From Pseudobdellovibrionaceae bacterium (GTDB lineage: Bacteria > Bdellovibrionota > Bdellovibrionia > Bdellovibrionales > Bdellovibrionaceae): DNA of 64,000 nt. Positions 1 through 64,000 of the stretch are shown here, piece by piece; within the stretch, counting starts at the first letter, position 1; every line of letters starts with the position of its first letter. The position numbers were made by a program, and so were the translations under genes. Under the pieces are notes generated by a model. It worked only from the letters and a program-made list of their open reading frames with translations, did not search any database and was not told where the DNA came from. The stretch is from positions 1-64,000 of the forward strand of contig JBIKLL010000003.1 in assembly GCA_044359815.1 (NCBI GenBank), given 5' to 3'.

Positions 1-185
1 CGTAAAACTGATTAATCTAAATGACTCAATACGAGAGATGAGCCCGCGGCCGTTAGCGAGTGTCTAAAAATAGTGAAAAAAATTACCTTTGTATTTACGC
101 AACACCAGATATGCCATGCGCGCTCGCTGGATGTATTCAAAAGATGTAAAATCATAGAAGTGTTTTTTAAATTTAAAACTTCTAT
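1..185. repeat. Type I nested palindromic element, copy 1 (right half; truncated by window start)
   Basis: 1-150 closely matches 3695-3860: S3' arm, module A TACGAGAGATGAGCCCGCGGCCGTTAGCGA, S2' arm, short module B CACCAGATATGCCATGCGCGCTCGCTGGAT, outer arm GTATTCAAAAGATGTAAAA. Confidence 0.93.
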
Positions 186-463
186 TTTCGTAAATTAAAT
201 AAGACTGAGTTTGTCGGCTGATTTTCAAAAATAAATGGTTTAAGTGCTGAGGCGGACGGAGGTTTTTGTTCCGGACGGGAAGTCGATTTTTCTCAACAAA
301 ATAGTTTTGTTCCAGTAAATAAAAAAGCGATCCGAGGACCGCTTTTCTCTCCTCAAAAGGAGACTCTATGTACAACCATAGAATTTATCGGAATAAACCT
401 AGGGATCTTTATCGGATTGGACTATCCTGGACCGGACCGGGGTCCAGAAAAATAAATTCTGTC

Positions 464-490
464 TCAAGATAAAACAGATTGAACCGATCA
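464..490 (+). promoter_or_regulatory. Putative sigma-28 (FliA) promoter
   Basis: TCAA-N15-ACCGATCA versus consensus TAAA-N15-GCCGATAA, 38 bp upstream of a GTG start with GGAGG RBS. Confidence 0.55.
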
Positions 491-528
491 ATTACTTATC
501 GAAAACCCCATTGCACAGGAGGTGCTAA

Positions 529-903
529 GTGGAAAAACTAAGCAGTATATTGCCTGCAAGTCCCAGAGTGAAATCAGTTGATACATCAGAATCGGCACCA
601 GCCAGACCTGGAGCGCCGGCGATCGGTAGACCTGCTGGCAGAAACACTGTCAAAGACAGACTATCTATCAGCGCTGATGCCAAAGAAATGGCCTACAAAC
701 AAACGATGAGTGGTCGTGATCCTGAAGACGTCAGTCGTGCAAAATTAGTTTCTGAAATCAATCGCAAGTTTTTTGATACTCGATTGAACAAACCAGTAGC
801 CATTGATCAAACTGTTTCAGGACAAGTGGTGCAATCATCATTTGATACGCCGGACTCAGAACTGTCAGTTGATGCTGGTCAAAATCTGGACACTCAAGCT
901 TAA
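529..903 (+). CDS. Hypothetical protein, weak FlgM-like motif
   Basis: 124 aa ORF with strong RBS; DRLSISADAKEMA resembles the FlgM D-x-V-x-I-S-x-x-A motif. Confidence 0.7.
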   Translation: MEKLSSILPASPRVKSVDTSESAPARPGAPAIGRPAGRNTVKDRLSISADAKEMAYKQTMSGRDPEDVSRAKLVSEINRKFFDTRLNKPVAIDQTVSGQVVQSSFDTPDSELSVDAGQNLDTQA

Positions 904-2000
904 AGCTGAAGTTGTTCCAGAATTATCCCCATACTTTCATGCGAAGAAAGCTGATGCAAACCCATCAGCTTTCTTTTGCCGTTTTCATCCCTGCCCACTG
1001 TTACAATTAATTTAAGCGACATAAAAATCAGTTTCCTAATTGTTTCTAGACTCCATTGGGGAGCACCCATTTGAACTAACATTTCTAATCTGATCATAGC
1101 CTGCTGGGCATTACTGGCGTGCAGGGTGCACAGACTTCCTGCATGCCCAGTGCTGAGTGCTAACAGTAAATCTTTGGCCTCTGCTGATCGGACCTCGCCC
1201 ACAATGATTCGATCGGGTCGAAGCCTCAGGCTTTGCCTGATTAAATCAGTTAAAGTGATCTCTTTAAAAATTCCTTGGGGATCAAAGCGTGTCAGCATTT
1301 TCACAGACAAATCATTGGGCTTGGTGATTTCGTCAGTGTCTTCCAGAATCAGCACGCGTTGGTTTTCATCAGTCAATTGAATCAAACTGTCAATCACCGT
1401 GGTTTTGCCGACACCAGTAGATCCAATGACCAAAATATTGTCTTTGCGCAAATAGCTGTTTTTTAAAAAATCAATTTCAGCGGGGCTGGCCCAATCCAAA
1501 TCCAAAAGCCTCTGCAAACTGAAATTATGATTGGGCTTTCGCCTGAATGAAATCACTAGCTGATCGCGATCAGTTAAAAACGAACAAACCTGAAATCGAA
1601 ATCCCATGTACGAGCCGCTACAAAATGGATGTTCCAGATTAAACTGCACCTGTGAAGCCTCGGTGAACAAATTAACAAATCGATCAAAGCTCCATTTGCT
1701 AAAAAAAGCGTCATTCAGTTTTTGCAGCTTTCCCTGCTTTTCAATCCAGATCTGATCATAGCGATTAATTAAAATCTCGGTAATGCCACAGTCTTGAAAC
1801 AATTCAGTCAACGGGCCTTGAGCAAAATATTCGTTTTGTAACCGGCTAAATGCAGGGTCAGATAAATGGTGTTTATATTTGTCCAAGGATTTTTGGATTT
1901 TATCATCAATGCTTTGACTGTCTGATCTGAAGCTCAAATTGTGATCCAAGTTTGCTTTGACCTGTTCCTCGATCTGCATTGCTATTTCTGGCAATGCCAT
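900..2000 (-). CDS. cpaF: Tad pilus assembly ATPase CpaF/TadA
   Basis: Walker A GSTGVGKT, LRLRPDRIIVGEVR, TGHAGSLCTLHA; start placed at ATG 2000 next to the secretin stop. Confidence 0.9.
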   Translation of the reverse strand: MALPEIAMQIEEQVKANLDHNLSFRSDSQSIDDKIQKSLDKYKHHLSDPAFSRLQNEYFAQGPLTELFQDCGITEILINRYDQIWIEKQGKLQKLNDAFFSKWSFDRFVNLFTEASQVQFNLEHPFCSGSYMGFRFQVCSFLTDRDQLVISFRRKPNHNFSLQRLLDLDWASPAEIDFLKNSYLRKDNILVIGSTGVGKTTVIDSLIQLTDENQRVLILEDTDEITKPNDLSVKMLTRFDPQGIFKEITLTDLIRQSLRLRPDRIIVGEVRSAEAKDLLLALSTGHAGSLCTLHASNAQQAMIRLEMLVQMGAPQWSLETIRKLIFMSLKLIVTVGRDENGKRKLMGLHQLSSHESMGIILEQLQL

Positions 2001-2001
2001 A

Positions 2002-3270
2002 TTACAAAACCTTGGCCTTAGCTGAATCTGCTGGATGAATGACCTCGGGATACACCAAAACCACAAGTTCTGTACGGCTTTCTAAAAAATCTGTGCTTGA
2101 AAACAAACTCCCTAAAATCGGGATTTTTTGCAGAGCTGGCAAGCCTTGAACTGCTTTGGCATTTTGCAGATTGATCAGACCTGACAATGCGACCATTTGG
2201 TTTTTTAACACATCAAAATGACTTTGCACCCGGTTGGTGAACATCCCAGGGATTCCATCAACAGTTCTAGAGGGATCGATCTGACTGATTTCTGTTTCAA
2301 TACTCAGATTCAGTTTGCCAGCATAGTCAGCCATGGGTTTTAGCTTTAGCAATAGGCCGTATTTTTTCCAAACCACGTCCTGCATTTTGTAGTTCATGAT
2401 TTTTATCGGAAATTCGCCACCGGCCAAAAATTCTGCTTGCTCGCCACTTCGGATAAGTAACTTTGGATTGGCCAAGACCCTGGCGTTGCCATTGGTTTCC
2501 AGAAATCTCAGACTAAAACCATCAGCTGTCAGGTTGTCACCGAATTTGGGTAAAACAGATCCGCTGATGCTGCCAGGTAACTGCAATCCCAGGTTTTGCA
2601 TAGTGCTTTTTTTGATTTCAGCCAGGGTAACAGTGACTCTGATTAATGGTTTAACCTTTACATAGTTTTTGGATTTTTGAACCTGCACTCCGTATTGTCG
2701 CAGGATTTCGGTGACGGAATCGGATTCTTCTTCATCAGCATTGATATATGTTTTTACCGGGCGATTGAACTGCAGCACTTGGGCAGGCAGTTGATGTTGT
2801 TGTAAATCTTGATTGATCAGTTGCTGCATTTTTTGTGACAACTGAGGGCTCATTTTAGCTGCAAACAGATAATCACAGGTTTTATCCCAACACAGATTCT
2901 GAATTTTCAGCCAATCAGAAATTCTGAAAAGCCTTCCACCGACAACGACCTGTGCGTTTTTAATTTCCACCTCCAGTCCCAGGGTGGAATCTATGATTTC
3001 TTTGATCCATTTATAGGTCTGAGCCTGTGTCCAGCTAAGTACCTGCAGATTCTTAATACCGTCATTGGTTTTGTATCTGATGGTGCCAGGCTTCGTGCCT
3101 TGGATTTGAATCAGCTTGTTGTTGAGCTCTTTGACCGAGGCATTTTTGCCGCCTTCAATCGATATTGATTTGGGAGCATTGATAATGGCGCTGTCGCCTT
3201 GGATAAGAGTGTTTTTTTCGGCGGCCAGTATCTGTGATCCCCAAAATATCATCAATAGAATCTGAGTCAT
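2002..3270 (-). CDS. cpaC: Tad secretin (CpaC/RcpA-like, type II/III secretin domain)
   Basis: LANPKLLIRSGEQAEFLAGGEFP and GLPALQKIPILGSLF secretin motifs; signal peptide from ATG 3270 with AAGGA RBS. Confidence 0.85.
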   Translation of the reverse strand: MTQILLMIFWGSQILAAEKNTLIQGDSAIINAPKSISIEGGKNASVKELNNKLIQIQGTKPGTIRYKTNDGIKNLQVLSWTQAQTYKWIKEIIDSTLGLEVEIKNAQVVVGGRLFRISDWLKIQNLCWDKTCDYLFAAKMSPQLSQKMQQLINQDLQQHQLPAQVLQFNRPVKTYINADEEESDSVTEILRQYGVQVQKSKNYVKVKPLIRVTVTLAEIKKSTMQNLGLQLPGSISGSVLPKFGDNLTADGFSLRFLETNGNARVLANPKLLIRSGEQAEFLAGGEFPIKIMNYKMQDVVWKKYGLLLKLKPMADYAGKLNLSIETEISQIDPSRTVDGIPGMFTNRVQSHFDVLKNQMVALSGLINLQNAKAVQGLPALQKIPILGSLFSSTDFLESRTELVVLVYPEVIHPADSAKAKVL

Positions 3271-3485
3271 AAATTTCCTTTTTTTTTTATAGTAAGCCTC
3301 TGCCAGAGCAGGAATCATGCTGATCAGAATCTACACCTTAAGGTTTTACGTTGATCTGACGTCCGCAGCTTCACCCACGCCCTAAGCAACCAAACTTCCT
3401 CGGACAAAATCTCGGACAGCTAAGTGCTTAACAAAGATCATTATGAACAACTGCTTTTCTCAGTCGCCAATAAAGCAATCTAAAT

Positions 3486-3902
3486 AAAACAAATTAGTGG
3501 TTTTAGAATTTTAAAAAATATGTCTGTGTTTTTACACCTTTTGAATACCCGCTAACGGCCGCAAGCTCATCTCTCGTATTGCGTAAAAGCAAAGATAATT
3601 TGTTTTTACTGTTTTTAGACACATGCAGCGAGCGTGCGGGGCATATCTGGTGTTGAGTCATTTAGACTAATCAGTTTTAAGATAATTTATTAATCATAAA
3701 AGTGATTAGTCTAAATGACTCAATACGAGAGATGAGCCCGCGGCCGTTAGCGAGTGTCTAAAAATAGTGAAAAAAATTATCTTTGCATTTACGCATCACG
3801 AGATATGCGGCGGTAAATTAACCGTCGCGCTCGCTGGATGTATTCAAAAGGTGTAAAAACACAGACATATTTTTTAAAATTCTAAAACCACTGATTTGTT
3901 TT
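3486..3902. repeat. Type I nested palindromic element, copy 2 (complete, 417 bp)
   Basis: Outer arms 3486-3548/3840-3902 (62 of 63 complementary); middle arms 3579-3622/3754-3796; inner hairpin 3653-3723; GC modules A' 3549-3578, B' 3623-3652, A 3724-3753, B 3797-3839. Confidence 0.97.
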
Positions 3903-3969
3903 CAGAATTATTAGCAATCTCAAATATGTAAAGCGAATTGATCTTTGCTAAGCCCTTGGCTGTTCGAAA

Positions 3970-5079
3970 TTAAAGGCAAGGAAGTTCAAAATTGACTTCG
4001 ACTTGTCCCCCAGAGCTCTTGATTTCCAGGTTTGAGCTGTGAGCCTTTAGGATGGACTGACAGATTGTTAAACCCAATCCCACACCTGATGAATGGTTCA
4101 TGGCGTCCTCATCGATAAAAAACGGACTCAAGATTTTATCAATCACTGATTTTGGGATTTCAGGGCCAGGGTTTGTGATAGTGAATTTCACCCGATGTGC
4201 TGATGACAGCGCCGATTTAACAGAAATCTCGGCACCCGTCGGTCCAAATTTGACGGCATTGTGGATCAGTCTGTTGAAAACCTGTTGAATCATTGATTTA
4301 TCAGCAACGATGCGTTTTTCAACAAACTGAGTGTTCACTGATTGTTTTTTCTTGCGCAGTTGTTCGCTGATTTCGCCAGTTTTTGCAAAATCAAGCTCAC
4401 CGAGTGCAAAGGGATGCTGATGGACCTTCAAAGTTTTTGTTTCACCAGCAACCACCAATAAAACATCATCAATCAAATTTTTTAATCTGTCCGTGCTTTT
4501 AAAAATCCGTTCCACACAGAGTTCTTGTTCGTCGTTTAAATGAGATTCTTTCAGTAATTCGGTAAAATTTAAAATCGAAGTCACAGGGGTTTTCAGTTCG
4601 TGATTGATCAACATCATAAATTGATTTTTTGCAGTGTCCAGGGTCTTGAGTTCAGCATTGGCGGCGGTCAGTGCCTGATTTTTTTCCCTCAGCTCAGCGC
4701 CCAGCCGAAATCTTTCCATGGCAGCATCAACTGTTGCCATCAAATCCACTGGATCCCAAGGTTTAGCCAGGTAGCGATAGATTTGGCCCGAGTTCACAGC
4801 GGCAATCACTGATTGAATATCAGTGTAGCCCGTCAGCAGTATGCGAATCACGTTGGGGTAGCTTTTCAGAGTGCGTTCTAAAAACTCGACCCCAGTCATA
4901 TTGGGCATGCGTTGATCGGTGATGATCACGCCCACGTCGTCTGGATGTTGGTCCAGAATTTTTAGAGCTTCTTTGCCAGAAGTGGCTTTCAGCACGGGAT
5001 ATTTGGTTCTGAATAATCTTTCCAGGGCATCAACATTGTCGACCTCATCGTCGACGCAAAGAATAGTAGGTTTCATCAT
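3970..5079 (-). CDS. Hybrid response regulator receiver / histidine kinase
   Basis: ILCVDDE and ITDQRMP receiver; NHELKTP HisKA; NAVKF and GVGLGL HATPase. Confidence 0.92.
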   Translation of the reverse strand: MMKPTILCVDDEVDNVDALERLFRTKYPVLKATSGKEALKILDQHPDDVGVIITDQRMPNMTGVEFLERTLKSYPNVIRILLTGYTDIQSVIAAVNSGQIYRYLAKPWDPVDLMATVDAAMERFRLGAELREKNQALTAANAELKTLDTAKNQFMMLINHELKTPVTSILNFTELLKESHLNDEQELCVERIFKSTDRLKNLIDDVLLVVAGETKTLKVHQHPFALGELDFAKTGEISEQLRKKKQSVNTQFVEKRIVADKSMIQQVFNRLIHNAVKFGPTGAEISVKSALSSAHRVKFTITNPGPEIPKSVIDKILSPFFIDEDAMNHSSGVGLGLTICQSILKAHSSNLEIKSSGGQVEVNFELPCL

Positions 5080-5154
5080 GGGATTAGTGTAAAATTTAAT
5101 TTGCAAACAGTACAGACAGAAAAACACATGCGAACAGGATGTTCTTAGGATGTT

Positions 5155-5170
5155 TGGCCAGTTTTTTGAA
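5155..5170 (+). promoter_or_regulatory. Sigma-54-like motif shared with the flp upstream region
   Basis: TGGCCAGTTTTTTGAA (GG-N10-GA); 15/16 identical to 11851-11866 on the minus strand. Confidence 0.4.
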
Positions 5171-5260
5171 ACTCAATCTCGAAAAAACCAAATTGTTTCA
5201 AGCTTAAACAGATTTTCGTCGATGAAGAAGGCGATGGTATCTGACTCAGGGAGATTTTGT

Positions 5261-7468
5261 ATGAAAATCGTACCGAAATTATTTGTTCTATTGATGTATA
5301 TTGCTTTGGCGATTGCGTTTAGCACAGAAGCCTTTGCCCAGTGGGGGACAGGAATGTACGGTGGAATGCAACAGTGCGCTTACCGTGCCGAAGTCGGCGA
5401 TGAAGCCATGGATATCCAAGACGATATCAATGAAATGATGGAACTAAAAAAAGAACTTAAAGACCGAATCAAAGAAAAAAAATCAGACATCAGACGATTA
5501 GACCGCGACATCGAAAGATCTAAAACCGCTTTTCAACGACGTGGTGTTCGTGACGAATACGCCTTGGATATTTATGCCCACATCGAGGGAAATAATTCTT
5601 GTTCGTGTTATTCTGAAGCCAGTCAGGGCAGCGGAGTTTCCAGTTTGGAGAATCAAGATTTTCGATCTATCGCAAGCAACGATGAATTTCAAACGCGCAT
5701 GCCTGCTGATTCTTCCACTCCAGATGGTACAGGTGGTAAATCCTCAACATGTGACGGAGAATGGGTAAAAAGAGCTGACGGAAGTTCTATTTGTCAAGGG
5801 ACCCAAGATACATCAAAAAACGATACTCAAGGCCGACCGGTTATTACTTGCGGTCCTGGAAGAGTAAAAAACCCTGACGGACTTTGCGAAAATTCAAGGC
5901 CTCAAGTCGCTGGAAGTGGTCAACAACAACAGCAGCCACCAGGTAACCGTCCACCAGCAGCAGGTGGCCCAACTGCACAAAGACCGCCAGGTGGCAGACC
6001 TAGCGGACCTCCGCCACCTCCTCCAAGTCAAAATGGCATACCGGGAGCTTCGGCACCAGGTAACTGCCCACTCAGCGCATTTAAATATGATCGATGGAAA
6101 TATATTTGTGATTGGGACCGAACGGGCAAAGTCTATTCAGCCTATGTTTGTGCCCCAGGATATGAATGGTCAGTGGACAAAAAAGATTTCGACAGTAAAG
6201 CCTGCGGTGCTTCGCTAAAAGATCTAACTGATTATTTAGGTAAAAAACGCCAGTACGATCGCGAAATGGAAGCCATGACTCGTGATTTACAGGCTCTGGA
6301 AGACAGCATCGACAGAATGAAAACTGACAAACGTAAGGCAACCAGAGAATACAAACGCGAACTGCGCGAAGCCATGACCGAAGGCGGTTGTGTTGAATGT
6401 ATTATCGGGGGCAGTGGCGGATATTCTGGCCAATCACAATCCAACACTTGGGATGTGATTGCCAATTTAGGATTAGGTTTAGGCGGAATGTTGATCGGTG
6501 CTGATATGCAAAGATCAATGTCTAAAACCAATGCGAAATTGGGATTTCAAACTCAGCCAATCCCATCACTGGGTTTTGGTTATCCTTATTTTATGAATGC
6601 GATTTACGGTGCAGTTGGTTCAAGCCTTGGCGGCGGAGCTTTCGGTTGCGGCAGCGGAGCCGGTGGCGCTGGAAATATGAATGGACCCATGGGGATGATG
6701 AATCCTTTTGGATTGGGCAGCTACGGCGGTGGCGGAATGCCTTGGGGATATCCAGGTGGAATGTACAATCCAATGTACGGCGGAGCTATGATGCCAGGTT
6801 TTGGACCTAATGGTTATATGGGGCCTGGATTGGGCGGAATGTTTGGCGGCGGAATGCCTTTTGGTGGCGGCTTTGGATTTATGAATGGTGGCATGATGGG
6901 CGGTGGCGGTCCTATGTTTGGTGGCGGCGGCGGTCCAATGTTTGGCGGCGGCGGTGGTCCAATGTTTGGTGGCGGCGGCGGTCCAATGTTTGGTGGCGGC
7001 GGCGGTCCAATGTTTGGTGGCGGCGGCGGTCCAATGTTTGGTGGAATGGCTGGCGGTATGATGGGACTTGGTGGGCCAATGGGCAACATGATGAGCGGTC
7101 CCATGGGCGGCGGTATGATGGGCGCTGGAATGATGGGTGGCATGGATCAAATGACCATGTACATGCAATTGCAACAACAACAGATGCAATTTCAGATGCA
7201 ACAAATGCAGGCTTACATGCAGTCGCAACAGCGAGCGCAAGAAAACTATATGGCCAGACAACGTGTCGTCATGGGTCTTCAGAGTGAACTGCAGTCAATT
7301 ATGTACAGACTGCAACAGGCTCAATACGGTGCTGTGGGCAGTTTTGATACAGGCCCTGGGTTAGGTGGATCATTTAATTTTAGTGGCGGTGTTGGAATCA
7401 ACAACGGGCCAGGTATTATACCTGCTTCCGGTTCAAGCCCTGGATCACCTCAGCCAGGCGGCAGATAA
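5261..7468 (+). CDS. Secreted Cys-containing, coiled-coil, Gly/Met/Gln-rich low-complexity protein
   Basis: Long ORF; ATG 5261 with GGGAG RBS and signal peptide ending AFA|Q; two coiled-coil segments, many Cys, Pro-rich linker, Gly/Met-rich C-half. Confidence 0.85.
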   Translation: MKIVPKLFVLLMYIALAIAFSTEAFAQWGTGMYGGMQQCAYRAEVGDEAMDIQDDINEMMELKKELKDRIKEKKSDIRRLDRDIERSKTAFQRRGVRDEYALDIYAHIEGNNSCSCYSEASQGSGVSSLENQDFRSIASNDEFQTRMPADSSTPDGTGGKSSTCDGEWVKRADGSSICQGTQDTSKNDTQGRPVITCGPGRVKNPDGLCENSRPQVAGSGQQQQQPPGNRPPAAGGPTAQRPPGGRPSGPPPPPPSQNGIPGASAPGNCPLSAFKYDRWKYICDWDRTGKVYSAYVCAPGYEWSVDKKDFDSKACGASLKDLTDYLGKKRQYDREMEAMTRDLQALEDSIDRMKTDKRKATREYKRELREAMTEGGCVECIIGGSGGYSGQSQSNTWDVIANLGLGLGGMLIGADMQRSMSKTNAKLGFQTQPIPSLGFGYPYFMNAIYGAVGSSLGGGAFGCGSGAGGAGNMNGPMGMMNPFGLGSYGGGGMPWGYPGGMYNPMYGGAMMPGFGPNGYMGPGLGGMFGGGMPFGGGFGFMNGGMMGGGGPMFGGGGGPMFGGGGGPMFGGGGGPMFGGGGGPMFGGGGGPMFGGMAGGMMGLGGPMGNMMSGPMGGGMMGAGMMGGMDQMTMYMQLQQQQMQFQMQQMQAYMQSQQRAQENYMARQRVVMGLQSELQSIMYRLQQAQYGAVGSFDTGPGLGGSFNFSGGVGINNGPGIIPASGSSPGSPQPGGR
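6899..7045 (+). repeat. Coding tandem repeat, about 6 x 24 bp (GGGGGPMF)
   Basis: GGCGGCGGTCCAATGTTTGGTGGC-type unit repeated six times. Confidence 0.95.
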
Positions 7469-7516
7469 AAAACTATTAATGTTGCCACTGGGGTCAGGCT
7501 TTAATAATTTCGATCC

Positions 7517-8779
7517 ATGATTATTAAACAGTGCTTTGACAGTCATTTGCATTTGCTGGCTACCGGCTTGGTTCAATCCCAACTGAATCTAAAAAATATC
7601 AAAAGTTTTGCTGAACTAAAAAATACAGTGATTCCTGAATCTGCTTACCGGGGTGGCTGGCTGTTTGGCTTTGGCTGGGATCAACATAAAATGACCCAAC
7701 AAACAGTTTTCGATAAATCGGCATTGGATCCTCTGTTCCCTGACATTCCAGTTTATTTGAGCCGGGCTGATGGCCATGTTTGTTTAGTGAACTTAAAGGC
7801 CTTGCAAATTTTAAATATTAAAAATTCTGACGGAATCTTTATTGATAATGACAAAGTCACTATTGATAAGCAGCTTCCCGAAATTCAAACTCAGGATAAA
7901 ATTCAGTTTTTAAAATCAGCAATTAAATATTTAAATCAGCAGGGTTTCACCCATGTTAGGGACATGACTTGTGATCAGCAACAGTGGATTTTGCTTCGGG
8001 ATCTGGATGCGCAACAGCTGCTGACCCTGTATGTGGTTTGCAATTTTACCTGTGATAATTTGGCGGATTTTGATCGCTGTGTGTCCGAAATCAATTTTGC
8101 AAAAGCTCACCCCAGCAAACATTTAATGGTGGGCGGGGTTAAGATTTTTCTGGACGGAGCCTTGGGATCACAGGGGGCCTTGATCAGCCAAACCTATGAT
8201 GATCAAAGCTCTGGGTTATTATTGATTTCGCCCGCGGATTTGCAACAAATAATTTCTAAAACCTGGAAGCTCGGTCTGGATGTGTGCATTCATACCATTG
8301 GTGATCAGGCAATTCATCTGGCTGCCGAAACGGCCTACAGAATTGCATCCTCAGGTCAGACCGGCAGAATCCATTTTGAACACGGACAAATCATCAGGCC
8401 ACAGACCGTTGAAATTTTAAAAAATCTTGATTGTGTTGTGCACATGCAGCCCTGCCATTATCTGTCTGACAAAACTTGGCTCAAACAAAAGCTGGGCCGA
8501 CTGTATGAAAATTGTTTTCCTTGGGCTGCTTTGAGTAAAGCAAATATAAAAATTAACTTTGGCAGTGATGTGCCGATCGAAGAAGCCAGTGTCATCAATA
8601 ACATCAAAGCCATCCAAGAATCGGCCTTAGCTGGCATTTTGCCCATCGAAATTTCTGAAAGTATTTTTAGCTTTAAGCATCAGTCTTTGTTTGATGGCGA
8701 ATGGGGCAGCCATTGCCAAACTGAGTTTCGGGATCACCAAGTCCATTCGGTGATTTTTGACGGGAAAAAGCTTTTGTAG
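7517..8779 (+). CDS. Amidohydrolase family 3 (YtcJ-like)
   Basis: DSHLH, GFGWD, KIFLDGALGS, IHTIGD, FEHGQ, FGSDVP motifs. Confidence 0.88.
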   Translation: MIIKQCFDSHLHLLATGLVQSQLNLKNIKSFAELKNTVIPESAYRGGWLFGFGWDQHKMTQQTVFDKSALDPLFPDIPVYLSRADGHVCLVNLKALQILNIKNSDGIFIDNDKVTIDKQLPEIQTQDKIQFLKSAIKYLNQQGFTHVRDMTCDQQQWILLRDLDAQQLLTLYVVCNFTCDNLADFDRCVSEINFAKAHPSKHLMVGGVKIFLDGALGSQGALISQTYDDQSSGLLLISPADLQQIISKTWKLGLDVCIHTIGDQAIHLAAETAYRIASSGQTGRIHFEHGQIIRPQTVEILKNLDCVVHMQPCHYLSDKTWLKQKLGRLYENCFPWAALSKANIKINFGSDVPIEEASVINNIKAIQESALAGILPIEISESIFSFKHQSLFDGEWGSHCQTEFRDHQVHSVIFDGKKLL

Positions 8780-8873
8780 TGAGCCCCTTCTTCCGATTCA
8801 TTTAAATTGCAAGGTCGGAAACCCGCTACCAGCATCATGTTAAATATAAACCAGTACAACTAGCACAGATAAA

Positions 8874-9737
8874 TTAAAATTTTCCTGGCAAAGTCACCGT
8901 CACTGTTTTGTCCTTCAGATAAATTCCGGCAGCCAGAGCTCCGACGACAGCCAACCATTTCCAATTCAAAAACTCATCGCGAGTGGGTTTAAAAGCAGTG
9001 GTAAAATTGTTCTGCTGGCCCAGCGGGTAACTCATTAGGCAAAAATTCGGAAACAGCACCTCAAATTCTACAATCGGAAACTCGACATCTTTGTTATGAC
9101 AGGTTTTAAAAGGATCCTCCGGAAGACTTAAATCTGAAATTAATTTTTCAAACTCTCCGGCTGTGGCTAATTTTATAATTGGCGTTGTTGTGTCCGCGAC
9201 GACAACAAATTGATACTGCGCTTTTGGATTCAGAGACTTTACCAGTTCTAAATCCACACCATTGATCAGTATTTCTGCTCTTTCAAAACCAAACTGTTTC
9301 CTAAGTTTTCGTTTAAAATATTGGATTTGGTCTGCCCTGAAATTATTTTCTGAGTTCCAGCTGATCAGCCCCAGGTAAAAGGCATTATATTTTTCTAAGT
9401 CAGTTTCATGTGATTGCATTTTCTCAAACAAATACTCCAGCATTTCTTGGCTGTTTTGATTCAATGGGGATTGCAGGGTCGTATCGATTCCGTCAATGCA
9501 GGTTTTTGACAAACGTTTTTTTGATTTTGAATGGGATAAACAGAATTCTATGTCAGTTGTTTGATTCAGGTCATTTTGTATCTGTGCTTTTTGCCAGATC
9601 ACAAAATCTTCCGCGGTTGGATTTTGTTGCAGATATTTTTGAAACTCATCCACTGTGGCTTTTGGATGCCTGATTACAGGTTTTGCAGACGCAGCTATGA
9701 CAAAGGCCAGAGCTATTAAAAAAATAAAAGTTTTCAT
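8874..9737 (-). CDS. Hypothetical exported protein with C-terminal hydrophobic segment
   Basis: 287 aa ORF with signal peptide; last gene of the flp operon. Confidence 0.75.
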   Translation of the reverse strand: MKTFIFLIALAFVIAASAKPVIRHPKATVDEFQKYLQQNPTAEDFVIWQKAQIQNDLNQTTDIEFCLSHSKSKKRLSKTCIDGIDTTLQSPLNQNSQEMLEYLFEKMQSHETDLEKYNAFYLGLISWNSENNFRADQIQYFKRKLRKQFGFERAEILINGVDLELVKSLNPKAQYQFVVVADTTTPIIKLATAGEFEKLISDLSLPEDPFKTCHNKDVEFPIVEFEVLFPNFCLMSYPLGQQNNFTTAFKPTRDEFLNWKWLAVVGALAAGIYLKDKTVTVTLPGKF

Positions 9738-9739
9738 GT

Positions 9740-10234
9740 CTAGTCCACCATTCTGATTCTGGATTTTCGAACATTTGAGCTAAATTCTGTACTGACAGGT
9801 TCACCATTGGGGTTTTGGATAGCTACATAAAAAGGTCCTTCATACTGCATCAGGTTTTTGAGTTTTTCATCTGGCAAAACTGCGCCAAATTTTGTTGGAT
9901 TCACTGTGGATCTGACCAGCCGGATTTGTTTACCAATCACGATTCCGCCTTTTTGATTGGCAGTTTTAACCGTGAACAATGTAGCCAATGTGTATTCGCC
10001 AACCATTCCATCAATGGCTTCGATGTTTATAATATCAATTGGGACCAGCGTTAAGCCCTTGGGGATTTGGGTGTCGATGGTCGACAGCAATGGCGCTTGT
10101 TCTGGGGACTGAGCTCCGCTGACCGCGCCCAATATGATCACCGCAGCCACTGACAGAATCAGCAAAGATTTTTCGGGATATTTTTTGGCCCAGGCCAGTA
10201 GTTTTTCAGCATGGATTTTAATTTCTGATTTCAT
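9740..10234 (-). CDS. CpaB/RcpC-like Flp pilus assembly protein
   Basis: N-terminal TM, then IPKGLTLVPIDIINIEAIDGMV resembling the CpaB signature; Tad context. Confidence 0.55.
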   Translation of the reverse strand: MKSEIKIHAEKLLAWAKKYPEKSLLILSVAAVIILGAVSGAQSPEQAPLLSTIDTQIPKGLTLVPIDIINIEAIDGMVGEYTLATLFTVKTANQKGGIVIGKQIRLVRSTVNPTKFGAVLPDEKLKNLMQYEGPFYVAIQNPNGEPVSTEFSSNVRKSRIRMVD

Positions 10235-10415
10235 AGGTTTCTCCTGGCAGTGTGTGTTGTTTTAATACTTCACGGGAACCATCAGCCAGAAACTGAGCCG
10301 ACCAGATAAATGCAAACAGAATCGTAAAAAACAGTATTGATTCCATCAGTACTTGGCCTCGTTCGCTGACACTTGCAAATTGTTTGAACGTTTTTTTAAT
10401 GTGGTCACTGTGCAT
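10218..10415 (-). CDS. Small TadE-like pseudopilin
   Basis: Class III signal motif SERG|QVLME followed by a hydrophobic helix. Confidence 0.65.
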   Translation of the reverse strand: MHSDHIKKTFKQFASVSERGQVLMESILFFTILFAFIWSAQFLADGSREVLKQHTLPGETYEIRN

Positions 10416-11119
10416 GTTTCCTCCTGTGATTTAAGTTTTAGGTCTTTGAAACTAAAAAAGCTCTTGAAGTTGTATTTGAAATAAATTGTTTGTTCCTGCA
10501 TTGAGCTGATCGCTTTATTGATTTTGTAGTTGGGAGCCACTGGCTTTTTACCAGTTCGGGTTACAGCTGTTTTTGGATTAGATTTAATAATTACAAAATG
10601 GTTGTTACTTATTTTTTTAGCCAATGCATTTGTATTGAAAAAATTCTTGATCTTTTTCTGTGTGTTTTGCAGTTCAGTTGTCAGAATCTGATCAGATCTT
10701 TTGATCAAACTGGTTTGTTCAGCATCCAGTTTTTGCAACTGCCTGTTGGCATCTAACAGTTTCTTTCTGGCATAGGCTATCATCAGTGGATTTCCTGACA
10801 GTTTGGCTTCCAGGTATTCCAGCTCAGCAATGTCTTTGTTTAAATGATAAAGATCTGATTCACTATTTTTTAGCAGCAGTTGCTGAATCAGGTTCTGTGA
10901 CTGGCTCTGTGATCCAATCAGTGTTGATCTGCAGTGAAACATCGCTGCGTTTTTCAACAAGGCAGCTCCCAAGTATTCAGTGATCAGAACAAAAAGGGTT
11001 GAAGCAATGATCAAAAACAAAACTGTGATTGTAGTAAAACCTTTTTGATCGTTAGCAGAGTGAGCTTTTGATTTTTGATGGGTGAGCTGGCTTACTGCCA
11101 AAAAGTTTTGTTTTTCCAT
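10346..11119 (-). CDS. Pilin-like (TadG-like) protein
   Basis: DQKG|FTTITVLFLIIA prepilin-like motif; operon context. Confidence 0.6.
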   Translation of the reverse strand: MEKQNFLAVSQLTHQKSKAHSANDQKGFTTITVLFLIIASTLFVLITEYLGAALLKNAAMFHCRSTLIGSQSQSQNLIQQLLLKNSESDLYHLNKDIAELEYLEAKLSGNPLMIAYARKKLLDANRQLQKLDAEQTSLIKRSDQILTTELQNTQKKIKNFFNTNALAKKISNNHFVIIKSNPKTAVTRTGKKPVAPNYKINKAISSMQEQTIYFKYNFKSFFSFKDLKLKSQEETCTVTTLKKRSNNLQVSANEAKY

Positions 11120-11122
11120 TGG

Positions 11123-11527
11123 CTAATCAGGTTTGATTGATTTGTTGATTTGGTATTGACCCTTAAAGGGCAGTTCGATCGAAAGGCTGGCGTAATTAAC
11201 TGAACCTCTGTATGCATACTTTAGTTTCAATACCTTGGAGCCTGGGATGTGATTTTCAATTTTGCGCAGGTAATCCTGATAGCAATGAGTTGTTTTTGTC
11301 TTCTGATTGCAGAAAATGTATTCCTGCAGCAACAAATCTGAAACATTGGTTATCCAAACTTTTGATATCAACAATCCCGCAAATGCAGTTGCGACAACCA
11401 GTCCACAGGAAGAAACCAGTATAAATTCAAGCAAAGACTGACCCTTGCAATTTTTTAACTGATTCAGCAAAGGCATTGTCTGGGATTTTGTAGTAGCTTC
11501 TATGGGATTTGTAATTGTCAGGTTCAT
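11123..11527 (-). CDS. TadE-like pseudopilin
   Basis: KG|QSLLEFILV prepilin motif. Confidence 0.7.
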   Translation of the reverse strand: MNLTITNPIEATTKSQTMPLLNQLKNCKGQSLLEFILVSSCGLVVATAFAGLLISKVWITNVSDLLLQEYIFCNQKTKTTHCYQDYLRKIENHIPGSKVLKLKYAYRGSVNYASLSIELPFKGQYQINKSIKPD

Positions 11528-11529
11528 TA

Positions 11530-11796
11530 TTATTTTCTGTTCTGTGCGTTGGGTTTGCTGAGTGTTCCTGACAGAAAATCGCGGAAATCACGTTTTTTGT
11601 AAGTGTCTGTTTGCACAGGCGCGGCTTCACGGTCGCCTTCGACGGTTGCGCCCATTGAATAAGCCACATCGGCAAATTTAGCCTGAATGTTTTGACTGAC
11701 CCCACGTATGATGGCGATGCTGGCCACTGCGATCAGTGCTACCAATATCAAGTACTCAACCAAGCCCTGACCTTTTTGATTTTTCAATGACTTCAT
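11530..11796 (-). CDS. flp: Flp family type IVb pilin
   Basis: KG|QGLVEYLILVALIAV Flp motif; GGAGG RBS. Confidence 0.9.
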   Translation of the reverse strand: MKSLKNQKGQGLVEYLILVALIAVASIAIIRGVSQNIQAKFADVAYSMGATVEGDREAAPVQTDTYKKRDFRDFLSGTLSKPNAQNRK

Positions 11797-11850
11797 AATG
11801 CCTCCTGTTGTTGTTGATGCAATTGCTTGCGATCTTTAACAGGTGTGCAT

Positions 11851-11866
11851 TTCAATAAACTGGCCA
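11851..11866 (-). promoter_or_regulatory. Sigma-54-like motif upstream of flp
   Basis: TGGCCAGTTTATTGAA on the minus strand, 55 bp upstream of flp ATG. Confidence 0.4.
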
Positions 11867-11911
11867 GATAGGCCGCAGATTATTTATGAGATGGTGTCCG
11901 AAATCCGAAAT

Positions 11912-12493
11912 CTATTTCTTTTTACCCTTAGATTTTCCGGATTTTGCGGACGGCTTTGCCTTTGCGGATTTGGCTGGTTTTGCAGCCTTTGCTTTTGGCT
12001 TAGCGGCCTTTGATTTTTGTTTTTTCAACTGGTCAGCTTGTTTTTTGGCTTCTTTTTTAGCCTTTTCTTTTTCTTTTTGCTGAGCTTTCTTGGCTAATTC
12101 TTTTTCCTTCATCAGACGAGCTTTTTCCTTGGCCTTTTCTTTTTCAAGGCGAGCTCTTTCCTGCGCTTCGGCTTTAGCTTTTTGAACAGCCATTTTTTCA
12201 GCCAATTTAGCTTGGCGTTTTTCTTCGGCTATTTTTGCACGGGCTTCTTCTGCAGCTTTTTTAGCTACGGCTTTAATCTGAGCCTTTTCAGCCTGTTTGC
12301 GGGCTTTTCGCTCTGCGATGATACGGTCCAGAATTTCAAAAGCTTCTTTTTGCAGGTCATTTTCGTAAATAAACCGGTAAAAACCCTCAACCTCAGGACT
12401 TTGACGAAATTTTTTTAGCGAAGTCGGCAAATTTTCAGATGTGACAAAGTCAATCGAACTACCGTCTTTGGACAGTTTTACTTTTTCAGACAT
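11912..12493 (-). CDS. Hypothetical protein with Lys/Ala-rich histone H1-like tail
   Basis: Small globular N-terminus, charged coiled coil, KAAKPKAKAAKPAK tail; GGAGG RBS. Confidence 0.8.
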   Translation of the reverse strand: MSEKVKLSKDGSSIDFVTSENLPTSLKKFRQSPEVEGFYRFIYENDLQKEAFEILDRIIAERKARKQAEKAQIKAVAKKAAEEARAKIAEEKRQAKLAEKMAVQKAKAEAQERARLEKEKAKEKARLMKEKELAKKAQQKEKEKAKKEAKKQADQLKKQKSKAAKPKAKAAKPAKSAKAKPSAKSGKSKGKKK

Positions 12494-12590
12494 GAAGCCT
12501 CCGAGTATTGGTCCTCTTGATCTAATGCACTAAAAACTTCTGGTCAAGAACAGGATTGAACATACCAGGCAATTTTGAGAAGTTTATGAC

Positions 12591-13448
12591 ATGTTGATTT
12601 TAGATGGCAAAAAAGTATCAGAATCTAGGCGCAATGACCTTAAAAACAAGGTCCAAGAGTTCGTAAACAAATACAAGCGTAAGCCCTGTTTGGCCGTCAT
12701 GCTGATAGGGGACGATCCTGCTAGCCACGTTTATGTCAGAAATAAAATCAAGGCCTGCGAATTTGTCGGTATCGATTCGGTCAAAGTGCAGCTGGGAGTG
12801 GAAACCACTCAAGCGCAACTGGAAACCCAGCTCAATAAACTGAACATGGACACTGCGGTTGATGGGATATTGGTTCAAATGCCCCTGCCAAAACATCTGA
12901 ATGAAGCCAGAGTCCTTGAGCTGACATCGCCGTTAAAGGACGTGGATGGCTTTGGATATTTGAATCAGGGTTTGTTGGTGGCAGGGTTGGCCAAGGTCGC
13001 CGCCTGCACTCCGCAGGGAGTGATAAATATTTTAGATTTTTATCAGATTCCTATAGCGGGCAAAAACTGCGTTGTTGTTGGTCGCAGTCAGATCGTCGGA
13101 AAGCCCATGGCGTTGTTGCTGCTTCAGCGAAATGCCACGGTCACAGTTTGCCATTCAAAAACCAATGATCTGAGAAGCTTCACTAAGAATGCTGATATTG
13201 TTGTGGCAGCAGCTGGGCAAAAGCACCTGCTGGGTAAAGATGATTTTAAAAAAGGCGCCGTCGTTATCGATGTGGGGATTCATGGATCGGGTAAGCCAAA
13301 CGAAAAACTGTGTGGCGACGTTAGATTTGACGAATTACATGATTGGGCATTTGCGGCCACACCAGTGCCTGGCGGTGTAGGGCCGATGACAATCACAACC
13401 TTACTGGAAAACACTTTGACCCTAGCCAATTTGAGGATGACTAAATGA
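12591..13448 (+). CDS. folD: Methylenetetrahydrofolate dehydrogenase/cyclohydrolase
   Basis: KDVDG, GRSQIVGKP, TPVPGGVGPMT motifs. Confidence 0.97.
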   Translation: MLILDGKKVSESRRNDLKNKVQEFVNKYKRKPCLAVMLIGDDPASHVYVRNKIKACEFVGIDSVKVQLGVETTQAQLETQLNKLNMDTAVDGILVQMPLPKHLNEARVLELTSPLKDVDGFGYLNQGLLVAGLAKVAACTPQGVINILDFYQIPIAGKNCVVVGRSQIVGKPMALLLLQRNATVTVCHSKTNDLRSFTKNADIVVAAAGQKHLLGKDDFKKGAVVIDVGIHGSGKPNEKLCGDVRFDELHDWAFAATPVPGGVGPMTITTLLENTLTLANLRMTK

Positions 13449-14434
13449 GATTTTTGTTTGTGTTTTTGTTTTCGGTAAATGCTTTTGCTTTTGAATTTAT
13501 CAATAAGGGCGTGGTTTCATTTGAGCGTAAGGGCACGGGTGGAATATCGGGGATTCATTTCAATAAAAATGATGGATTTCTGTACGCCATTTCTGATGAC
13601 AGAGGTCACCCTAGGATTTTTAAATTTAAAATTGAACTAGAACCCACGCCCACAGTGATTTTCATTGATGAAATCAAAATCAAACTTAAAAAAAGCAATG
13701 ACTCAATTGATGCCGAAGGGATTTCATTTTTACCTTGGGGAAATTTTTTAATCAGCACCGAGGGTGATGCCAATAAAAAACCCAGGATTGCGCCAAAACT
13801 TTTGGACATTAAAGCCGATGGCGCCTATCTGCGGGATTATGATTTCCCCAAAGAATATAATCCGGACAGAACTGGCAAACAAGTCAGCGGCGTCAGAAAT
13901 AATTATGGTTTTGAAGGTCTCAGTAAACATCCCACTCAGGATTTGTGGTTGGCGGGCTTGGAGTCACAGTTAATGCAAGATCCCCCTGGGATTGTTCGCT
14001 TGGTACAGTATTCAATGCCCGAAGCCTGGGTGATAAAACCCTTAAGCGCTTTTGCCTATCCCTTGGCTGCAGATTCCAAGGACATCCGTCATGGTTTGTC
14101 GGACCTGTTGTGGCTGACGGATAAAAAACTGCTTGTTCTAGAGCGTGGAGCTTTGGTTTCAGTAAAAGGGCTAGAGTTTAAAAATGAACTTTATTTTTAT
14201 GACCTGACTAATGCCGAAAATATTTTGGATAAACAGAAACTGGAGCCCACTGTAAAAATGGGTGTTAAAAATAAAGCCACTGACATCACTGGCACTAAAC
14301 AAAATTTAGAGGGCATAACTTTAGGTCCGCGGTTTAAAGATGGTTCAGAGAGTTTGATTTTAGTCAGTGATGATAATTTTAATAAAATGCTGAAAACCGA
14401 ATTTATTTTTTATTCTTACCGAGCGGACAAATAA
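13445..14434 (+). CDS. Esterase-like activity of phytase family protein
   Basis: GGISGI, AISDDRG, DAEGI, NNYGFEGL, NLEGITLGP, LVSDDNF. Confidence 0.85.
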   Translation: MRFLFVFLFSVNAFAFEFINKGVVSFERKGTGGISGIHFNKNDGFLYAISDDRGHPRIFKFKIELEPTPTVIFIDEIKIKLKKSNDSIDAEGISFLPWGNFLISTEGDANKKPRIAPKLLDIKADGAYLRDYDFPKEYNPDRTGKQVSGVRNNYGFEGLSKHPTQDLWLAGLESQLMQDPPGIVRLVQYSMPEAWVIKPLSAFAYPLAADSKDIRHGLSDLLWLTDKKLLVLERGALVSVKGLEFKNELYFYDLTNAENILDKQKLEPTVKMGVKNKATDITGTKQNLEGITLGPRFKDGSESLILVSDDNFNKMLKTEFIFYSYRADK

Positions 14435-15700
14435 GTGATCACATGGATGATCAAGCCCAAGCGGGACATCAGGGCCAAGGCTCGTCACCCTTGGGTTTTT
14501 AACAGCGAAATCCAATCGCAAATAAAAAACGTTCAACCAGGATCATTGGTGAAACTCACCGACAACAAGGGGCAGTTTATCTGCAGTGGGTATGGCAATC
14601 CCAAATCACAAATTTGCTTCAGGGGACTGAGCTGGGGCAAGGACGAAATCACAGCTGATTGGATACAAAACAAAATCGTACAGGCATTTTTACACAGAAA
14701 GCGATTGGGAATATCTGCAAGCTTTAGGGCTGTGTATTCGGAAGCCGATAGCCTGTCAGGATTAATTGTTGATTGCTATCAACTAAGACAGAATGGCCGC
14801 GAATCCTATTGTTTGTCAGTGCAGGTGCTGACAGCTGGAATGAAAAACCTGGGCCTAGAATCCGCCCAGTTTTGGAAGGCAGTGATTGAAAAACTGTCCC
14901 TGCAATTTGAAGTTAAAACCTGGGATGTTGTTATCAGAAAGGACTCACCATTCAGAAAGCAAGAAGGCTTAGCCGTTGAGTCCACTGTGGTGATAATTAA
15001 AAATTCTGAGTTTGATTTGCAAAATGCTTCAGCTGTTCATCCGATTTTGACCCAAATCACTGTTCAAACAGATTTGGTCACAGGGCAGAAAACAGGATTT
15101 TTTTTGGATCAGGCTGCCAATATAAAAAATCTGTTGGGCATATTGAAAGCCAAGACTTGGCCACAAAAAAGCTTACGGCTGCTGGATGTTTGCAGTCATA
15201 CGGGCCAATGGAGCCTGTGTGTGTCTGTGTTTATGAAATCTTTGGGGATTGAAGTTCAGCCTACCTTGATTGATATTTCCGAACAGGCTTTACAAATGGC
15301 AGGGGCCAGTTTGCAAGAACATGGTATCAAATCAACATTGATCACCATGGATGCATTGGACACTTGGGATCAGATTGAAAATCAGAAATTTGATATTGTG
15401 ATTGTGGACCCACCTGCATTTGCAAAAGGTAAAACAGACACGCCCCAGGCAATCCATGCTTATATGAAAATCAATGCGGCGGCTTTGGACCGAACGCAGT
15501 TTCAGGGAATTTTAGTCAGTTGCAGTTGTTCTGGTGTGATTTCTGAACAGGATTTGATCGGGGCTTTGGGTAAGGCCAGTCGGCGATCGAATCGATCACT
15601 CAAAATTATTTCGGTCACTGGCCACGGTCTGGATCATCCACTGATTCCTGAATTTCCCGAAGGCAAGTACCTAAAATGCATCACATCGGAAGTTCAGTAA
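14435..15700 (+). CDS. Class I SAM-dependent rRNA methyltransferase (RlmI-like)
   Basis: HPWVF PUA start, GQKTGFFLDQ, IVDPPAF, SCS, PEGKYLK. Confidence 0.88.
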   Translation: MITWMIKPKRDIRAKARHPWVFNSEIQSQIKNVQPGSLVKLTDNKGQFICSGYGNPKSQICFRGLSWGKDEITADWIQNKIVQAFLHRKRLGISASFRAVYSEADSLSGLIVDCYQLRQNGRESYCLSVQVLTAGMKNLGLESAQFWKAVIEKLSLQFEVKTWDVVIRKDSPFRKQEGLAVESTVVIIKNSEFDLQNASAVHPILTQITVQTDLVTGQKTGFFLDQAANIKNLLGILKAKTWPQKSLRLLDVCSHTGQWSLCVSVFMKSLGIEVQPTLIDISEQALQMAGASLQEHGIKSTLITMDALDTWDQIENQKFDIVIVDPPAFAKGKTDTPQAIHAYMKINAAALDRTQFQGILVSCSCSGVISEQDLIGALGKASRRSNRSLKIISVTGHGLDHPLIPEFPEGKYLKCITSEVQ

Positions 15701-16643
15701 GAGGTTGGGTGTGCCCATTCCTGTCAGATTGATTGCGCTTTTCAATCAAAGTATTCATTTTGGAAACGTACTCACGCAGGTTTAAATTTTCTTGTTTGTA
15801 CAAATTAACCTGAGTCAGAGCTTTTTGCAGATGCGAATAATAATCCTGACATTCAATCGATTTGCGATCCAAATCGACTTTCAGCTCGATGATTTTCTTT
15901 TCGGCAACTTCAGAAAGTCTTTGGATGGTTTCAGTTTGCTGACATTGAAATTTGTCGAATTCTTGAAATTCGCTGTTAACTTCGTTGAGTTTGTCTTCTT
16001 TGACTTTCAGTTCGGCACGAAGCTTGTCGATCATTTGATCTTGTTCCTGCATCAATTGAGTCGCGCGATCCAGCTCAGATTTAAGAATTTGTTCACGGTT
16101 TGTGGCCTCGGCATTTGTGCTTTGAACAGAATCTTTTGCCTTATCCAGTTCTGATCTGATTTCATCATTCAACGCTTGCGATAATTCCAGTTCATTCTGC
16201 AATCCTTTGACCTTGTCATTCATAAACTGAGAATACTTTTTTTCCTCGTTAATCATGGCATTGGATTTTGATCTGCTTTCTTCCAATTCAAACTGTAGCT
16301 TCAGGTTTAGCTCTAAAGCCTTGGCTAAATCCGAGCTTAGTTTGGCATTGGTTTCACGCTCTTGTACCAAGAATTGCGAAGCTTTTTCGTAGTCATTTTC
16401 CAGGTCAGAATTAGTGTGAGAAATCTCATCAAAAGATTTAATTTTATCTTGAATTTGACTGTAGGCTAATTTGAGCTCGTCTTGTGATCGCTTGAGTTGT
16501 TGTTGCATTCTTTCAATTTTCTCCATTGGGTGATTGCCATGAACAAAGTCTTCACGGTGGCTGAGCTCTTTTAATTTTTTGCAGATTTCATCGAACAGTC
16601 TTTCATGTTCGGGTACAGATTTTTTATGCAGATCGATTTCCAT
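15681..16643 (-). CDS. Long coiled-coil hypothetical protein
   Basis: Heptad-rich E/K/Q sequence; ATG 16643 with AAGGAAG upstream. Confidence 0.75.
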   Translation of the reverse strand: MEIDLHKKSVPEHERLFDEICKKLKELSHREDFVHGNHPMEKIERMQQQLKRSQDELKLAYSQIQDKIKSFDEISHTNSDLENDYEKASQFLVQERETNAKLSSDLAKALELNLKLQFELEESRSKSNAMINEEKKYSQFMNDKVKGLQNELELSQALNDEIRSELDKAKDSVQSTNAEATNREQILKSELDRATQLMQEQDQMIDKLRAELKVKEDKLNEVNSEFQEFDKFQCQQTETIQRLSEVAEKKIIELKVDLDRKSIECQDYYSHLQKALTQVNLYKQENLNLREYVSKMNTLIEKRNQSDRNGHTQPLTELPM

Positions 16644-16816
16644 ATTACACTTCCTTGTGTGGAATCTATTATGTCTAACCTTTTGACATCTATCAAACAC
16701 AAATGTCACTTCACCCAATAGATGATTAAAACTGCTGGCAAATTGGGCTTTATCTGGTTCACAACCCATTCGGGTTGGCATTACTGATGCTCTAGTAATC
16801 TGACAGAGAGGAACCC

Positions 16817-17938
16817 ATGAGCAATCGTTTTTTTGCTTTTATATTCATCGCTTCAGGAGCTGTATTCATTTACATGCTTGGAATGGTAGTGATGCGCACA
16901 GGGGTTTCGTCTCAGAATGAGACAGAGTTTGAATACAACATGCCCAGGCCGCAATCACAGCTGAGTGATTTTGATCTGTCTGACCGAGACATTGAAACAA
17001 TAAAAATTAACAAGCAAAAACAAACTCAAGCAGGAGCGGTTACGGAACATAAGTTGATCCCGCTGCCTGACAAAGATGCAAAAAAGAAAGAAGAGCAAAA
17101 AAAGGCTGAAGCTAAAAAGCGAGCCGAGGCTCAAAAGAAGGCTTTAGCTGCCCAAAAGAAAATGCAGATTCAAATCAGTAATTCAAAAGACAAATCTTGG
17201 TCAGTTAGTGAATCAGGCAACACCAAGGGTTCCGAATACCAGGGGCGCAGAGGTGGCAACTATAACTACACCAAGCCTAAAAATGAAATTGAAGCCAATG
17301 ATTCAAAACCACAAAAAGAAAAAATAAACTGGCTTGAAATTTTGATGGCACAGCCTACAAAAGACAACGCTAATAAAATGCTAGCTTCCTTTGCCGAAGG
17401 TGAAACTGCCAGAGCTGATTATTTTCAAGTTGCCACAGCCTTACTAAAAGACAATGGCAATAACCGACACGAGATGGGTTTGTATCTATTGTCCAAGGCT
17501 CAGGGGCCAGAGGCATTGATGGCGTTAATTGATTATTCTTCTAATCTTGAAGAGGCCGAAAAAACCGAGATTCAGCAGAACCATATAAATAATTACGCTC
17601 AAGCAGCTTTTTATCCTGTGATTGCAAGCTTGGTATCTAATCCTGCATATTCAGAAGAAGCTCTCAGATTAGCCAGCTTTGCTGTTGTGAAAATGTCTAG
17701 CTTGCAACCAAACGCCGGTCCAACCAGAGGCGGAATCAACCGAACATTTATGTCGGCTTCGCAAAATTCGCAGTTTCAACCGTTGAAAGTTTTTTTAACT
17801 CCATTGAACGGATTGGTTCAAAAGAACGCCGATGAAAGCTCGGTCAGCCTGGCAAAAACCTTGATCAATCAGATCAATCAATTGCTACAGATTAATTCTG
17901 CAACCAGCAGAACTGCAGAAGAATCTGCAAATCCCTGA
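16817..17938 (+). CDS. Membrane-anchored hypothetical protein
   Basis: 373 aa; N-terminal TM, K/E/A-rich linker, helical C-domain; GAGG RBS. Confidence 0.75.
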   Translation: MSNRFFAFIFIASGAVFIYMLGMVVMRTGVSSQNETEFEYNMPRPQSQLSDFDLSDRDIETIKINKQKQTQAGAVTEHKLIPLPDKDAKKKEEQKKAEAKKRAEAQKKALAAQKKMQIQISNSKDKSWSVSESGNTKGSEYQGRRGGNYNYTKPKNEIEANDSKPQKEKINWLEILMAQPTKDNANKMLASFAEGETARADYFQVATALLKDNGNNRHEMGLYLLSKAQGPEALMALIDYSSNLEEAEKTEIQQNHINNYAQAAFYPVIASLVSNPAYSEEALRLASFAVVKMSSLQPNAGPTRGGINRTFMSASQNSQFQPLKVFLTPLNGLVQKNADESSVSLAKTLINQINQLLQINSATSRTAEESANP

Positions 17939-18003
17939 TCATTTATTTGTACAATTATAAGAGCTGGACATTTTGCCTTGCCGTATTAGTATAGTACCTA
18001 GCT

Positions 18004-18738
18004 ATGTTGAAGGTTTTAGTATTTTTATTTTTAACCGAAATCGCAGTCGCCAGGATTGATTTTCCCACCGGCATGAACTCCAAAGACCGCATCGCGGTCA
18101 TGCAAATTTTAGGATTTGGTTCAGCAACAAAATTATTAAGCAACCCGTATCCGTTGGGCGGCTATCATGGGATTGAGATTGGTCTTTCGACCGACGTGAT
18201 CTCAACAGAACAAATCGGCAATTTAGGAAACAAGGCTCGCTCCCGTGATCAATTAAGCTTTACCAGTGTCACTGTCGGCAAGGGACTGTACAGCGATGTG
18301 GATGTGTTTTTTCAGTTCACTCCATTTATTGAATCAGATAGCGTTTCGGCCATAGGCGGGCAGATAAGATATGGTTTTTTCGAAGCCAGTTATTTACCCA
18401 TTCACTTGAGTATTGTTCTGCATGGTAACAGCGTTAATTTTCAGAATCAGTATGTGGCAGATAATTTTGGCAGTGATTTTGTTGGTGGCATCAGTGTTCA
18501 AGACGTAACCCTGTACGCAGGGTTTGGGTTTGCAACTACTTATGGAAGATTTTTGGGGATGGGGGGCACGGATTCGCAGGGGAATCTGCTGACCAATCAG
18601 GAAACAGTCAAGGAATCCTATTTTAGCATCCACCGTCTGGCAGGGATTCAGGTCAATTTGGGCGAAATGTTTTTATCATTCCAAATAGACCGCTATGTCG
18701 AGGCCACCTTCGCCGCCAAGCTAGGCTACCGTTTTTAA
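18004..18738 (+). CDS. Putative outer-membrane beta-barrel protein
   Basis: Signal peptide, alternating beta pattern, C-terminal LGYRF. Confidence 0.7.
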   Translation: MLKVLVFLFLTEIAVARIDFPTGMNSKDRIAVMQILGFGSATKLLSNPYPLGGYHGIEIGLSTDVISTEQIGNLGNKARSRDQLSFTSVTVGKGLYSDVDVFFQFTPFIESDSVSAIGGQIRYGFFEASYLPIHLSIVLHGNSVNFQNQYVADNFGSDFVGGISVQDVTLYAGFGFATTYGRFLGMGGTDSQGNLLTNQETVKESYFSIHRLAGIQVNLGEMFLSFQIDRYVEATFAAKLGYRF

Positions 18739-18955
18739 GCAAAACCTAGCCTTTTCTAAAAATAAATTTTCCAGAAAAAGTTTATAAAATATAGATATAA
18801 TTTTGTTTAAAATGGTTCTCCGCGGAGCCATGGATGGCGGGGGCTTGTCCCGAGTGGCTGAGGCTGGAGGCCGTAACCATTTTAAATTAAATTATATCTA
18901 TATTTTATAAACTTTTTCTGGAAAATTTATTTTTAGAAAAGGCTAGGTTTTGCTT
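18737..18955. repeat. Type II palindromic element (81 bp arms, 57 nt structured core)
   Basis: Arms 18737-18817/18875-18955 are complementary at 79 of 81 positions; GC-rich core 18818-18874. Confidence 0.97.
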
Positions 18956-19407
18956 TTGTTGATGATGTTGGTGGTGGAGCGGCCTTGATGAAATTGCAAG
19001 GATTTAACAATTCCGCCGTTGCTGATTACAAAATCGCTTCCAATTATTTGATCGGGCTTCCAGTCGCCACCTTTGACTAAAACATTTGGTGACACCTGTT
19101 TGATCAGATTCAGAGGATTGTCTTCGCTAAATATACAGACGGCGTCCACGCAGCCCAGTGACGCCAAGATTTCTGCGCGGTCGTTTTCATTCTGAATAGG
19201 TCGATTGGGGCCTTTTAGGGTTTTCACGCTGCTGTCGCTGTTGATACCGACAAATAAAAAATCACCCAGCTTTTTGGCTTCTTGCAAATATCTGATATGT
19301 CCCACATGCAACAAATCAAAACAGCCATTGGTAAAAACAATTTTTTTAGTTTTTTTGATTGGATCCAGTTTTTGTTTGATTTCATTAAAGCTAAAAACTG
19401 AACCCAC
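18943..19407 (-). CDS. rfaE2: D-glycero-beta-D-manno-heptose 1-phosphate adenylyltransferase
   Basis: FTNGCFDLLHVGH, NSDSSV, VKGGDW, STT. Confidence 0.93.
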   Translation of the reverse strand: MGSVFSFNEIKQKLDPIKKTKKIVFTNGCFDLLHVGHIRYLQEAKKLGDFLFVGINSDSSVKTLKGPNRPIQNENDRAEILASLGCVDAVCIFSEDNPLNLIKQVSPNVLVKGGDWKPDQIIGSDFVISNGGIVKSLQFHQGRSTTNIINKSKT

Positions 19408-19411
19408 GAGT

Positions 19412-20158
19412 TTATGTCCTTCTTAGCAGCGGTATTCCCAGAATTTCACCCAAGACGTCTTTGTTGAAAACCAAGGATAAAAATGGAAACACTAAAAATC
19501 CGGTTATGATTGCAACCAGAGATCGTGTTGCAACTCTGAAAATATAGTTCATGTGTTTTTGCTCTGACGGCAGTCCCAGTCTTTGATCAAATACCCATTC
19601 GCCCGCAGTGAAGCCCAAAAAAGCTCTGCTGACCAACAAATACATAAATGAAATTCCAGACAGCTGAGTCAGCAATGCAAACAACAACATGTAGTCTGTT
19701 TCAGAATTTATAAACAAAGCTTCAATACTGGTATTGGTCACAGTCAGTACGATCATCAGACAAGCAATCTGAATCGCAATCACCAACATAAAATCAATAA
19801 TTCCCGCAGCAAATTCCCAGGTAGCGGGTTTAAAAATGGGTGTGGCTTGAGGTGAAATTTGTTTTTTCTCTTCAATCGAATCTGTGAACTGAACAGTTCT
19901 GCGGCTGTTTAATGTCTGCAAAATTTCATCAACTGCTTTTTGTGTCTTGGTTGTTTGCTCGGCAGGTTGAGATTTTGATTTTCGTGGCAGCGGTGGTTTT
20001 AATCCTTCTGCTTCGGATTTAGTTATGGTTTCGATTTCCAAACCTTTGTTTGGCTTGGTAGTTTTTTCGCCGGCAGATTCTGTTCTGGGATGAAAGCCCA
20101 AGCCTTCCGTGATTGGTTTGAATTCAAAGTCTTCAAAAACATCTTCCTGATTTTTCAA
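19412..20158 (-). CDS. RDD family membrane protein
   Basis: FEFKPITEGLGFH N-terminus; FAAGIID and G-x-T-x-G in three TM segments. Confidence 0.7.
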   Translation of the reverse strand: MKNQEDVFEDFEFKPITEGLGFHPRTESAGEKTTKPNKGLEIETITKSEAEGLKPPLPRKSKSQPAEQTTKTQKAVDEILQTLNSRRTVQFTDSIEEKKQISPQATPIFKPATWEFAAGIIDFMLVIAIQIACLMIVLTVTNTSIEALFINSETDYMLLFALLTQLSGISFMYLLVSRAFLGFTAGEWVFDQRLGLPSEQKHMNYIFRVATRSLVAIITGFLVFPFLSLVFNKDVLGEILGIPLLRRT

Positions 20159-20199
20159 GCAACCTCCCTGCTAGATACATAATAATTTATCATATCCGA

Positions 20200-20946
20200 T
20201 TATACTTCAAATTCGTACTTTAGAATGGAACAAAGGCTCACGCAAGCCGTTTCGACTCGTAAAATTTGCTCGCCCACAGTCAGCGAAGGGATTTTTAATT
20301 TTTCAAACATCTGGACTTCGGTCCTGGAAAATCCACCTTCTGAGCCAATATACAATTGGACGGTAGAAAATGATTTTTTATCTACTAGGGACAGCTGCTG
20401 CCTGAGCGTTGATGCTGCGTCACCTTCATATAAAAACAAATGCAGATCTGAGGGGCTTATTTTCTGTTGCAGCAGCAAATCAAGTTTTTGCGGAGCAGTG
20501 ACCTGCATCAAATCACCGCGGCCTGATTGCTGGGTAGCGGCCTGAACAATTTTGTTCCAGCGATTTATTTTAGAATCAGACACTTTATCAGCCGTCGATA
20601 CAAAGCTGTAGTCTGAAAACAAGGGCCTTAGTGTGTGAACTCCCAGTTCGACAGATTTTTCAATAATCGTTTCCAATGTAGCAAATTTAGGAATGCATAC
20701 ATTCAGATAAATCCATGGTTTTTTTGGCAAGGGGAGGTCCCTGGTCTGCAGAACTTTGGCCAGAGCATGTTTTTTAGCAACTTCTTGGACTTGAACCAAA
20801 TAGGCTTTGTGAGAATCAGAATTCACCAACTCAAATTTACTGCCAACGGATTGTCTGCAAACAGAAAATATGTGGTGAAATACATCGTCAGAAATTGTGA
20901 TTAATTCGGGTGTGAATTCAGAAGCCGGAAGCCAAAAACGTCTCAT
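20200..20946 (-). CDS. rsmE: 16S rRNA (uracil1498-N3) methyltransferase
   Basis: EKSVELGV, QQSGR, IGSEGGFS, ILRVETA. Confidence 0.95.
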   Translation of the reverse strand: MRRFWLPASEFTPELITISDDVFHHIFSVCRQSVGSKFELVNSDSHKAYLVQVQEVAKKHALAKVLQTRDLPLPKKPWIYLNVCIPKFATLETIIEKSVELGVHTLRPLFSDYSFVSTADKVSDSKINRWNKIVQAATQQSGRGDLMQVTAPQKLDLLLQQKISPSDLHLFLYEGDAASTLRQQLSLVDKKSFSTVQLYIGSEGGFSRTEVQMFEKLKIPSLTVGEQILRVETACVSLCSILKYEFEV

Positions 20947-21818
20947 GGTTTTTCAAGCCAAAAACCGACCCAACCGTCTTGCTCAAATCGTTTAGTGATT
21001 TTGAACCCAAGGGCTTCAATAAATTCTTGTATAAATTCGTCTTCGTATTCCAGTAAAATGCCTGTGACAAACAATTGTCCCTGCGATTTTAGGTTTCTGA
21101 ATAAATCGTGTTTCATATTTAACAAAACACCATGGATGATGTTTGCTACGATCACATCATAGGAATCGTTCAGCTCTTCGATTTTGTGTTCAGAAATCAA
21201 AATGCGACTGCAGTTGTTACCTTGGATATTTTCGCGAGCCACTCTGCGTGCCTCGGGATCTATTTCAATCCCGTGCACAATTTCAAAACCTAATTTTTCC
21301 GCCAGAATTGCCAGTACGGCCGTGCCAGTGCCCACGTCCAACATTGATTGATTGTTTGAAGCAACTTTTTTCAGAAAATGCCCACACATTTTAGTGGTGG
21401 CGTGTGTTCCAGTTCCAAAGGCCATGCCGGGATCTATGCGAATGCAGTACTTTTCCTCGCAAGGGTTTTCACTCCATGAGGGAACAATCCAATAAGGTTT
21501 TGCAAATTCAAAAGCGTTGAAGCCCTTTTTCCATTCTGACAACCAGTCTTTTGATTCTTCTTTGACCAGTTGGCATTGCAATAAGGGGGAAAGTTTTCGA
21601 ACTTTTTCAAAAAATTCTAATGAAGGATCGGTTTCAAAATAAACATCCAAATCAATGGAATCAGATTTGCGTATATCGGGATCGTAACTCAGGTCTTTCT
21701 GAGTGAATCGCAGGTTTTCAGCCAAACCGCTGGCACCATACATAAATGCGATTCCACTGACCGAGTCTTGGTGTTGTTCGGGTAAATTTCTGATTTCGAC
21801 TTTAAAATATTGTGTCAC
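20943..21818 (-). CDS. prmA: Ribosomal protein L11 methyltransferase
   Basis: IDPGMAFGTGTHATT, LDVGTGTAVL, VANI. Confidence 0.95.
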   Translation of the reverse strand: MTQYFKVEIRNLPEQHQDSVSGIAFMYGASGLAENLRFTQKDLSYDPDIRKSDSIDLDVYFETDPSLEFFEKVRKLSPLLQCQLVKEESKDWLSEWKKGFNAFEFAKPYWIVPSWSENPCEEKYCIRIDPGMAFGTGTHATTKMCGHFLKKVASNNQSMLDVGTGTAVLAILAEKLGFEIVHGIEIDPEARRVARENIQGNNCSRILISEHKIEELNDSYDVIVANIIHGVLLNMKHDLFRNLKSQGQLFVTGILLEYEDEFIQEFIEALGFKITKRFEQDGWVGFWLEKP

Positions 21819-22267
21819 TGGCTCTTTTTAACAGAGGCCTTTTTGTTGTCAATTGGGGCTGTAGAGATTTCAGCAGAATCTCCAATCATTATACCTATTT
21901 GATCCAGCATTGGTTCCGCATCACGAGAAGCCAATGTGGTCTCGCGGGCAACAGCAATGTTTTGATCCACAGCTATGACCTTTAACTGACCCACCAGCGT
22001 TTTAAGCTCGCCCAGATTCTGAGTCCCGGTGGAATCAAAAATGATTTGTTTTCTGTAAACATTCAACAGCGTATTTTTTTTGATACCAGCTTGAGCGCCT
22101 GCGTTCAGATAGTAGTCTTTGTAGATTTGATCGTCTTCAGCCAATTGAATATTGCGTTTTGCATTCATTATTAAAATATCAGCTGAAAATGCTTGTAGTG
22201 AAAAAAGCAGTGTCAGTATTGACAGACCCAAAAACAGAAAAATTCTTCCGATATAGCTTTCAGACAT
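21815..22267 (-). CDS. Hypothetical exported protein
   Basis: Signal peptide; YYLNAGAQAGIK motif; GGAGGGG RBS before ATG 22267. Confidence 0.7.
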   Translation of the reverse strand: MSESYIGRIFLFLGLSILTLLFSLQAFSADILIMNAKRNIQLAEDDQIYKDYYLNAGAQAGIKKNTLLNVYRKQIIFDSTGTQNLGELKTLVGQLKVIAVDQNIAVARETTLASRDAEPMLDQIGIMIGDSAEISTAPIDNKKASVKKSQ

Positions 22268-22487
22268 ACAAATCCCCTCCCGTGGGTTTTGTATACATCC
22301 TTGTAAGTTTGTGAAAGCCATCCTAGCTTCATAAAATCATTCGGTAGTTTATTATTTCAATATGAGACTGCTGCTGAATAACTGGACCTTTCCAGTACTT
22401 AAGGCAGAACTGTAGATTAAGGAATCATCCTGTTTAACATATCACCAGACATGGTGATGCAGGTTTGATCCTAACCACAAAAACACA

Positions 22488-22503
22488 TGGACCGTCTTTT
22501 GCT
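22488..22503 (+). promoter_or_regulatory. Putative sigma-54 promoter
   Basis: TGGACCGTCTTTTGCT with exact GG-N10-GC spacing, about 30 bp before the lipoprotein GTG. Confidence 0.45.
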
Positions 22504-22534
22504 GATGTATCTAATGCAGGCCATGGGGGTTTCA

Positions 22535-22714
22535 GTGCGTCTTAATTTGTTTTTAATTTTAGCGTTGTTTAGCTTTGTGACAGTAGGTTGTTCTGACAGT
22601 AATTCGGTTACGTCTGTGTCTCAGGATAATACATCGGTGCAGTCTTCTGAAAACCCTATAAATCAGTACCCTAACGCTAAAATCTCGTACAGCTTGAGGA
22701 TGTTTGAGCAATGA
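22535..22714 (+). CDS. Small lipoprotein 1
   Basis: GTG after GGGGG; hydrophobic stretch and lipobox VTVG|C; stop overlaps next ATG (ATGA). Confidence 0.6.
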   Translation: MRLNLFLILALFSFVTVGCSDSNSVTSVSQDNTSVQSSENPINQYPNAKISYSLRMFEQ

Positions 22715-24558
22715 AAAGAAAATTGATCACGAAGATCATTTATACCGGTGCGGCCGTACTGCTGATCAGTCAGGCTTGTTCGCGTTTGAGTCCCGCTGAA
22801 ACCAACGACCCAGAAGTTTCTTTTGAGCCACTTAAAAATTTACCTAAAATCAGCTTGAAGCAAAATGATTTTCAAAAGGGCCAAAAAATGGTCGCCATTG
22901 TCGACCATGATTGCATGGATCAAAAAGCCCCCTCGGCTTTTTCGTTTTCAGCTGAAGCGACACTGGACAGGGACAGAATTGATGGATTGCCGATTCAAGC
23001 CTACCAGTTCTTTTTGAGCTCCCAGGAAACTTTGCAATCCATTCGTGAAAAAGCAGCTCAAGACGAATGCTTGCTGTCCATAACAACAGAAAAAGATTTT
23101 AAGATTGATATTGCTTCGTCAGATCCTTTAACTCCTCAACAATATTATTTTAACACCATCAACGCTTACACTGCTCGCAATGGTTTTTTTCCTGCTGAAA
23201 CCAGGCTTGGTGTTAATACCAATGTGACTGTTGCAGTGATTGATACGGGCATCGAGCTAACTCACCCTGATTTGATTGATAGTCTGTGGACAAATTCAGA
23301 TGGGGATCATGGTTACGATTGCTTACGTGGCATTCCTGTTCCTGCTGACGACAACGGTCATGGCACCCACGTGTCTGGTATCATCGCAGCTGGTATCAAC
23401 AATGGTATCGGTGTCGAAGGGTTGATGGGTTCCAGGGCAAAAATATTGTCCTATAAAGCTTTTCGAGCAGACGGAACTGGTTCGCTGTCATGTATATTGA
23501 ATGGGATTTCTTTTGCGGTCAGAAATGGTGCCAAGGTGATAAACCTGTCACTAGGTTATGTGGGTTTGGATGAAGCTTTTCGAACTTATCTAAACTGGGC
23601 AGTTTCGCAAGGTGTTTTTGTGGCAACAGCAGCTGGCAACGACGGTTTAGCTATGGTGGCTGGTGATCCTGCTAGGGTCAGCATTCCTGGCGCTTATGCA
23701 AAAGATATTTTTGGTGTTATGAATGTGGGATCAATTGATGCTCAGACTCTGGCAAAAAGCAGTTTTTCAAATTACAGCAACACTTTGGTTGAAATGTCTG
23801 CTCCAGGTTCAAACATGGCAAACGGAATCATGTCCACCTGGTTAAACGCCAGTTATACCTTTAAACATGGGACATCGATGTCGGCCCCTATGGTTTCTGC
23901 AGCCGCGGCATTAGCTGTGGGGTTTACACGCAGTCGAGGGTTTGTGATTTCACCAGCACACATTGAAAATCTGATTTCACAAACGGCCTATGTGCAAAAT
24001 GGATTATTAAGTTATTTTAAAGGTGGTAAAATTTTAAACCTGGGAGGTTTGTATAATGTACTGAATACAAATTATCCTTACTCAATCAACGTCCAGCCAA
24101 TACCAGACACTCCCACCACAACAACTTTAATTCCAGTCAATGATAACGGCTGTTCAACACTGTCGGTGACAGAGTGTGAATTGTTTCGAGCTATAAATCG
24201 CGAAAGGGTTGAAGCCGGAGTTTCTAGACTTAGGTTAAACAGCAGATGCATCAATGGGGGGCAGCTTCATGCTAAAGATATGGCATTTAACGAATATTTT
24301 GATCACAATGGATTAAATGAAACCGCCGAAGATAGGTTCATCAGATTGGGATTAGGCAGAGCGGCTTTAGCATCTAACATTGCCTATGGATTTCCTACCG
24401 CCGAAACAATGCTCAGTGCCTGGATGATGTCAAATGAAGGACACCGTGAAACATTGCTTGATCCCAGTTTCCAGTCATTTGGAGTGGGAGTATCAAATGA
24501 TTCAAAAGGGATTTTGTATTCTTCAACTTGCTTTTCGGCTTTGCCCGGAGATTTGTAA
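22711..24558 (+). CDS. S8 subtilisin-like serine protease with C-terminal CAP domain (lipoprotein-like)
   Basis: AVIDTG, HGTHVSG, AAGN, GTSMSAP triad; INRER...HAKDM...YFDH...WMMSNEGHRE CAP motifs. Confidence 0.92.
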   Translation: MKRKLITKIIYTGAAVLLISQACSRLSPAETNDPEVSFEPLKNLPKISLKQNDFQKGQKMVAIVDHDCMDQKAPSAFSFSAEATLDRDRIDGLPIQAYQFFLSSQETLQSIREKAAQDECLLSITTEKDFKIDIASSDPLTPQQYYFNTINAYTARNGFFPAETRLGVNTNVTVAVIDTGIELTHPDLIDSLWTNSDGDHGYDCLRGIPVPADDNGHGTHVSGIIAAGINNGIGVEGLMGSRAKILSYKAFRADGTGSLSCILNGISFAVRNGAKVINLSLGYVGLDEAFRTYLNWAVSQGVFVATAAGNDGLAMVAGDPARVSIPGAYAKDIFGVMNVGSIDAQTLAKSSFSNYSNTLVEMSAPGSNMANGIMSTWLNASYTFKHGTSMSAPMVSAAAALAVGFTRSRGFVISPAHIENLISQTAYVQNGLLSYFKGGKILNLGGLYNVLNTNYPYSINVQPIPDTPTTTTLIPVNDNGCSTLSVTECELFRAINRERVEAGVSRLRLNSRCINGGQLHAKDMAFNEYFDHNGLNETAEDRFIRLGLGRAALASNIAYGFPTAETMLSAWMMSNEGHRETLLDPSFQSFGVGVSNDSKGILYSSTCFSALPGDL

Positions 24559-24562
24559 TTAT

Positions 24563-24733
24563 ATGAATGCAAAATTTAAAATTTTAATTTTGATATTGGT
24601 CGTTCCGATTCTGACAGGTTGTAATCCTTTTGCGAACAAGCCTCAACTGGGGCCAGAGCAAGAAGTGATTATCCAGAATTCAGAGGGGCTTCCCACAAAG
24701 CCTGATATCAACCAGCCTAAGAGGATGTTTTGA
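24563..24733 (+). CDS. Small lipoprotein 2
   Basis: MNAKFKILILILVVPILTG|C lipobox; stop overlaps next TTG start. Confidence 0.6.
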   Translation: MNAKFKILILILVVPILTGCNPFANKPQLGPEQEVIIQNSEGLPTKPDINQPKRMF

Positions 24734-26790
24734 AAAATTTTTTTAATATTATTTTTCTTACGTCAGTGCTGACATCGATGCTGCTGTTCTGGCAAAACTG
24801 CGCCAGAACACCAGAACTGGCTGAAGGGCAAATCACCTGGGATGCTTATAGAGCCAACAAATCGGTTGAAGTCGATTCTGTCAGAAGTAAATTGGCCGAT
24901 AGTTCTGTGAACACAGTTGCTCCTATAAATTTAGTGGTGGTGATTGATCAGGAGTGCTTGGAAAACCAAACTCAACCAGAAAATTCATTAAGCGGTCAAA
25001 TCGCTGATCGCAGTAAGAAGTTAAATAAAATTCCTATTTTTGCTTATTCAATCCAGGTTCACAATTTGTCAGAGCTTAATAAAATCGAAACTCAAGCTAA
25101 CAGTGATCCGTGCATAAGGGTTTTGTCTGAGGATACAGTTTTTAAAGACGATGCCATTCCTAACGACACTAATTTTAATATACAGACCAATATGACTTCG
25201 ATCGAAGCCCCAGCGGCCTGGGATACTTTTTTTCCAGCTTCGGGCAACAGCGGAATCACCCAAGAAGTTTTAGTCGGAGCCGTCGATTCTGGGATTCAGA
25301 GAAATCACCCTGATTTATCCAATAAGATTTGGACTAATGTGGCTGAACAGTCTGGGGCTCCCGGAGTTGATGATGATGGCAATGGCTATATTGATGATGT
25401 GAATGGATATGATTGCATCAATGGTGATAATGATCCTGCTGATGATTACGGTCATGGCACCCACGTTTCTGGTATCATGGCTGCCACCAGGAATAATGGC
25501 ATGGGTGTAGCTGGGGTGATGGGTTCCAACATTAAAATTGCAATGTTTAAGTATTCATCCAACGGGGCTGGAACCTCAACTTGTGTCGTTAATGGACTTA
25601 ATTATTTAGTCGCCAAAGGTGTTAAGGTTATCAATTTGAGTTTGGGATCGACTGAAAGTAATGGTCCTCTGTTTGCTGCAATTCAAAACACGGTCAATAA
25701 CGGAGTTTTTATTGCGGCAGCTGCTGGAAATGATGGATTAGCTCTAACCAGTCCAACTGGAGCGAATTTTTTTGTGCCAGCTGGTTATTCAACACTGTTT
25801 TCAGGCATGCTTAGTGTTGCCAACCTGGATGCACTTACAAACTTGAAAGCACCAGGATCTAACTTCAGTTCTACTTATATCGAAATCGGTGCTCCTGGGC
25901 AGATTGGATCGCAGGGGATTCCATCTACGGTGATTAACAGTGCCATCGGCAGAATGGCTGGAACTTCGATGGCAGCGCCTCACGTGTCTGGGGCAGCGGC
26001 CTTGGTGATTGGATTTATCACATCAAGGGGTTATCCAGCACCCACTCCAGCTACGATTGAGACTTTGATTTTAAATTCGGCACTGACCTCGAACAATCTG
26101 ACAGCTCAAATCAAAAACGGAAAATATTTAAATCTCAGATCTTTGGCGACTTTGCTTAATACAAATTATCCCGTGCAAACAACCACAACGACTACGTCTG
26201 CTCCAACAACTTCGACTTCAACGCCCACCACAGCGCCAACAACTACAACATCAACGACCACAACAGCTCCGACGACGACAACGGCACCAACCACGACAAC
26301 TACGACCACAATGCCTCCGAGCATAACTCCAACTACGACCACCACCCAAGTTGTGACCTCAACAACAACTCCGCCCAATTGTGCTGGGGGTATTTCCGGT
26401 CCCGATTGCGCGCTTTTTAATGCGATCAATGCCAACAGGGTTTCCGTTGGAAAATCCGCACTGCGATTGATATCACGGTGTAATCAAGCAGCAGCCTTTC
26501 ACGCAATGGAAATGGCTGTCACAGGTTACTTTGCACACAATAGCTCGACCGAAACATCCGAAAGCCGTTTCACTCGGTTTGGTCTGAGTTCAGCCAAGGC
26601 GGGGGAATTAATTTCCTTTGGATTCTCCGATTCAAATCTGATCTTGAGTTCTATGTTGGCATCAACGGCAGGTCACCGAGAGCTATTGCAAGATTCTGTT
26701 TTTACAAGCATCGGTTTTGGGACGGCGGTGACCTCATCTGGTATGAGAATCACCTCAATTTGTCTATCGGCTCTTCCGGGCGATTTGTAA
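24730..26790 (+). CDS. S8 subtilisin-like protease with Thr-rich linker and CAP domain
   Basis: AVDSG, HGTHVSG, GTSMAAP; DDDGNGYIDD insert; poly-Thr linker; CAP domain ending SALPGDL like its paralog. Confidence 0.92.
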   Translation: MKNFFNIIFLTSVLTSMLLFWQNCARTPELAEGQITWDAYRANKSVEVDSVRSKLADSSVNTVAPINLVVVIDQECLENQTQPENSLSGQIADRSKKLNKIPIFAYSIQVHNLSELNKIETQANSDPCIRVLSEDTVFKDDAIPNDTNFNIQTNMTSIEAPAAWDTFFPASGNSGITQEVLVGAVDSGIQRNHPDLSNKIWTNVAEQSGAPGVDDDGNGYIDDVNGYDCINGDNDPADDYGHGTHVSGIMAATRNNGMGVAGVMGSNIKIAMFKYSSNGAGTSTCVVNGLNYLVAKGVKVINLSLGSTESNGPLFAAIQNTVNNGVFIAAAAGNDGLALTSPTGANFFVPAGYSTLFSGMLSVANLDALTNLKAPGSNFSSTYIEIGAPGQIGSQGIPSTVINSAIGRMAGTSMAAPHVSGAAALVIGFITSRGYPAPTPATIETLILNSALTSNNLTAQIKNGKYLNLRSLATLLNTNYPVQTTTTTTSAPTTSTSTPTTAPTTTTSTTTTAPTTTTAPTTTTTTTMPPSITPTTTTTQVVTSTTTPPNCAGGISGPDCALFNAINANRVSVGKSALRLISRCNQAAAFHAMEMAVTGYFAHNSSTETSESRFTRFGLSSAKAGELISFGFSDSNLILSSMLASTAGHRELLQDSVFTSIGFGTAVTSSGMRITSICLSALPGDL

Positions 26791-27567
26791 TTCGGCTTTT
26801 GTGATTTTGGGTTTGTGGGCCTTCATTTCTTTCACGGCCTGTGGATCGTCCTGCAAAAACACACGTTCAGCAGCCACATCATTTAAAAAAACCATTTCGC
26901 CACGGTCCAATGATCCCATTCTCAGTCGACCTATTGCAACCCTTTGCAATTTCAAAACATCAAAACCGATTTTTTCGAACATCTGTCTGATCTGTCTGTT
27001 TCGACCTTCGGTGATGACGATTTTTAACCAAGCATTGGTTTCTTTACCGCGATTAACACGTTCAACATATCTGGCTGCGGCCTTGCCCCCAATAATGGTG
27101 ACGCCTTTTCTGAGCTTGAATAATTGGTTTGACGTGGGCTGGCCGTTTACTTTCACTAAATAAGTCTTAGTGACTTCCGTTTTTGGATGAGTGACCTGCT
27201 GGGCCCATTCGCCATCATTGGTTAATAACAATAAACCTTCTGAGTCCCAATCCAGCCTGCCAACCGGAAACAGTCGGGTTGGTACCTTGTGCAGGAAATC
27301 CTTAATCGTTGGTCTTCCCAATGGGTCAGTCATCGTGGTTAGGACGCCACGAGGTTTATTAAGCATCACATACAGTCTTTCAAATTTTGGCTTAAGGGGT
27401 TTTCCCTTGTAAAGAATCTTATCGTTTACAGAATCGACCTTAACGCCCATTTCGTAAACTTTTTTGCCGTTCACGGTGAACTGGCCTTCTTCGATTAATC
27501 GATCGGCTTCTCTGCGTGAGCAGATTCCGCGGTCAGCAATTAGTTTGTTAAGTCTGATGTTCGCCAT
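26764..27567 (-). CDS. rluB: 23S rRNA pseudouridine synthase (RluB/RsuA family)
   Basis: S4 domain SRREAD, GRLDWDSEGLLLLTNDG, EGRNRQIR. Confidence 0.88.
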   Translation of the reverse strand: MANIRLNKLIADRGICSRREADRLIEEGQFTVNGKKVYEMGVKVDSVNDKILYKGKPLKPKFERLYVMLNKPRGVLTTMTDPLGRPTIKDFLHKVPTRLFPVGRLDWDSEGLLLLTNDGEWAQQVTHPKTEVTKTYLVKVNGQPTSNQLFKLRKGVTIIGGKAAARYVERVNRGKETNAWLKIVITEGRNRQIRQMFEKIGFDVLKLQRVAIGRLRMGSLDRGEMVFLNDVAAERVFLQDDPQAVKEMKAHKPKITKAELQIARKSR

Positions 27568-28553
27568 GGTACGTCCTTTGAAGACGCATCATTAGCAAAT
27601 TCGGCAGACTCTGTCGATAGGCTTATTGAATCTTGTGAATAAGAAGACTGAAATTCCTTAAGCATCAGGGTTAAAAGCCTGTCATTTTGATATACGTACT
27701 CTAAAGCGTTCTGAGCTCTGACCAGCAGATCGGGAAATATTTTTACACTGACGGGATCCATTAGCTTAAGTTGCTTACAGTGAAGCTCCAGTTCGCTGAC
27801 CAGTTCCTGATAAAAGGTGTCTGTGTCCCTGTGGACTGCAAACTGTTCAATCCGCTTAACGGCATAAAATAATCTGGGGATGTCGACCAATTTCACGCCC
27901 TTAAATTCTTGGTATTTCTGAAACATATATCCCCTGACCAGGCCACCATAAACCAGATTGTCCTGCAGTCTAAATTGGGCATACAGGTAGGGGGCTAATT
28001 CCATTTTCTGATCCAGATCGGGTTGCAGTTCCAAGTTGTCATTGAAATACAAGGCGTTGTCTTTTTTTAGGGGTTCCAAGCGGCCATGCTGTATCATAAA
28101 TTTGGGATCAAATAATTTCACTGTCAGGTTTTTACTGGCATCCAAAATGTAAACCAGATATTTGCGGTTGCCTTCTTTGATAATTCTAAATTGCTGGCCG
28201 TCTTTGTAGTAATCGCGCAGATACTGATGAACGATGTCTTTCACATCTTCCATTTGAATCACATCAATCACCTGATATTTGTCTGGCCATCTAAAATCTT
28301 TCCATTCATTGTCTTTTAAATTTATTCCAGATATTCGCAGACTGTCTTGAACGGATTTGCAAAGTTCGCCTGGGTTTTGTTGCCAATGAACAAAATCAAA
28401 GCAGGATTGAAAAAAACGATCTACAGTTTCGGGCAATAAAAACTCATCAGGTTTGCAAAACGCATACAAATAATTATGAAAGCACTGACGTCCCTGAGAT
28501 GAGTTCACATTATTTTTAATTAGGGTCTTTAGTATTTCAGAAATTTGCAGCAT
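27540..28553 (-). CDS. Hypothetical protein
   Basis: 337 aa ORF, no recognised motif. Confidence 0.75.
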   Translation of the reverse strand: MLQISEILKTLIKNNVNSSQGRQCFHNYLYAFCKPDEFLLPETVDRFFQSCFDFVHWQQNPGELCKSVQDSLRISGINLKDNEWKDFRWPDKYQVIDVIQMEDVKDIVHQYLRDYYKDGQQFRIIKEGNRKYLVYILDASKNLTVKLFDPKFMIQHGRLEPLKKDNALYFNDNLELQPDLDQKMELAPYLYAQFRLQDNLVYGGLVRGYMFQKYQEFKGVKLVDIPRLFYAVKRIEQFAVHRDTDTFYQELVSELELHCKQLKLMDPVSVKIFPDLLVRAQNALEYVYQNDRLLTLMLKEFQSSYSQDSISLSTESAEFANDASSKDVPWRTSDLTN

Positions 28554-28576
28554 ACTATTTAGGATAGGAGAAATTC

Positions 28577-29146
28577 ATGCAAAAGCAACTGAATCCAGAA
28601 CTATTTAAAACGGAAATCCGGACCGAAAATAAAAACTTAGGTTTTGAACAACCATCACACATCCCTGTGATCAAACAAGTTTCAATAACAGGTCAGTCAG
28701 GACAGAGCTTTCAAAGCGACGAAAGGTATGCAAGACCTGAATCTAAGTTCACAGAAATGATCAAAGAAAATTCGCAATTAAAATTGCAGGTTCAAGACTT
28801 AACCACCAAGTTTATGGAATATCAGAAAATCAACCAAACCCGCTTTGAGCGCTACAATCAGGCGATCACACAGTTGCAAGAAAACATGCAGGTTTTGGTT
28901 GGTGATTGGACTCAAAAAATCGGTAATTTGCAAAATAAATTAACCGACAGAAAAAATATGGACACCAAAATGCAAGAGACCATCGACCGTCACAATACAA
29001 TCCTGAAAGCGTTTGAATTGCGGTTGGGTCAGATGCAAAAAATCATCACTGAAAAAGACGAACAGATTAAAGAATTTCAATCCCTGTTGAACGATACAAA
29101 AATGGAATTGTCTCGAATCAAACGATTTGATGGCGGCACCTACTGA
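28577..29146 (+). CDS. Coiled-coil hypothetical protein
   Basis: 189 aa; GGAG RBS; heptad pattern. Confidence 0.75.
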   Translation: MQKQLNPELFKTEIRTENKNLGFEQPSHIPVIKQVSITGQSGQSFQSDERYARPESKFTEMIKENSQLKLQVQDLTTKFMEYQKINQTRFERYNQAITQLQENMQVLVGDWTQKIGNLQNKLTDRKNMDTKMQETIDRHNTILKAFELRLGQMQKIITEKDEQIKEFQSLLNDTKMELSRIKRFDGGTY

Positions 29147-29261
29147 GCCTACTGTTTGACATAATATCGGGGAACAACTGCTTGATTCAATAGCTGCCTC
29201 TAGCCCAAGGTCCAGACTGTGGAAACAAAAAATCTACCAGCTAGTCCTTTGCGGATCGCTG

Positions 29262-29360
29262 AATTTGAATTTCAAAAATCCAAATATTTGATTTTTCTTT
29301 TAAAGACCACAGCTCGTGCTTCTCTGCTCGGGCAGGCCCCCGCCATCCGGGCTCCGCAGT
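29262..29360 (-). repeat. Type II element, one-armed copy
   Basis: Reverse complement of 29305-29360 (ACTGCGGAGCCCGGATGGCGGGGGCCTGCCCGAGCAGAGAAGCACGAGCTGTGGTC) closely matches 34772-34828; only one AT-rich arm is present. Confidence 0.9.
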
Positions 29361-29369
29361 CGGGGAGGG

Positions 29370-30968
29370 CTATTTTTCGTTAAGCAGTTTGTTCATGCGC
29401 TCAAGCATGTTGTCAGCGGTTACAAATTCAGTCAGGGTCATATCTGAAACCCACTGTCCTTTTTTAGAATAAAAAACAATCGTGGGAAGACCCAGGATAT
29501 TATACTGTTTCTGAAAGGCATCCAATTGCGGACTGGGGTTTGTGGCATCAAACTTAAACATAGTGAACTGTTTAGAAAGCTCTATCACCCGTTTATCTGA
29601 AAAAGTTTGTTTCTCAAGCTGGATGCAGGCGCCACACCAATCAGCAAAGAAATCGATGATTATCGGTTTACCCGCCGTCTGAGCTGCAGTTAAAGACTCT
29701 TGAGTGAATTTTTGCCAAGCCGGATTATCGACGACCTGATGTTCATCAAAAAATTCAGAGCTCTTCTGGAAAATCTGATTTTTTAAAAGACTGGCATAGT
29801 GAAGCAGTGTTAGAGCCAAAAACGCAGCTATAACGTATTTTACAGTTTTCATCCACGGTCCAGATTTAGGCAGCTTGCTGGCAAAGTTTGAAGACAATCC
29901 GATAAATAAAAATAACTGACCAAACCCAATGGCGTAAACAAACAGCAATACAAAACCCAAAAGAGTATTTTGAGTCGTAGCCACAAAAGTCAAAATACTG
30001 ATGATGACAGGGCCTACGCAAGGGCTGGCGATCACGCCGGCGCCAACTCCAGTTACAAAAACTCCACCTAATCCGGCATGAGGACTGGCAAAATAATTTT
30101 GCAGTCTCTGTGGGGCCTGAAAATTTATAATACCCACCATACTTAGAATCATCAGAACTAATACCAAGCAAACAAAGCCCAAAACAAATGGGTGATTCAT
30201 ATAAGACCCAAACAGCTTGCCTGTACTGGCAGCTAAAACTCCCAAGGACGAAAAGCTGGTGGCAATACCCAGCACATAAACATTGCTGGCAACAAAGGAC
30301 TGCCATCTGGTTTTGCTGCCGGATTCCCGACCCAGAACTGCGATGGTGATGGGAATCATTGGAAACACACAAGGTGTAAAACTGGTCAGTAGACCCATGG
30401 CAAAGGTCACCAACAGGATCATCAAAATATTGTCAGAAACTGGTATATCAAAACCAAAAATATTTAGAGGGGGCAGCTTTAGTTTTGAACTGGGTTTTGG
30501 GGTTTCAGAAATTTTAATCAAAGTTTTGAGTTTAAGTGTTTTTGGGAACAAACAAAATTTTTCAGTGCAGGCTTGATAGGTCAAAATAAACTCGGATTCA
30601 AAATCAGATTGGGATTTAAAATCGGGCAGTTCAACGGTCGCTGTGGCTACTGACTGTTTTATTAAAATATCACGGTCTTTGTTGGAAAATTTATCAAACA
30701 ATTTTTTGGAATCTGCTGACTGAAATTTTGTAGCGCTGATTGGAAATTCAGGTGAAGACGTTAGGCTTAAATTATCCAAATAAACTTTGTAACCATCTGC
30801 GATCTGCAAAACTACTTTAGCCGTAGCGATTTGTTGTGCAGTCAGAACCTGAGGCTCAAACTGCAATGTTGCCGAAACGGGCTCAGCCACATCAACCAGA
30901 CCAAAGGAGGGTTTAGCAAATCCCGAAATCAGACCGAATACTAAACTGAACATCAAAAAAGTTCTCAT
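29370..30968 (-). CDS. dsbD: Protein-disulfide reductase DsbD
   Basis: YQACTEKFC, SFTPCVFPMIP, ASPCVGP, FADWCGAC thioredoxin. Confidence 0.93.
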   Translation of the reverse strand: MRTFLMFSLVFGLISGFAKPSFGLVDVAEPVSATLQFEPQVLTAQQIATAKVVLQIADGYKVYLDNLSLTSSPEFPISATKFQSADSKKLFDKFSNKDRDILIKQSVATATVELPDFKSQSDFESEFILTYQACTEKFCLFPKTLKLKTLIKISETPKPSSKLKLPPLNIFGFDIPVSDNILMILLVTFAMGLLTSFTPCVFPMIPITIAVLGRESGSKTRWQSFVASNVYVLGIATSFSSLGVLAASTGKLFGSYMNHPFVLGFVCLVLVLMILSMVGIINFQAPQRLQNYFASPHAGLGGVFVTGVGAGVIASPCVGPVIISILTFVATTQNTLLGFVLLFVYAIGFGQLFLFIGLSSNFASKLPKSGPWMKTVKYVIAAFLALTLLHYASLLKNQIFQKSSEFFDEHQVVDNPAWQKFTQESLTAAQTAGKPIIIDFFADWCGACIQLEKQTFSDKRVIELSKQFTMFKFDATNPSPQLDAFQKQYNILGLPTIVFYSKKGQWVSDMTLTEFVTADNMLERMNKLLNEK

Positions 30969-31068
30969 GTAGGCAGTGTACCCTACATTGGGCCCAGTCG
31001 CTACTGCCACCGCGGCCAGACCAAGAGCCAGATGTCGTAAAAATATGCAGGTTAATTAGGGAAATCCT

Positions 31069-31095
31069 TTAATGAAACAAGATTCCTACCGATTC
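31069..31095 (+). promoter_or_regulatory. Putative sigma-28 promoter of motAB
   Basis: TTAA-N15-ACCGATTC upstream of motA. Confidence 0.55.
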
Positions 31096-31124
31096 ATAGA
31101 ATTGAAAAACCAAATGAGGAAAAC

Positions 31125-31991
31125 ATGGGATTTGTAGGTATATTAGTCGTTTTCGGTACAGTGTTTGGCGGATTTATCATCGCTGGCGGTCATATGTCGG
31201 TGATTATTAAATCTGCTCCGATCGAGATGTTAATTATCGGTGGTGCGGCACTTGGTGCCTACATCATCGCAAACCCAATGAAGATCATTAAAATGGGCAT
31301 CAAGCTTTCAATCAAAGCCATGACTTCTAAAGGGCCCCAGAAACAAGATTACGTTCAGTTGTTGCAATTATTGTTTCAGATTTTTCAATTGTTCAGAAAA
31401 GACGGCCCTCAAGCTGTTGAAAAGCACATCGAGAATCCAGAAAAGTCAGAAATATTTTCTGCTTACCCTAGTTTTCTACACAATCACCACGCAGTTCATT
31501 TTATGTGCGACACTATGAAGATCACATTGTCAGCGGATTTATCCCCTTATGATGTGGATGATTTGCTGGATTTTGATTTGAAGGCCATTCACTCAGAAGA
31601 ACACCATGCTCAGCATGCCGTTCAAACGGTTTCAGACGGTTTTCCTGGTTTGGGGATCGTTGCCGCGGTTTTGGGTATCGTGAAAACGATGGATCACTTA
31701 ACTGAAGGGGTTGAGGTTATTGGAGCCTTGGTTGCCGGAGCCCTCGTTGGAACAATGTTGGGGGTTTTCTGTGCTTACGGTTTGATCGGTCCAACTGCTA
31801 CAAAGATGGGTGCTGATATCGAAGCAGAAGGTCGTTATTTAAATTGTATCAAAGCAGCAATGGTTGCTTTGCAAAGGGGAGCTCCTCCGTTGGTGTGTGT
31901 TGAGTATGCACGTCGATGCATCCAACCAGAAGAGCGTCCAAGTTTTGAAGAAATGGATAAGGCTACAAAAGAAATTAAAAAAGCAGCGTAA
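31125..31991 (+). CDS. motA: Flagellar motor stator protein MotA
   Basis: PGLGIVAAVLG, ALVGT, EYARR, RPSFEEM. Confidence 0.95.
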   Translation: MGFVGILVVFGTVFGGFIIAGGHMSVIIKSAPIEMLIIGGAALGAYIIANPMKIIKMGIKLSIKAMTSKGPQKQDYVQLLQLLFQIFQLFRKDGPQAVEKHIENPEKSEIFSAYPSFLHNHHAVHFMCDTMKITLSADLSPYDVDDLLDFDLKAIHSEEHHAQHAVQTVSDGFPGLGIVAAVLGIVKTMDHLTEGVEVIGALVAGALVGTMLGVFCAYGLIGPTATKMGADIEAEGRYLNCIKAAMVALQRGAPPLVCVEYARRCIQPEERPSFEEMDKATKEIKKAA

Positions 31992-32073
31992 GCAGCACGG
32001 CGCGCTTGCGGATACGGCGAGCGAAGTGAGGCACGGCACGGCTAGCGGGAATGAAGAAAGGTTTATGACTTAA

Positions 32074-33048
32074 ATGGCAGCAGAGAAAAAAGGTCAGACG
32101 ATAGTCATTAAAAAGATCTACAACGTGGCCGCTGGTCACGGTGGAGCTTGGAAAGTTGCCTTGGCAGACTTTATGACTGCGATGATGGCCTTTTTCTTGG
32201 TGATGTGGCTGTTATCACAGTCAGAAGAAACTAAAAAAGCCGTTTCAGATTATTTTTCAACTCCATCTATTATTGAATATAACTTTCAAAACTTTGGTGT
32301 GGAAATCACTTTGGAAAAACTGTTTTTAGATTTGATTAATGAGCCACTCAAGGCCTTCCAATCATTTTTGGAACCCATAGATAAAACACCTAATCTGATG
32401 GACATGGGGTCCGAGAAAGTGGTCGCCGCATTTATGGCCGATAAAATGCAAGATGTGGCCAAAAATGTGAATATAAATCCGGATGGTTTTGAATTTGATA
32501 TTATGGATTACGAACTGTTTATTCCTGGTACTGCAAATCCCAATCAGAATTTTGTAACTAACATGGACAGGATCAAACACATTACCGTGGGATTAGAGGA
32601 CGCTGAAATAAAAATTGAATCAAGACTTTTTAATCAATCAGTCAGTGGCAGTAACCCTGAACTGGCCAAGCAAGTAGCCAGTGAACGTGTTGATATTCTG
32701 AAAAATAAAATTGCTGCATCACTGGAGCATCCAACTGTGGAAGTCACGGGCAGAGCTTTGGTTGAAAACAAAGGAAACTTTGTTGAGGGCCAGAGTCAGC
32801 GTCCTCCGGGGATGATCAATATCAGAATCAAGATGAAGGAAGTCAAAGCTGACGGAAGTAAGCCCAGAAAACTGGATACTTTGTTTGGTAAGTCTGACAG
32901 CAAAATGAATGTCTATGACAACTTTGTAAAACAATTGTCCGAGCAGAAAAAAAACGGTCGCAGTTCAAAAACTGAAAACCGTCGTAAATCTGATGAATCT
33001 GAAGCTGCTCCGACTGAAAATTCAGCTCCAAATAAAATTAAAAATTAG
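32074..33048 (+). CDS. motB: Flagellar motor protein MotB (divergent periplasmic domain)
   Basis: HGGAWKVALADFMTAMMAFFLVMWL. Confidence 0.9.
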   Translation: MAAEKKGQTIVIKKIYNVAAGHGGAWKVALADFMTAMMAFFLVMWLLSQSEETKKAVSDYFSTPSIIEYNFQNFGVEITLEKLFLDLINEPLKAFQSFLEPIDKTPNLMDMGSEKVVAAFMADKMQDVAKNVNINPDGFEFDIMDYELFIPGTANPNQNFVTNMDRIKHITVGLEDAEIKIESRLFNQSVSGSNPELAKQVASERVDILKNKIAASLEHPTVEVTGRALVENKGNFVEGQSQRPPGMINIRIKMKEVKADGSKPRKLDTLFGKSDSKMNVYDNFVKQLSEQKKNGRSSKTENRRKSDESEAAPTENSAPNKIKN

Positions 33049-33784
33049 CTTTTAGCTCAGCGAAAAACATTGCCTTGGCACGGCCATTGAACTGCGATGG
33101 TGTCGATGTAACAGTGCTAACCAGTGCAAAAGAGCTGATGGCCCATTTGTAACGAAGAGCCACCCTGGTATCAAAATAATTGGTAAAGCCATCGGCTTGG
33201 ATCATTGAATAACCCGCAACAGTGTCCAAAAACATTCCCCACATTGGCCATTCTTTGCCAAAGGCAAACCAATACCGACCCTTGCGTTGAGCTTCGAAGT
33301 TATCTTCGTTTTCAATCAGCACATGATAAGTGTACAGGTTTAAATCAAAGCCCCATATGTTGCCATTTCTGGCAGGATCGGAAACATATCTTGAATATTT
33401 GTAGTTTGCTGTCAGATCCACACCTGCAGTGATATCAAATTTTAAATTTCCAACAATTCTGTAGTTAAAATGGTTGTCTTCGCCAACATATTTCACGTTG
33501 CTGCCCCAGATTCCTAAAAAACCCGACGTGTATTGCAACCCAAACGCCATCTGTCCTGCGGGTTCTTGTTCGGTTTGAGTTAGTCCCTTGTCTGTATAGT
33601 TTGTCAGCAACACGATTTCGGCCCCCAGTTTTGGGCCAGTGCCGGATTTGCTGTCAGTTTTTGATTGAGCCATGGTGTTGAAACTTGTGAAAGTAATCAA
33701 AATTGAAAAACCTAAAACTAAAAAAGTAAGTTTAATACCTAAATTGAACATCCAATTAATATTACTCAAAAATTTGCCAATCAA
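33038..33784 (-). CDS. TorF/Gcw_chp family putative porin
   Basis: TNYTDKGLTQT...PAGQ...GIWGSNV pattern; C-terminal F; start uncertain. Confidence 0.7.
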   Translation of the reverse strand: MIGKFLSNINWMFNLGIKLTFLVLGFSILITFTSFNTMAQSKTDSKSGTGPKLGAEIVLLTNYTDKGLTQTEQEPAGQMAFGLQYTSGFLGIWGSNVKYVGEDNHFNYRIVGNLKFDITAGVDLTANYKYSRYVSDPARNGNIWGFDLNLYTYHVLIENEDNFEAQRKGRYWFAFGKEWPMWGMFLDTVAGYSMIQADGFTNYFDTRVALRYKWAISSFALVSTVTSTPSQFNGRAKAMFFAELKANF

Positions 33785-33834
33785 AAACTACAAGATTTAA
33801 TCACCTGGACTTCTGGATAACTGGACATCACAAA

Positions 33835-34668
33835 ATGCTGATGATATGGACATCTTCTATGTCTGTAACTCTGATAGCCTTTGACACTGAAACTTCTGGC
33901 GCCTTTCCGATCGGCTCTGAAATAGTCGAGTTTGCTGCGGTTAAATGGCGCGATGGGCAGATCGTCGATAAATTTCAAACATTGTTGAAGCCCTCTGTAC
34001 CCATGAGTGATTTTATTATCAAGATTCACGGGATCACCAATCAGATGGTTCAGGACGCGCCTTTGATGAAGGACAAAATTTCTGAAATTCATAGTTTTTT
34101 GTCTGATGGTATACCGTTGGCCCATCATGCGGCCTTTGACATGGGTTTTTTAGCTATCGAGTTTGAAAAACATAATTTGCCCATGCTCAGTCAGAAAGTT
34201 CTATGCACTTCGCTGCTGGCCCGAAACGTAATTACGGGCACACCGAATCATAAATTACAGACTTTGATCCCGTTTTTAAAAATCAAACAGGGGACTGCTC
34301 ACCGTGCCTTGGATGATAGCGAAGCTTGTTTGCAGGTTGGGATTCACTGCCTGCAGAAAATAGAATGCTTGGATGATCCAGAAAAAGCCTTCGCCAAAAT
34401 TAATTGCAGTTTTAAATGGCAGGATTTTTTAGTTCTCAAATCGGGTAGCGATAAAATTAAAATCATCGTCGAAGCCATTGAAAAAAAGTTGCCAATGGAT
34501 TTGATTTATTTTGGCGGATCCACACAAGGTCAATCGCGCAGGATTTCACCTGTCGGTTTGGTCAGAACTCCGGAAGGGGATTTTGTGCAGGCTCTTTGTC
34601 ACCGAGATAATTCTTATAAGCGTTTTTACGTCGACAAGATGAAAGACCCTCAGCTGGGATTAGTATAA
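33835..34668 (+). CDS. DEDDh 3'-5' exonuclease with C-terminal WYL-like domain
   Basis: FDTETSG, AHHAAFD, HRALDD; C-terminal Y...RRISP...ALCH...KRFYVDKM. Confidence 0.85.
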   Translation: MLMIWTSSMSVTLIAFDTETSGAFPIGSEIVEFAAVKWRDGQIVDKFQTLLKPSVPMSDFIIKIHGITNQMVQDAPLMKDKISEIHSFLSDGIPLAHHAAFDMGFLAIEFEKHNLPMLSQKVLCTSLLARNVITGTPNHKLQTLIPFLKIKQGTAHRALDDSEACLQVGIHCLQKIECLDDPEKAFAKINCSFKWQDFLVLKSGSDKIKIIVEAIEKKLPMDLIYFGGSTQGQSRRISPVGLVRTPEGDFVQALCHRDNSYKRFYVDKMKDPQLGLV

Positions 34669-34706
34669 AGAGCTATCAGCTACTGCTAATTATAAATTTG
34701 GAACCG

Positions 34707-34888
34707 CCCCATCTTTGTTACTGAAAATAAAATTTAGAATTTTAAATATTTGTTTTTACATAAAAAGACCCTCTGCGGAGCCTGGACGGCGGGGGCACGG
34801 CCCGAGCAGAGAAGCAGGAGCTGTGGTCTTTTTATGTAAAAACAAATATTTAAAATTCTAAATTTTATTTTCAGTAACGAAGATGGGG
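34707..34888. repeat. Type II palindromic element (64 bp arms, 54 nt structured core)
   Basis: Arms 34707-34770/34825-34888 are complementary at 63 of 64; core 34771-34824; extra outer pairing 34683-34705/34896-34917. Confidence 0.97.
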
Positions 34889-34906
34889 GTTAGTTGGTTC
34901 AAATTT

Positions 34907-35533
34907 CTAATTAGCAGGTGCAAATTCGACAGTGGTTGAGCCCGCAGGCCCAGTCAAAGTCAGTTTGGATTCACTGGCTTCTGCCATAGAAGTTGGCAAA
35001 GAAAAAGTTATTTTATACGGAGTGCTCCAACGATTAAAATGCGGATACAGGGCGACCAGTTCGGCCGGCAGTGTTTTTAGTTTTTCTGCTTTGCCTTCGT
35101 AGCGCTTACCAGACACATCCAAAAATATTTTCCATAAAGTTTTTGGTTTATTTAAATCGTCTAATTTTCGATCCGGAACATAGAAGCTAAAAAAAATCGT
35201 CGTCAGATTGGAAAGCTCAGATTCCCTTTTGGATTTTTCGGAACTGTACTGCAGCTCACTCCATTGATAGATCCTGGCATATTGATCGACCTGCAGTCGG
35301 GAAACCTTGGTATTCATCAGTGTCGCATAAAATTCAAAAGCCGCATGAAAGCCATCATAAATCTGTTTTCTTTCGGTAGAGTCTTTTACTGCCGAAAAAT
35401 ATTCGCTTTCAGATGTCAAAGTCAGGTTGGGATTGTTGTGAGTGGTTTGGCATCCTGACAATGCAAGAACTAAAATTCCAAAAAGCAGTGTTTTATTTAA
35501 AATAGATTTTTGATGTCTGTTGAATCTGAACAT
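34907..35533 (-). CDS. Hypothetical lipoprotein
   Basis: Lipobox LSG|C. Confidence 0.78.
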   Translation of the reverse strand: MFRFNRHQKSILNKTLLFGILVLALSGCQTTHNNPNLTLTSESEYFSAVKDSTERKQIYDGFHAAFEFYATLMNTKVSRLQVDQYARIYQWSELQYSSEKSKRESELSNLTTIFFSFYVPDRKLDDLNKPKTLWKIFLDVSGKRYEGKAEKLKTLPAELVALYPHFNRWSTPYKITFSLPTSMAEASESKLTLTGPAGSTTVEFAPAN

Positions 35534-35565
35534 ACTGCTATATCAGCCTGTCCGAATATTTGTGG

Positions 35566-37230
35566 TCAAGTCAAAATTGTATCAGAAGCTTTTTTGTTTT
35601 CAAAATCCAATGGCTCCCAGGCAGACACGGGACAATCGATGTTGTAATGTATGCCTCGAGATTCCTTGCGGCGGAGTGCGCATTCAACAGTCAGCTTGGC
35701 AAAGGTTGCTATGTTTCGCAGTTCTAAAATATTTGGATGCACCTTCATGTTGTCATAGTAATCTTTAACTTCACTTTGAATCAGCTGCAGTCGGTGCAGG
35801 GCTCGGTCCAACCGTTTGTTGGATCTGACTATGCCAACATAATTCCACATCAATGTTCTGACCTCATCCCACATATGATGAATCACTGCCATTTCATCAG
35901 CATCGGTATTTTGAGGGGCCACCCACTGTTGAATCTGCAGTGGTGAAAGCGGCTGGCGCTTTTTTGATATTTCTAGGTAGCAATTATGAGACATGCAAAG
36001 GCATTCCAGCAAACTGTTCGAAGCCAATCGGTTGGCTCCGTGAAAGCCTGTGCAGGCAGTTTCCCCAATGGCAAACAGGCCCGTGATGTCAGTGTTTCCA
36101 TTAAGGTCAGTCAGAACTCCACCGCACAGATAATGGGCTGCGGGAACCACTGGAATTGGCTTTTCAGAAATATCTAATCCCAGCTCTAAGCACCGTTGGT
36201 AAATAACAGGAAATCGTTCCGCCAAAAACTGTTTTGAAAATTTGCTGGTATCTAGAAACACACAGGGCTCACCCGATTTTTTAATTTCTGAATCAATAAA
36301 TCTGGCGACGATATCCCTGGGAGCTAACGAGCCTTTTTCGTGATGTTTTTTCATGAAAGCATCGCCTTGATGATTGATCAATTCGGCGCCTTCGCCCCGA
36401 AGCGCTTCGCTGATCAAGAAATTTCTGGAATCTTTGTGATAAAGACAAGTCGGATGAAACTGCATAAACTCCAGATTAGCGACGCGAGCCCCTGCTCTGT
36501 GTGCCATCGCGATGCCGTCCCCGGTAGCTCCTGTCCAATTGGAAGTGTAAAGATAAGCGCGACCCGCTCCACCAGTCGCCAAAATTGTGTGAGCAGATTT
36601 GAAAGCCACAACATGGCCAGAATTTTTATCTAAAACATAAGCGCCTATGCATTTGTTGGGTCCAACGCTCAGGCGATCAACAGTTTTGTTCAGCACCAGA
36701 TCAACAACGTAATGTTGCTCAAAAATATGGATATTTGATTGCTTTAAAACTTGGGCCAAAACTGTGCGATGGATTTCGCCGCCAGTGTGATCCTCAACGT
36801 GTAAAATCCTGCGATAATCATGACCGCCTTCTTTGGTTAAATCGATGTTTTTACTGTCTTTCTTAAGGTCAAATTGGACTCCCCATTTTAGCAAGTCATT
36901 GATCCGTTCGGGGGCTTGTTCTACATAATTTTTAACCACTTCGGGGTGGCATAGACCCGCCCCTGCACGCAAAGTGTCAAAAATATGATTTTCAAAACTG
37001 TCTTCGCTGGAAATTGCGGCTGCAATTCCACCTTGGGCCCAATTGGTGTTTGTGCTTTTTGCTTTATCTTTAGTCACAATTGCGACTGTGCCCAGCTGGC
37101 AAGCCTTCAGGGCAAAGGAAAGCCCAGCCAGTCCAGAGCCAATGACCAAAAAATCATATTCAAATTTGCGATTTGAATATGAATCAGTTTTTGTATTTTC
37201 AGAATGTGAATTCATTTTTAGAATTTCCAA
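35566..37230 (-). CDS. nadB: L-aspartate oxidase
   Basis: GSGLAG, WAQGGIAA, EFMQFHPT, SEALRGEG, AAHYLCGG, HGANRLASNSL. Confidence 0.95.
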   Translation of the reverse strand: MEILKMNSHSENTKTDSYSNRKFEYDFLVIGSGLAGLSFALKACQLGTVAIVTKDKAKSTNTNWAQGGIAAAISSEDSFENHIFDTLRAGAGLCHPEVVKNYVEQAPERINDLLKWGVQFDLKKDSKNIDLTKEGGHDYRRILHVEDHTGGEIHRTVLAQVLKQSNIHIFEQHYVVDLVLNKTVDRLSVGPNKCIGAYVLDKNSGHVVAFKSAHTILATGGAGRAYLYTSNWTGATGDGIAMAHRAGARVANLEFMQFHPTCLYHKDSRNFLISEALRGEGAELINHQGDAFMKKHHEKGSLAPRDIVARFIDSEIKKSGEPCVFLDTSKFSKQFLAERFPVIYQRCLELGLDISEKPIPVVPAAHYLCGGVLTDLNGNTDITGLFAIGETACTGFHGANRLASNSLLECLCMSHNCYLEISKKRQPLSPLQIQQWVAPQNTDADEMAVIHHMWDEVRTLMWNYVGIVRSNKRLDRALHRLQLIQSEVKDYYDNMKVHPNILELRNIATFAKLTVECALRRKESRGIHYNIDCPVSAWEPLDFENKKASDTILT

Positions 37231-37312
37231 TCAGTATTCAGCTATTCCGAGAGCACTCTTACTTGATTTGTCAGGAAAGCTCAAAGACAATATTTCAGAG
37301 GCGGTAGCAAGG

Positions 37313-39391
37313 ATGAGGCTGCAAACAATTTCAATAGTTGTCATCACTCTTTTGGTTTTTTTAGGAGTGGTTATTTGGCGGGTAGATCGATTGATGATGT
37401 CACCGCAAACAAATGTGCTTGAGAGCAATTCCAAGGCTCATGTGTCGGCTATTGCCAATAGTTTCAAAAATGAATTAGACGGACTGACCAAGCAATTGCA
37501 AAAAGGCATTTTGGTGGAAAATGACCAAAGGGCCATGGACGTCATGCCAGCATTTGAAGCCATTGCGGTAATGAAATCCAATGGCGGCGGCGGATTGATC
37601 AGTTCTCGTGTTTTGGCTATCGCCAATTCAAAAGCCAAAGACTGGTTGCCAGCTTCGGGATTGCAGTCTTTGAATCTTAAACAGAGCGGAATATTTTTAG
37701 TCCGAGACTACGGCCGACAGAATCGATTGATGATGACTGTTTCAACCAAAGATAATTTAGTGATCGTTGGTCTGCTGCAGTCAAATTTTTTACAAAAGTT
37801 CATCGACCGCCAACAGGGATTTATGGCAGAGCTCGCTGTGGTAAACACCGACGGTGTTGCCTTGGCTCATTCGACGGCTGAATACGTCGGGACCTCGCTG
37901 AAAAATGATCCTATCGTTCAAGACATTTTAAATCAGGGGCTTCCCAATGGCAGCGGCACTTATGAGAATGCAAAAGGTGATTTGTTGCAATCGCATTTTG
38001 AACAGGTCTCTGCCAGTAATTTGTATTTGATTTCTAACATTGCCCTCAGTGTCCTAAATGGCGAACGCATTAACACCATATTTCAGATTTCATTAATGGG
38101 TCTGGGATTTTTGCTGCTGTTAGTGGGTGTGTTGTATGTTCTGATTCCCAAAAATAAAATCGCTGCCGACAACAGGGATTTAAATGAGCCCGTGGTTATC
38201 AATCCAATGTTGACAGCTATGAGCACTCCAGGGATCAGCATGGGCAGCGAGGAACGATTGCAAGTGTTTCAGCAAGTCGCCTCATCGTTGGCTCATGAGT
38301 TAAATCCCAAGCTGAATTCATTATTTTACCATGTTCAGTTATTGAAAAAGAATCTGGAAAATTCAGATAAGGCAAAAGAGTACACGACCAGTATCGAATC
38401 TCAAGTACGAGCACAAAAAGCCTTAGTTGGTAAACTTATGGGGTTTGCAGGTGAGGACAAATTGAAAATTGAAGAGTGTCAGCTGGAAGAAGTTGTCACG
38501 AAAGCTCTCAAAAGTGTTGAGGGAAAGATTCTGCAAAAGAAAATCCAGGTGCAAAAACACTTTATGACCAAGCCTTCGTTTCAGATGTCAAAGGACCAGG
38601 TTCAAAAAATTTTGGAGGCTGTTTTGATGAATGCAGTTGAAAGCATGGAACGAGTCGCCAGAAAAGAAATTTCGGTTTCAGTCATGCAACAAAACGAAAT
38701 GGTTTTTTTACAAGTGCAAGACACTGGAGAAGGAATTCCTGCTGATAAAATTAAAAAAATATTTGATCCCTTTTACACATCTAAGCCCACTATCAAACAT
38801 GCGGGACTGGGATTATCTACGGCGTTGGGGCTGGTTAAAGAAATGAATGGTGACATCGAAGTCACTAGCGAAGTCGGAAAGGGGTCTATAGTGACAATAA
38901 AACTGGATACCAATTGGAAGGCACACAGTGATAAATTATTAAATGAAACCAGTGATAAGCCACTGAACGATACCGCAGCTACAGCACAGTTGCCGCAAGT
39001 AAAACTGCCGACTGCAAAAGTGGATTTAAATTCAGATGTCAGTGCTGTCGAACCCAAGGTCGAAGCTTCAAAAGCCGTTAGGCGCAGCATGAGGTCCTTG
39101 GATGTCAGAGCCACCGAAAAGCTTTACGATGATGATAAAACCGAACTGTCCAATCCCAATATTTTAGCTGACGATTCAGTTGAAAAAATGTTGGATTCAG
39201 AAGAGCTATCAGTTGAGCCCTTGTCACCAGAAGTCATGCCGAATCTTGAAAAAATCGCCTTTGAAAAGAAAATCAGCTCACCCAAGCTGGGTAATCCCCT
39301 GCAGGTGAAAGTCAAAAATTCTGTGTTGGATGATTATACTGTGGAAATCCGCGCACCCAAATCTAAAGACAAGGAGCAAGTGATTTCATGA
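37313..39391 (+). CDS. Cache-domain sensor histidine kinase with acidic C-terminal tail
   Basis: Two TMs around a Cache-like domain; LAHEL, NAVE, DTGEGI, FDPFYTSK, GLGL. Confidence 0.88.
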   Translation: MRLQTISIVVITLLVFLGVVIWRVDRLMMSPQTNVLESNSKAHVSAIANSFKNELDGLTKQLQKGILVENDQRAMDVMPAFEAIAVMKSNGGGGLISSRVLAIANSKAKDWLPASGLQSLNLKQSGIFLVRDYGRQNRLMMTVSTKDNLVIVGLLQSNFLQKFIDRQQGFMAELAVVNTDGVALAHSTAEYVGTSLKNDPIVQDILNQGLPNGSGTYENAKGDLLQSHFEQVSASNLYLISNIALSVLNGERINTIFQISLMGLGFLLLLVGVLYVLIPKNKIAADNRDLNEPVVINPMLTAMSTPGISMGSEERLQVFQQVASSLAHELNPKLNSLFYHVQLLKKNLENSDKAKEYTTSIESQVRAQKALVGKLMGFAGEDKLKIEECQLEEVVTKALKSVEGKILQKKIQVQKHFMTKPSFQMSKDQVQKILEAVLMNAVESMERVARKEISVSVMQQNEMVFLQVQDTGEGIPADKIKKIFDPFYTSKPTIKHAGLGLSTALGLVKEMNGDIEVTSEVGKGSIVTIKLDTNWKAHSDKLLNETSDKPLNDTAATAQLPQVKLPTAKVDLNSDVSAVEPKVEASKAVRRSMRSLDVRATEKLYDDDKTELSNPNILADDSVEKMLDSEELSVEPLSPEVMPNLEKIAFEKKISSPKLGNPLQVKVKNSVLDDYTVEIRAPKSKDKEQVIS

Positions 39392-40812
39392 AAATTGAAA
39401 TGAAGTCGCATTTTAATATCGCAATTTTGTTTTTAAAAAAGGACCTGGGGGCCGAAGTCAGAACCGAACTGATTGGTGCAGGTTATTCGGCAACTTTTTG
39501 TCATAACGAAAAAGACATCTACGATTTGGTTAAATCTAAACCGCCCCACATAATATTGTTTCATCCAGAGGCCTTGGGCACCAGTATGAATGAATTCATT
39601 CAGCAGATTTTAAATGATAATAACGAAATTCAATTTGTGACTGTAGCGCCGGCGGTTCACACTAAACTGGTTTCTGAATACAGACCATTCAATCTGAAGG
39701 CAGTTGTCCCTGAGGGCGAACACCTGTCACTGCGGATAAACTGGGTGATTGATCAGATGACTGAGGCTTTGTACGGACTTTATCAAAACGAAAAACTGTA
39801 TCAAGATTTGCAGGACAGGCCTGCGGTCAGCGCAAATCCTGAAGGCACTTATCAATGGTTTTCAAAAGTGAAAAATCATTTTGAAGACTGTAAAGACCGT
39901 GATGATTTGGTGACAAATTATTTTAGCTTGATCGAACAACCAATTGTGTTTCTGAAAGTGCTTCCGACCCTGCAGTCCATTGTGTTGACTAATGGGGCTC
40001 ATATCGATTGGGAAAAATTCAAAGATAAGAACCTAAGGCTTTCCAAGGAAGAAATGGATTTGATCAAAAACGGTCATGATCAAAATTCGGCGCCCATTTG
40101 GTTGAAGGTTTGGATGGAAGAAACTTTTACTCAAGAGAAATACAGCATCAGGGCCATTTACATAAATGAAACTTTGATCGGAATGTTTCTCAGCTGGGGA
40201 CAGTCGCCATTGCCTCTGGACCAGGCAGATATTTTGGATTCGATGTTTTCAGTTTACTTTGATAAAATTCATTCACAGCAAATGCATGAAGGCCGTGAAT
40301 TGCTGGATCCCACGACCAATATGTACAATCGCAAGGCTTATTATTTGCGACTGGAGGAAGAGGTCGCCAGAGCAGACCGGACCACTCAGCCCTTGTGTTT
40401 ATTGAAATTGGCTTTGGACAACAAAGACAAAGTCGAAAAGGCCATTGGCAAAAAGAATTTTGAAATCATCATCAAAAATATTTCGCAGCTGTTAAAAAAA
40501 TCCAGCAGGTTAAATGATTCAGCAGCCAGAACTAATGATGCTGAGTTCACCTTGATTTTATCAGACAGCAATAAAGACGGGGCTTTGGTTCGTGCAGAAA
40601 GACTGCGGCAGGTGGTGGAAGGCCATGCCTTTGTTGAAGGATTAAAAATAACCGTCAGTTGTGGGATTTCCGAATACCCCAAACTGGCCAACAGCTTTTC
40701 GGAATTAGATATTACCTGTGACAAGGCTTTGCGGGCAGCATTTGAAAATGGCGGAAACAAAGTTTGTTTGTACTCAAAGGACCAGCGAAAGGTTCAATTG
40801 GAGGTTGATTGA
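39388..40812 (+). CDS. Receiver-like plus degenerate GGDEF protein (probable c-di-GMP receptor)
   Basis: DPTTNMYNR; RLND I-site; NDAEF in place of GGDEF; TVSCGIS; GGNKV. Confidence 0.82.
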   Translation: MKIEMKSHFNIAILFLKKDLGAEVRTELIGAGYSATFCHNEKDIYDLVKSKPPHIILFHPEALGTSMNEFIQQILNDNNEIQFVTVAPAVHTKLVSEYRPFNLKAVVPEGEHLSLRINWVIDQMTEALYGLYQNEKLYQDLQDRPAVSANPEGTYQWFSKVKNHFEDCKDRDDLVTNYFSLIEQPIVFLKVLPTLQSIVLTNGAHIDWEKFKDKNLRLSKEEMDLIKNGHDQNSAPIWLKVWMEETFTQEKYSIRAIYINETLIGMFLSWGQSPLPLDQADILDSMFSVYFDKIHSQQMHEGRELLDPTTNMYNRKAYYLRLEEEVARADRTTQPLCLLKLALDNKDKVEKAIGKKNFEIIIKNISQLLKKSSRLNDSAARTNDAEFTLILSDSNKDGALVRAERLRQVVEGHAFVEGLKITVSCGISEYPKLANSFSELDITCDKALRAAFENGGNKVCLYSKDQRKVQLEVD

Positions 40813-41918
40813 ATTTTCGACCAACCAGAGCCATTATCCGTTTGGATTTTTTAAAGCAGAACTTCAAAATTCTGAAAGCTTTAAATAACAATTTATTTAT
40901 TTGTCCCATGGTCAAGGCCAATGCCTATGGGCATGGCAGTGTGGAAGTTTCAAATGCTTTGATTCAAGCTGGAGCTACCCATCTGGGGGTGGCTTTGGTG
41001 GAGGAAGCTTTGGTATTGCGACAGCAGAAAATCAATTCTGATATTTTGGTATTCGGTGGGTTTGACAACCAAAGTGTTAATCAGATTGTGCAGCATAAAC
41101 TAACGCCGGTGATTGGGACATTGGAAAACTTAAAAATGCTTTCGATGGCCGGTGTGGCTGTGAACATCCATTTAAAAATTGATACGGGCATGCACAGAAT
41201 GGGAATTTTGCCTGAACAAGTCGAACAGGCAATCACCCTTATCAAAAATTCTGGCAAAATAAATTTGGTTGGATTAGCCACCCATTTATTAAGCGGGCAC
41301 GAAGCCAGCAGCTCTGAAGCTCAATTGCAAAAATTTGATAAAGCCCTTCTGAAATTTCAAAACACTAACATGGTTAAACATGTTTTTAATTCAACGGGTC
41401 TATTGTGTTCAGCAAAAAATCACATTCAATATGGATCCAGACCTGGGATTTTGCTTTACGGTCCCTGCCCCAATCTGCCACAGCAGCAGCTCAGTCAATT
41501 TAAACAAGTCATGACCCTCAGAACAAAAGTCATCAGGTATCATCATCTGCGTCCAGGTGATACGGTCTCTTACGGAGCGACGTGGACAGCTCAGCAGGAA
41601 TCAATTATCGCTGTTTTGCCGGTGGGTTATGCAGATGGGGTCAAGAGATCCCTTTCCAATAAGGGCACAGTGTTATTTAAGAACCAAAAAGCAAAAATAG
41701 TAGGCACCGTCTGCATGGATTACACAATGATTGATGTGACCCACATTGTTGGAAGCGGAGCTGCTAATTCTATAGCACTTGAAGAGGTCACTATATTTGG
41801 ATACGACAGTGACAATCATTTTATTTCGGTTCAAGAAATGGCAGAGGCCGCTGGAACGATATCTTACGAAATGATGACGGGCCTGGGGGGGCGAGTGCCA
41901 AGGGAATTTGTTCAATGA
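40809..41918 (+). CDS. alr: Alanine racemase
   Basis: VKANAYGHG, KIDTGMHRMG, RPGILLYG, GYADG, CMD. Confidence 0.96.
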   Translation: MNFRPTRAIIRLDFLKQNFKILKALNNNLFICPMVKANAYGHGSVEVSNALIQAGATHLGVALVEEALVLRQQKINSDILVFGGFDNQSVNQIVQHKLTPVIGTLENLKMLSMAGVAVNIHLKIDTGMHRMGILPEQVEQAITLIKNSGKINLVGLATHLLSGHEASSSEAQLQKFDKALLKFQNTNMVKHVFNSTGLLCSAKNHIQYGSRPGILLYGPCPNLPQQQLSQFKQVMTLRTKVIRYHHLRPGDTVSYGATWTAQQESIIAVLPVGYADGVKRSLSNKGTVLFKNQKAKIVGTVCMDYTMIDVTHIVGSGAANSIALEEVTIFGYDSDNHFISVQEMAEAAGTISYEMMTGLGGRVPREFVQ

Positions 41919-42733
41919 AAGTAATTGCTGCATTTCATGACTGGGCTGAGAGTTTTGAAGTCAAAACAATTAAATTCGTGAAGGACATTGGCGAAATTTG
42001 TTTGTTTGCAGTTTCAACCATTAAAGTTTCTTTTGAAAAACCATACAGATATTTAGAAGTCGTCAAACACATGGAATTTGTGGGCAATCAATCCGTGTTC
42101 ATCATTGCGCTGACTGGATTGTTCACGGGCTTGGCCTTGTCGTTTCAAGTTTATTTGGGTTTTAAATTAGTGAACGCTGTGAATCTGGTAGGTCCGACGG
42201 TTGCGTTGGGAATTACTCGCGAGCTGGGGCCGGTATTGACGGGTCTTATTGTTGCAGCTCGGGCAGGAGGAGCTATGGCGGCTCGCTTGGGGACAATGCG
42301 GGTCAATGAACAAATCGATGCTCTTGATGTGATGGGTGTTAATACCAAACAGTATCTGATTGCCCCCAGAGTTTACGCGACAATTATTTGCATGCCTTTG
42401 CTAACCGCCATTTTTGATTTTGTAGCGATGCTGGGGTCTTATGTTCTGTGTGTAAAATTAGTTGATCTGGATGAAGCTATATTTTGGGATAAGATCAGAT
42501 CGACGTTAGAAGTCCGTCACATTAACGAAGGGCTTTTTAAGTCTGCAATTTTTGGTTTAGTCTTTGCCTTTATTTGCACCTACCGCGGATTCACTACAAC
42601 CGGCGGAGCCAAGGGCGTCGGAGAAGCCACAAACAGAGGTGTTGTGATCTCGATGGTGATGATTATTGTATTAGATTATTTTTTAACTAATTTTATCAGG
42701 CTGTTTTATTCTCTGACAGGGATTGCGTCTTAG
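41915..42733 (+). CDS. mlaE: MlaE family ABC permease
   Basis: RELGPVLTGL, LGTMRVNEQIDAL, GVGEAT. Confidence 0.92.
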   Translation: MKVIAAFHDWAESFEVKTIKFVKDIGEICLFAVSTIKVSFEKPYRYLEVVKHMEFVGNQSVFIIALTGLFTGLALSFQVYLGFKLVNAVNLVGPTVALGITRELGPVLTGLIVAARAGGAMAARLGTMRVNEQIDALDVMGVNTKQYLIAPRVYATIICMPLLTAIFDFVAMLGSYVLCVKLVDLDEAIFWDKIRSTLEVRHINEGLFKSAIFGLVFAFICTYRGFTTTGGAKGVGEATNRGVVISMVMIIVLDYFLTNFIRLFYSLTGIAS

Positions 42734-43489
42734 ATGGAATCAGCAATTATCCTAGACGATGTTAAAAAAACTTTTGATAACAAGGACTATATTTTAAATG
42801 GGCTTAATTTAAAAATTCCTAAAGGCTCATTGACTGCCATAATTGGTTTTTCGGGCACAGGTAAATCCGTAATGTTAAAACATATTCTGGGTTTGATAAA
42901 ACCGACCTCAGGATCCATTAAGGTTTTAGACCGAGAAGTTACTGATATGGACAAAGACGAACTGACGATTTTTCGCAGAAGATTTGGAGTTCTGTTTCAA
43001 GGAGCAGCTTTGTTTGATGACATGTCTGTTTTGGAAAATGTTTGCTTTCCATTGATTGAGCACCGCAGAGAGCTGACGGAAAAACAGATGATCGATATTG
43101 CCAGCAGTAAATTGAAACAGGTCGGTCTTGAGGAAAAGCATTTTGAAAAACTACCTTCCCAAATTTCTGGTGGTATGCAGAAGCGAACGGGTCTGGCCAG
43201 GGCCTTGGCCCTGGATCCTGACATTATTTTTTATGATGAACCTACCACTGGACTGGACCCCATTCTGACTGAAATGGTTGATAATTTAATCTTGGAAACT
43301 CACAAGCACAAAGAAGGTATGACTTCGGTCATGGTGTCTCATGATTTAACAGCAGCCTTCCGAATAGCAGATTACGTTGCCATGCTTAACGCCGGGAAGG
43401 TGTTATTGTTTGGAACGCCAAAAGATTTCTTTAACACAGAAATCGAATTGGTGAAAAAGTTTGTGGCCAAAGGAATGAAGCACGAATGA
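42734..43489 (+). CDS. mlaF: MlaF family ABC ATPase
   Basis: GFSGTGKS, ISGGMQKR, YDEPTTGLDP. Confidence 0.92.
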   Translation: MESAIILDDVKKTFDNKDYILNGLNLKIPKGSLTAIIGFSGTGKSVMLKHILGLIKPTSGSIKVLDREVTDMDKDELTIFRRRFGVLFQGAALFDDMSVLENVCFPLIEHRRELTEKQMIDIASSKLKQVGLEEKHFEKLPSQISGGMQKRTGLARALALDPDIIFYDEPTTGLDPILTEMVDNLILETHKHKEGMTSVMVSHDLTAAFRIADYVAMLNAGKVLLFGTPKDFFNTEIELVKKFVAKGMKHE

Positions 43490-44862
43490 AACTACTGCAA
43501 GCTGCAGAATTTAGAGTCGGAGCCATGGTACTGATTGTATCATCTCTGATAGCTTTTATGTCGATGCAAGTCACCAATGACCCCAGCTACATGGGAAGAT
43601 CAAACGAAGCATGGTTTTTAATGCCGGATGCAAATGGTTTGGTTAAAGGCAGTGCAGTTAAGAGTGCTGGGATTCCGGTAGGGATAATAAAAAACATCAC
43701 TTTGCAAGACGGTCAGGCACGCATGGAAATTTCGACAAGACCTGATTTTAAATTGTTTCAATCAGCTGCTATTGAAATCAGATCACAGGGCATCTTGGGT
43801 GATAAGTTTGTATCATTGTATCCGGGATCACCCACTGACCCTCCGCTTGAAAAAAATGGACAGATTCTGACGATAAAGGATTCAGGTTCACTGGATAGTT
43901 TGGTGACCAGTGTGGGTGATGTGGCAGGGTCATTGAAAGAAACTGCGCAAGCGTTGAAGGAAGCCGTGCAGGGTGACGGAACCAGAAAACACGTCCTAGG
44001 CAGAATTGTTTCTAACATCGAAGTTTTAACAGCTGACATTGCTCAGATGACGACTCAAAACAAAGAACAAATTGGCGAAATCGTTTCACAGGTCAACAGG
44101 GTTACTAAATCCTTAGATGATATCTTAAATGGCGACGGAGATGATTCGTTAAAGCAACAGCTTAAGCGCACTATGGCTCGGCTGGATTCAGCAATGAAAA
44201 ACATCGATGAAATCACCGAAAAGGTTAACAAAGGTGAAGGCACAATTGGCCGATTGATTAATGATGAAGAAACCGTTGAAGAGCTAAACACAGCCATTGG
44301 CGGAGTGAACGGATTTTTGGATACAGCTGGCAAAATGCAAACCGGTTTGGATTTTCACAGCGATTATCAAACCAGCTTAGGTGTGACCAAAACAACTGTG
44401 GGCATCAAGATCCAACCGGGACTGGACAGATATTATTACCTGGGGATTGTTGACGATCCGGCAGGCGTGGTTGAAAAAACCGACACCAGTTTGACAACGG
44501 GTGGGGTTACAACTGACAGTTCCGAGGTCAAAACCTATAAAAGCAAAACTAAATTTAATTTGCTGTTTGCTAAAAACTTTTATGATTTCACCATCAAGGG
44601 CGGTTTGATGGAAAACGCCGGTGGCGTGGGTTTTGAGTACAATATTTGGGCTGATAAATTGAGGTTTTCATTAGATGCTTTGGAATTCAGTAATCTGAAT
44701 CTGAGAGCACAGTTGCAGTGGAATATCTGGAAGGGCGTTTACGTCCTGGGTGGTGTCGGAGATGCTCTGGATAAACAGAGCAAGCGAACCAGTTATTTTG
44801 GTGCAGGATTATTGCTGACCAATGATGATTTAAAAATCCTTATGACTAAATTACCATTATAA
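43486..44862 (+). CDS. mlaD: MCE/MlaD family protein with helical stalk and C-terminal beta-rich domain
   Basis: ANGLVKGSAVKSAGIPVG, GILGDKFV, GEGTIGRLI. Confidence 0.85.
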   Translation: MKLLQAAEFRVGAMVLIVSSLIAFMSMQVTNDPSYMGRSNEAWFLMPDANGLVKGSAVKSAGIPVGIIKNITLQDGQARMEISTRPDFKLFQSAAIEIRSQGILGDKFVSLYPGSPTDPPLEKNGQILTIKDSGSLDSLVTSVGDVAGSLKETAQALKEAVQGDGTRKHVLGRIVSNIEVLTADIAQMTTQNKEQIGEIVSQVNRVTKSLDDILNGDGDDSLKQQLKRTMARLDSAMKNIDEITEKVNKGEGTIGRLINDEETVEELNTAIGGVNGFLDTAGKMQTGLDFHSDYQTSLGVTKTTVGIKIQPGLDRYYYLGIVDDPAGVVEKTDTSLTTGGVTTDSSEVKTYKSKTKFNLLFAKNFYDFTIKGGLMENAGGVGFEYNIWADKLRFSLDALEFSNLNLRAQLQWNIWKGVYVLGGVGDALDKQSKRTSYFGAGLLLTNDDLKILMTKLPL

Positions 44863-44882
44863 AAAACAACAAAAGGAAGATT

Positions 44883-45500
44883 ATGAAAAAATTAATTTTG
44901 TGCATTTTAACGGGATTGGTTTTCAATGTTCAGCAGGCATCAGCTGCTGGCGGAAGTTTAGTTGGTTTTAATGTGGGATCAGGGATTCCTTATCTGACAC
45001 AGGCTGGACTGAACTACGTGACTGCTTCCAGAAATTTTAGCTTTGAATTGGGTTACAATGCCTTAAGTCTGACTGCGACAACAGCGGCTTCATCAATTTC
45101 TGTCGGTCTCAATAAAATGGAATTTTCACTGCGATGGCATCCATTTGCAGGATCATTTTTTTTAGGAGCAGGGTTGGGCCAACAGACTATGTATTCTAAG
45201 GCATCAGAAACTATTTCTTCACAGGTGATTGAATCTAAAGTTGAAGTTAAATCAAATGTATTAACCACACAGGCCGGTTGGATGTGGGGAATGGCCAATG
45301 GCGGATTATTTTTTGGGATTGATTTTGGATTTCAAAACCCATCAGGTGCAAAGACCACGATCACCACAAATGCTGATACTGCAATCGAAGCTACAACAGA
45401 CTATCAAACCTTGCTTACAGACACTGCAGAGCAAGCCAACAAATACGGCAATACCGGTTTTGCAACATTCACGTTTTTTAGATTGGGATATTTGTTTTAA
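44883..45500 (+). CDS. Putative outer-membrane beta-barrel protein
   Basis: Signal peptide; RWHPF motif; C-terminal LGYLF. Confidence 0.72.
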   Translation: MKKLILCILTGLVFNVQQASAAGGSLVGFNVGSGIPYLTQAGLNYVTASRNFSFELGYNALSLTATTAASSISVGLNKMEFSLRWHPFAGSFFLGAGLGQQTMYSKASETISSQVIESKVEVKSNVLTTQAGWMWGMANGGLFFGIDFGFQNPSGAKTTITTNADTAIEATTDYQTLLTDTAEQANKYGNTGFATFTFFRLGYLF

Positions 45501-45544
45501 TAATTTCAGTGACAATTTGATGCTGTAAAAATAAAAGAGTCTGT

Positions 45545-47059
45545 ATGTTTAAACAGGCTCTTGTCTCTGTATCTGATAAATCTGGATTGGTCGAATTTTT
45601 GAAGCCCTTAGTCGCTAAGGGATTAAAAATTGTTTCAACGGGTGGAACATTCAAACACCTCAAGGATAACGGAATTGCAGTCACGGACATCAGTCAGCTG
45701 ACAAAATTTCCCGAAGTCATGGATGGCAGGGTAAAGACCTTGCATCCCAATGTGCACATGGGTTTGTTGGCTAGGGATTTTGTCCCCGGTGATTTAGAAC
45801 TTTTAAAACAGCATGGTTTGGAGCCCTTTGATTTAGTCATCGTAAATCTGTATCCCTTTGAAGAGGCCTTCAAAAATCGTCAGAAACTGAACGATGCCGA
45901 AATGATTGAAAAAATTGATATCGGCGGACCATCAATGCTCCGAAGTGCCGCAAAAAGCTTTCCGCGGATCTGTGTGATTTGCGATCCAAAAGATTATTCT
46001 TGGATTTCGCAAAAACCTGAACTGACTCTGGCTGATCGCAAAAATCTGGCAGCCAAAGTTTTTGCCCACACATCCACCTATGATTCCCTGGTATTTAAGT
46101 TTCTGAATCCGGAATGGGGTCCGGAATTCAGCTTGGGTGGTAAACAGGTAATGGAGCTCAGATATGGTGAAAATCCTCAGCAAAAAGCCAGTTGGTATTC
46201 CCTGGCAGGATCCTCAGAGGGCCTGCATTTTTCTGAAATCATTCAGGGGAAGGCTCTGAGTTACAATAATATTTTGGATTTAGATGCTTCGCTAAAATTG
46301 GCTTTGTTGTTTGAGCAACCTGTTTGTGTATCTGTTAAACACAACAACCCCTGTGGTGTAGCTAGTGACAAAGATTTTTTTACGGCGGTTGAAAAATCCA
46401 TCAAGGCTGATCCTGTCAGTGTGTTTGGTGGAATCATTGCAGTTAACAGACAGGTCACAGGTGATGTGGCAAAAATGCTTTCAGCAATTTTTTTGGAATG
46501 CGTGATTGCCCCTGATTACACTCAAGAAGCGTTGAAGGTTTTTGAAAACAAAAAAAACCTAAGGGTTTTGAAATTAAAAATGGATTCTTTGACTGCAAGC
46601 TATGATTTTAAAACTGTTTTAGGTGGTTTTTTATTGCAATCAGCTGATACCAAGTGGGGCAACACTGCAGATTGGGATTTTAAAAATCAGAAAATTGATG
46701 ACAGTGTTTTATCTGATCTAGTATTTGGCGAAAAAGTTTGCGGGTCATTAAAAAGCAATTCGATTGCTATCGTCAAAGACGGGCAGACTTTAGGCTTGGG
46801 AATGGGCCAGGTAAATCGAGTCGAGGCTGTTCAGCATGCGATAGACAGAATGAAGACCCATCATGGTGAAATCAAAAATACAGTGTTAATAAGCGATGCT
46901 TTCTTTCCGTTTCCGGATTCGATAGAGATCGCGGCCAAAGCCCATGTAAAATATATTTTGCAACCGGGCGGTTCTGTAAAGGATAATGAAGTGTTAGCAG
47001 CGGCTGAGAGGCTAGGTATAACAATGATCCTTTCACAGAATAGGCATTTTAGACATTAA
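45545..47059 (+). CDS. purH: Bifunctional AICAR transformylase/IMP cyclohydrolase
   Basis: ALVSVSDK, GRVKTLHP, IDIGGP, LRYGENPQQ, KHNNPCG, SDAFFPF. Confidence 0.97.
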   Translation: MFKQALVSVSDKSGLVEFLKPLVAKGLKIVSTGGTFKHLKDNGIAVTDISQLTKFPEVMDGRVKTLHPNVHMGLLARDFVPGDLELLKQHGLEPFDLVIVNLYPFEEAFKNRQKLNDAEMIEKIDIGGPSMLRSAAKSFPRICVICDPKDYSWISQKPELTLADRKNLAAKVFAHTSTYDSLVFKFLNPEWGPEFSLGGKQVMELRYGENPQQKASWYSLAGSSEGLHFSEIIQGKALSYNNILDLDASLKLALLFEQPVCVSVKHNNPCGVASDKDFFTAVEKSIKADPVSVFGGIIAVNRQVTGDVAKMLSAIFLECVIAPDYTQEALKVFENKKNLRVLKLKMDSLTASYDFKTVLGGFLLQSADTKWGNTADWDFKNQKIDDSVLSDLVFGEKVCGSLKSNSIAIVKDGQTLGLGMGQVNRVEAVQHAIDRMKTHHGEIKNTVLISDAFFPFPDSIEIAAKAHVKYILQPGGSVKDNEVLAAAERLGITMILSQNRHFRH

Positions 47060-47060
47060 C

Positions 47061-48755
47061 ATGGAAAAAATTTGGTTAGTTAAAGCTTCCAACAGAATTC
47101 TGGGTCCCTATGATTTGGATGAACTCAAATCATTGATTTTGGATTTACAGGTTTCAATGATTGACGAAATTAAAACTCCTATCAGTCGATGGAAGTTCGT
47201 TCGTGAACATTCAGACTTTCGTGACATTGTTTTGCAGGTCCGACAAAAACAGGCCGACAGTAAAGAAGACACCGTCCGCATTCCATTGCGTGGGGATGAG
47301 TTCACTCAAACGCCAACACCGATTCCCAGAATCTACACCGAGGTTGAAAACAAAGCGCAGGAAGAGCCTCTGCCACCCAGACCAGCGCAGTCTCAGGAAA
47401 CTAAATACTATGCACCTATAAATTATGGTCATGTCCGTACAGCCAACACCGACAAAGCTTCTTGGGTGACTCCTATTTTGTGGGGTTTGGTAGGCGTAGC
47501 TGTATTTTTAATTTTGAAGGTTATGTTCGCCCCATCAAACACAAACAACCTGCAAATCGGTGGGGGCATAGGTTATGAGGAATATTTGGGTTTAGCAAAG
47601 TATCATCAAAACGTGGGTGATCTGGCAAAATCTTTCGAAATGTATTCTAAAGCTTTGGCGATTAAAGATCTGGACGGAAATTCAAAGGTCCAAATGGCCT
47701 CGTTGATGTTAGCACTTCAAGGCCGCACGGTCGAAGTCCGAAGGCTGATTGATGAAGCTAAAAAAAGCATGGCTCCAGAGCCCGAAGGCTTGCGGCAAAT
47801 GCAATTGCTTGTGGCACTTTCTTTTGTCAAAGAAAGCCGTTTAGAAGAAGCGAAGACTTTTTTAAGTGAGCTTAAAGATCAAGATCCTTTAAAAAATAAA
47901 ATTGGTTTTAATTATGTGGCTTTGTTGATTCGGATGAATCAATTTAAGGCGGCCTTTGACGAAGCAAAACTGCAAATTGCTGCCAGCGCTGATATGGCTG
48001 AATTGTATTTACTGAAAGCCGTGGCAGCCTTTAGAGCACCGGAATCCACCGAAGTAGAGCTGAAGGAATCAATCGAGGATTTGGTTAAATTTTCTCAAGC
48101 CAGAAAAGATTATTTGTTGGAGTCAATTTTTTTAAAAGCCGTGATTGAACACAGGCTCAAAAAAATTCCAGATATGGAAACTTCTTTAAAACAATTGTTG
48201 GATATGCCCTATGATTTAACCAAAGATCATGTGCATGACGTGTACATTGATTGGGAACCCGTTACTTTCGCTGCGCTGAATGAGGAATGTCAAAAAACAG
48301 CCAATTTCGTAGAAGGGTATTTAGCAGTCGCTATGCGGGGCTATTGCCATTTGCAGTCAGGGCAAACAGCACAGGCTAGTGAGGTTATAGATAAAGGTTA
48401 TTACCAATACAGCAGTGAGCCTATCCTCAGAACTTTGTATGCGATGTTGCTGGTAAAACAAAATCGATTTGACGAAGTAAAATCCTTGCTCAGGCTTGCC
48501 ATCACTCCAAGGATCCGTGACCTGATCACAGCGGAACTTTGTGTGAAGGATAAAAATTGGTCTTGTGCTGAAACCAGCTGGAAGACTATTTCTGAATTGG
48601 ATCCCAAGGATCTGTATGCCATAAAAGGTTTAGCGACAAAGAATATCGAAATTGGCCAAAAAAGCGTGGCTGAAACTTTGGTAAACAGTGGTCTGCAGGT
48701 CAGTCCAAATTTTCAACCCTTTATGGAGATGAAGGAAAGACTCAGTGATAAATAG
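47061..48755 (+). CDS. GYF-like N-terminal domain, TM and TPR-like repeat protein
   Basis: W...ILGPY N-terminus, one TM, helical repeats. Confidence 0.7.
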   Translation: MEKIWLVKASNRILGPYDLDELKSLILDLQVSMIDEIKTPISRWKFVREHSDFRDIVLQVRQKQADSKEDTVRIPLRGDEFTQTPTPIPRIYTEVENKAQEEPLPPRPAQSQETKYYAPINYGHVRTANTDKASWVTPILWGLVGVAVFLILKVMFAPSNTNNLQIGGGIGYEEYLGLAKYHQNVGDLAKSFEMYSKALAIKDLDGNSKVQMASLMLALQGRTVEVRRLIDEAKKSMAPEPEGLRQMQLLVALSFVKESRLEEAKTFLSELKDQDPLKNKIGFNYVALLIRMNQFKAAFDEAKLQIAASADMAELYLLKAVAAFRAPESTEVELKESIEDLVKFSQARKDYLLESIFLKAVIEHRLKKIPDMETSLKQLLDMPYDLTKDHVHDVYIDWEPVTFAALNEECQKTANFVEGYLAVAMRGYCHLQSGQTAQASEVIDKGYYQYSSEPILRTLYAMLLVKQNRFDEVKSLLRLAITPRIRDLITAELCVKDKNWSCAETSWKTISELDPKDLYAIKGLATKNIEIGQKSVAETLVNSGLQVSPNFQPFMEMKERLSDK

Positions 48756-49512
48756 TTTGCTGATACTATTTTTATTTTTAGCACAAGCTAATGAGTCGGC
48801 TCCGAACCAAGGCGGAGGAGCTGCCGAAAATGAAGTGCCTCATAAAGAGGAAGCCCCTCAGGAAACCGGGAAAGAGGTTGTTGTTAAGGACATGGGGGGC
48901 GAAGTTTGGCTTCCCAGTAAATTATTTGAACTGATCGAGGAAGATCCCTCTGCTGAAAAACCAAAAGACGCGAAAACTGAAAAAAAGTCTGATTTCAGTA
49001 AAATGGGATCGCTATCAATGGGGGGGATTACATTCACCACCATCTCGGTAAAACTGTGGGAAAAAACCCCAGGCGTTTTAAAAAACGACAGGTACACTAT
49101 CCAAATGCCAGTGGGCGGTGGCGAAATTGATTTGAGCCAGTACACCACAGGTAAAAAGGGGACATTCTTTGTGGACTTTCGAATCGACGACGATCTAGAA
49201 AACGAAAATCTGGAAGTCTATTTTGTGTCAAAAGGCCGCAAGCGTAAAATTGATGGACAGATATGGGGCGCTGGCTGCAAAAAAATATTAGATATCAGCA
49301 ATTTTTTTAAATCGACCATTCATAAAGGACTTTTTTCAGTCAACACAACTGACTCTAGACATCTGACTGTTTTGGGCGGACATTTTGTTTTTGCAGCACA
49401 TGTCAGACGGCAAATCAGAACGGCACAAATTACTTTTAAGGACTCACAGAAGCCCGAATATTTTTGTCCGATGGGACAGAGCAAATTTTCTAAAGAGGAC
49501 GCTAAGGAATAA
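48745..49512 (+). CDS. Hypothetical exported protein
   Basis: 255 aa with signal peptide. Confidence 0.72.
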   Translation: MINSLLILFLFLAQANESAPNQGGGAAENEVPHKEEAPQETGKEVVVKDMGGEVWLPSKLFELIEEDPSAEKPKDAKTEKKSDFSKMGSLSMGGITFTTISVKLWEKTPGVLKNDRYTIQMPVGGGEIDLSQYTTGKKGTFFVDFRIDDDLENENLEVYFVSKGRKRKIDGQIWGAGCKKILDISNFFKSTIHKGLFSVNTTDSRHLTVLGGHFVFAAHVRRQIRTAQITFKDSQKPEYFCPMGQSKFSKEDAKE

Positions 49513-49995
49513 ATGATTGATTTTTTGAAGGCCTATAAAAACTATGATCCGGCCGCTAAATCTTATTTAGAAATAGCTGTCTTGTATCCTGGCCCTCGAG
49601 CAATTCGTTGGCACAGGCTGGCTCATTTTTTTTACAATTGTCGGTTGTACTTTATCGCCAGAATGATTTCTGAACACAGTCGATGTTGGACAGGCATCGA
49701 AATCCATCCTGGTGCAAAGATTGGAAAGCGATTGGTCATTGACCATGGGATGGGTGTTGTTGTTGGCGAAACTGCAGTGATTGGTGATGATTGCATTATC
49801 TATCACGGAGTCACTTTAGGTGGTACCAGCACCAGCCCCGTGAAACGTCATCCAACAGTCGGCAATGGGGTTTTAATTGGTGCAGGAGCAACAATATTAG
49901 GTCCCATAAATATCGGTAACAACAGTAAAATCGGAGCCAACGCCATCGTCACCAAAGATGTGCCCGAGGGAAAAACCATCGTCGGTTATCTTTAA
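49513..49995 (+). CDS. cysE: Serine O-acetyltransferase
   Basis: [30 protein letters not shown]. Confidence 0.93.
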
Positions 49996-50199
49996 AAACA
50001 TTTTACAATTTTGAAATAGCAAAATGCTTTTAGAGATAACTCATAATGGTGAACCAAAACGTTAAGTGATGGCGAATTTCGGCACAGTGATCAAAAGTTA
50101 GATAGGTCATGAGTCTTCAGATCCAACAGATCTCTGTAGGTAAAAGCATGATCTTTGTAAGTGTTGGTGTGGATTAATCTTTTACCAGATGAGGAACAA

Positions 50200-50946
50200 A
50201 TGAGGGATATAACTGTAGCATTGGCGTTTATGGGTTTAGTCGGTTTTGCAAACAGCGGTTACACTCAAGAATCTGACAAAGTCCTGGTGACCAGTGGGTA
50301 TGTTTTGTCATTCAATAAACCAATTGTGATATCAAATACGTCTAATGAAACTGATTACGTCAGTTCTTTGGTATCAAAGGGTTCAAGACACTTTAACAAA
50401 AAAGTTTCTTACAGAAACAATTTATTAGTTTCTACTATTGAAAAGGTAGAATCTGTTTCAGCCAAGCTAACTATCAAAGAATCTTTTATTTGCAATGCAT
50501 CTGCAGAAGTTTCTGGCAGAACTAAGTTGGTTGCAGGATCTGACCGTTCAACCAGATACACTGTTTTAAGCAAAACCAGAAGCGCCTATACATTGGCTAA
50601 AGAAGGCAGTTCTAGAAACTCTTTTAAAATTGAATGTAAAATTCAAACAGAAGTTGTTGATGTTAATGATTTAAGAGTGATTCCTAATAAGTCAGGTCTT
50701 CGCAAACAGGAAGCTGCTCGCCTGAAGGCCATGTACAGCCACAAAAATCCGTTAAATATTTTTAGCAGCAGCATTGAAAAACTGATTCACGCTAAAATCG
50801 TTTCACCTGTGATTCAACCCATGGGTAAAATGAAAACTAAAAACATCGGATTTGATCCTTCTGATTCAGAAGTTATCGACGAGACAGAAATGTCTGCTGA
50901 TGAACTCAGATTGGAAAATGAGTATCAAAAATCATTAAGCATCTAG
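50200..50946 (+). CDS. Hypothetical exported protein
   Basis: ATG 50200 with GAGG RBS; signal peptide. Confidence 0.7.
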   Translation: MRDITVALAFMGLVGFANSGYTQESDKVLVTSGYVLSFNKPIVISNTSNETDYVSSLVSKGSRHFNKKVSYRNNLLVSTIEKVESVSAKLTIKESFICNASAEVSGRTKLVAGSDRSTRYTVLSKTRSAYTLAKEGSSRNSFKIECKIQTEVVDVNDLRVIPNKSGLRKQEAARLKAMYSHKNPLNIFSSSIEKLIHAKIVSPVIQPMGKMKTKNIGFDPSDSEVIDETEMSADELRLENEYQKSLSI

Positions 50947-50958
50947 GAAGCAGACTGA

Positions 50959-51639
50959 ATGAAGTTTTCAGCTATTATTGTTTTATTGCTGCATTTATGT
51001 TTACCAGCTGTAGGACAGTTTAGCTGCCAAGACATATTTCTACCGCAACAGATCTCGACTGATGCCTTGTCGGTCCTAATCAAACGTGAAAATCAAACAA
51101 TCGTTTATGCCAGAACCAACCGCGGAATCCTGGAGCTATCGACTGAGCACTATGGACCGAAAATAATGAATCTTTCCAGATTCAAAAACAAAATTGTTAT
51201 GGATGCTGGATGTGGCGACGGTAAATTTGTTGAGCAATTAAATAAACTTGGGGTGCAAGTTTTTGGCTTGGATCTGCATTTAACTGAATATCAAAAGTCC
51301 AGACCCAATCTGTTTCTGCAAAAGGATCTGCGTCAGACGGAACTTCCTGGTGAATCAGTTGATTTTATTTTTTCCACATGGAGTGTGATCAGTTACGAGG
51401 CCGGGATTGATAAATCATCAAAACTGGTAGTCGATGTGTTGAACGAGATGAATCGAGTACTGGCACCCGGGGGCTATATGTATATAAGCCCCAGGCCAAC
51501 CAGCAAACTGGGTAGCACCTTAGTTCATTCTCACTTAATCAAATTGGGTTTAGAGGTCCAAGAATTTTCCTATGGCCCAGATGAAATCAGAGTCTACAAG
51601 GGCCTCGAAATCTACAAGCCCATTTCTGAAAAAAAATAA
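50959..51639 (+). CDS. Class I SAM-dependent methyltransferase with N-terminal signal peptide
   Basis: MDAGCGDG, GLDL, ESVDFI, EMNRVLAPGG; hydrophobic N-terminus. Confidence 0.85.
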   Translation: MKFSAIIVLLLHLCLPAVGQFSCQDIFLPQQISTDALSVLIKRENQTIVYARTNRGILELSTEHYGPKIMNLSRFKNKIVMDAGCGDGKFVEQLNKLGVQVFGLDLHLTEYQKSRPNLFLQKDLRQTELPGESVDFIFSTWSVISYEAGIDKSSKLVVDVLNEMNRVLAPGGYMYISPRPTSKLGSTLVHSHLIKLGLEVQEFSYGPDEIRVYKGLEIYKPISEKK

Positions 51640-51647
51640 TTAGATGG

Positions 51648-52067
51648 CCCCTTTTTCTTCGGCAACTTTGGATTTTAAAAATTATTTCTATGATTTTACA
51701 CCTTGAGAATACATTTGCGAGCGCGACATTTAATTTACCGCCGCATATCTGGTGATGCGTAAATGCAAAGATAATTTTTTTCACTATTTTTAGACACTCG
51801 CTAACGGCCGCGGGCTCATCTCTCGTATTGAGTCATTTAGACTAATCACTTTTACGATTAATAAATTATCTTAAAACTGATTAGTCTAAATGACTCAACA
51901 CCAGATATGCCCCGCACGCTCGCTGCATGTGTCTAAAAACAGTAAAAACAAATTACCTATGCATTTACGCAATACGAGAGATGAGCCCGCGGCCGTTAGC
52001 AAGTATTCTCAAGATGTAAAATCATAGAAATAATTTTTAAAATTCAAAGTAACTGCAGAAAAAGGGG
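51648..52067. repeat. Type I nested palindromic element, copy 3 (complete, inverted relative to copy 2)
   Basis: 51713-52002 is near-identical to the reverse complement of 3549-3839; outer arms 51648-51712/52003-52067. Confidence 0.97.
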
Positions 52068-52109
52068 TCGGTAGTAAAATCATACAACTTTAGTTTTGTT
52101 CAGAAAAGG

Positions 52110-52649
52110 CTAATTTAATCCTTGTTCATAGGTCTGTTGCCAGTGCGACAGGGTTTTTATCCAAATCAGTTTTGATTGATTTTCTGAGCGCTGAAGGATT
52201 CTGATAAGCTCAGGTCTCATTTGTGTATGGCTTTTCCAAGCTGTCCTCAGTAATTTCACAGTGTGACGGAAGGACAATTCATTGGCGCCTTTGGGCAACT
52301 CAGGGCGAGGATTACAAATGTTTGTGATTTGCCTTTTGATAATCCAAAAAAAATGTCGGGGTAGTTTAAAATCGACAAAAACAATTCGATCACTCAGTTT
52401 GAATCTTTCCTGCAGAACATCCAAGGGGCCGTAACCATCAATGATCCACTCTGATTGCTGGTGAATTTTCTGCAGCTCAGAAATGGTTTCTTGGTAAGGT
52501 TTGATCTGCAGATCAACAGTGAACTGCAGACTGTCTATGTGGGTAACTGGCAGGTTCAACAATTGCCCAAGCTGCGCGCTGAGCTTGGTTTTTCCGCCGC
52601 CACTGTTTCCGATAACTGCGATTTTTTTTGGTCTTGAAGGTTTCTGCAA
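52110..52649 (-). CDS. P-loop kinase-like protein (FlaR/topology modulation family)
   Basis: IGNSGGGKT, HIDSL, WIIDG. Confidence 0.82.
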   Translation of the reverse strand: MQKPSRPKKIAVIGNSGGGKTKLSAQLGQLLNLPVTHIDSLQFTVDLQIKPYQETISELQKIHQQSEWIIDGYGPLDVLQERFKLSDRIVFVDFKLPRHFFWIIKRQITNICNPRPELPKGANELSFRHTVKLLRTAWKSHTQMRPELIRILQRSENQSKLIWIKTLSHWQQTYEQGLN

Positions 52650-52655
52650 ACTAAA

Positions 52656-53441
52656 TCAATTGTCGCGTTTAAATTTAGACGCCACAAATTTATTAAATAC
52701 GTTGGGTAACATGGTAGCCATCATTAATCCCACAGCTTCCATACCTACAGGTTTTAAAACAGGCAGATCTTCCAACACGGCTTCTCGAATCATTTTTGCG
52801 TATTTCTGAGTAGTGATTGATTTGCTGACCAGGCTCATATCCAGGTTTTTTCCGTATTTTTTAGGAATCTCATTAAACATTCTGGTTTCTACTCCGGGTG
52901 TGATCAGCAGCAAGGTGCTCACACCTGTGCCGGCTAATTCTGACCTGAGACTGTTGGTAAAGGCATTCACTGCGGCTTTAGTTGCAGCATAGGTTGTGGC
53001 GCAGGGAAAATGCATGATTGAGGACACAGATGAATTGTTTATGATTTTACCCTTTTTTCTGGCAACCATTCCAGGCAGGATCTCTTTGGTTAAATGAATC
53101 AGTCCAGTCACATTGACTTGCATGACTGAATAAATATCCGAGACTTTTTGCTGTTCTAGCAGTCCGCCAGTTAGCTGGCCCGCATTGTTAAACAAAACAT
53201 CAATTGTTAAATCGCGCAGTCTGGATCCCACTGTAGCAATGGATTCTCGGTTTTCCAGATCCAAAACATGGGTGAAAACTTCCTTGGCCCCTAGGTTTTT
53301 CAAATGACTGTTAAGCTCAGGATCCTCTTTGCGAATTAACAAATGAATGATGGCATTGTCTTGTGCGCAGACTTCAGCAAAAGCCTTGCCTATCCCTCTG
53401 TTTGCACCTGTGATTGCGACGCTACTATTTTTGATTTCCAT
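52656..53441 (-). CDS. SDR family oxidoreductase
   Basis: TGANRGIG, NNAG, YAATK. Confidence 0.92.
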   Translation of the reverse strand: MEIKNSSVAITGANRGIGKAFAEVCAQDNAIIHLLIRKEDPELNSHLKNLGAKEVFTHVLDLENRESIATVGSRLRDLTIDVLFNNAGQLTGGLLEQQKVSDIYSVMQVNVTGLIHLTKEILPGMVARKKGKIINNSSVSSIMHFPCATTYAATKAAVNAFTNSLRSELAGTGVSTLLLITPGVETRMFNEIPKKYGKNLDMSLVSKSITTQKYAKMIREAVLEDLPVLKPVGMEAVGLMMATMLPNVFNKFVASKFKRDN

Positions 53442-53446
53442 AATAC

Positions 53447-54214
53447 CTACTTTATTGGATGGTCGGGTTTTAATCCCCAACTGGTTAAAATTTTTGATTC
53501 ATCTTCTGGAGACATGGCCTTTTTAAATTTGGCACCAGATCGTCCCTTGACCCTTTGTTCGCACTCTGACCACGTCTTATGACGGATAACCTCAGACCCG
53601 ACATAGCTCAAATAGCTAAATGCGACCTTAGGTTCAGATGGTGATTTAATTTCAGGAATTGATAAATCCTGCGGCAGTAAAAACAACTCGTGCGAATAAT
53701 TGTTTTCATCACCCTCATATAATTCTACAGAATCCCGTTTCGAATACCCTACAGCAATCTCGTCACAGCGTTCATTGCCGGGGATACCCACATGGCCTCT
53801 GACAAAATTCCAGACAAATCGCTTCCTGATCGGATCTACGACGGCAATCAACTGTTGCCAGATTTCCTTATTGGCAACGGGCTGTCCCTCAGCCGTTAGC
53901 CAGCCGCGTTTTTTCCAACCATGCACCCACTGCGAAATTCCCCTTAAAAAATAAACCGAATCAGAAAACACATTCACTGTTCCAGAGCTTCTGTTTTCCA
54001 GAATGGATTCTATTCCCACCAAGGCTCCCAATAATTCCATTTCGTTGTTGGTGGTTAATTTTTTAGAGCCACCCAGTTCTAGAATTTGACCGTTTTCAAA
54101 GCGGACTATGGTTCCGTAACCGCCGGTGCCAGGATTTCCAGAGCAGGCGCCATCGCAAAACAACAGCGTCGTTTTTTTAAATTCAGCTTCGCGATGGGTT
54201 AGATTAGAAGTCAT
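53447..54214 (-). CDS. rnhA: Ribonuclease HI with C-terminal viroplasmin-like domain
   Basis: DGACSGNPG, TNNEMEL, DS, VRGHVG.PGNERCD; C-terminal TWSECEQRVKG...AKFKK. Confidence 0.9.
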   Translation of the reverse strand: MTSNLTHREAEFKKTTLLFCDGACSGNPGTGGYGTIVRFENGQILELGGSKKLTTNNEMELLGALVGIESILENRSSGTVNVFSDSVYFLRGISQWVHGWKKRGWLTAEGQPVANKEIWQQLIAVVDPIRKRFVWNFVRGHVGIPGNERCDEIAVGYSKRDSVELYEGDENNYSHELFLLPQDLSIPEIKSPSEPKVAFSYLSYVGSEVIRHKTWSECEQRVKGRSGAKFKKAMSPEDESKILTSWGLKPDHPIK

Positions 54215-54242
54215 GGGTAAAACATAACTAGACAATTGCCAA

Positions 54243-54815
54243 TTGGCACGAAAAAATGACTCTTCAACAGGAGATGTTGGCTTGGGAAAAAGAAGCAAAG
54301 ATGAAATCATCGACAAAGTTTTAAGCAGCTCAATTGATTTAAATCTAAGAAAAGGCCATTTAAAATGGTCGGTGACTGATTTGGCCAAAGACAGCGGAAT
54401 CAGCCGAACTTTGATTTATTATTATTTTGGCAAATCCAAAGAAGCGATTTTATCAGAAGCTGTGCAGTTTTATGCCTCGGAAATCTTTGACACCCGATGG
54501 GAAGTTTCGCAAAAGCTGTTAAAGGGCGAAATCGAAAACATGATCAGAACGACCAGGGCTTTGATCTCTAAAAACCCTCATCTGGTAGTTCTGTATTCCA
54601 GGTTCAGAAACTCAAACACTTCCGTTGGTAAGGCCTTTGCCGAGGGCGAGAAAAAATACCTGAGTATGATCACTGATACCTTGCCCGAAAAAAACAAAAC
54701 ACATGCAAAAATGATTTGGGCTTTTATTTATGGTTTGACGCTTTCGCCTTCGATATTTGATTCAGATCTTGCTCAGGCAGGGATATTTCTGCGCCGCTTT
54801 TGGCAGACCGGATAA
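54243..54815 (+). CDS. TetR/AcrR family regulator
   Basis: SVTDLAKDSGISRTLIYYYFGKSKE HTH; true start may be TTG 54282. Confidence 0.85.
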   Translation: MARKNDSSTGDVGLGKRSKDEIIDKVLSSSIDLNLRKGHLKWSVTDLAKDSGISRTLIYYYFGKSKEAILSEAVQFYASEIFDTRWEVSQKLLKGEIENMIRTTRALISKNPHLVVLYSRFRNSNTSVGKAFAEGEKKYLSMITDTLPEKNKTHAKMIWAFIYGLTLSPSIFDSDLAQAGIFLRRFWQTG

Positions 54816-54897
54816 TCTGACCAACTTAGACTGTGCCCCATTTACAGATTCTGAAAATTTGCTTTCAACAATCCGTAAATGGGGCTTCCAGCTTTGC

Positions 54898-55431
54898 TTA
54901 GGGACAAGATTCAGTTTTGATAACGACGGCCATTCTGTGGATGCTGGCTGAAGCATTTTTGGCAAACACTGAAGCATTCATTCTCAGAATTGTGTCTGGA
55001 TTCTCACCGCATTCTCGCAGTACGGTTTTTTCACTGTGCAACAGGAACTCTCCATCTTGTTGACTCAGATCGGCTTCAATTGATGCTCTTTCTGACCCTA
55101 CTGTCCAGACATCAAAATTCAAATTGAGCTTGGATCCAGGATTTTCAACAAAGCCATCTATAAAAGCAAATTCTGCCACCAGTCTGGAATCCGTTTCTAT
55201 GCTCATAGGTATGGCTATTTGGCAGAATCTTCTGTCCATGCCGTTTTCAGCAAAGATATCAAAGACTCCTTCCAAACTGACATAACCTTCATCAGACACG
55301 ATCAAATTTTCTGGACCAATGCTGCCTGCGGGACAACCTGATCCCCCGTAAGTAGCTTGGCCAAACTGTATGGATGCAAAGCCCGTAGTCGTGATCAACA
55401 TAACTAATACTGTGGTTAAAATGGTTTTCAT
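54898..55431 (-). CDS. Secreted DUF4360-like protein
   Basis: Signal peptide; YGGSGCPAGS motif; paired Cys. Confidence 0.7.
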   Translation of the reverse strand: MKTILTTVLVMLITTTGFASIQFGQATYGGSGCPAGSIGPENLIVSDEGYVSLEGVFDIFAENGMDRRFCQIAIPMSIETDSRLVAEFAFIDGFVENPGSKLNLNFDVWTVGSERASIEADLSQQDGEFLLHSEKTVLRECGENPDTILRMNASVFAKNASASIHRMAVVIKTESCP

Positions 55432-55485
55432 AAAACCCCCTTCTTGGATTCACAATAGTAGATTCGCACTGCGCAGAACAAGTGT

Positions 55486-55508
55486 TTTTGGAACAAAGTG
55501 TTCCAAAA
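55486..55508. terminator. Short hairpin or operator-like palindrome
   Basis: TTTTGGAACA-AAG-TGTTCCAAAA just downstream of the 55516 stop. Confidence 0.4.
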
Positions 55509-55515
55509 GCTTGGA

Positions 55516-56199
55516 TCAGTCGATTCGAAATTTTAAAGAGACTTTTAAATTGCTGATGTATTTGCCGAGGTGTTCGTCTGCAATTTGTAAAATAAATTTT
55601 TGATCTTTTATGGGAATAAAATCTATGTACAAACTGCTTCCTTGTATAAATTGATTTTTAGTCACAGCTCCGATTTGCAATCTGTACTTGGAATCTTTTT
55701 TGGATAGCACTGTAGAGAGTTTATTTTTTGAAGCTCTGATGTCGTTTTCAATTTCTTCCAGACGAACATCCAAGGAAGACATTGCTGACAGATTGGCGGC
55801 TGCATAATCCTGCATGTCTTGATCTGATGTTAAAATTAATTCTAGAGTGTGATTGGGATTACCTTTTAACAAAACAGTTATAGAAAATTCATAAGGTCTT
55901 TCCTCATCAATCCCGCCTTGAATATCGATCAGTTGCGCGGGGCCAGGGCTGTTAGCCAATAGGGCATCAAACTTTTTTATTATTTCGCCAAACTCAGTCA
56001 TCAATTTCTGAGTCTCGGGACTGTCTACAATTTGTTGGTGCGAAAATGAAGGATCAGTATTTGCTGATTTACTTTTTCCAAAGGGATCAAACAATCCCAC
56101 GATCAAAAATGCCAATACGGCTATGGATACCAGGGCGATTGCAATGGTCTTGATTGGCAATTTAAATCCCTTGTTGTCAGAGCTTTCTGAATCCTTCAT
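55516..56199 (-). CDS. Membrane-anchored hypothetical protein
   Basis: 227 aa with N-terminal TM. Confidence 0.7.
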   Translation of the reverse strand: MKDSESSDNKGFKLPIKTIAIALVSIAVLAFLIVGLFDPFGKSKSANTDPSFSHQQIVDSPETQKLMTEFGEIIKKFDALLANSPGPAQLIDIQGGIDEERPYEFSITVLLKGNPNHTLELILTSDQDMQDYAAANLSAMSSLDVRLEEIENDIRASKNKLSTVLSKKDSKYRLQIGAVTKNQFIQGSSLYIDFIPIKDQKFILQIADEHLGKYISNLKVSLKFRID

Positions 56200-56382
56200 C
56201 TACACCTCTTATGCTAAAATTGTAAGCAACAAACAAGGCCACTGTCTACAGTCAGTAGTGGATAATCAGATTCAGCAGTCCAGGGGCCTGCAATCCATGA
56301 AACAATAAAATCTGAAAAGTGAAGGCTAAGACCTAGTCGGCTCATAACCAGCAGAGCCTCACTATCAGGTCACTGCCAGTTC

Positions 56383-58155
56383 TTAGAACATCCATTTCAC
56401 AAAATAAGCTCTTTCGCTAATGTCTGATTCGTTGTCTCGGGACAATTGATTATGTGAAATTTCTAAGCCCACAGAATGATCTGAATTAATTAAATATCGA
56501 AAATTCATGGAAGCTTGATATTTCTTGGAATCAAAATATTTAAATTCACTAGACAGTTTCCAATCTGGTGACAGTTGCATCAGATAACCCAAATTAATTC
56601 CAGGGTAAAAATACTTTTGCCAAACGCTTAAATTTAACAACACAGAAAATCTGCAATCTAGGCCTTCACACAGATCATAGGATTTGCCTGCATTGGCATC
56701 CAGAAAGCCCACTAAAGCTTCAGAATGCGATAATTCAGATTCCATCCCAAGATTGATTCCCCACGACCAATCAGAGAAATAATAATTTGAAGGTGGTCTG
56801 CTCTGAACATTTAAAACTTCTAGTTTTTTTAAATAATATTGATTTTGGTTGTTGGCCTCAAAATCAAATTTTAAAACTTCTAGTGCGCTCCACGTAAGAG
56901 TGGGTTCATCGTCCAAAAAACTTCTTTGCAACAATCTAAACCCAAACTTTGCAGTCGGGTTCTGACCGCGGATACCTAATCCTAAATTCCACTTTAAACT
57001 TTTGCTGGTCAATGATGACAATTGGGGCTCTTGAACTGAAAAATAATTTCTATCAGTCCGTTTGGATCTTAGTTTAGCCAAGGTGTAGGACAATTCTTTG
57101 TAGTGCCTATTTTCAGAATCACCAGACAGTTTTATGGCCGAGTATATTTGCAAAAATTCAAGTTCGGCAGAATTCAGATTATCCAAATTTGAAAACAGTT
57201 TTTCGGGCTCTTTATCAATCAGATTTTTGCGTTGGTAAAATTCTGACTTTAATGATGACCTGTATTTTGCAACGGTTGTGATTTGTTGATCATAGACTTT
57301 TTCTAGGGCTTCTTTGGGCGTGACCCACAGTTCTTCATTGTTGACTAAATCTAACTGAGGTCTTGCGACCATTAACAGTTTCAAAATAAAATAAGCACAG
57401 TTGTCATCCAAATAATAATAATCAAAATATCGACCTTCCATTTCCCATACATGTTGAAGAATTTTTCGAATTTCCAAGGGGCTATAGTTTAATTTAAGTT
57501 CCCAAATATCCCTGCCATCCAGATCCGTGTATTCTTTGATCAGCAGATGATAAGGGGCAAAACCATAGGTGGCGGGAAAGTATCCAAACAGCCCTTTCAG
57601 CGCATACAGAGCCCCAGAGTCCGAACCAGTGCGTGCCGAAAAATTGATTCCATAATCGATTAATTCATTTCCCAGTGAGCGTTCGCTTTTGAATTTTAAT
57701 AAAACATGCCCGAAGGTCGATGAGGGGTTTTGTAAAAAACTTGATGCAAAAACTAAATAGATTTCGTTAGCAGCTAGTTTTCTGTAAAAATCTTCAAACT
57801 CGGGACAATCCCACTGTTGTTCCTTAGGGATTCCTAGGTTTCTGGCTAAAAAATCCCTTCTGAGCATATATTTGCATTGAGTCTGTCGCTGAATATTGGG
57901 TGCCGAATAAAACATAAGCTCAACGGTTTTTAACAATTCACTTTTGGCATTGTGATTTCCATCAGCAGCTAAAAAATGATCACCCCTTATTTTTGAAGTC
58001 AGATTTTCATCATAATAATTCAGGATAGACCATTCGGGATTCAGCCATAATTGGCTTTGCTGAGCTTTAAAAACAAAAGGCAGGGGTTCGTCACCCACTG
58101 CCTTTATGCTGATCAAAAATAATAAACTAAATACTGCTGACTTTAGTGATATCAC
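56383..58155 (-). CDS. DUF4105 (Lnb N-terminal-like) domain protein with C-terminal beta-barrel
   Basis: NPSSTFGHVLL, GLFGYF, RDIWE, YYYLDDNCAY. Confidence 0.8.
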   Translation of the reverse strand: MISLKSAVFSLLFLISIKAVGDEPLPFVFKAQQSQLWLNPEWSILNYYDENLTSKIRGDHFLAADGNHNAKSELLKTVELMFYSAPNIQRQTQCKYMLRRDFLARNLGIPKEQQWDCPEFEDFYRKLAANEIYLVFASSFLQNPSSTFGHVLLKFKSERSLGNELIDYGINFSARTGSDSGALYALKGLFGYFPATYGFAPYHLLIKEYTDLDGRDIWELKLNYSPLEIRKILQHVWEMEGRYFDYYYLDDNCAYFILKLLMVARPQLDLVNNEELWVTPKEALEKVYDQQITTVAKYRSSLKSEFYQRKNLIDKEPEKLFSNLDNLNSAELEFLQIYSAIKLSGDSENRHYKELSYTLAKLRSKRTDRNYFSVQEPQLSSLTSKSLKWNLGLGIRGQNPTAKFGFRLLQRSFLDDEPTLTWSALEVLKFDFEANNQNQYYLKKLEVLNVQSRPPSNYYFSDWSWGINLGMESELSHSEALVGFLDANAGKSYDLCEGLDCRFSVLLNLSVWQKYFYPGINLGYLMQLSPDWKLSSEFKYFDSKKYQASMNFRYLINSDHSVGLEISHNQLSRDNESDISERAYFVKWMF

Positions 58156-58615
58156 AAGACTGCTGAATCACCTTTGATGATTCGGTTGCATTCTTCAGAT
58201 TAGAATTTAATTGCTCCCAAGAAACATCGCTTGATGGAACCAAGGTTTGGTAATTTTCTTTGGTCCATTCAGCAAAAACTTTTTGAGAATTTGAATCAAT
58301 GCAGCCATTTAAAGTTGCCAGTGTTGACAGCTTTTCACCATTTCCTACGGCCATTTGTCGTTTTAATTCTTCGCTGTTCACTTCAACAAAGTACTGAATC
58401 TGTTTGTCGTTTTTAACCAAGCCACTGGCTGTGCAACCAGATGTTCCAAAGGTGATTCCCAGTGGTTGAGTAAACAAACTGTGATTTGTCGTCATAGAAA
58501 ACAATTGCAAGATTTTTGAATTTTTCTGAATGACTACACTGCCTAATCCGCAACCTGAATCACCAGCAAAGCTCGCTACTGGAAAAATTAATAATGCTAA
58601 AACTAATTTCATCAT
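58127..58615 (-). CDS. DUF3015 family protein
   Basis: SGCGLGS, TTN, GITFGTSGC, MAVGNGE. Confidence 0.82.
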   Translation of the reverse strand: MMKLVLALLIFPVASFAGDSGCGLGSVVIQKNSKILQLFSMTTNHSLFTQPLGITFGTSGCTASGLVKNDKQIQYFVEVNSEELKRQMAVGNGEKLSTLATLNGCIDSNSQKVFAEWTKENYQTLVPSSDVSWEQLNSNLKNATESSKVIQQSCDITKVSSI

Positions 58616-58676
58616 GAAATCCCCCTTATGTTGTTGGATATTAATAATTATCCAGACAATCAGGGGGTGTTACAAA

Positions 58677-59072
58677 CTATTTTGCTTCAGCAATTAGTTT
58701 TTTATAGTCTGGGGCTCTCATTAAATTGGCCAGTTCTTTCTCAGAATCCATTTCAATGCGGATCAACCAGCCATTGTTTACTGGATCATCGTTCAGTACA
58801 GCGGGGTCATCACCAATTGAATTGTTCACTTCAATCACTGTGCCGCTAACAGGAGCATACAAATCACTGACGGCTTTAACGCTTTCAACAACACCAAATG
58901 ATTCGCCTTGGTTTACCTTTTGACCTTCTTCGGGCAACTCAACATAAACGATTTCGCCCAAAGAATTTTGAGCAAATTCTGTGATCCCAATCGTTACGAT
59001 GTTTTCATCGACCTGAGCCCATTCATGATCCTTGGTGTAGTAGTAGTCTTCTGGGATGTGATAAGTTGCCAT
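58677..59072 (-). CDS. gcvH: Glycine cleavage system H protein
   Basis: YTKDHEW, GIT.FAQ, ESVKAVS lipoyl lysine. Confidence 0.96.
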   Translation of the reverse strand: MATYHIPEDYYYTKDHEWAQVDENIVTIGITEFAQNSLGEIVYVELPEEGQKVNQGESFGVVESVKAVSDLYAPVSGTVIEVNNSIGDDPAVLNDDPVNNGWLIRIEMDSEKELANLMRAPDYKKLIAEAK

Positions 59073-59096
59073 ATTAATAACCTCTTTTAATCGCAG

Positions 59097-60191
59097 TTAG
59101 TTTTTATTAACAAAGGGTGTTTTCACCACTTCTGCTTTCACTTTTCTTCCGCGGATATCAACGCAAAACTGATTTCCGATTCTTTCAAAAGGCAATTGGA
59201 CATAACCAATCCCAATGGGAGCATCCAAAGAAGGTGAGTGAGTGCCACTAGTTACATATCCAATTTCTTGGTTGTCAAAGGAAAACAATTTGTATCCCTG
59301 TCTGGGAATTCCCTTTTCAAGCATCTTAAATCCCACAAGTTTTCGTGTTGGTGATTCTTTGCCTGCTTTGACTTTTTCTTTACCCAAAAAATCTTTTGCA
59401 TCCAATTTTACAACCCAACCCAGGCCAGCTTCATAGGGATTCGTCGTGTCATCAATTTCGTGTCCGTAAAGGCTGTATTTCATCTCGGTGCGCAGGGTGT
59501 CTCTGGCGCCCAATCCGATAGGTTGCACAGAAAAGCTTGAGCCTTTTTCCAATAAATCATTCCACAGTTTCGAAGCCACAGAGGCTTCTACAAATACCTC
59601 AACCCCGGTTTCCCCTGTGTAACCAGTTCTGGCCACTATGATGGAACCGTTTCGGTATTTGCCACGAATAAAAGTAAAGTTTCGCTGTGTTTCAGTCTCG
59701 ATGCCCAGGACGGTATAAATCAGTTTGTGGGCCATCGGTCCCTGTACGGCGATTTGGCCCCATTGAGAGCTTTCGTCGGTGATATCGGCGCCCTTGTTAT
59801 TTTGGGTCATCCATTTAAAATCTTTATCTTTGTTTGCGGCATTCACGCACACCAAATATTCGGTCTGTGGCTCAAGACAGTAAACGATAATATCATCGAC
59901 CAAACCACCATCGTGATTGGTCAACAGATTATATTGAGCTTCCCCAGATTTGATTTTTGATAAATCATTAGTGGTCAGCCATTGTAATGTGGCCAGGGCA
60001 TTGGGGCCTTTAAATCGGATTTCACCCATATGTGAAACATCAAACAGTCCCACGTTTGTGCGCACACAATTGTGTTCTTCAATCAGTCCCTTGTATTGAA
60101 TCGGCATTGAATAGCCGGCAAATTCCACCATTCGGGCGTTCAGACGTACATGATCTTCGTAAATTGGAGTCTTAAGGATTTCTGACATCAC
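59097..60191 (-). CDS. gcvT: Glycine cleavage system aminomethyltransferase T
   Basis: FDVSHMGE, RTGYTGE, GLGARDTLR. Confidence 0.96.
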   Translation of the reverse strand: MMSEILKTPIYEDHVRLNARMVEFAGYSMPIQYKGLIEEHNCVRTNVGLFDVSHMGEIRFKGPNALATLQWLTTNDLSKIKSGEAQYNLLTNHDGGLVDDIIVYCLEPQTEYLVCVNAANKDKDFKWMTQNNKGADITDESSQWGQIAVQGPMAHKLIYTVLGIETETQRNFTFIRGKYRNGSIIVARTGYTGETGVEVFVEASVASKLWNDLLEKGSSFSVQPIGLGARDTLRTEMKYSLYGHEIDDTTNPYEAGLGWVVKLDAKDFLGKEKVKAGKESPTRKLVGFKMLEKGIPRQGYKLFSFDNQEIGYVTSGTHSPSLDAPIGIGYVQLPFERIGNQFCVDIRGRKVKAEVVKTPFVNKN

Positions 60192-60228
60192 AGACTCTTA
60201 TCGCAAAAACTTTATTTTTGAAACTGAT

Positions 60229-61317
60229 TTATTTGTGAGGGTTGAAGTCCTTGGTGTCTTCGCCGTATAGGTAAATAAGGCTTCCGCCCTTTAACTGTCT
60301 GATAAAATGCTTAGCGACAGCCGGCTCTAATGCGGGACAACCATAGGATCGGCCGACTCTTTCATAGGACAAAATGATTCCGTCGTTAATGTAATTAGCT
60401 CCGTGAATAATGATTTCGCGGTCATAGGCTTTGCTGTTTGTATCGGAAAGTCCGTGCATTTTTAGCGACACTCCGTGACCTCTTGAGCAATAGTCTGATG
60501 AAGCCAAATAAAATCCCACAGATGATTTTCCAGAATTTTCCTCAGGGTCTGTGTTGCCAAAATCTGTGGCAAAGCCAGTTCCCATAAAAGCTGATTTGAT
60601 GTTTGGATCGCTGCCTTTACCGTGGGCTGTAAGACCAGCTTCCAATTCAATTAGGCCTCTTGAAAAATCTGTGATTTTAAATTTAAAAAATCTTTTTTTT
60701 GCAGAGTGCAGCCTGAGATCAATAAACGTCAGATAAGTTTTGTTTTCAATTTTATCAGCGTGCTCAATGTACATAGAAAGCAGTTCGATCAACTGATCTT
60801 CAGCATCAAACGAAACGTATTCGTAATAAGGTTTTAAGAGTTTTAAAAAAATATCGATTTGATAGGTTCTTTTAATGTCGGTTAGTAGTTGGTTTGTCAG
60901 GATCGCTGGTTTCCAGTTGCTGAGTTCTGCAGCTTGCTTCCAGTAACCCAATTGTTCTTTGGCGATAATGCTGATTTCAAAATCAGACAAATTTTTAGTG
61001 ACCATGCATTTGTACGGAAAAAACAAAGGCTTTTTGCGAGCTTTTTTTCCGCTAATTTCAGGCTGAAATTTGTCCATGTAAGACAGCTCAGTGTAAGTGT
61101 TCAAAAATTCCAGATAGGATGCTCGGCCTTGCTGATAGGCAAACAGGCCTTCTTGTTGAACTTCATCTAATTGTAAATTTGAAGTTTCAAAATAAGGTAA
61201 AGCTGATTGATAATTTAATTTCGAAGCATAAACGGATTGAGAGATAAAAAGGCTTAAGGCGATAAAGGTCAAAATCAGGTAAACCAAAGTTTTGGTCAGT
61301 TTTATTATGGCTGTCAT
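60229..61317 (-). CDS. Murein L,D-transpeptidase (YkuD_2 family) with N-terminal extension
   Basis: AHGKGS, SSVGF, IIIHGANY, GRSYGCPAL. Confidence 0.85.
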   Translation of the reverse strand: MTAIIKLTKTLVYLILTFIALSLFISQSVYASKLNYQSALPYFETSNLQLDEVQQEGLFAYQQGRASYLEFLNTYTELSYMDKFQPEISGKKARKKPLFFPYKCMVTKNLSDFEISIIAKEQLGYWKQAAELSNWKPAILTNQLLTDIKRTYQIDIFLKLLKPYYEYVSFDAEDQLIELLSMYIEHADKIENKTYLTFIDLRLHSAKKRFFKFKITDFSRGLIELEAGLTAHGKGSDPNIKSAFMGTGFATDFGNTDPEENSGKSSVGFYLASSDYCSRGHGVSLKMHGLSDTNSKAYDREIIIHGANYINDGIILSYERVGRSYGCPALEPAVAKHFIRQLKGGSLIYLYGEDTKDFNPHK

Positions 61318-61428
61318 AGGGAGCTATCACTAACAAAAAATGTGCCGATTTCGCCAGTGATTAGTTAGATTTAGCAAATTCCACAAGGTAAGATTTTCAC
61401 CTTTATTCAGATTGTGTATGGCCCCTGA

Positions 61429-62145
61429 CTACTGTGAATAGGCGTAAATCAAACTGCCGTAGCTGATCCGATTGATCAAATAATTGGTATAGGCATGATT
61501 AATTGCAGGACAGCCCCAGCTGCGACCCGGTTTGTCTTTACCAGGGCCAATATAATTAGAGCCATGAACCACAATCAAGCGTTCGCGAACTCGGTAATTA
61601 GAATCGCTGACCCCGCTGAGTCTTAACGAAAGGCCGTTGCCACCTTGGTATTCTTCCTGGGTGAACATAAACCCCAGTGATGACATCAGTGAACCGTTGA
61701 CGTTTGAAAAACGGGTAGCATAACCGTCGTTATCCGGGTCTGAGTTTTTACCATGGGCCACATGATAGACTTGAACTCTGCCTGATTTCATGTCCAGCAG
61801 AAAGTACCTTGCTTTCGTAGCATGCGGTTTGTAATTGATGATTGAAATATAGTTTTTGTTGTTCAATCTGCCACGGTGATAATTAAAAAACAAAACGGCT
61901 TCTTCAAGAGCTTTTGTGGGAACAATTCTTTGGGGATCGAGGTGATTGTATTTAGCCAGAATTTCTTTTTTCTCGATGGCTGAGTACGAAGGCTTTGCCC
62001 AAACATCTCTGCCCATGAAATTAGCAATAAAGTTTGGATCCGGATCACCTAAAATCTGTCCTTTATAAATTTCGGCATGGGCAGGTGTTCCCAAAAATCC
62101 AATGATCAAAAAGGCATTCAACAAAAGCGATGTTGCTTTTTTCAC
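61429..62145 (-). CDS. Murein L,D-transpeptidase (YkuD_2 family)
   Basis: VAHGKNS, FSN, SSLG, IVVHG, GRSWGCPA. Confidence 0.88.
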   Translation of the reverse strand: MKKATSLLLNAFLIIGFLGTPAHAEIYKGQILGDPDPNFIANFMGRDVWAKPSYSAIEKKEILAKYNHLDPQRIVPTKALEEAVLFFNYHRGRLNNKNYISIINYKPHATKARYFLLDMKSGRVQVYHVAHGKNSDPDNDGYATRFSNVNGSLMSSLGFMFTQEEYQGGNGLSLRLSGVSDSNYRVRERLIVVHGSNYIGPGKDKPGRSWGCPAINHAYTNYLINRISYGSLIYAYSQ

Positions 62146-62199
62146 TCAGGACCCCTTTCAAACTCAAAATACTATTAAAGGCAGAATGAAAAACTTTTT

Positions 62200-63207
62200 T
62201 CAATTGCGGTAGACTAGTTTTATGGGGATCTGAGTCCTGATTTCGTTGTTCAGTTTTTTAACATCACTTGGGATTTCAACCAGATCGCCGCGCAGCAAAT
62301 TTAATTCAGTTTTTTCACGGCTGAGTGCAGATATAAACATTCGTGTGGAATCAGAACAAGACATTAGTCTAGTTTTTCCTTTTTCATTTTGGATATCGCC
62401 GATGATTCTTGCGTAGTTTTTCGGAAGATCCAATTTGTATTTTGAAGCCAGCAGATAGCTCAGACTTAGGTCGCGTAATTTCATCGGCAGAATTTCTTGA
62501 ACGGATTTAAACCAATCAGGCAGCTCAAAATTAATTTTGTCGTGGCACCAATCCGTTTTGGAGTTTTCCAGTAATGGGCATCTGTCCTGATGGGTGCAAG
62601 GCGCCCAAATATGCCAATCATGATTGATTAAAACCTGTCTGAATTTTTGCAAATTTCTGCTGTCAGCTTGGGTGGCAGGTTCAACCATCATTTGCTGATC
62701 GAATTTTTTTAAAATTTTTAGCATCTTGTTGGGGTTTTCGGTTTCGGTCACAGAAAACGACGCCAAAAACAAACTGTCAACCATGGGCTCTTTGGGAAGC
62801 TCGGTGGATAAATGAATATCGGTGTTCAGAATTTTGCACAGCTTTTCCAACAGATGGTACAGTTCTTTGGATTGATCATGGCCAATAATTTTTAAATCTG
62901 CTCCCGAGAAATTCAAAAATCCAGCACCCAGGCCGCAGCCGTAATCAAAAACGGTTTTTGTGGAATCAAAAAAATTAAAAAAATCCCCTTGAGCTTTGGC
63001 TCTTTGGACTCGCAAATAATTGAGTGGGGTGTAATAAAAAAATTGCGCGATCACGACCTGAGGATCATCCCATTGAGTTTCTTTGGTGGGATTTTGAATG
63101 TAATAGTCGCTTTGTTTTTTAACGGCTTCAGCAATTTCCAGGGATGTGGGGGATCTCCCAGTCAGCTTATGAAAATATTCTGGCCAATGTGTAAAATCAA
63201 TTTTCAT
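62200..63207 (-). CDS. Rsm22-like methyltransferase
   Basis: DYGCGLG, VEP, APCTHQDRCP, DWCH. Confidence 0.78.
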   Translation of the reverse strand: MKIDFTHWPEYFHKLTGRSPTSLEIAEAVKKQSDYYIQNPTKETQWDDPQVVIAQFFYYTPLNYLRVQRAKAQGDFFNFFDSTKTVFDYGCGLGAGFLNFSGADLKIIGHDQSKELYHLLEKLCKILNTDIHLSTELPKEPMVDSLFLASFSVTETENPNKMLKILKKFDQQMMVEPATQADSRNLQKFRQVLINHDWHIWAPCTHQDRCPLLENSKTDWCHDKINFELPDWFKSVQEILPMKLRDLSLSYLLASKYKLDLPKNYARIIGDIQNEKGKTRLMSCSDSTRMFISALSREKTELNLLRGDLVEIPSDVKKLNNEIRTQIPIKLVYRN

Positions 63208-63998
63208 GTTGTTGCGGGCAGATTTCTGATCACTTGATTAATTTTAATGGCATTCATGCAATCAAAATGCGTGCATTGCTTTTCCCAGCATTTTGTCGAA
63301 GCTGGACAGGGCACTGTGGGTTCTAAAATAGTTATCAGCTTACCTCTTGGTGCCCAACGTGTGCTTGCGTGAACCTTCATGGGTGAATAAATGCTGATCA
63401 GAGGGGTTCCTACACCAGCTGCCAAATGAGCCACTCCTGTACTGGGCGCGATCACAGAGGTTGCCTGTGACAAGATATAAACTAAATCCGAAAACCGCAG
63501 TTTATCCTGCAGCCATCTGACCTGTTGGTGACCCATCCATTGAGCTTTGATTTTATCCAAATAAGGTTCATCACTTGTTGTTCCAGTGATGACAACCACC
63601 TGTGTTTCAATCAGCTTAGAAATCAGTTCACAATAATGATCCTGATCCCAGTTTCTGGCTGATCCAGCCATTCCGGGATGAACAACAAAATATTTTTTTG
63701 GTTTTAAGTGATACAGATTTAACAGCTCTGATTTATCAGTTGGTTGTAATTTTAAATATTGGGGTTGTGATTTATCCAGACGGAAAGCAAATTCTAAAAG
63801 TTCATGATTGTACTGGTATTCATGCTTATCTGATTTGCTGCGGCTTTGCCTGAGGGATTTATTTAAAAATAAATATGAATGCCATTGGCTTCGTCGGCCG
63901 ACGCGGTATCTGACCCCCGCAATTAAAAAAGCCAAGCTGACCCACCAAGGACAATAAAAAAACAAAACTCCACGAGGTTTTTGATTGCGGATTTGTTT
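63204..63998 (-). CDS. Glycosyltransferase family 9 (heptosyltransferase-like), 5'-truncated by window end
   Basis: VHPG, STGVAHLAA, RWAP, C-terminal Cys cluster; frame is open to the window edge. Confidence 0.85.
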   Translation of the reverse strand, partial: KQIRNQKPRGVLFFYCPWWVSLAFLIAGVRYRVGRRSQWHSYLFLNKSLRQSRSKSDKHEYQYNHELLEFAFRLDKSQPQYLKLQPTDKSELLNLYHLKPKKYFVVHPGMAGSARNWDQDHYCELISKLIETQVVVITGTTSDEPYLDKIKAQWMGHQQVRWLQDKLRFSDLVYILSQATSVIAPSTGVAHLAAGVGTPLISIYSPMKVHASTRWAPRGKLITILEPTVPCPASTKCWEKQCTHFDCMNAIKINQVIRNLPATT

Positions 63999-64000
63999 AA

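Follow-up and report, generated by a model that had tools for sequence, protein, structure and literature searches.

Palindromic intergenic repeats, such as REP, BIME, ERIC, and Correia elements, have been known for some forty years, and their spread and role are still debated. Correia and RUP elements duplicate TA, and the ssoA-type origins of rolling-circle replicons carry a conserved hexamer, CS-6, in the loop that closes a long hairpin. In REP/BIME systems, a y unit and a z unit placed inversely to each other make up the functional pair, and the number and make-up of units at a locus vary between strains, as described in several reports on these repeats (PMC3333891, PMC3116915, and PMC2817692). 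According to one of them, TnpAREP of E. coli binds BIMEs only in single-stranded form, requires a mismatch in the REP stem, cuts both strands of BIMEs, and exchanges strands (PMC3333891). A recent preprint presents REPs as terminator-stabilizers, whose location between convergent genes correlates with higher expression of both (bioRxiv 10.64898/2026.03.23.713779). ERIC/IRU, Correia, RUP, and BOX elements are bacterial MITE-like imperfect palindromes of 100-400 bp (PMC2229807, PMC3184786, and PMC10969869), and the ends of IS200/IS605 elements are two separate subterminal hairpins on one strand, with no long terminal inverted repeats (PMC6006769).

The element analyzed here lies in the draft genome of an uncultured Bdellovibrio-like bacterium (G000; 2.95 Mb, 91% complete, 125 contigs), from which a whole stretch of 64 kb, hereafter the window, was investigated. 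Positions 3486-3902 of the window form a non-coding nested palindrome, which is one copy of a hairpin repeat with about a hundred copies. Its modules follow the order S1-A'-S2-B'-S3-loop-S3'-A-S2'-B-S1' proposed in an earlier note on this DNA, which is legible directly in the window sequence. On the plus strand, to which all parts are assigned, the left outer AT-rich arm S1 (3486..3548) pairs with the right outer AT-rich arm S1' (3840..3902) over 63 nt at 98% complementarity. Between them lie box a (A'; 3549..3578), the GC-rich box of the outer shell and reverse complement of the A type; S2 (3579..3622), the stem joining the outer and inner shells; box b (B'; 3623..3652), the inner-shell box and reverse complement of the B type; S3 (3653..3719), an apical hairpin with a variable stem and loop on a conserved base (GAGTCAT/ATGACTC); box A of the inner shell (3720..3750); S2' (3751..3792), the partner of S2; and box B of the outer shell (3793..3839), present here as a long variant with an optional mini-hairpin at 3807-3826. 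The first 14 nt of S2 form the apical mini-hairpin of the outer shell, and its inner half is similar to S1. Almost perfect pairing had been claimed for all stems, which is true of S1 and was overstated for S2, where 38 nt (with 3770-3807) and 23 nt pair at 87% each; the S3 arms (42 nt) are 88% complementary. This copy is atypical in being without the outer terminal module T (..CTGGCCCACTTGNCTGCNGT..) found on most copies, and the sole ORF inside it has 52 aa, in agreement with the earlier view that no enzyme is encoded.

The working unit of the family is a shell, in which two homologous, unlike GC-rich boxes, both some 30 nt long, are set opposite one another across a hairpin on long AT-rich arms and form an imperfect duplex with fixed mismatches, and a full-length element is one shell inverted within the apical hairpin of another. 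Alignment supports the claim that A and B are diverged homologues. In sequence, box A is the perfect partner of box a (A' can also pair with A, over 56 nt at 80%), yet in the folded rod it faces box b with G.T, G.A, and G.G mismatches; both the sequence and the folds agree with the mismatch types described before, these three on one strand and pyrimidine-rich and A.C mismatches on the other. Because one unit sits inverted inside another, each strand presents one purine-mismatch site; the strand symmetry described before is a plain consequence of this nesting, and any use of a site on both strands would be hypothetical. DNA folding of both strands results in a rod (-155.8 kcal/mol, z -30.8, for the plus strand and -145 kcal/mol, z -25.3, for the minus strand), and 0 of 100 shuffled controls matched the folding energy of either strand.

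All three copies previously counted in the 64 kb were recovered (3486-3902; 51672-52048 on the minus strand; and a partial copy at 3-188). The second full-length copy, with module T at both ends, extends over 51648..52067 on the minus strand and is 92.6% identical to the first copy over 378 nt; its arms (51648-51712 and 52003-52067) are 65 nt long with 91% complementarity, and it sits between the convergent ORFs 50959-51639 (+) and 52110-52649 (-). The third copy (1..188, plus strand) consists of the right half alone (A, S2', B, and S1'), cut by the contig start, with box A at 31, box B at 104, and 83.9% identity to first-copy positions 212-403. A genome-wide BLAST search of the 2.95-Mb draft revealed 109 loci, dispersed singly, 34 of which are interior full-length copies. 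The interior architectures are abAB (16), baBA (18), aB (7), and bA (6), where a and b are the reverse complements of A and B, plus a few truncated forms. The unlike-box mismatch pattern is kept in these further copies, with aA or bB in none of the two-box groups and all 59 innermost shells reading a..B, so that the mismatched pair is a kept feature in all copies examined and not an accident of a single copy. The A-type box motif has 64+64 occurrences in the genome (0 for the reversed-pattern control), and about 130 boxes per genome hold the mismatched pair constant. Module T was found at 106 ends and is common to Type I elements, the kind described here, and to Type II sister elements.

The possibility that the palindromes are an assembly artefact was rejected, as contigs of four lake-water sequencing runs, with 0 differences, lead from the unique sequence on either side into the element, and a full-length copy is also present in a separate metagenome assembly (L012). 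Word depth in the lake-water runs was 3-10 in the flanks versus 220-1745 inside the element. As contig ends are touched by 29 of the 109 loci, the repeat family accounts for many of the contig breaks in the draft. No empty-site joint was detected among the lake-water contigs, which do not span the whole window copy. Separately, an "opposite strands" joint from 3715 to 3797 was observed in one contig each of two runs, and any copy could be its source.

Conservation is distributed very unevenly over the modules. Mean pairwise identity over 30 copies is 92% for box a, 94% for box b, and 99% for box A, whereas it is 73-78% for S1 and 45% for the S3 apex; box B has a head of 92%, a variable middle of 53%, and a tail of 83%, its short and long variants alternating between copies. 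S2 (94%) and S2' (97%) are also uniform, and their mismatches are the same in all copies. The S1 arms are 95.9% complementary within a copy versus 78.1% across copies, a value reached in 0 of 5000 permutations, and in 54 apical hairpins 776 of 836 outer stem positions are paired in 39 distinct stems. The arms and the apical stem therefore diverge fast while staying self-complementary, and the boxes are near-invariant. In many copies the palindromy reaches into the unique flanks, where the longest inverted match is 6.90 versus 5.41 nt and reaches 7 nt or more in 9 of 20 cases. The short forms resemble products of deletion between short direct repeats (TTTG and TTGCAT). Variable stems acting as guide- or spacer-like sequences were considered and rejected, their matches being truncated elements at contig ends or AT-rich near-matches of 16-19 nt.

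The same a/B box pair is also present in two genomes (3 and 6 copies) of g111, a genus of another family, whose a-box is homologous to box a. All nine g111 copies are without module T and have unrelated, copy-specific arms of 42-134 nt, eight of the nine possessing an arm pair of 93-100% complementarity (the two pairs of L063, 95% and 84%). Between G000 and g111, both sides of base pairs have changed (GCAGG:CCTGC versus GCGGG:CCCGC; CAT:ATG versus CGT:ACG) and the C-versus-A mismatch is retained, which fits recognition of a folded strand. One orthologous intergenic site is occupied in G344, empty in G343 and G345, and taken by a different palindromic element in G342. Insertion of the cores into pre-existing repeated palindromes was dropped as an explanation, the g111 arm sequence (L057) being found nowhere else in five genomes of the genus; inverted duplication of local flanks was also abandoned as the origin of the arms, as the empty orthologous sites contain no arm-like sequence. 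The arms of Type II elements form a continuum from near-consensus to unrelated, and fast paired drift is now preferred over flank duplication. An order-wide BLAST search gave short, weak matches in 27 genomes (E 1e-4 to 1e-2), of which two loci were inspected and the other 25 judged by query ranges; of these two only L040 proved a genuine relative, L042 being an AT-rich match within apparently ordinary sequence. The box pattern search found dissimilar one-mismatch matches in G321 (3) and G331 (2), and more diverged cores may be missed by BLAST and the box pattern. Phage records had no match to the element, viral contigs had 0 occurrences of the box pattern, and the sole match in a pattern scan of assembled genome contigs was a chance one, inside coding DNA of an unrelated MAG.

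The description of the element as non-autonomous, non-coding, and multi-copy has been sustained, and the best explanation, held with roughly even confidence, is a lineage-specific intergenic repeat of REP/BIME/REPIN type, palindromic and mosaic in structure, whose boxes would be read as a folded single strand. The boxes would be the putative recognition site of a trans-acting protein, for which TnpAREP of E. coli may serve as a model by analogy, and the folded form might be single-stranded DNA exposed at replication or, possibly, RNA of the 3' UTR. Such an enzyme, or plain recombination among copies and between arms, would homogenize the cores, flip the elements, and keep the arms paired. Placement at 3' ends is probably something the genome tolerates, and the elements may in addition serve the two neighboring transcripts as a 3'-end hairpin. 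It should be noted that the uniformity of the cores could arise by gene conversion alone, with no dedicated protein.

Genomic position bears on the first alternative, a host-serving RNA module at 3' ends, in which read-through of convergent genes would give a long hairpin that ends or stabilizes the two messages or serves as substrate for a double-strand RNase; the boxes would be an internal loop recognized by a protein or RNase, with one loop per transcript through the inverted nesting. Spacers between convergent genes hold 36 of the 53 interior elements (background, 411/2503), divergent spacers hold three, crude ORF overlap was seen for 1 of 53, and the elements start a few tens of nucleotides past stop codons, commonly about 30-45. 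Co-varying stems with fixed internal loops are the usual mark of structured RNA, the box duplex co-varies across two families, and the Type II elements, in which T-runs follow a GC hairpin on each strand, resemble two-way terminators. A terminator-stabilizing role is reported for REPs in the preprint cited above. However, the Type I core is followed by no T-run, and 0 promoter- or terminator-like sites were detected in or beside the window copy. G.T pairs are rare compared with A.C among the stem variants, which does not resemble the outcome of selection on RNA; close relatives differ in orientation about at random, and in tandem contexts the 6/8 split in how single shells are oriented to the gene upstream is not convincing as a bias. 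In addition, orthologous loci contain rearranged elements instead of preserved ones. The RNA module is considered unlikely, though it deserves some weight.

These rearrangements were seen in a close metagenomic relative with flanks 88-96% identical to those of G000, in which nine of nine loci are occupied in both genomes, so that recent transposition lacks support within the genus (ten loci were available; L018, unrelated to G000, was left out, and the identity values of L012, L015, and L016, distorted by alignment ends, were not used). At these common loci the boxes are nearly unchanged, and orientation is opposite at three, probably four, of eight comparable loci, including L021, the ortholog of the 51648-52067 copy. 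The apex (L017 versus C113), the short or long mini-hairpin variant of box B (L014 versus C87), and the inner unit have also been exchanged at orthologous loci. Such frequent recombination between copies, the palindromy extending into unique flanks, and the deletions between short direct repeats at hairpin bases are all compatible with a passive palindrome family that has no dedicated protein, in which gene conversion among about 100 copies would keep the cores uniform, template switching at hairpins during replication would keep the arms paired, and the unlike boxes would perpetuate a chance feature of the founder. Nevertheless, a second bacterial family has also kept the unlike pair, with both sides of base pairs altered and one mismatch retained, and gene conversion among many copies cannot explain the g111 pair, because there the arms are wholly different and the copies few (3 and 6). 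Moreover, the fixed mismatches of S2/S2' and the boxes have remained uncorrected by arm-to-arm repair in all 30 copies. A wholly passive origin appears improbable.

Traces of insertion were searched for at the element ends. No general target-site duplication was found in 20 pairs of ends (longest direct match, 5.75 nt in true pairs versus 5.48 nt in mismatched pairs), and no offset was enriched, as expected for HUH-type and not DDE-type movement; in two of the 20 pairs, direct repeats lie equally far from the two element ends (C48, 10/10 nt; C50, 9/10 nt). A TA target duplication of the IS630/mariner-like type was considered and dropped, with T at only 37% and A at 64% of the expected places. 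In the G000 draft, the counts of DDE_Tnp_1, DDE_3, IS110, and TnpB genes are all 0, one rve gene lies on an unrelated 2.4-kb contig, and the genome-wide BLAST search revealed no long copy that could be a parent insertion sequence with the same ends. A classical MITE, in which module T would be the end recognized in trans by a DDE transposase and the GC-rich boxes mere passengers, is very unlikely. The non-coding length below 600 bp, the 106 T-type ends across both element types, and the two symmetric repeats speak for it, but conservation is lowest at the termini and highest in the core, the reverse of a MITE, T is absent from the window copy and all g111 copies, and neither a general duplication nor a DDE_Tnp_1, DDE_3, or IS110 gene was seen.

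For the preferred reading, a repeat recognized as a folded single strand, Y1/HUH proteins are the best candidate enzyme class in this genome, although the assignment is tentative and rather doubtful. Y1_Tnp genes are present in all three carriers (nine in G000, five in G344, and two in G342), and the non-carrier G343 holds eight. One G000 gene is a homologue of TnpAREP (PDB 4er8, E 3.3e-5). The link to an HUH RAYT enzyme raised in the earlier note did not materialize: no Y1 gene of G000 is flanked by element boxes, and on either side of the sole RAYT homologue (C8:9501-10160) there is a different REP, AGTCGTACGGTCTCTTTT, which has about 43 sites, one inverted pair being around the gene. An eight-copy, 203-aa Y1-like family of G000 has no boxes nearby and is not adjacent to elements; it occurs in 24 of 40 relatives without the element, lies at the cut-off of Pfam Y1_Tnp (22.1 versus 23 bits), and has no significant similarity to solved Y1 transposases (E about 0.9). 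The genome also contains two tyrosine-recombinase genes. With 91% completeness and 125 contigs, an enzyme gene or autonomous copy could be missing from the draft.

A more specific proposal, regarded as unlikely at present, is that a putative dedicated factor, common to two distant predatory genera, docks on the mismatched box pair and would read the folded strand, either as single-stranded DNA at the fork or as a 3' UTR hairpin. The elements would then be two-way 3'-end modules, whose inverted nesting gives each convergent transcript one functional site, and the factor would also drive flipping and module exchange. If this were true, the family would be a self-renewing, recombination-maintained regulatory repeat and not junk. 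The family offers an unusually clean natural experiment: the box pair is constant and also kept in a second bacterial family, and the arms, apical stem, orientation, and nesting turn over quickly yet remain base-paired, which separates what must be recognized from what must merely fold. The box pair also provides defined oligonucleotide substrates for the Y1/HUH proteins common in these predators.

In comparison with known families, no described one was recognized, in accordance with the earlier note. The whole window gave 0 Rfam matches at the gathering score, as did a g111 copy; at E<=1 the element matched miRNA-precursor models only, far below threshold, and literature searches found no description of such a repeat in Bdellovibrio-like bacteria. 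The suggested resemblance to single-strand origins, based on the ssoA CS-6 hexamer TAGCGA, is best read as chance: the hexamer is confined to the inner A box (TAGCAA in the outer box, TAGCGG in g111), where it belongs to a stem region, and the repeat is chromosomal with about 100 copies. Unlike integron attC sites, which have R/L core sites with extrahelical bases and belong to cassette arrays next to an intI gene, the copies are dispersed singly. Like PATEs derived from IS200/IS605, the element has no target duplication, Y1 genes are frequent in its carriers, and a Y1/HUH enzyme would recognize its imperfect hairpins in single-stranded DNA; in contrast to them, the whole element is one rod, and no Y1 gene lies inside or beside any copy.

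With ERIC/IRU, Correia (NEMIS), RUP, and BOX, the family shares non-coding, intergenic long hairpins in dozens to hundreds of copies and, with BOX, modularity. The terminal inverted repeats of a MITE are also present in the 63-nt S1 arms and the T ends, with neither a fixed-length target-site duplication nor, in the draft genome, a parent insertion sequence. Correia and RUP differ in their target duplication, and, unlike in all of these families, conservation is lowest at the termini and resides in the internal mismatched box pair, which another bacterial family also has on unrelated arms. The comparison with REPINs and BIMEs made in the earlier note proved right, given inverted, non-identical GC-rich units at 109 extragenic loci at 3' ends. 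Like REP/BIME of E. coli and REPINs of Pseudomonas, the elements are high-copy extragenic GC-rich imperfect palindromes, built as an inverted pair of related, unlike units with retained stem mismatches, and, like the REPs of the recent preprint, they are found at 3' ends and between convergent genes (bioRxiv 10.64898/2026.03.23.713779). They differ in having boxes of about 30 nt on AT-rich arms of 45-130 nt, giving rods of 220-420 bp versus hairpins of 35 nt, and one unit nested inverted in another versus the tandem alternation of BIMEs. By eye, no GTAG or CGTC tag is evident (the boxes end in GTTAGC/GCTAAC, and the long B variant holds CGTCGC), and in the 91% complete draft the cognate RAYT gene flanked by the same repeats, which is typical of REPs, was not seen. 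The element is a new family of a familiar, REP/BIME/REPIN-like kind, distinctive in its mismatched GC-rich box pair, which is kept in a distant relative.

The element at 3486-3902 (plus strand) has the module order S1, a, S2, b, S3 hairpin, A, S2', B, S1', in which A and B are two types of GC-rich box, a and b their reverse complements, and S1-S3 stems. Its outer S1 arms (63 nt) are 98% complementary, pairing reaches 87% in S2 and 88% in S3, and both strands fold to a rod, with -155.8 kcal/mol (z -30.8 against shuffles) for the plus strand and -145 kcal/mol (z -25.3 against shuffles) for the minus strand. Module order, arm pairing and folds thus confirm the nested hairpin that an earlier note had described, with a and b there written A' and B'. 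The accompanying interpretation, a non-autonomous element recognised in folded form regardless of orientation, was supported in part; the ssoA hexamer that it pointed to in module A is not conserved across box variants. No protein coding capacity was detected inside the element, and no promoter-like or terminator-like sites in or beside this copy, which lies between two minus-strand ORFs and lacks T, the outer terminal module of most copies. A second Type I copy at 51672-52048 (minus strand), matching the first, has convergent ORFs as neighbours, and half a copy occupies the first 188 bases of the window, where the contig begins.

Interior architectures in the host draft genome, G000, were read from the positions of A-type and B-type box heads, located on both strands. 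The orders abAB and baBA were found in 16 and 18 interior copies and the orders aB and bA in 7 and 6, together with a few truncated or odd forms (aBA, abA, aAB, bBA), and neither aA nor bB occurred among the two-box groups of interior elements. All 59 innermost shells (two boxes facing each other across a hairpin) that were extracted had the form a-hairpin-B, which, together with the consistently unlike architectures, shows that two unlike boxes facing each other make up the unit. A full-length element is one such shell placed, inverted, inside the apical hairpin of another. This arrangement explains the earlier observation of one purine-mismatch site per strand, which follows from the nesting of inverted shells. 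The resemblance between the inner half of S2 and S1 fits nesting as well, as does the occurrence of the outer shell alone with a small apical hairpin (contigs C5 and C110).

Compared in pairs, 30 interior full-length copies had a mean identity of 92-99% in the boxes and S2, 73-78% in S1, 53% in the middle of box B (an optional mini-hairpin), 45% in the S3 apex and about 20% in the flanks. The S1 arms were 95.9% complementary within copies versus 78.1% between copies, which was reached by none of 5000 permutations. Similarly, 776 of 836 outer stem positions were paired in 54 apical hairpins, with 39 different stem sequences. All copies had identical mismatches, both in the S2/S2' stem and between the facing boxes. 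Few G.T pairs were present among stem variants, which is no sign of selection on RNA.

An assembly artefact can be dismissed, as in four runs contigs lead from each unique flank into the window copy without a single difference, and a full-length copy is also present in a separate metagenome assembly (locus L012). The runs holding this stretch are labelled as lake-water metagenomes. Summed word depth, 3-10 in the flanks, reached 220-1745 within the copy, a rise that fits a repeat present in roughly a hundred copies, and no contig among those of the four runs crossed the whole copy. The copy number check by BLAST gave 333 alignments in G000 (2.95 Mb, 125 contigs, 41% GC, 91% complete; the window lies on contig C49), merging to 109 loci. 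Contig ends were touched by 29 of these, and several small contigs were bounded by elements; the repeat is among the main reasons why this assembly is fragmented. In addition, in two lake-water runs a single contig each (depth 6.8 and 4.0) joined window position 3715 to 3797 on opposite strands; this may reflect an inversion form or a copy that is rearranged in some members of the population, the locus not being assignable.

According to a crude ORF map, 53 interior elements had neighbours at both ends; 36 of them lay in convergent, 14 in tandem and 3 in divergent spacers, against a genome-wide background of 411 convergent spacers out of 2503. The BLAST-defined element typically began a few tens of nucleotides after the stop codon (commonly about 30-45), and only one of the 53 overlapped an ORF. 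At 106 T-type ends, information faded about six bases outside GGCCCAC, and TA was absent. No target duplication was detected across 20 elements with both T ends (longest direct match 5.75 nt on average, versus 5.48 nt in mismatched pairs); two copies had direct repeats of 9-10 nt, equally far from either end. Inverted complementarity continued into the unique flanks (6.90 versus 5.41 nt; at least 7 nt in 9 of 20). A MITE is ruled against by the lack of target duplication and by the conservation pattern.

A close relative of G000, represented by nine contigs in one metagenome assembly (flanks 88-96% identical), provided a view of turnover at fixed loci. The orthologous G000 site was also occupied at all nine loci, with almost no point changes in the boxes. 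At L017/C113 the apical stem had given way to a different variant from the family, at L014/C87 only one of the two copies had the B mini-hairpin, at L019/C6 the inner unit and its arms differed, and L013/C34 was rearranged. Orientation relative to the flanks was opposite at four of eight comparable loci (L021, L012, L016 and probably L020). The short forms in G000 look like deletions between direct repeats TTTG and TTGCAT at hairpin bases. Module swaps, flips and trimmed forms show that recombination between copies and between arms is frequent, which can explain much of the uniformity of the core.

The Type I element was confined to G000 among 41 genomes of relatives, and the whole element was not found in 384 genomes of the order; a weak match in the latter pointed to a genuine relative. 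When the 384 genomes were searched for the box pattern, G000 had 64+64 sites (reversed control: none), and several sites sharing a consistent variant of the box came from G342 (6 sites) and G344 (3 sites), two members of a single genus (g111) in another family. Dissimilar one-mismatch sequences accounted for the matches in G321 (3) and G331 (2), the other genomes had 0-1 matches, like the control, and no further carriers were detected in a sample of 401 genomes of the phylum. All nine g111 copies share a core of 80-86 nt consisting of an a-box, an apical hairpin (constant tip, stem variable yet paired) and a B-box, flanked by near-perfect AT-rich arms of 42-134 nt that are unrelated from copy to copy; the one arm tested was unique in five genomes of the genus. 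Between the G000 genus and g111, paired positions of the box duplex differ on both sides and one C-versus-A mismatch is kept. At one orthologous intergenic site, G344 carries an a/B element directly after the stop codon, whereas G343 and G345 have short spacers without it. Occupied versus empty sites and a shared core on unrelated arms imply that these g111 elements are inserted DNA and that the box pair is their long-lived part. At the same site G342 has a different palindromic element (contig C104, about 4770-5130; L066/L070), whose arms measure about 125 nt and whose GC-rich core is another one, so the spot behind that stop codon was hit independently. At another G344 locus (L058, about 3882-4128, on its contig C1), palindromic arms extend into the last codons of both convergent genes, and both readings end ..GGT TAA inside an arm; this palindrome may have grown outward until it met coding sequence.

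A second repeat, Type II, occurs in the window at 18737-18955 and 34707-34888, with near-perfect AT-rich arms (81 and 64 nt, 98%), and as a core alone near 29307-29359. Its core (about 56 nt, CCTCTGCGGAGCCTGGACGGCGGGGGC...GAGCTGTGG) is a different GC-rich sequence from that of Type I, and the genome has 54 Type II loci. In many copies T-runs follow the core immediately on either strand, as in a bidirectional terminator; some share the T module and S1-like arms with Type I, and the arms range from near-consensus to unrelated.

With regard to enzymes, the 91% complete draft had no matches to the DDE_Tnp_1, DDE_3, IS110 and TnpB families; one rve gene (on a small contig), two tyrosine recombinases and nine Y1_Tnp matches were found. 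One of the nine is a TnpAREP homologue (PDB 4er8, E 3.3e-5), bracketed by a 40-nt inverted repeat that is its own REP, with core AGTCGTACGGTCTCTTTT, and not by Type I boxes. This core has about 43 genome sites, mostly inverted pairs 100-280 bp apart, some of them beyond the window on C49 (99-123 kb); the gene and its repeat, at C8:9474-10291 (locus L022, 1207-2024), are a separate, classical REPIN-RAYT system. The other eight (C49:93316-93951, outside the window, and seven other contigs) form one family of 203-aa Y1/HUH-like genes with 81-86% DNA identity, their own upstream region and a Pfam match at the cut-off, each lying between different short tandem repeats (6-8 nt units). None of the eight has a Type I element beside it. 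The family is present in 24 of 40 relatives without the element, and many relatives carry several homologues, up to 17 in one genome. In g111, Y1 genes occur in both carriers (5 and 2) and also in a non-carrier (8). A link between Y1/HUH proteins and Type I elements would be a matter of analogy and opportunity, not of evidence. Defined box-pair substrates make the reader of the box pair, and the form that it reads, directly testable.

No Rfam family matched the element, and a full-text literature search found no description of a comparable repeat in Bdellovibrio-like bacteria. Among known systems the E. coli BIME comes closest; it combines two different REP types in inverse orientation, is bound by TnpAREP only as single strands with a stem mismatch being needed, and differs in make-up between strains, TnpAREP being able to cut both strands and to exchange strands in vitro (PMC3333891). 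In a recent preprint, REPs are reported to act as terminator-stabilisers in 3' UTRs and, between convergent genes, to be associated with higher expression of both (bioRxiv 10.64898/2026.03.23.713779). Compared with the BIME, Type I shows no evident GTAG tag when inspected by eye and no cognate RAYT was found in the 91% complete draft, and it is distinguished by its long AT-rich arms and its inverted nesting.

Follow-up and report, generated by a model that had tools for sequence, protein, structure and literature searches.

What kind of repeat keeps its centre and lets its ends differ from copy to copy? The question is raised by positions 18737 to 18955 of the window, the 64,000-nucleotide stretch of DNA that was analysed (contig C49:1-64000), for which the initial annotation proposed a Type II element or inside-out MITE, that is, a covarying multi-hairpin core between perfect arms peculiar to each copy. 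The assembly that contains the window comprises 2.95 Mb in 125 contigs, with 41% G+C and a completeness of 91%. A cyanobacterial origin was considered and dropped, the count of GCGATCGC being 24 against about 19 expected.

The core and its fold, here and in relatives

On the forward strand, copy 1 consists of a left arm of 81 nt (18737..18817), whose outer 28 nt are private to the locus, a type B core of 57 nt (18818..18874) and a right arm of 81 nt (18875..18955), and the arms are 98% complementary across the 57 nt between them. Four core helices can be read: P1 pairs 18818-18823 with 18854-18860, P2 is GCC (18827-18829) and GGC (18836-18838) around the loop AUGGAU (18830-18835), P3 pairs 18841-18843 with 18849-18851, and P4 is GGC (18862-18864) and GCC (18870-18872) around UGGAG. 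Copy 2, also on the forward strand, has a type A core of 54 nt (34771..34824) with P1 CUCUGC/GCAGAG, P2 loop UGGAC, P3 GGGC/GCCC and P4 AGC-AGGA-GCU. Its ungapped arms (34707-34770 and 34825-34888) are 64 nt long and 98% complementary with 54 nt between; with one indel allowed the pair reaches 34683-34917, giving a left arm of 88 nt (34683..34770, outer 33 nt private) and a right arm of 93 nt (34825..34917). Copy 3 lies on the reverse strand and is truncated on its 5' side: it has lost its left arm and some of the 5' P1 strand, its core (29309..29359) begins 10 nt past the stop codon (TAG, 29372-29370) of the minus-strand gene upstream of it, and a solitary right arm of 51 nt (29258..29308, minus strand) fits the arm consensus of the family. 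All three cores read as the one shared fold described for them at the outset, and the self-complementarity first counted as 79/81 and 63/64 corresponds to the 98% found for copies 1 and 2.

The exact core pattern matched 36 times genome-wide and its reversed control 0 times, so the core is commoner than chance. A profile search of the genome with nhmmer found 64 element copies, 62 of them near full length, and these 62 fall into three core types: type A (n = 24) with CUCUGC...GCAGAG as P1 and AGC-AGGA-GCU as P4, type B (n = 24) with CUCCGC...GYGG as P1 and often GGC-UGGAG-GCC as P4, and type C (n = 14), which has an insert of about 30 nt in place of P4 and in 8/14 copies is also without P2. 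Arms of 42-102 nt, about 85-100% complementary, flank the core in 48 of the 52 copies defined by regular expression.

RNAalifold, given the 24 type A and 24 type B sequences, returned a basal stem together with P1, P2, P3 and P4; the result for the 62 sequences of mixed type was poorer and did not go beyond the basal stem, a GCGG/CYGU helix and P3. Among 45 short-type cores, which as paralogues and kin are not independent of one another, 97.6% of cells were paired and both sides had changed in 15/26 pairs, a result matched by 0/500 shuffles, and slid controls paired at 33-52%. Each core helix has at least one compensated pair: C-G 24 / U-A 21 in P1, one U-A in P2, three pairs plus one A-U in P3, and A-U 35 / G-C 9 in P4. 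The compensatory changes first noticed in P1 and P4 are thus borne out in the larger set.

Beyond this genome, the covariance model R1, which scored 97.3 bits on copy 2, found the motif in 38/150 other genomes of the host family (f1), in 14 of 41 genera including that of the host, and in 25 of the 32 species of one genus, g9. Relatives have 1-10 R1 matches per genome, compared with 64 copies here. A phylum-wide sample gave 9/151 positive genomes (G000 included), just three of them outside f1 and of the same design. In an alignment of 41 homologues from relatives and metagenomes (A3), fitted to the model and for that reason favouring structure, 92.6% of cells were paired and 20/26 pairs had changed on both sides; pairing reached 100% and 2-4 pair types occurred in P2, P4 and the inner part of P1, P3 being a variable hairpin. 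In the relatives the stem that carries the core is always long (24-130 nt), near-perfect and specific to its locus. At one g9 locus common to eight species, the 36-bp stem has 263/288 cells paired and at least two pair types at 30/36 positions, and A-G/G-A mismatches recur in 5-6 of the 8 species, at positions 5 and 7 of the stem; no such stem mismatch was seen among the copies of this genome.

An exact-pattern scan of 185,579 species genomes yielded 21 single matches in DNA of 56-80% G+C, none with the design of the element, and a scan of metagenome contigs yielded 30 loci, of which 12 proved to be real elements with 13 copies between them. When copy 1 with its flanks was compared by BLAST with 40 relatives, the neighbouring gene alone matched. 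Together, the comparisons support a core that is a conserved, structure-constrained unit and stems that differ at every locus. The suggestion that the core is the functional or catalytic unit stands insofar as it is conserved and structured; its catalytic half found no backing, as no Rfam ribozyme model, whether hammerhead, twister, pistol, hatchet or another, matched around copies 1 and 2 up to E = 10.

Strand, gene ends and likeness to TwoAYGGAY

Wobble pairs give an indication of the strand on which the structure is used. In the cores of this genome with 10 bp of stem, G-U pairs on the GGA strand stand to A-C pairs, which are would-be wobbles on the opposite strand, as 17:2, and family-wide as 16:2. 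Along the arms the ratio goes from 20:2 over the 20 nt next to the core to 4:4 at 21-40 nt and 18:23 farther out than that (all arms pooled, 42:29, p = 0.15), and at the g9 locus common to eight species it is 9:1. The asymmetry points to RNA that is read from the strand with GGA. For the outer arms there is no strand bias, and on this count they behave as DNA palindromes. We read the core with about 20 bp of stem as an RNA module inside a DNA-level palindrome. RNA-seq of cultured relatives was uninformative on a discrete RNA, contigs of 3-25 kb spanning the whole 901-nt test stretch. One RNA-seq run has a contig break and a change of depth at 1191-1217 beside an element, which is a hint only.

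By crude ORF calls (at least 90 aa), the genes around the copies are convergent in 25 cases, tandem in 18 and divergent in 0/43, and 5 copies have no called neighbour. Many copies adjoin or overlap a stop codon or lie within 0-30 nt of one, and at 10 of the 25 convergent sites at most 30 nt are left on both sides. At the tandem sites the core is sense in nine copies and antisense in nine, which also weighs against the RNA reading, because half of these copies would require a promoter of their own if the RNA had to come from one particular strand. Placement of this kind, the random tandem orientation and the long stems would suit an element that is structural only, either a bidirectional terminator or a hairpin that stabilises or destabilises mRNA, with incidental GGA loops and no protein partner, and ERIC, Correia and YPAL offer precedents (PMC2229807). 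We regard this explanation as unlikely: a plain terminator needs no 55-nt core with two GGA loops shared across genera, the wobble asymmetry of the inner stem misfits an orientation-neutral hairpin, and selection against insertions into promoters would leave copies at gene ends just as well.

The precedents themselves differ from the element in one respect. YPAL/RU-2, ERIC and Correia/NEMIS are small palindromic repeats co-transcribed with their neighbours (Delihas 2007, PMC2229807); it has been proposed that YPAL, ERIC and Correia influence the stability of mRNA by way of RNase III or RNase E, and YPAL has variable direct repeats at its junctions (PMC2229807). They share with our element an intergenic position at gene ends, long RNA hairpins and the occurrence of empty and filled sites (PMC2229807). 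Compared by description, they are conserved over the whole unit or at the ends, whereas here only the centre is conserved.

The nearest known RNA is a different one. Rfam at gathering threshold gave 0 matches in the window. Below its cut-off of 43 bits, the TwoAYGGAY RNA motif (RF01731; Weinberg et al. 2010, PMC2864571) matches at full length, copy 2 scoring 40.8 bits and copy 1 28.6 bits; the whole genome has eight type B matches of 20.7-34.5 bits, and the best score in five relatives, where no Rfam family other than RF01731 matches, is 40.2 bits, again under the cut-off. P2 (GCC-AUGGAU-GGC) aligns to the first AYGGAY hairpin of the model, CAUGGAUG, and the second hairpin of the model aligns poorly; a distant member has the two hairpins GCC-AGGAU-GGC and GCC-AUGGAU-GGC. 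Models of plant and animal microRNA precursors, which came up when Rfam was ranked by E-value, were rejected as chance matches that fit any long AT-rich hairpin, and apart from them RF01731 was the only family to come up. The P2 loop contains GGA in 44/45 copies here and 29/31 relatives, being exactly AUGGAU in 7/45 and YGGAY-like in most, and the P4 loop contains GGA in 33/45 copies and 26/31 relatives.

TwoAYGGAY is described as multi-copy, with divergent doublets at a median distance of 249 bp and, in certain lineages, elongated basal stems (bioRxiv 10.64898/2026.09.22.753630), and as having tandem G-A pairs in its stem (PMC4333381). Our element is like it in carrying hairpins, with loops broadly of (A)YGGAY type, on one shared basal stem that is often elongated, in its many dispersed copies, whose number varies strongly between genomes, in its divergent doublets, which lie 246-332 bp apart in four g9 genomes (G085, G101, G062 and G123), and perhaps in the A-G/G-A stem mismatches of some members. 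It departs from TwoAYGGAY in that the first GGA hairpin and an extra, variable P3 are enclosed by a further helix, P1, that the two GGA hairpins are not adjacent, that the second loop is mostly AGGA(N) and not AYGGAY, and that the arms are perfect palindromes of up to about 100 nt which include host sequence; its putatively Bdellovibrio-like host lineage, moreover, has 0 mentions in the main text of the preprint (bioRxiv 10.64898/2026.09.22.753630). That the RF01731 cut-off is never reached, here or in the five relatives, speaks against membership. Judged by its architecture, the core is best described as a divergent, sub-threshold but architecturally clear relative of TwoAYGGAY, a lineage variant and not a new class, and the Type II class of the initial annotation is given up. 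The expectation that Rfam would hold no such motif was right at the cut-off and gave way below it.

About 35 nt lie between the P2 and P4 loops of copies 1 and 2, a spacing that a CsrA dimer can bridge, and the genome has a CsrA gene (C116:45828-45986, 90.5 bits), so that at sequence level the features expected of a CsrA-binding RNA, two GGA hairpin loops at a bridgeable spacing and a CsrA gene, are all present. For TwoAYGGAY, binding of Csr/Rsm was proposed in PMC4333381 and repeated in bioRxiv 10.64898/2026.09.22.753630. Two observations count against an RNA with two GGA loops: P4 is without GGA in 12/45 copies, and when single sequences of copies 1 and 2 were folded by MFE on their GGA strand, core pairings other than P1-P4 were preferred. 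On the opposite strand of copy 2, the MFE structure is the mirror image of P1-P4.

Origin and turnover of the arms

Over their inner 42 nt, the arms agree at 97.0% within a copy and at 65.1% between copies (shuffled, 58%), which confirms that arms largely differ from one copy to the next. No copy pair out of 1128 has an arm identity of 90% or more, so that a recent burst is not indicated. Homology is still recognisable inside subfamilies over the inner 45 nt or so, and beyond it a private outer arm is present on both sides for at least 20 nt in 17/48 copies and at least 30 nt in 9/48, the longest reaching 88-90 nt. Eleven copies with private arms were checked and had no other match in the genome, except for the arm's own inverted partner in seven; these arms are thus not nested in another repeat.

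Some arms run into genes. A cytidylyltransferase-like gene on the minus strand (ORF 18943-19407) ends inside the right arm of copy 1 with (K)SKT and TAG (18943..18955), and the outermost 13-15 nt of the left arm repeat the 3' end of this downstream gene in inverted form. Its C-terminus recurs as (E/N)KSK(T/S/N) in 5/9 other genera, with 14/15 nt identical in one. At the copy C85:17693-17929, the outer 10 nt of an arm are the ..KN* ending of a phosphoribosyltransferase (Hpt-like) gene, an ending that is invariant in relatives from 14 genera. Because both gene ends are conserved elsewhere, this stretch of arm would be ancestral host sequence, and the far arm, being an inverted copy of ancestral codons, would be host sequence copied across. 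In both of the only two copies in which this is testable, then, the opposite arm may be the copy; a pre-existing hairpin could also explain it. ORF 34907-35533, on the minus strand, shares its stop codon and the codons just before it with the outer 11 nt of the right arm of copy 2, and the C-termini of this neighbour and of an AlaRS-like gene on C116 vary between genera; a C124 gene that overlaps an arm had no match among 30 relatives.

If the private outer arms were host hairpins, terminators or dyads, that the element had entered centrally, nothing need have been copied in place. The outer arm of copy 1 is followed by UUUUGUU, as in a would-be terminator of the upstream gene, the stop of the cytidylyltransferase-like gene lies inside a small dyad in one other genus, and YPAL is described as duplicating 3-26 bp of its targets, which lie at dyad symmetry (PMC2229807). 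We nevertheless hold such an origin to be somewhat improbable. The private arms of 30-90 nt in 9/48 copies go far beyond terminator stems; at two polymorphic sites the core-less genome has the right-hand outer arm only and no hairpin; and the inverted partner of the Hpt-like gene end was found within 90 nt past the stop in 0/14 relatives. The evidence supports arms that are kept perfect in each copy and were made at least partly in place, as the initial annotation had supposed in calling them regenerated or homogenised per copy: the private outer arms are unique in the genome, and host codons appear to be mirrored in the 2/2 testable cases.

The 12 metagenome elements include two pairs at the same site and so provide ten sites for comparison with this genome. 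The same element was kept at 3/10 sites: at one of these the arms are 98% identical and at another the matched stretch is 99% identical, with flanks about 85-91% identical, and at the third one arm has been swapped in this genome. At another 3/10 sites the flanks are conserved and enclose another core type or arms that differ completely, 3/10 have an element in the relative and no core in this genome, and one site could not be compared. Among the three core-less sites, the one on C27 is a plain deletion remnant between AAGG repeats, and two 'empty' sites retain the outer right arm and may be deletions and not pre-insertion states. Two filled/empty sites have direct repeats, one of 7 nt and the other of 12 nt with a single mismatch, and either may be deletion microhomology. 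It follows from the site comparisons that copies are lost, replaced and reshuffled.

Such presence and absence, and differing elements at one site in metagenome relatives, would also be expected of a mobile DNA element of REPIN or IS200 type, whose core, folded as single-stranded DNA, would be the recognition site of an HUH/Y1 transposase and whose hairpin intermediate would be mismatch-repaired before insertion. The dispersal of the 64 copies, the adjacent copies at C105:28762-29117 and the presence in the genome of eight paralogous HUH/Y1-like genes of about 211 aa, with one of 219 aa, fit this explanation. G-T is the best-tolerated mismatch in DNA hairpins too. TwoAYGGAY is furthermore described as adjoining REP arrays in Pseudomonas (bioRxiv 10.64898/2026.09.22.753630). 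Against these points, the Y1-like genes are units of about 680 nt with unrelated flanks; the nearest core is several kb away or off the contig at 7/9 of their loci, and at the other two, on contig C8, about 1 kb and about 12 kb away. Relatives of the Y1-like protein occur in 103/150 other genomes of the family, and one genus has the protein in 26/33 genomes and the element in 0/33; the protein itself scores 21.5 bits where the NCBIfam RAYT cut-off is 80. The lack of any arm pair at 90% or more, hence of any sign of a recent burst, and the RNA-like character of the g9 locus common to eight species (recurring A-G/G-A mismatches, G-U 9:1) also argue against it. Mobility at the DNA level as the whole explanation thus appears quite unlikely to us, and the HUH/Y1 genes were rejected as the mover, being unlinked to the element, the distribution of which does not follow theirs. 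No IS110-type recombinase gene was found in the genome, which is 91% complete.

REPIN/REP-RAYT systems, reportedly described by Bertels and Rainey in 2011, are mobile systems with which the design can be compared. In REPINs two inverted terminal REPs are conserved and the centre varies. The likeness lies in dispersed, hairpin-forming intergenic repeats in a genome with HUH/Y1-type genes; the element differs in its conserved centre and variable ends and in that it does not flank the Y1-like genes. Terminal inverted repeats shared in the manner of a MITE are absent, the outer arms being private in 17/48 copies and no pair reaching 90%, and none of the Y1-like genes examined is a transposase gene carrying element arms. 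The description as an inside-out MITE therefore holds for the appearance of the element and fails for transposition with conserved ends, as the termini are not conserved and no transposase matches.

A proposed two-layered element and its meaning

Considering the above results, we lean, by a small margin over even chances, towards a CsrA-type RNA module carried on palindromes that are kept and lengthened in place. The first layer would be an RNA module of about 75-100 nt, made up of the P1-P4 core and about 20 bp of inner stem and read from the strand that displays GGA in the P2 and P4 loops. Its likeliest job would be to bind a CsrA dimer, and it could be deployed within the 3' tails of genes or be set free as a small RNA, for which the long stalk of double strand would act as a terminator or processing stem. 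The second layer would be a DNA palindrome, the arms of which are kept near-perfect and are lengthened when first arm and then flank is copied across, presumably by template switching within the palindrome or by arm-to-arm conversion at replication. Growth would halt at coding sequence on both sides. Copying in place with such a stop would yield arms that are private, that fill convergent intergenic space and that contain host codons. Deletion between short direct repeats would remove copies, and others would take their place at the same site.

A process of the required kind is known on a smaller scale. Correction of quasipalindromes by template switching during replication makes imperfect inverted repeats perfect (PMC7202029), and could in the same way keep the arms identical and extend them. 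It is described there for short quasipalindromes in E. coli (PMC7202029), so that its action on arms of 40-100 nt, or its spread into the flank, would be an extrapolation. A bolder form of the proposal, that the core nucleates a self-repairing palindrome which grows outward by copying the host flank and that the 64 copies, spread over mRNA tails, could act jointly as a sponge for CsrA, seems to us possible but rather doubtful.

TwoAYGGAY-type elements are widespread and numerous and have a proposed role with CsrA, and the present family would provide a comparative case, with one g9 locus common to eight species on one side and 64 copies in a single genome on the other. In Bdellovibrio-like predators, to which the host may belong, CsrA is reported to be functional and implicated in predation, and very little is said to be known of their post-transcriptional regulation (PMC13443453); the literature found on Bdellovibrio with Csr/Rsm and small RNAs describes no antagonist RNA. 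The GGA-hairpin core is of an already known kind, and the new part of the element is the palindrome that, as we propose, maintains and extends itself. No self-maintaining, self-extending palindrome was found in the literature searched, in which the preprint is represented by its main text. The arms raise the question of how long perfect palindromes survive, stay perfect and gain host codons. If they do grow as proposed, inverted duplications would arise at gene 3' ends and intergenic regions would be reshaped, and a stalk that the element builds for itself would represent a mode of repeat evolution undescribed for the TwoAYGGAY, REP and MITE families.

Genes with HUH/Y1-like products and a second repeat family

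The HUH-like genes, considered as a possible mover of the 64-copy element if this were a mobile element at the DNA level, form a set of eight paralogues of ~203-211 aa each, with 87-93% mutual identity and the HUH-like motif NHLHLKV. They lie at C49:93340-93948 (beyond the window), C48:48186-48794, C23:210-818, C47:11973-12581, C100:636-1244, C56:3008-3604, C8:23385-23984 and C125:2390-2989. The proteins matched Y1_Tnp/RAYT/IS200 models weakly, with 22-25 bits in Pfam and 21.5 bits for the RAYT model of NCBIfam, whose cut-off is 80. Each gene occupies a unit of ~680 nt; the flanks differ, with no relation between units, and several units adjoin microsatellite-like tandem repeats. Relatives of the protein were found in 103 of the 150 other genomes of the family, frequently in large numbers of copies.

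The genome also carries a second repeat family, the Type I of the initial annotation, which is unrelated to the 64-copy core element. Its unit is ~417 bp long, with arms of 63-65 nt and inverted repeats nested inside. It occurs in the window at 3486-3902 and 51648-52067, and at 3-188, 127508-127838 and 129478-129719 of contig C49; BLAST of the whole genome returned 219 segments, frequently located at contig ends.

Paired elements

Two elements lie head to tail, ≤6 nt apart, at C105:28762-28948 and 28954-29117, as do two elements ~40 nt apart in a metagenome relative (L152:391-467 and 507-581). In contrast, the pairs in g9, a genus of the family, are divergent and spaced by 246-332 bp.

Changes in the arms

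The core-less palindrome at C27:7120-7260 (CTGGCGCCTTTAAAAATGGAAACC...GGTTTACATTTTTAAAGGCGCCAG) is what a deletion, with breakpoints within AAGG repeats, left of an element whose intact counterpart is present in the metagenome relative L147. Among several type-B copies, including C18, C33:10540, C46 and C47, a U-G wobble recurs at one and the same position in the inner part of the stem, at a distance of 12-15 nt from the core; the left arm there has ..TTTTATTT.. and the right arm reads as ..TTTTACTT... The wobble either was inherited and is tolerated in RNA, or marks a mutation hot spot. At C85:28562-28680, the right arm is kept relative to the same locus in metagenome sequence L140, whereas another, family-typical arm has taken the place of the left one, and the copy has thereby lost its palindromic structure. 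This arm swap suggests that copies recombine via the conserved core.
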